Part shown: positions 1-17,010 of the stretch, one piece after another
Layout of the letters: each line of letters begins with the position of its first letter
Numbering within the stretch: the stretch's first letter is position 1
Source: Perkinsela sp. CCAP 1560/9
Lineage: Eukaryota; Protista; Euglenozoa: Kinetoplastea
Assembly: GCA_965644495.1 (NCBI GenBank)
Contig: CBFFSA010000086.1
Coordinates: 1-17,010, forward strand
Direction: 5' to 3'
DNA length: 17,010 bases
Program-made: the position numbers and the translations under genes
Notes under the pieces: model-generated
What the model was told of the DNA's origin: nothing
Database searches by the model: none
What the model saw: the letters and a program-made list of their open reading frames with translations, nothing else

Positions 1-2340
1 CCTCTCAAAGCTATTACAAACCTCGTAAATCACCTTCTAGCCGGTAAAGCCCCTCTAGAGGTTCAACCGTATTTCGCCGGAGCCAGACTTTGCGCCTTAG
101 AAAAGGGCGAAAACGACGTCCGACCCATAGCTGCGGGGGAAACTATTCGTCGATTGGTCAGCAAAACTGCGTGCAACGTAGTTAAAGCCAAGGCAAGCGG
201 CATATTCGCAGGGCTACAGTTCGGAGTGGCGACACCAGTCGGAGCTGAACGCATAATCCACACTTGTCGACAAGCCATGGCCATCCACACTGATAACCCT
301 GACTTTGTTCTTTGCAAAGTAGACCTCAGAAACGCCTTTAACAACGTTAGCAGAACCGCCTTCCTGAAGCTTGTAAGCGAGCACTTCCCAGAATTATTCC
401 CATGGGCAAGCTGGTGCTATACCACCACTAGTGCATTGACTTACCGAACCCACACGCTCCTATCGGACGAAGGTGTCCAACAAGGGGACCCCCTCGGACC
501 TCTTTTCCTCTCCCTGGTCGCTCTGGAATTAGCAAACGAAATCAATCACCAGGCCGACTTGGACCTACAATTATGGTACCTTGACGACGGGGTTCTCATA
601 GGCAAGGCCCAAGACACCAGAAATGCACTGGACACGATCGCCAGGGTAGGCCCTCGCTGGGGCTTGCACTTGAACATGTCGAAGTGTGAAATCATTACCT
701 CCCCTGCCTCGGCTAACGTGACAAATTCGTTTCCCGACATACCGGACACCAAAATCAACGTACGTGGCGACTTTAGCGTTCTAGGAAGTCCGATTGGATC
801 CCCAGAGTATTGCTCCGAATACCTGACAACGCACGCCATTGAACCAGCAGAAACGGCGTTAGAAGCTATAACTAGAATCAAAGACCCACAGGTTTCAATG
901 GCGCTTATTCGGCAATGCGCCGGGTTCTGCAAAATGGTCCACGCTCTCCGCACGACCCCACCACAATCACTTACACTTTTATGCGAGCGTCTGGATGATT
1001 TTCTCATGCACGCGGTAGAGTCATGTTTATGCCCCTTGCCTCCCTCTGCACGGTCCCAAATTCAGCGCCTGAAAAAACACGGAGGATTCGGGTTACGGTC
1101 AGCATCCTTTCACGCAACCTCAGCCTACGTTTCCTCGGTTGCTTTTGCAGCAGACATGGACTCTTGGGATCCATCCGAAGTAGAAGGCTTTCTATCATCT
1201 ATTGACGACATAAACGCGAAGGTTGGCACCAAGCTTCTCAACTCAAGTGGCCGTGTGTGCACTATCCCGCACCACGAATGCGAAGATTTTCCTCCGAGGC
1301 ATCGCCCCGCAAAGCGCCCACGCCAGCCGGATACCCATGATCCTACTTCATCTGCGAATCCCCCTTCCCTTCCACACGATCGCCCCCCCTTGTCACCCGA
1401 TGATCTCCCCCCTACGTCATGCCCATTGTATGCAAAGGAGGATTGCTTTGACGCGAAGCTGCCGGACTGGGCGAAAAAGGGTATCCCCCGCCAAAGGGAC
1501 ATAAGCCACGCGATTTCGGCTACGGAATTTTCGCGAGCTTATGAAAAGGCTGACGCCAGGACTCGCGCACGTTGGGTCTCCCAGAGCGGGAAAGGGGCCA
1601 ATAGCTGGGCTTTCGTAACGCCATCCAAAGACACTGGTCACGCCTTCACCCCAACAGAATTCCGTACCTTGTCCCGCTGGTGGTTGGGGGTACCAGTCTA
1701 CGGGGAAGAATCAAAATGCCCCAGGGAGAACTGCACGCTCCCCCTTGACATACACGGAGACCATGCTCTCACGTGTAACCATGGGGAAGGTATCATCCGG
1801 CGACACCACTCGTTAGTCGATCAGTTTGCTGCCACCTGCAGCCAGGCCCACCTAGCACCCCAGCGCGAGAAAAGCCTCGGGAATAGGGGCCCAGGGGGTG
1901 CCTTGACCAGACCGGGGGACGTCTTCATGCCGAGCATCTTCCTCGGAAAACCTATAGTGCTTGACTTCGCGGTCACTCACGCCCAGCAATCAAAATACAC
2001 GGACACAGTCCGAAATGCTAGCTGGGTGGCCGCGGGGTCTTTCGCTGAGCACTACGCCTCCGACCAGAAAGCTCGACAGCGCCGTGAATCTGAGTCGGCG
2101 GGAAGCGACTTCACAGCAATGGTCGTAGAGAGCTACGGCTCTTGGAGCTCTAGTGCCTTAGCAGTACTTCGGAAAGTAGGAGAACGTCGGGCCAAAGCGT
2201 CAAACGGCATTCTCAGTGACGGAGCAGCTACGCTACAGCTCGTCACAGACTTGAACATAACGCTGATGCGTCTCCAGGCACGTATGATGATATCAAGAAT
2301 GCCGGTAGACGACCTTCCCACTCCGCTGATCGAGCAATAG
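1..2340 (+). CDS. CRE/SLACS-clade non-LTR retrotransposon ORF (RT + CCHC zinc knuckle + restriction-like endonuclease), 5' partial
   Basis: Frame +1 is open from base 1 (…GARLCALEKGENDVRPIAAGETIRRL…). RT motifs: QFGV, DLRNAFN, GVQQGDPLGP, YLDDG, GGFGLR. C-terminal C-x4-C…H…C…RH, then RPGD/LDFAV/VVESYGSW RLE motifs. Confidence 0.92.
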   Translation, partial: PLKAITNLVNHLLAGKAPLEVQPYFAGARLCALEKGENDVRPIAAGETIRRLVSKTACNVVKAKASGIFAGLQFGVATPVGAERIIHTCRQAMAIHTDNPDFVLCKVDLRNAFNNVSRTAFLKLVSEHFPELFPWASWCYTTTSALTYRTHTLLSDEGVQQGDPLGPLFLSLVALELANEINHQADLDLQLWYLDDGVLIGKAQDTRNALDTIARVGPRWGLHLNMSKCEIITSPASANVTNSFPDIPDTKINVRGDFSVLGSPIGSPEYCSEYLTTHAIEPAETALEAITRIKDPQVSMALIRQCAGFCKMVHALRTTPPQSLTLLCERLDDFLMHAVESCLCPLPPSARSQIQRLKKHGGFGLRSASFHATSAYVSSVAFAADMDSWDPSEVEGFLSSIDDINAKVGTKLLNSSGRVCTIPHHECEDFPPRHRPAKRPRQPDTHDPTSSANPPSLPHDRPPLSPDDLPPTSCPLYAKEDCFDAKLPDWAKKGIPRQRDISHAISATEFSRAYEKADARTRARWVSQSGKGANSWAFVTPSKDTGHAFTPTEFRTLSRWWLGVPVYGEESKCPRENCTLPLDIHGDHALTCNHGEGIIRRHHSLVDQFAATCSQAHLAPQREKSLGNRGPGGALTRPGDVFMPSIFLGKPIVLDFAVTHAQQSKYTDTVRNASWVAAGSFAEHYASDQKARQRRESESAGSDFTAMVVESYGSWSSSALAVLRKVGERRAKASNGILSDGAATLQLVTDLNITLMRLQARMMISRMPVDDLPTPLIEQ

Positions 2341-2515
2341 CTTGGTAACGGAGGAGTAAGTAGCCCTCGTGGGATAATCGTTTCCTAACCACGCCGTTGT
2401 CGGCACAGGCCCACGTTAGCGCCCTCGCAAACAACTGATCTGGAAGCTGGTCGAGTCGACAGAGTCTATGCTCACGCCTAGCTCGCCGAGGGCTAGGTTC
2501 CCCAAGTGAGGTATT
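1..2515 (+). mobile_element. CRE-like retrotransposon copy 1 (ORF plus truncated 3' UTR)
   Basis: The ORF is followed by the first ~85 nt of the 3' UTR motif shared with copies 2 and 3; similarity stops at ~2513. Confidence 0.85.
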
Positions 2516-2729
2516 TGGACTCTTAAGTGGGGAGGTCAACATTTTTTCATAAAATTTCATAAAATATAGAACTTTATTATCAGTTAATTTATAGTTTAAT
2601 ATTCCTTTATGGCCGCAGCCTTCAAGGTGTCCATTAGCTGCTACTAATGTACATTTAGAAATTCCATCTTAACAAATTTTGAGGTAATTACTTATTTGCC
2701 AATAGTGGGTGATTGCCAATAGTGGGTGA

Positions 2730-3254
2730 GTTTGCCAACAGTTCACCTCCTTCTGCAGCAAGGCCAATATGGCTCCGCAAAGGGAATAAAGTCTCGGAAA
2801 TCGGGGACCTCGAGGAGGTCTCACCAGACCAGGCGATGTTTTTCTCCCCAACTATGAACTGGGAGGTGGCATGGTTCTAGACTTCGCAGTCACCCACGCA
2901 CAGCAATTGAAGTATTTGGACTCAGTCCGTAATGCTAGCTGGGTGGCTGCGGGGTCTTTTGCTGAACACTTCTCTGAAACGAAAGGGAAGCAGCGCCAGG
3001 AAGCGGAAGCGGCTCAGTTACTGTTCGCAGCCATGGTTTTTGAGTCCTTCGGCTCATGGAGCAGAAGTGCCATGACGGTCCTGTGGAAGGTGGGAGCGTT
3101 ACGTGCCAACGTGTCGAACTGTCTTTTGACAGACACTCAGGCACGAAACATCCTCTCGCAAGAGCTTAATATCACGTTGATGCGTTCCCAGGCTCGGATG
3201 ATGGTCTCCATGATAGTTGTCAGTGACCCTAACGCCCCCCTTGAAGGCGCTTAG
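2730..3254 (+). pseudogene. RLE endonuclease domain remnant of CRE copy 2
   Basis: QQFTSFCSKANMAPQRE*SLGNRGPRGGLTRPGDVF…LDFAVTHAQQ, with an in-frame TAA at 2787-2789 where the other copies encode K. Confidence 0.85.
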
Positions 3255-3290
3255 GGGCATGGCGAAGGCGCCATGTGCGGGGCCACAAAC

Positions 3291-3546
3291 CACTGGCCCG
3301 GATGCTGGTCGAGTCGACAGTCTATGCTCACGCCTAGCCCGCGAGGACTAGGTACCCCAAGTGAGGTAGTACACGGGTAGTGAATCTCCTCCCCGTCGAC
3401 CAGCTTCCTGTTTCGCGACCGCGTCGCTGTCGACACAGGCCCGCGCCTGCGCCCTCCCATATAACAAGGGAAGGGTTCACAAGTCAGGCCTTGGTGAGGT
3501 CGAAAGACCCGGTCCGGAACGCGCGGATGGATTGGGCGTGGATTGC
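3291..3546 (+). ncRNA. Conserved structured 3' UTR RNA element with pseudoknot (copy 2)
   Basis: 3304-3312 pairs with 3396-3404 and 3313-3320 with 3427-3434 (crossing helices). Further hairpins include GGTC-GAAA-GACC. Compensatory changes relative to copy 3. Confidence 0.65.
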
Positions 3547-4027
3547 TTCCTTTTTTATTATTATTGTTATCCGAATCATAAATAACTTAAGGCAGGTTGA
3601 ATTACTAGTTTTGGGCTAAAACATGTGAATTTGCTAATTTGATTGCTTGTTTGCAAATCATATAAAAAAAAACAAAAAAAACTGAGATAAAATTGCTAAT
3701 TTGATTGCTTGTTTTCAACTCGTATACCCCAAAAGGACAAAAAAAAATGAATGTTTTTTTGAATTGTTTTTATTGTTATTGTTTTTACTGTTCTTATACT
3801 TACGGGAGATCGAATTGCTAGTTTTGGGCTCCAAAATATGAAATTGCTAATTTGATTGCTTGTTTTAAAATCATATAACCCCCCCCAATGGACCTACTTG
3901 GTTCGTCTAATGGGTCAAAATATAGAGGCAATGCCGCGATTCATACTTCTCCCCCCCTATTAATTGCAAAAAAAAAAAAAAAAAAAAAAGCAAAAAAAAA
4001 TGAATGAGGAAAATAAAAAAAATGAAT

Positions 4028-5392
4028 GAAATAGGCGATCCACAAGTTGCCATCGCCCTCATCCGCCAGTGCACTGGCTTCTGCCAAATGGTGTACGCTC
4101 TCCGCACCACACCCCCCCAGGCTCTTTTTCAACTTTGTAGCCTACTAGACGAAACCGTTCTTAAAGCTGTCGAGTGGGCACTTTTCCCCCTGGAACCCCA
4201 CGAACGTGACCAAATCCAACGAAGGAAACGCCACGGAGGTTTCGGCCTTAGGTCTGCAACACTCCACGCGACAGCTGCTTACGTTTTTTCCGTCGCGCAC
4301 GCCGCCGACATAGACGACTGGGATCCTACAGAGGCTGATGGATTCGCCATTTCGGGACAAGACGTAAACCGTAAAGCAGGAGTAGCGCTAGTGGATCCCA
4401 ACACGGGGCGCACACCCAAGCAGGACAAGCCACTCCCATACTCAGGCCACCATCACAACTTCCTCCCGAAAAAGAAACGCCCACGGAGCACTAAAAACAA
4501 AATGGAAGCGGACAGGGCAACCGCGCCGGAGATGGTCATCCCTCGACAGCAGCAACTCAGCCAGGCTATCTCACAGCAGGAATTCACCACAGCATACGAG
4601 CAGGCTGACCCTCGCACTCGCGCACGGTGGGTTTCAGAGTCGGGTAAGGGAGCAGGTAGCTGGGCTTTCGTGACGCCCTCTAGGAGCAAAGGATACGCCT
4701 TCACACCAACAGAGTTCCGCACGCTGTCCCGCTGGTGGCTGGGATCCGACATCTATCAAGAAGATCGCCCTTGCCCAGCGAAGGGATGCACATTACCTCT
4801 ACAGAAAAATGGGGAACATGCATTGTTATGTAAGAACGGACATGGCCTCATCACCCGTCACAACGCGGTCTTTGAGCAATTCACAGCATTCTGCAGAAAA
4901 GCCGACATAGCTCCGCAAAGGGAGAAAAGCCTGGGAAATCGTGGTCCAAGAGGGGGTCTCACCAGACCTGCTGACGTTTTTCTCCCGAATTACACCCTGG
5001 GAAGTGGTATGGTGTTAGACTTCGCAGTCACCCACGCACAGCAACTAAAGTATTTGGACTCTGTCCGGAATGCTAGCTGGGTGGCTGCGGGATCTTTCGC
5101 TGAACACTACTCAGCAACGAAGGATAAATAACGCCAGGAAGCGGAGGAAGCGAAATTACTTTTTACGGCCATGGTAGTTGAATCCTTTGGCTCGTGGAGT
5201 AAAAGCGCGATGGCTGTTTTGTGGAAGGTGGGGGCGTTACGCGCAAACGCGTCAAACGGTCTACTCACAGACACTCAAGCCCGAAATGACCTTCTCAAGG
5301 AGCTGAACGTGGCTCTCATGCGCTCCCAGGCCCGGATGATGGTCTCTAGGATAGTCGTCAGTGACCCTGACGCTCCCCTGGAAGGGGCCTAA
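4028..5392 (+). pseudogene. Post-RT linker + CCHC + RLE of CRE copy 3, one premature stop
   Basis: DPQVAIALIRQC…GGFGLR…CPAKGC…HALLC…RH…RPADVF. ORFs 4004-5131 and 5171-5392 share a frame, split by TAA at 5129-5131. Confidence 0.88.
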
Positions 5393-5424
5393 GGGATCTC
5401 GGGAATACCCACTGGGACATAAAC

Positions 5425-5695
5425 CGCTGGTCCGGATGCTGGTCGGTGCCGACAGGGTCTATGCTCACGCCTAGCCCGTCAGGGCTAGGTACCCCAAGTG
5501 AGGTAGGACAAGGGTAGGGAACTTTGTTCCTCCCCGTCGGCCAGCATCATGCTCCGCGACCGTGCGGCTGTCGGCACAGGCCCATTGCTTGCGCCCTCTC
5601 GTACAACAAGAGAAGGGTTAACAAGGCAAGCTGGGAGTGGTCGAAAGACCCGGTTCGGAACATGCATGAGGAAGATGGGAGCGCGAATGGATTGG
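5425..5695 (+). ncRNA. Conserved structured 3' UTR RNA element with pseudoknot (copy 3)
   Basis: 5435-5445 pairs with 5538-5548 and 5446-5455 with 5568-5577; same hairpin set as copy 2. Confidence 0.65.
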
Positions 5696-5789
5696 AGAAG
5701 ACCTCGCCTCCCCCCTTCTTTATCATCAAAAACCCTCTTGTGGCGTAGGTGCGAGGCGAGGCAGAGGGAGACCTTACCCTCCCTGGAAA

Positions 5790-5885
5790 GGTGGAAGTTC
5801 GGTAAGGGGAAGTGGGAAAGTTGGGAAGTGGGAAAGTTGGGAAGTGGGAAGGTTGGGAAGTGGGAAAGTTGGTTTGCTAGTTTTT
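5790..5885 (+). repeat. 96-bp G-rich block with GGGAAGTGGGAA(A/G)GTT tandem units, copy 1
   Basis: Identical to 6333-6428; runs of GGG. Confidence 0.85.
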
Positions 5886-6279
5886 ATATAGTTGTTAAAA
5901 AGAGGAAAAAGATTTAAATAAAGAAAAATATAATCTTTAAAAAAAAAAAAAAAAAAAAAGACAACGGTCCGGAACGCGCGAATGGATTGGGTCTGGATTG
6001 CTTGTTTTTATTTTTACTGTGTCTTATTTGTCGTATATACTTAGGGGAGATTGAATTGCTAGTTTTGGGCTGAGAAAAAAGAAAAAGAAAATATACTTCT
6101 GTGGAAATGAAAAGAATTGCTAATTTGATTGCTTGTTTTAAATTCATATACCCCCCTAATGGACCTACTATGTACTTGGTTCGTCTACTGGGTCAAATTA
6201 TAGAGGCAATGCCGCGATTCATACTTCTCCCCCCTTATTAATTGCAAAAAAAAGACAAAAAAAAAAAAAAAAAAAAGAC

Positions 6280-6314
6280 TTTAACGATAAAGATACAGTT
6301 TCTGTACCTTGTTG
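6280..6314 (+). ncRNA. Spliced-leader mini-exon sequence (no intron follows)
   Basis: TTTAACGATAAAGATACAGTTTCTGTACCTTGTTG matches the kinetoplastid/diplonemid SL pattern AACG…CAGTTTCTGTACnTTnTTG. Followed by AATT, not GT. Confidence 0.8.
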
Positions 6315-6332
6315 AATTATTTTTCCTTTCTT

Positions 6333-6428
6333 GGTGGAAGTTCGGTAAGGGGAAGTGGGAAAGTTGGGAAGTGGGAAAGTTGGGAAGTGGGAAGGTTGGG
6401 AAGTGGGAAAGTTGGTTTGCTAGTTTTT
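6333..6428 (+). repeat. 96-bp G-rich block, copy 2, followed by A11
   Basis: Identical to 5790-5885. Confidence 0.85.
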
Positions 6429-6493
6429 AAAAAAAAAAATGAATGAAAAATTGTTTTGGGCGCAAGAATACCATGCAAGCAAGGTTTAATCCT

Positions 6494-7845
6494 TCAAGAC
6501 ATAAAGATGCTGTTTCTGTACGTGTCCTCACGATCCCTATTAGTGCGCGCAAGGACTATAACCTTTTCCAACGGTATTTCAATCTCGATTACAATAAAAA
6601 ACCAAGCTCCGTTCGTCGAGCATTTTTTTACAAAAAAAATTGCGTTTTCATTCATCGAACAGGACATCCTGTTCGATGAATATTCATCGAGTGCCCCCCC
6701 TCCCCTGTTTCCAAGTATGTAAATAAGTGCAAACCCACACGGTTCCATGAGGTGAACTTGTCATACTCATTGAATGGACATACATTCACAGGAAGTCGTC
6801 GTGTGTTAATGGTTTTACATAATACATTTTCCACAAAGTAGAGAATCTCTACTGATTTTAATGGATGATCTAGCCTGGTGAAGGCTTCTTTGGTACGCTT
6901 TTCTGGTGGATACAAAGTGAGAGGTATACCCTCCACTTCGCCCTTTTCCGACGAAGCTTCGAGCCACTTCCAGAGTGATAAAACTTTATCACGTTCTGTC
7001 AGTTTCGTCCAATCACGGTCTTGCGTGATAGTGTAGGCTATGGCTCCAAGGGTGAGCTCAACTTCATCGTTTCCTACTGAAGGAACTGGCGTAGTAGCCA
7101 TGCTTCCAATATTGTAGACTGTTCGAATTGCCGCTATCTGTGTTTCCATAGAAGATGTGCAATTGTATGTGAACACTCGTCGTTTAGTCAGACATACCAT
7201 GGCGAGAGTATCGCCATTGCCTTTGACGTAAACGACGTTATGTCCATCATGATATCTCTGAATAGAGCATCTTTTATCTCCATCGCTTTGGAGGGTTTCA
7301 TCACAAACAATGTGTGAATTGATGAGAATATTCTCAATCAGTTGAAAAGATGTGAGTGTTAGCGTGGAGCATTGCTTCACACGTTCCAGCTCATCATCCT
7401 GTGATATTGCATGAACTCTGTTACGCTCAGCTTGTGTGATTCGAAGTCGGAAAGCCCGAGCTTCAGTATGCCGCGGATGACGGTAAAAATGCTTTTGGAG
7501 CCCCTTAAACGTGAACATTTGTTCGATAGCGCACAAAGTGAACTTGAACTTGTTCGGTTGTGTGATTCGTACTCGAGAGGTGATCTCTAGTACGTCTTAT
7601 GGGAGGTTTCCCTTTCAACTCCTCGAAGAAGGAGCATTCTTTGCAATGGGAATGATCCCCGCGTCCATGTTCGAAAACATGTTTACGCATGTACTCATAC
7701 TTGAAAGTATGATTCTCAGGTTTTTGATCTCCCTGTGTTGTATCACATTTCGTGCATTGAAAGGCTGCTGACATGGTGCCTTTCACCTCAAGGTCTAACC
7801 ACATGTCATAAATCGCCTTCTCGGTAAGGTGATTCGTACTCGAGA
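6494..7845 (-). pseudogene. Frameshifted ORF: repeated C2H2-like zinc fingers followed by unknown domains (probably transposon-associated)
   Basis: CTKC…KHVFEH and CKEC…RDHLSSTNH motifs (7505-7845), continued by the 294-aa ORF 6652-7536 and a remnant at 6494-6748. Cut at ~7845 by LINE sequence. Confidence 0.5.
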
Positions 7846-8155
7846 GGAACAGAGTAAAAGTATAGCAACTTTTAAGAGCCTGGTTAAGGAGCATAGAGCA
7901 GAAGTCGAGACGGAAATCACCAATGAATGTGTAGAGCTCGAAAAAAGTATTAAGAAAAACCACTCGAACACTACGGCAAGTGTGCGGAACTTACCGCGTG
8001 TCCTTCACTATGCCCGGTAATGCAAAGAAAAATAAGCCCCAATAGGTACGTAAGCACTTTATGAATTTCACAGGGTACGATCGGGGAGACCCCAACATTT
8101 CTTTTAATGAAGTACATCTTCCCTTTATACCAATTTCAGATGTCAAGTTTACCGC

Positions 8156-8236
8156 TCAAAAAAAAAATAAATCCAAATCATTCCGGATTGCTCCGGATGG
8201 TCACTGGCAAGCCAAATCCTTCACAGACAGATTTGG
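8156..8236 (-). mobile_element. 5'-truncated SINE 3' end inserted antisense into the LINE
   Basis: Reverse complement of ~12486-12557. TSD AAGTTTAC(C/T)GC at 8145-8155 and 8237-8247. Confidence 0.8.
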
Positions 8237-8589
8237 AAGTTTACTGCAGAGGAACTCTTTTATTCGCTTTCGCACTGCGGGAAGAATAGAGCCCCAGGGG
8301 GAGACGGTATTCCCATGGAGGCCTTACAAGCAATTTCGACACATCAGGATTTTAGAGATTTATTGCTGGAGCTAATCAATGAAGTGCATGAAACAGGCGT
8401 TACCGAAGCATCATGGAAAGTCATTCTTTAAATACCTATTCAAAAGAAAGCGGATTTATCGCAGCTTTCAAACTGGCGCCCTATTTTCCTTTTAAACAGT
8501 ATAGTCAAGATGATGAATTTTATGATTCTTACTCGAATCCGCCCGAGCGTTGAACCACTTCTTCGAGACAATCAATACGGTTTCCGTCA

Positions 8590-8962
8590 GGGTGGAGGTG
8601 GCGGAGTGGGTAGAGGTGGCGGAGTGGGTGGAGGTGGCGGAGTGGGTGGAGGTGGCGGAGTGGAAAGCACTCAAAGTTTGAAGCACATGGTGCTCAGACG
8701 GCGAGTTCAAACCCGCTCATCGCAATATTCCCGGCGACCTCGCTCTAAGAGGCTGGGCTGATAACCGACTAGGCCCAGTACTCGGAGGACCGTCCCGGAC
8801 CCTCCCCTCAGGGAACCAGCTCCCTTACCCGGCTTACACCTCTTGGGTAAGCCGTGTTGACGTACAGTTCGTCGACGCATCGTGTTGGCAACAGCACGTT
8901 GGTGCCGCCTTGGGCAAGCAGAAACTTAGTTTCTGGAGAAGGATTGAATAATTGGATTTTTT
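8590..8962 (+). mobile_element. tRNA-like SINE with 4x18-bp A-box repeat head
   Basis: Near-identical to 12125-12461. A box TGGCGGAGTGG, B box GAGTTCAAACC (8703-8713), GGATT-type tail. TSD GGTTT(C/T)CGTCA at 8579-8589 and 8963-8973 splits the RT motif GFRQ|NRST. Confidence 0.82.
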
Positions 8963-9916
8963 GGTTTTCGTCAAAATAGATCTACCGCTGGTACGCAAAC
9001 AATCATGAATGAAATAAAGTCCAAGGATTTCGGAATAAAGGTGTTTGTGTAGCGTTCATTGATTTCGCAAAAGCATTCCCATCTGTATCTTTTGCTGCGA
9101 TAAAAGCGTGTCTGAAAGCATTTCACGTGGGCGTTCGTCTATCCGAAATGATCATGTCATTGTACTCAAATCTGAAAGGAGTATTCCGCACACCTTTTGG
9201 TATCACAGATTCTTTTCCGATAACTACAGGAATACTTCAAGGGGACGTGTTGGCCCCTTACCTTTTCGTGATGGTTATGGATCGCATTCTTAATAAGTCG
9301 CTGGACCTGGAAAATCGCGGATTACTTTTGAGTTCAAGCGGGACAAGAAAACGGAACCTACAGGAAAAACGAATTTCTGATATTGATTTTGCAGATGACA
9401 TTGCATTGTTCAGTGATACAAAGGAAGGTCTCCAGGAAATGATTGACGAAACGTCAAAAGATGCTTCCCTGGCGAACCTAAAGATAGCTGTAGGTGTTAC
9501 AAAAACCGCATGGATACCTTTCGGTAAGGTTGCCGGCTCAAATAAGAATCTCCAGACAAAAGAACTGGAAACGGTACCTAGAGTCGATTCGTATCCACAT
9601 CTAGGGCATCTTTAAGACAATGAAACATCATCTACAATCAAAGATCGTTTGAAACTTGCTTGGTCCTCATTTGCCAGCATGCGAGGAATATGGATTTCAT
9701 CTTTAAGCTCTCATCTTAAACTCAGACTATACGACGTGCTTATATACCCTATTCTGAACTTTGGTTCAGTGGCATTGCACATTTCTCAAAAAATGTTGTG
9801 TTCGATTGATTATTGCGTTCGGCTACAACGGAATTGCTAATGGAGACTTGATGGATCCAATGCACTGTGGGACTGCAGTGCTAAAAGTATGAAAAGTGTC
9901 CCTAATTTTAACAGAA

Positions 9917-10275
9917 GATTGGTTTTCGCCTATTGTATTTTGATAGTTTGGGACATATACTAGCTTTAACCGCAGTTGTTTTCGCAAGAGATCCCATCTT
10001 CGATCTCGGTATGCCCGCGAAAATGACCCATTTTTGACGAAAAAAGGTGAAAAGTAATTTTCGGACCAAAAGAGGCCTTTTTGTGTCGAAAGGATGGCGT
10101 GGTTGCAGTCGCATTCTCTGCGCAATACGTTTGGTAGGCTTGAATTCATACCTACGAGTGATTTCCCACGCGCAAATGTCGGATTCAGTGCTCTGAGAGC
10201 AAAATGACCCAAAAATGACCCCATTTTTATCCGAAAATCGTCTATTTTTGGCTATAATCTTTCCTGGCAAGGCTG
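9917..10275 (-). repeat. Diverged partial copy of the ~680-bp interspersed repeat
   Basis: Reverse complement aligns with ~13952-14300 and ~15513-15870. Confidence 0.8.
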
Positions 10276-10279
10276 TCTT

Positions 10280-10440
10280 CCGGGTAATCACTCCGAGCGG
10301 TATACTATGTCATGAATTACGCGCGTTGAAGGGTCAAGGGATACCAATATACATGTGTAAAGTCAAATCTCACTCGGGAAATCCCTGGAACGAGGCAACA
10401 GGCTCGCTCACATTGTCTGCATCTAGAAAGAAAGTAAGCG
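10280..10440 (+). pseudogene. RNase H C-terminal remnant, possibly belonging to the upstream LINE
   Basis: IYMCKVKSHSGNPWNEA matches the RNase HI (K/W)VK(G/S)HSG.P.NE motif; same strand as, and downstream of, the RT. Confidence 0.6.
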
Positions 10441-10903
10441 AACCTGAAATAAAGAGAAGAAAGTCTTCAAATTCGCAAAACGAAACGCAAAAATCTTGTC
10501 ACTCAATTCGATTCATACGTCTTCCTTTTTTCATTGCGCCTCCTCCTTCCTCATCGGTCCTGCGTGTCACACACTTCCGGGTAAATTTTGGACTATGTAG
10601 GTGTATTACCGGAACAGGGTGGAGAAATATCGAATTAAATCAAAGAGTATACAGGTATAGAAGGCTCCAAACTCTCAAAAAACGGTCTAGGAGTTGATTT
10701 TGGTAAAATATATTTTTTCACTTTCACCCATAAATTTTTAGTTTTTTTTTTCAAAATTTCAAAAATTGCTATGACCACCCTGGTGGGGAGGTGGGGGGGG
10801 CAGGGGGTACCCATCGGAATTGTTGAAAAACTAGTAATCTTGTCACTAAATTCGATTCATACGTCTTTGTATACATTTTTCTCGAAAACTTACCTGAAAC
10901 GAT

Positions 10904-10985
10904 ATCGGGCACGAAATCGGGCCACAAATCGGGCACGAAAACGGGCACGAAATCGGGCACGAAAACGGGCACGAAATCGGGCACG
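10904..10985. repeat. 12-bp minisatellite (A(T/A)CGGGCACGAA) x ~7
   Basis: Direct tandem units visible. Confidence 0.85.
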
Positions 10986-11259
10986 GCGAATTAACCTACG
11001 GTAGCGAGGGAGTAGTATCTCCCTCAATAATCTTTGCAGAAATTACCCCTCGTAACTTTAATTTCGGGCATCAATTTTCGGGTTTAAAAATAAGAAAAAT
11101 CGTACACAAATGAATTCGCCGTGTATTTATGGCGTATTGGTGAGCTTCGGAGTGCTTAAAATGTGAAACAAAAAAATGTAGTTTTTTATAGTTTTCGAAA
11201 AACGTTTATAGTAACTATATAGTACTATATTGATAGTTTTATAGTTTCTGCGAACCCTG

Positions 11260-11640
11260 CTTGAAAGTATGATTCTCAGGGTTTTGATCTCCCTGTGTTG
11301 TATCACATTTCGTGCATTGAAAGCCTGCTGACATTGTGCCTTCACCTCAAGGTCTAACCACATGTCATAAATCGCCTTCTCGGTAAGGTGATTCGTACTC
11401 GAAAGGTGATCTCGAGTACGTCTTATAGGGGGTTTCCCTTGCAACCCCCCGAAGAAGGAGCATTCCTTGCAATGGGAATGAATGTAACGGGAATGCCCGC
11501 GCCCATGTTCGAAAACATGTTTACGCATGTCATCATGCTTGAAAGTACGATGTTCAGGGTTTTGATCGCCCTGTGTCGTAGAACATTTCGTGCACGCAAT
11601 TGTAATTGCAATTTCGTGCACGTAATTGCAATGTCGCCTT
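11260..11640 (-). pseudogene. Second copy of the zinc-finger repeat coding unit
   Basis: 11260-11402 is nearly identical to 7700-7843 and 11388-11596 resembles 7562-7760; CTKC/KHVFEH/CKEC/HLSSTNH. Confidence 0.65.
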
Positions 11641-12020
11641 CAAAAAAAAACTTTGAATTCTTGCCACTCCGCCACCTCCCCCCTACCCCGCCCCCTCCCC
11701 CCCAGTGTCGTGATACTGTACGCTCAATACGGTGGGTTTTCCCATGAGCTCTTGAAAAAAGGAACAAGGCTCAGAAATGGTGTGTAATCCTTTTGAATGC
11801 TCCTGTACGTGCCGCTTCATCAGGGAAACAGTCAGTTCCACCCGAATGCTCGCTTTTGCACATTCTTTGCAGGTGTATAATTCACCTTGTTCAGCAAAAC
11901 AATGTTGCTATAGCTCGTAAATCTGAGGTTTACTTTTGTGCTTCTTGCTAGCACTGTGCTTGAGGGTAACACGTAGAGTTTTTTTTCTTTCCTTTCTTAT
12001 TTTCAAAGAAAGCGCAGCAT

Positions 12021-12120
12021 TTTAACGATAAAGATACAGTTTCTGTACCTTGTTGGTCTGAGAAGCTTCGAATTCTAAGTTCGCTTGAAGGCCCCGGTTC
12101 CCGAGAAGGGAACTGGGGCT
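12021..12120 (+). ncRNA. Spliced-leader RNA sequence (mini-exon + intron)
   Basis: Exon 12021-12055, then GTCTGAGAAGCT (T. brucei intron starts GTATGAGAAGCT). Stem I AGTTTCT/AGAAGCT spans the splice site; further hairpins at 12069-12083 and 12091-12119. Confidence 0.8.
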
Positions 12121-12564
12121 TAAAGGGTGGAGGTGGCGGAGTGGGTAGAGGTGGCGGAGTGGGTGCAGGTGGAGAAGTGGGTGGAGGTGGCGGAGTGGAA
12201 AGCACTCAAAGTTTCAAGCACATGGTGCTCAGACGGCGAGTTCAAACCCGCTCATCGCAATATTCCTGGCGGCCTCACTCTAAGAGGCTGGGCTGATAAC
12301 CGACTAGGCCCAGTACTCGGAGGGCCGTCCCGGACCCTCCCCTCAGGGAACCAGCTCCCTTACCCGGCTTACACCTCTTGGGTAAGCCGTGTTGACGTAC
12401 AGTTCGTCGACGCAACGTGTTGGCAACAGCACGTTGGTGCCGCCTTGGAAAAGCGGAAACTGGTAGAGGACGTCGGCCTCGGAGCTTCCAAATCTGTATG
12501 TGAAGGGTTTGGCTTGCCAGTGAGCATCCGGAGCAATCCGGAATGATTTGGATTTTTGGATTTT
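12022..12564 (+). mobile_element. SL-RNA-headed tRNA-like SINE (composite retroelement)
   Basis: SL RNA + 4x18-bp repeat + A/B box head + structured body + (GGATTT) tail, bounded by direct repeat GCAGCATT at 12014-12021 and 12565-12572. Confidence 0.72.
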
Positions 12565-12589
12565 GCAGCATTCACTATGGTGATATGCC

Positions 12590-13843
12590 TTGCCCAGAGC
12601 TGTATTAGAGCTCAATTGGCTTCCTCCACCCCCGGCACCGGAAAGCGATACTGCGGACGACCCCTGCGATGCGGACCACGATGACTCAGAAGACATAGAA
12701 GAAATTGTAGGAAAAGAGTTCTACAGTAGCAGGACATTTCGAATTAATATTTCGATGTCTCACACGCACAAAATCCTTAAACAATTTGAATCAAAATGGC
12801 AACTGCCTTTTGCCTCGGCCAACCCTCCGAGTACACGAGCCATAGCTTCACATGGATCAATATGAACCGTGTAATGAAGTTCCTGGCAAACATCTCAAGT
12901 GAGTCAGATCACACAGAACTAGAAATCAGTGACGATGATTCGTCACAAGTCTCTGAGTTCGACAACGGTATCGTAGAGGCCCCTCTAATGATCACCGAAC
13001 ATTATTGTGCAGTTCTTCTCCTATGCAGGCATTGTCAGCGTAAATAAGTAAAGAGCTGAACTAGCTCAAGAAGAGCCGGATCATGATTCAGATTTTGAGT
13101 GCGGGACAAATCGAAGACGTCGTCGCGGACGTCGTGCTAATGGGAGATACGCCTTTGAGAACATTGAAGGCCTCCCGGAATTTGAGCCTGGAGATATTGT
13201 TGAACAACAGTTGCGCTCTTTGCACACTGCGCCAGCTATACCAGGTTTTCCCATATTGAGTTCTTCAAAAGAACCTGGGGCACGAGCTCGAAGCCAGCTT
13301 CGAGTAGCGAAACACATGGTGGTATTGTTTTCCCCATGGACGAAAGGCTCACCGAGCCATGAAATGACCCTAGAAGGGTTTGAAAATGCTTCGAAGAATA
13401 CTGAGAACGCGGCAAATTTGTTTCGACGCAAAGGTGCTTGCACTCTGGAAGAAACAAGATTAGCACGCAACATTGCGTACGAAAATGAGCTTGAAGTGCG
13501 AGAGGTTGAACCCCATCTTCAATATGCTCTTGAAGCACAGCAGAACACTGCAGTGGTCAATGAAGAGCGATTGGTTCAGCAGAATGCATACTGCGAACTA
13601 CAAATGCGAACTTTAGCGACCGCGTTAGTAGGTTCTACTGAGAACTCCTCTGAAGGAAATGTTGATCTTTCATCGGCAATGACAAGGACGAGGTCCAATA
13701 TTTCAGTCATAAATGCGCGAGAGCGCTATGCTGAAATGATTCAAAACGAACGACTTGCAACTTCGGCTCAATCTGAGCCAAGTGCACCAGTGGACAGAGC
13801 TCATTTTAATGAGGATCGTCCACTGGCTCGCAGTAATCAATAG
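12590..13843 (+). pseudogene. Possible Helitron2/Helentron RepHel remnant (region between Rep and helicase)
   Basis: RRRGRRANGRYAF…QQLRS…PAIPG…HMVVLFSPW resembles the Helentron RGR..N.R..F…LR…LF.PW segment. No HUH or helicase motif is visible. Confidence 0.4.
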
Positions 13844-14519
13844 GCTCTTCGTTAAACGCGGTGGTTGCTTTCAACTTAGAAGTCACTCATGCTGCGCGCT
13901 TCGCGTTGAAAACTACCGCCGCGTTTAACGAAGAGCCTAAAAAAGAAAATTTAGCCTGGAAAACGGAACGATTATAGCCAAAAATAGCCGAATTTCGGGT
14001 AAAAATGGGGTGATTTTCGCGTATTTTTGCTGTCAGAGCACTAAATCCGACATTTGCGCGTGGGAAATCACTCGTAGGAAAGCCTACCGAACGTATTGGG
14101 TAGAGAATGCGACTCCAACCATACCATTCTTTCGTCACAAAAATGCCCCTTTAGGTCCGAAAAATACTTTTTCACCTTTTTTAGTCAAAAATGGGTCATT
14201 TTGAGGGGCGCACCACGGTTTGAAGAAGTGATACCTTGAGAAAACAACTGCGGAGAAAGCTAGTATAGGTCCCAAACTATCCAAATACAATAGGGGAAAC
14301 GATTTTGGAAAAATATTGTTTTTGTCATTTTTTTCGCCAAGTTGAAATTTTTTTCAAATTTTTTTCCGAAAAAATCCGAACTTGGCGGACCCGTCCTGCG
14401 GATACGCGGGGGGGTCACCCCCGGGTAGGGGGGTGGAAAATGCGCGCCAAGACCCCGGCTACCCTTTCTGCGGTTTTTTTTCGAAAACTAATTTTTTCGA
14501 AAAAATTTGCTCGACCATG
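13841..14519 (+). repeat. ~680-bp interspersed repeat (putative non-autonomous DNA element), copy A, starting with a 99-bp hairpin
   Basis: Closely matches 15402-16090 throughout; ends …AAATTTGCTCGACCATG. Confidence 0.85.
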
Positions 14520-14520
14520 G

Positions 14521-15316
14521 CCATGAATTGGAGACCAGCAAAATGTTGGCAGAAACACAAATGGGAGTAGGAACTAGAGATGGCGGCCCGAAAATCGTTT
14601 TATGAGCGCGTGACGCTTTTCGCGGTACAGATACAGCCGTTCTGCTGTCAATAGATATGAGGAACGCTTTCAACTCAATAGAGAGACAGGCAATCTTTAA
14701 CGCATTAAAGGAGAAGAGTGAACTCTGCGAGTTATATGGCGTAACCTCTTTTATATATGGCACTCCGAACGCGCTTATTCCGACATCTCCGACCCACCCA
14801 CCGTTTAAAGCCGTTCGAGGTGTCAGACAAGGAGATCCCCTCGGCCCAATGCTGTTTTCTATAGCTATTCAGGGGATTCTTGATGGTGTGAAAGCAGATT
14901 ACAGTGACCTTAAGATATGGGCCTATCTGGACGATGTTACAATCGTGGGTAACCCGGAAAGAGTAATACAGGCGTACGAAAAATTTATGGCTGGGGCCTC
15001 GCAAGTAGGTCTGGAAATCAACGAATCGAAGTGCAAGCTCTCGATTCACTGCGCGGAGCAATACCTTCTATTCAAAGACAAGAAAATCCGGCAGGAAGAC
15101 AAAGGTCAAAAGTTGCTTGGTGCATTTGTTTCAAATGAGAAAAAGGAAGAATCGGGTTGGGTACTTCAGCAGCTTCCGAAGCTACGCTCGTTCTTGGAAC
15201 GCCTGCAGCAACTTTCACTACAAAGCGCTTATACGCTGTTGAAGCGATGTGGAATTCCAAAGTGGATCTATCTCCTGCGATGTCATGAGCCGGATGTTAC
15301 GGCGGGTGCAAAATAA
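14521..15316 (+). pseudogene. Divergent CRE/SLACS-type RT fragment (separate family)
   Basis: QMGVGTRDGG…*…IDMRNAFNSIER…GVRQGDPLGP…AYLDDV…GLEINESKC…LLG; upstream in-frame TGA. Confidence 0.85.
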
Positions 15317-15326
15317 GCTTGCCGAT

Positions 15327-15395
15327 GACCACTTTTTGTATTAAGACCACTTTTTGTATTAAGACCACTTTTTGTATTAAGACCACTTTTTGTAT
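15327..15395. repeat. 18-bp tandem repeat GACCACTTTTTGTATTAA x ~4
   Basis: Perfect tandem units abutting repeat copy B. Confidence 0.9.
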
Positions 15396-15401
15396 CTTTT
15401 T

Positions 15402-16090
15402 TAGGCTCTTCGTTAAACGCGGTGGTTGTTTTCAACTTAGAAGTCACTCATGCTACGCTCTCCGAGTTGAAAACCACCGCCGCGTTTAACGAAGAGCCTA
15501 AAAAAGAAAATTTAGCCTGGAAAACGGAAAGATTATAGCCAAAAATAGCCGAATTTCGGGTACAAATGGGGTCATTTTCGCATATTTTTGCTCTCAGAGC
15601 ACTAAATCCGACATTTGCGCGTGGGAAATCACTCGCAGGCATGAATGAAAGCCTACCGAACGTATTGGGTAGAGAATGCGACTCCAACCATACCATTCTT
15701 TCGACACAAAAATGCCCCTTTAGGTCCGAAAAATACTTTTTCACCTTTTTTAGTCAAAAATGGGTCATTTTGGGGGGCGCACCACAGTTCGAAGAAGTGA
15801 TACCTTGCGAAAACAACTGCGTAGAAAGCTAGTGTAGGTCCCAAACTATCAAAATACAATAGGGGAAACGATTTTGGAAAAATATTTTTTTTGTCATTTT
15901 TTTCGCCAGGTTGAAATTTTTTTCAAAAATTTTTTTCCGAAAAAATCCGAACTTGGCGGACCCGTCCTGCGGATACGCGGGGGGGTCACCCCCGGGTAGG
16001 GGGGTGGAAAATGCGCGCCAAGACCCCGGCTACCCTTTCTGCGGTTTTTTTTCGAAAACTAATTTTTTCGAAAAAATTTGCTCGACCATG
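15402..16090 (+). repeat. ~690-bp interspersed repeat, copy B
   Basis: Direct repeat of 13841-14519. Confidence 0.85.
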
Positions 16091-16270
16091 CCCCTACCCC
16101 CTGGACCCCCCCCCTGGACCCCCCCCTGGACCCCCCCCCTTTTTTTTTTTTCATACGTCTTTGTTCATACGTCTTTGAAAAAATTTGCTCGACCATGACC
16201 CCCCCCCCTGGACCCTCCCCCTGGACCCCCCCCCTGGACCCCCCCCTGGACCCCCCCCATGGACCCCCCA
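16091..16270. repeat. (CnTGGA) low-complexity tandem repeat
   Basis: Repeated CCCCCCCTGGA units, with a second AAATTTGCTCGACCATG at ~16181-16197. Confidence 0.8.
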
Positions 16271-16446
16271 TTTTTTTCAAATTTTTTTTTCAGTTTTGGA
16301 CCACCGGAGCCCACTTTTATATTTTTTTCTTCTATTATATTACTGTGTTCCTCTTTATATTTTCACTGTTTTTGTTCACTTTTTTTTCAATAATCGAGTG
16401 TAGAGCGGTAGTTTTACAACCACCGCAATTAATACGTTGGTACAAA

Positions 16447-17010
16447 ATGGCGGAGGCCTCCGGACCGTTCGAAAGTGTGTTGGAAGTCTGTGGCAAACTT
16501 CGGACGGCCAGGTGTGGTCGGGGCAACCTTTTTCTGCCTCCACAGCAGAGGGGGGTTGGGACAAAACTCCGGCAGCGGGCCCTTTTACAGATGTCAAAGG
16601 TTTTGGCTGTGGGAAAACACGTGGCTGTTGTTTGGTGTATGGCTTATAACGAACGTATTGCACTCTGGGAAGGGGTGGTTCACTCATCGCTTGATGGGTC
16701 TGGTTGGCTCGTCAAGTACGACTTGATGAATGGGCGCCTTCTCCCGTTTCCTCCGAGAGATGATCGTATCCATGTGCTAGGCGGCAGAGTTGGACTGCTT
16801 CCAAAATCTTTGCGCAAACGTAATCGGAAACGCAAATCCTGCTTTCGGCGTGGCTACCGAGAGCAGAGACCCAAGATCAAAGCTATGAGAGAGGGGTTTG
16901 CAGTAAGCACCATGAATGTAGATACTTTAAAGTGTAAAACCACAGACGAGTTTGCTCTACGTAAATGTTTCCGTTTGCATCAAGCTGTAGAGTTCATGCG
17001 AAGTTACGGA
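16447..17010 (+). CDS. 5' start of a probable APE-type LINE ORF (3' partial)
   Basis: ATG at 16447, open for 188 codons to the window end (absent from the ORF track). FAVSTMNVDTL resembles the first APE endonuclease motif (T.NV..L). Confidence 0.6.
   Translation, partial: MAEASGPFESVLEVCGKLRTARCGRGNLFLPPQQRGVGTKLRQRALLQMSKVLAVGKHVAVVWCMAYNERIALWEGVVHSSLDGSGWLVKYDLMNGRLLPFPPRDDRIHVLGGRVGLLPKSLRKRNRKRKSCFRRGYREQRPKIKAMREGFAVSTMNVDTLKCKTTDEFALRKCFRLHQAVEFMRSYG

Follow-up and report, generated by a model that had tools for sequence, protein, structure and literature searches.

How does a complete spliced-leader (SL) RNA come to stand directly in front of a short interspersed element (SINE), and did the two enter the genome together? 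This question is raised by positions 12014-12572 of the window, by which we mean the whole stretch of 17,010 nucleotides that was analysed. An earlier note on this DNA had described an SL exon, a GT splice donor and a hairpin-bearing intron joined to a SINE, and all of these elements were found at this place. On the plus strand, the unit begins with the left target-site duplication (TSD) GCAGCATT (12014-12021), whose final T may equally be counted as the first T of the SL copy. It is followed by an exon copy of 35 nt (TTTAACG...CCTTGTTG; 12021-12055), which makes up the leader sequence TTTAACGATAAAGATACAGTTTCTGTACCTTGTTG and is identical to the exons of the SL genes on C1. The adjoining intron copy of 67 nt (12056-12122) starts with GTCTGAG, the GT donor being its first two bases (12056-12057), and ends with ...GGGGCTTA past the terminal stem-loop. 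An AA linker (12123-12124), which is absent from the SL gene (TTT at this point) and from the usual SINE 5' end, connects the intron to a whole SINE (12125-12564). The latter is composed of a head of four 18-nt units (GGGTGGAGGTGGCGGAGT and variants; 12125-12196), each of which contains the A-box-like motif TGGCGGAGTGG, a body (12197-12544) with the B-box-like motif GAGTTCAAACC at 12238-12248, and a 3' tail of GGATTT-type repeats (12545-12564), the same ending that was seen in every full copy. The right TSD GCAGCATT (12565-12572) closes the unit.

The genuine SL genes and their leader

Positions 12021-12122 of the window constitute a complete SL RNA, which showed 98% identity to two tandem SL genes at C1:661252-661650. 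These genes have a period of 297 bp and common upstream and downstream sequences, and their neighbour is a 5S rRNA gene, a linkage often found for euglenozoan SL genes. They end with ...GGGGCTTATTTGCG, and after ...CTTA they carry only TTT, continuing as TTTGCG. It had been remarked that a T-tract is missing behind the window copy. There is indeed none, but the true SL gene itself has just TTT and no long T-tract. In three public runs, contigs led from the SL 3' end into TTTGCGTTACAATAAC and were far deeper than the unique flank. The depth in run X1 was 1545 for the SL gene contig versus approximately 46 for the unique flank, indicating that the SL array is collapsed in the assembly. Each 297-bp SL unit also contains a tRNA-like piece (GGGAATCGAACC...) on the opposite strand (L003, C1:661252-662160), which was not called by ARAGORN, this program finding no tRNA beside the C1 SL genes.

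For the RNA of the SL gene, three stem-loops were predicted, the first of which contains the donor (-45.8 kcal/mol, z = -6.5), and no clear Sm site was recognised. For the window copy a z of -4.5 was obtained. Its hairpin at the terminus is intact, comprises 14 bp and is followed by UA, the 3' end of the intron. Alignment of the two genes with the four chimeric copies described below disclosed two private substitutions in the window copy. The first changed A to C at donor position +3 (GTCTGAG versus GTATGAG in the other five sequences; C at 12058), and the second converted the intron sequence GAACTC to GAATTC (T at 12076). The 5' and 3' junction words of the window insert were repeated by contigs of public runs, which are possibly the assembly's own data and therefore count little as independent confirmation.

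The leader possesses the euglenozoan core CAGTTTCTGTAC and the ...TTG/GT junction, both of which are listed for kinetoplastid and diplonemid leaders (PMC3795323). Closest in style is the leader of Diplonema, of which the opening AACGAT is reminiscent, whereas exon and intron lengths are unlike those of D. papillatum. The literature search yielded no match to the exact leader sequence. While the exon had been introduced as a 35-mer, which is correct for the window copy, the true leader is probably 38 nt long, with its second nucleotide copied as T, since the gene has AAC in front of TTTAACG and a C at -1 was present in 22 of 24 exon-only retrocopies (L008-L030 and the window), most of which read ATC at these three positions. 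Contigs of four runs split exactly after position 12055 into many different sequences. For a leader present on mRNA 5' ends, which the earlier note had made a condition of its reading, this is indirect and weak evidence.

Insertion site and the SINE family

The 8-bp repeat GCAGCATT brackets the SL RNA and the SINE together, and the probability of an exact 8-mer match at fixed ends by chance is about 1.5e-5. On both sides, 12014-12572 is bordered by sequence of an older repeat family, three paralogues of which (C18:36.7k, C31:91.9k and C8:115.8k) have the left flank running directly into the right one, with an overlap on one TGCAGCATT. These empty sites with a single TGCAGCATT demonstrate that GCAGCATT is a true TSD and that SL RNA and SINE entered as one insertion. 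The earlier note had suggested looking for such a site and had considered that the repeat might have arisen by chance; the low probability together with the three empty sites corroborated that it encloses both parts as a TSD.

We also determined the limits of the SL part. When the two genes were aligned with the four dispersed copies, identity extended from T(TT)AACG to ...GGCTTA only. What precedes each dispersed copy resembles neither the gene nor the sequence in front of any other copy. Hence, the possibility that a normal SL gene promoter or spacer precedes position 12021 was not borne out, the sequence there being unrelated to the C1 genes. Behind ...GGCTTA, the genes go on with TTTGCG, whereas each of the four chimeras shows 2-5 A before its retroelement. 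Within the window, homology to the SL gene begins near the 5' end of the transcript and stops at ...GGGGCTTA after the last stem-loop. Judged by these sequence limits, the SL part is a copy of a processed RNA, lacking promoter and downstream gene sequence, and since the intron was retained, the template was the unspliced SL RNA.

The junction of the window is also present at three loci at 4.11-4.12 Mb of C1 (L039-L041, C1:4106560-4124846), in which the SL RNA is reduced to its last 10 nt and a C-rich repeat has taken the place of everything upstream. The loci share the 3' flank of the window over approximately 470 bp at 97% identity and are therefore segmental duplicates that were truncated later, not new insertions. 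That so little of the SL RNA was kept indicates that the locus has been rearranged since the insertion. Thus, a count of copies having the same junction but different TSDs, as proposed in the earlier note, gave no independent one.

For the SINE family, at least 246 candidate copies were detected in the assembly, nearly all of them without SL. At the loci examined, ordinary copies have TSDs of their own of 8-13 bp and a variable number of head units, and some are 5'-truncated; extra nucleotides are frequent between TSD and head. Given these features and the number of candidates, the sequences argue that the SINE is itself an active retroposon. An ordinary copy without SL (96% identity) resides on the plus strand of the window at 8591-8952 (8580-8963 with TSDs) inside the RT reading frame of a LINE. 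Its TSD comprises 11 bp (GGTTTCCGTCA, GGTTT(C/T)CGTCA) and the copy starts at GGGTGGAGG. This start had been said to coincide exactly with the point where the SL part ends; the two agree to within 2 nt. The same LINE harbors, on the minus strand at 8150-8239, a 71-nt 5'-truncated 3' end of the SINE with its tail.

Pattern matching revealed that the A-box-like TGGCGGAGTGG, a spacing of 39 nt and the B-box-like GAGTTCAAACC are conserved in nearly all copies examined. This spacing, if counted from the A-box-like motif of the last head unit, is tRNA-like. However, ARAGORN found no tRNA in the window, nor did Rfam give a tRNA match on the window (E up to 1) or on 12000-12580 (E up to 10), so that the head is not recognisable as a tRNA and the term tRNA-like used previously for this SINE holds only for its box-like motifs and their spacing. 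In a wider comparison with Rfam covering the window, 12000-12580 and 40 loci, the SINE and the chimera matched no SL, tRNA, 7SL or snRNA model. Among the loci examined and in the window, no LINE was found to share the 3' tail of the SINE, and folding of SINE and LINE 3' ends gave no significant common structure. At C2:658-18189, a tandem array with a period of approximately 2 kb contains one full and one partial SINE per unit, which identifies it as a satellite built from the SINE.

Sister chimeras and the origin of the unit

A search of the assembly with the SL intron recovered exactly seven copies, which represent the two genes and four independent chimeras, one of the latter (C49:34325) being duplicated on C20. 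As the assembly comprises just 21 Mb in 110 contigs, the copy counts given here are lower bounds. In the chimera at C2:801576, the SL RNA is followed by AAACAAAAAA and another subtype of the same SINE family, with the linker AAACAAAAAAGAGC and a TSD of its own, (ATT)GAGC. The chimera at C49:34325 joins SL RNA to a LINE in which three 18-mers and an RT frame are present, while at C25:23874 (L002; minus strand) the SL RNA precedes an array in which the 18-mer AAGACCATCGTTTTTTAT is repeated over more than 1.5 kb. No junction is common to two independent SL chimera loci.

A further chimera contains 5S rRNA instead of SL RNA (L062:1500-2100, C42 approximately 11817-12330; minus strand). Here, a full-length 5S rRNA (Rfam match of 99 bits over model positions 1-120) precedes AGAGC and a member of the same SINE family. 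The TSD AAGGCGACC surrounds the fusion, which lies within the RT frame of a LINE. Among the 40 loci, Rfam matches to 5S rRNA were confined to L003 and L062. The identical build of this chimera indicates that fusions of small RNAs with retroelements are a general by-product in this genome. Upstream of the 5S-SINE chimera there are two stutter or partial copies of the 5'-terminal 18 nt of 5S rRNA (GGGTACGACCATACTAAT). At the loci examined, the 18-nt reiteration at the heads of elements looks like a property of the way in which cDNA synthesis ends.

Of the two origins that had been put forward for the window unit, a template-switch chimera and an SL-RNA-derived SINE family, the former agrees with what was directly observed, namely the anatomy of the unit, its single TSD pair, the empty sites, the limits of the SL part, which are precise to the RNA, and the independent sister chimeras, three with SL RNA and one with 5S rRNA. 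We conclude that window 12014-12572 is very probably a chimeric retropseudogene, which originated from a single retrotransposition event with a template switch of the RT as in U6/L1 chimeras. The order of copying, the jump itself and the enzyme responsible are inferred as follows. A LINE RT primed at the target would have copied the SINE RNA from the GGATTT tail to the 5' end. Instead of stopping there, it would have jumped to a mature SL RNA, which it copied from the 3' end up to about nucleotide 4-5 of the leader, after which the hybrid cDNA would have been integrated with a duplication of 8 bp of the target. The A linker may be due to a jump onto SL RNA already carrying a few A, or the enzyme may have added a few non-templated A before the jump, two versions that are indistinguishable here. 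By analogy, a block at modified cap-proximal nucleotides is a plausible cause for the stop of the cDNA at about nucleotide 4-5. Cap 4 of kinetoplastids comprises such modified cap-proximal nucleotides. R2, the best solved relative of the LINEs of the window, has an RT that reportedly jumps between templates in vitro, as described by Bibillo and Eickbush.

Alternatively, an oligoadenylated SL RNA might have been retroposed alone and the SINE might have been inserted into its short A tail later. This would be in line with the A residues following ...CTTA in all chimeras and with the frequent insertion of retroelements into A runs in this genome (e.g., at window 6280). The sole TSD pair, however, encloses both parts, the junction has only two A, and not a single stand-alone SL RNA pseudogene was present among the seven intron copies. 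Moreover, the head-on architecture is common to the four SL chimeras and the 5S chimera. Since there is neither a second TSD around the SINE nor a leftover A tail behind its 3' tail, a nested pair of insertions is disfavoured, and altogether two successive insertions are very unlikely.

It is very unlikely, too, that the copy, although generated by a template switch, is expressed as an additional trans-splicing donor or regulator. Its exon and terminal hairpin are intact and GT is present, but no SL promoter was carried along, donor position +3 is mutated from A to C and the intron bears a second private change. Besides, the C1 duplicates lost nearly the whole SL part and yet were retained. 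No run recorded as RNA contains this stretch. A weak argument comes from run X5, which is RNA by guess only and was available as contigs: the exon was covered, but there was no depth on the intron or the SINE. In one X5 contig, the leader forms the end and a fold-back of this same leader lies in front of it. With no SL promoter brought along and two private substitutions acquired since, the SL-SINE copy of the window is most likely an inert pseudogene. The earlier statement that trans-splicing donors are dispersed through the genome was overstated, as there were four events, none of them including the upstream region of the SL gene, and the window donor is altered. Dispersed functional donors are unlikely.

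The idea of an SL-RNA-headed SINE family, in which a master SL-SINE fusion is amplified and spreads splice donors, has hardly any probability. It could refer to the same SINE family being joined to SL RNA at two loci (the window and C2:801576) and to the window junction recurring in the three C1 duplicates. Yet, the two SL-SINE junctions differ (AA versus AAACAAAAAAGAGC) and involve different SINE subtypes, the C1 copies are segmental duplicates, and seven intron copies stand against at least 246 SINE candidates with no junction repeated independently. Finally, a SINE that landed behind a genuine SL gene, or a DNA-level recombination that set an SL gene beside a SINE, can be dismissed as extremely improbable even though multi-copy SL genes are possible insertion targets, because the sequence upstream of 12021 is not the conserved upstream region of the C1 genes but an unrelated repeat with empty-site paralogues, the downstream TTTGCG of the gene is missing and the TSD lies outside the SL part; provided that the C1 genes are the real SL genes, a genuine gene with a SINE behind it is refuted by the empty sites and the upstream alignment.

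The U6/L1 (PMC4476161) and Magnaporthe (PMC2104539) chimeras are, by the accepted explanation, due to a LINE RT that switched templates when it had reached the end of the first one. Mammalian U6/L1 and other snRNA-LINE chimeras (Buzdin 2002, 2003; Garcia-Perez 2007; Doucet 2015, PMC4476161) resemble the unit described here in that a full small nuclear RNA at the 5' side and a retroelement at the 3' side have the same orientation, that one TSD pair surrounds both parts, that a promoter is lacking, that junctions are unique and that template switching serves as explanation. They differ in the captured RNA, which is SL RNA (exon and intron) here and has no mammalian counterpart, and in the partners, which are full-length elements with reiterated 18-nt heads in our case and 5'-truncated L1 in mammals. 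In addition, a few A bridge the junction here, the host is a euglenozoan, and the LINEs of the window are of the restriction-like endonuclease (RLE) type, not L1. The WEIRD/MGL/Mg-SINE chimeras of Magnaporthe grisea (MINE; Gogvadze 2007, PMC2104539) similarly combine an abundant non-coding RNA with a LINE or SINE inside direct repeats, and they represent a non-mammalian example with several independent chimeras per genome. The WEIRD RNA, however, is of unknown function and some of its chimeras were amplified to a family, whereas a defined splicing cofactor was captured here and no amplification was seen. Furthermore, the switch in Magnaporthe occurred at internal consensus sites and not end to end as in the window.

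Non-LTR retrotransposons tied to SL RNA genes are known from trypanosomatids (SLACS, CZAR, CRE1-2) and nematodes (NeSL-1), and the RLE-type RT of the window belongs to the same broad group. Those elements insert into the SL exon of array genes, whereas in the window a complete SL RNA is part of the inserted cDNA and the target is an unrelated repeat. An SL-gene-specific insertion of this type was rejected, as the SL copy is uninterrupted and located inside the insert, not at the target. The SL relics of dinoflagellates (PMC5585692, PMC12014239) are comparable insofar as DNA copies of the leader mark retroposed RNAs, of which this genome has hundreds of exon-only candidates, but they stem from spliced mRNAs and have no SL intron, in contrast to the window copy, which retains it. 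The literature search disclosed no report of captured unspliced SL RNA, of SL RNA pseudogenes or of SL-derived SINEs. This appears to be the first case found of unspliced SL RNA captured by a template switch of an RT, the kind of chimera itself being already known.

If our interpretation is correct, chimeric retropseudogenes formed by RT template switching extend from mammals and one fungus to the Euglenozoa, and unspliced SL RNA is able to serve as the captured partner. The chimeras would define the two SL RNA ends that the RT encountered, i.e., a 3' end with ...CUUA and a few A and a 5' stop at about nucleotide 4-5, and they imply that reverse transcription took place where SL RNA and 5S rRNA were at hand. 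The idea of mobile trans-splicing donors is not supported by them. A more far-reaching notion, which we regard as speculative and rather doubtful, is that end-to-end template jumps are routine for the retrotransposon machinery of this genome, the last approximately 18 nt of a finished template being reiterated (SINE heads, LINE heads, 5S 5' end) and nuclear small RNAs being captured regularly. Should this be true, the SL chimeras would be raw material for new SL genes or SL-headed mobile elements, and their limits would show, for SL RNA in vivo, where the mature molecule ends at the 3' side, whether it carries oligo(A) and where modifications near the cap block copying.

Exon-only copies and LINEs of the window

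A genome search with the 103-nt SL RNA gave 409 candidate SL-exon matches, seven of which were full-length. Forty matches were scored. Apart from the seven with an intron, these are exon-only copies, which continue into many different sequences, in some cases with poly(A). In the window, positions 6280-6440 comprise an SL exon without intron, 18 nt, a 97-nt segment identical to 5790-5886, and poly(A). This insert sits in an A run and its empty-site paralogue was found at 3960-4010 of the window. It has the appearance of a short RNA that was trans-spliced, polyadenylated and then retroposed. The 5' ends of several LINEs (L011, L012, L014, L017, L021 and L023) display a unit of approximately 30 nt both before and after the SL exon, in the order unit, SL, unit and body. 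These heads give the impression of repeated copying of a capped 5' end.

The LINE ORF on the plus strand at 154-2340 of the window encodes an RT and, behind it, the CCHC and PGD...LDF motifs typical of an RLE, and its best solved relative is R2 of Bombyx (8gh6). In a protein search with the RT, unnamed proteins from ENA assemblies were the closest relatives, the assignment of the LINE to the RLE type being made by motifs only. The hairpin at 15393-15510 gave sub-threshold matches to plant miRNAs in Rfam, which are probably spurious. It has arms of 43 bp and belongs to the region 15327-15510, which starts with about 3.8 copies of an 18-nt unit (GACCACTTTTTGTATTAA), and it recurs at 13841-13946.
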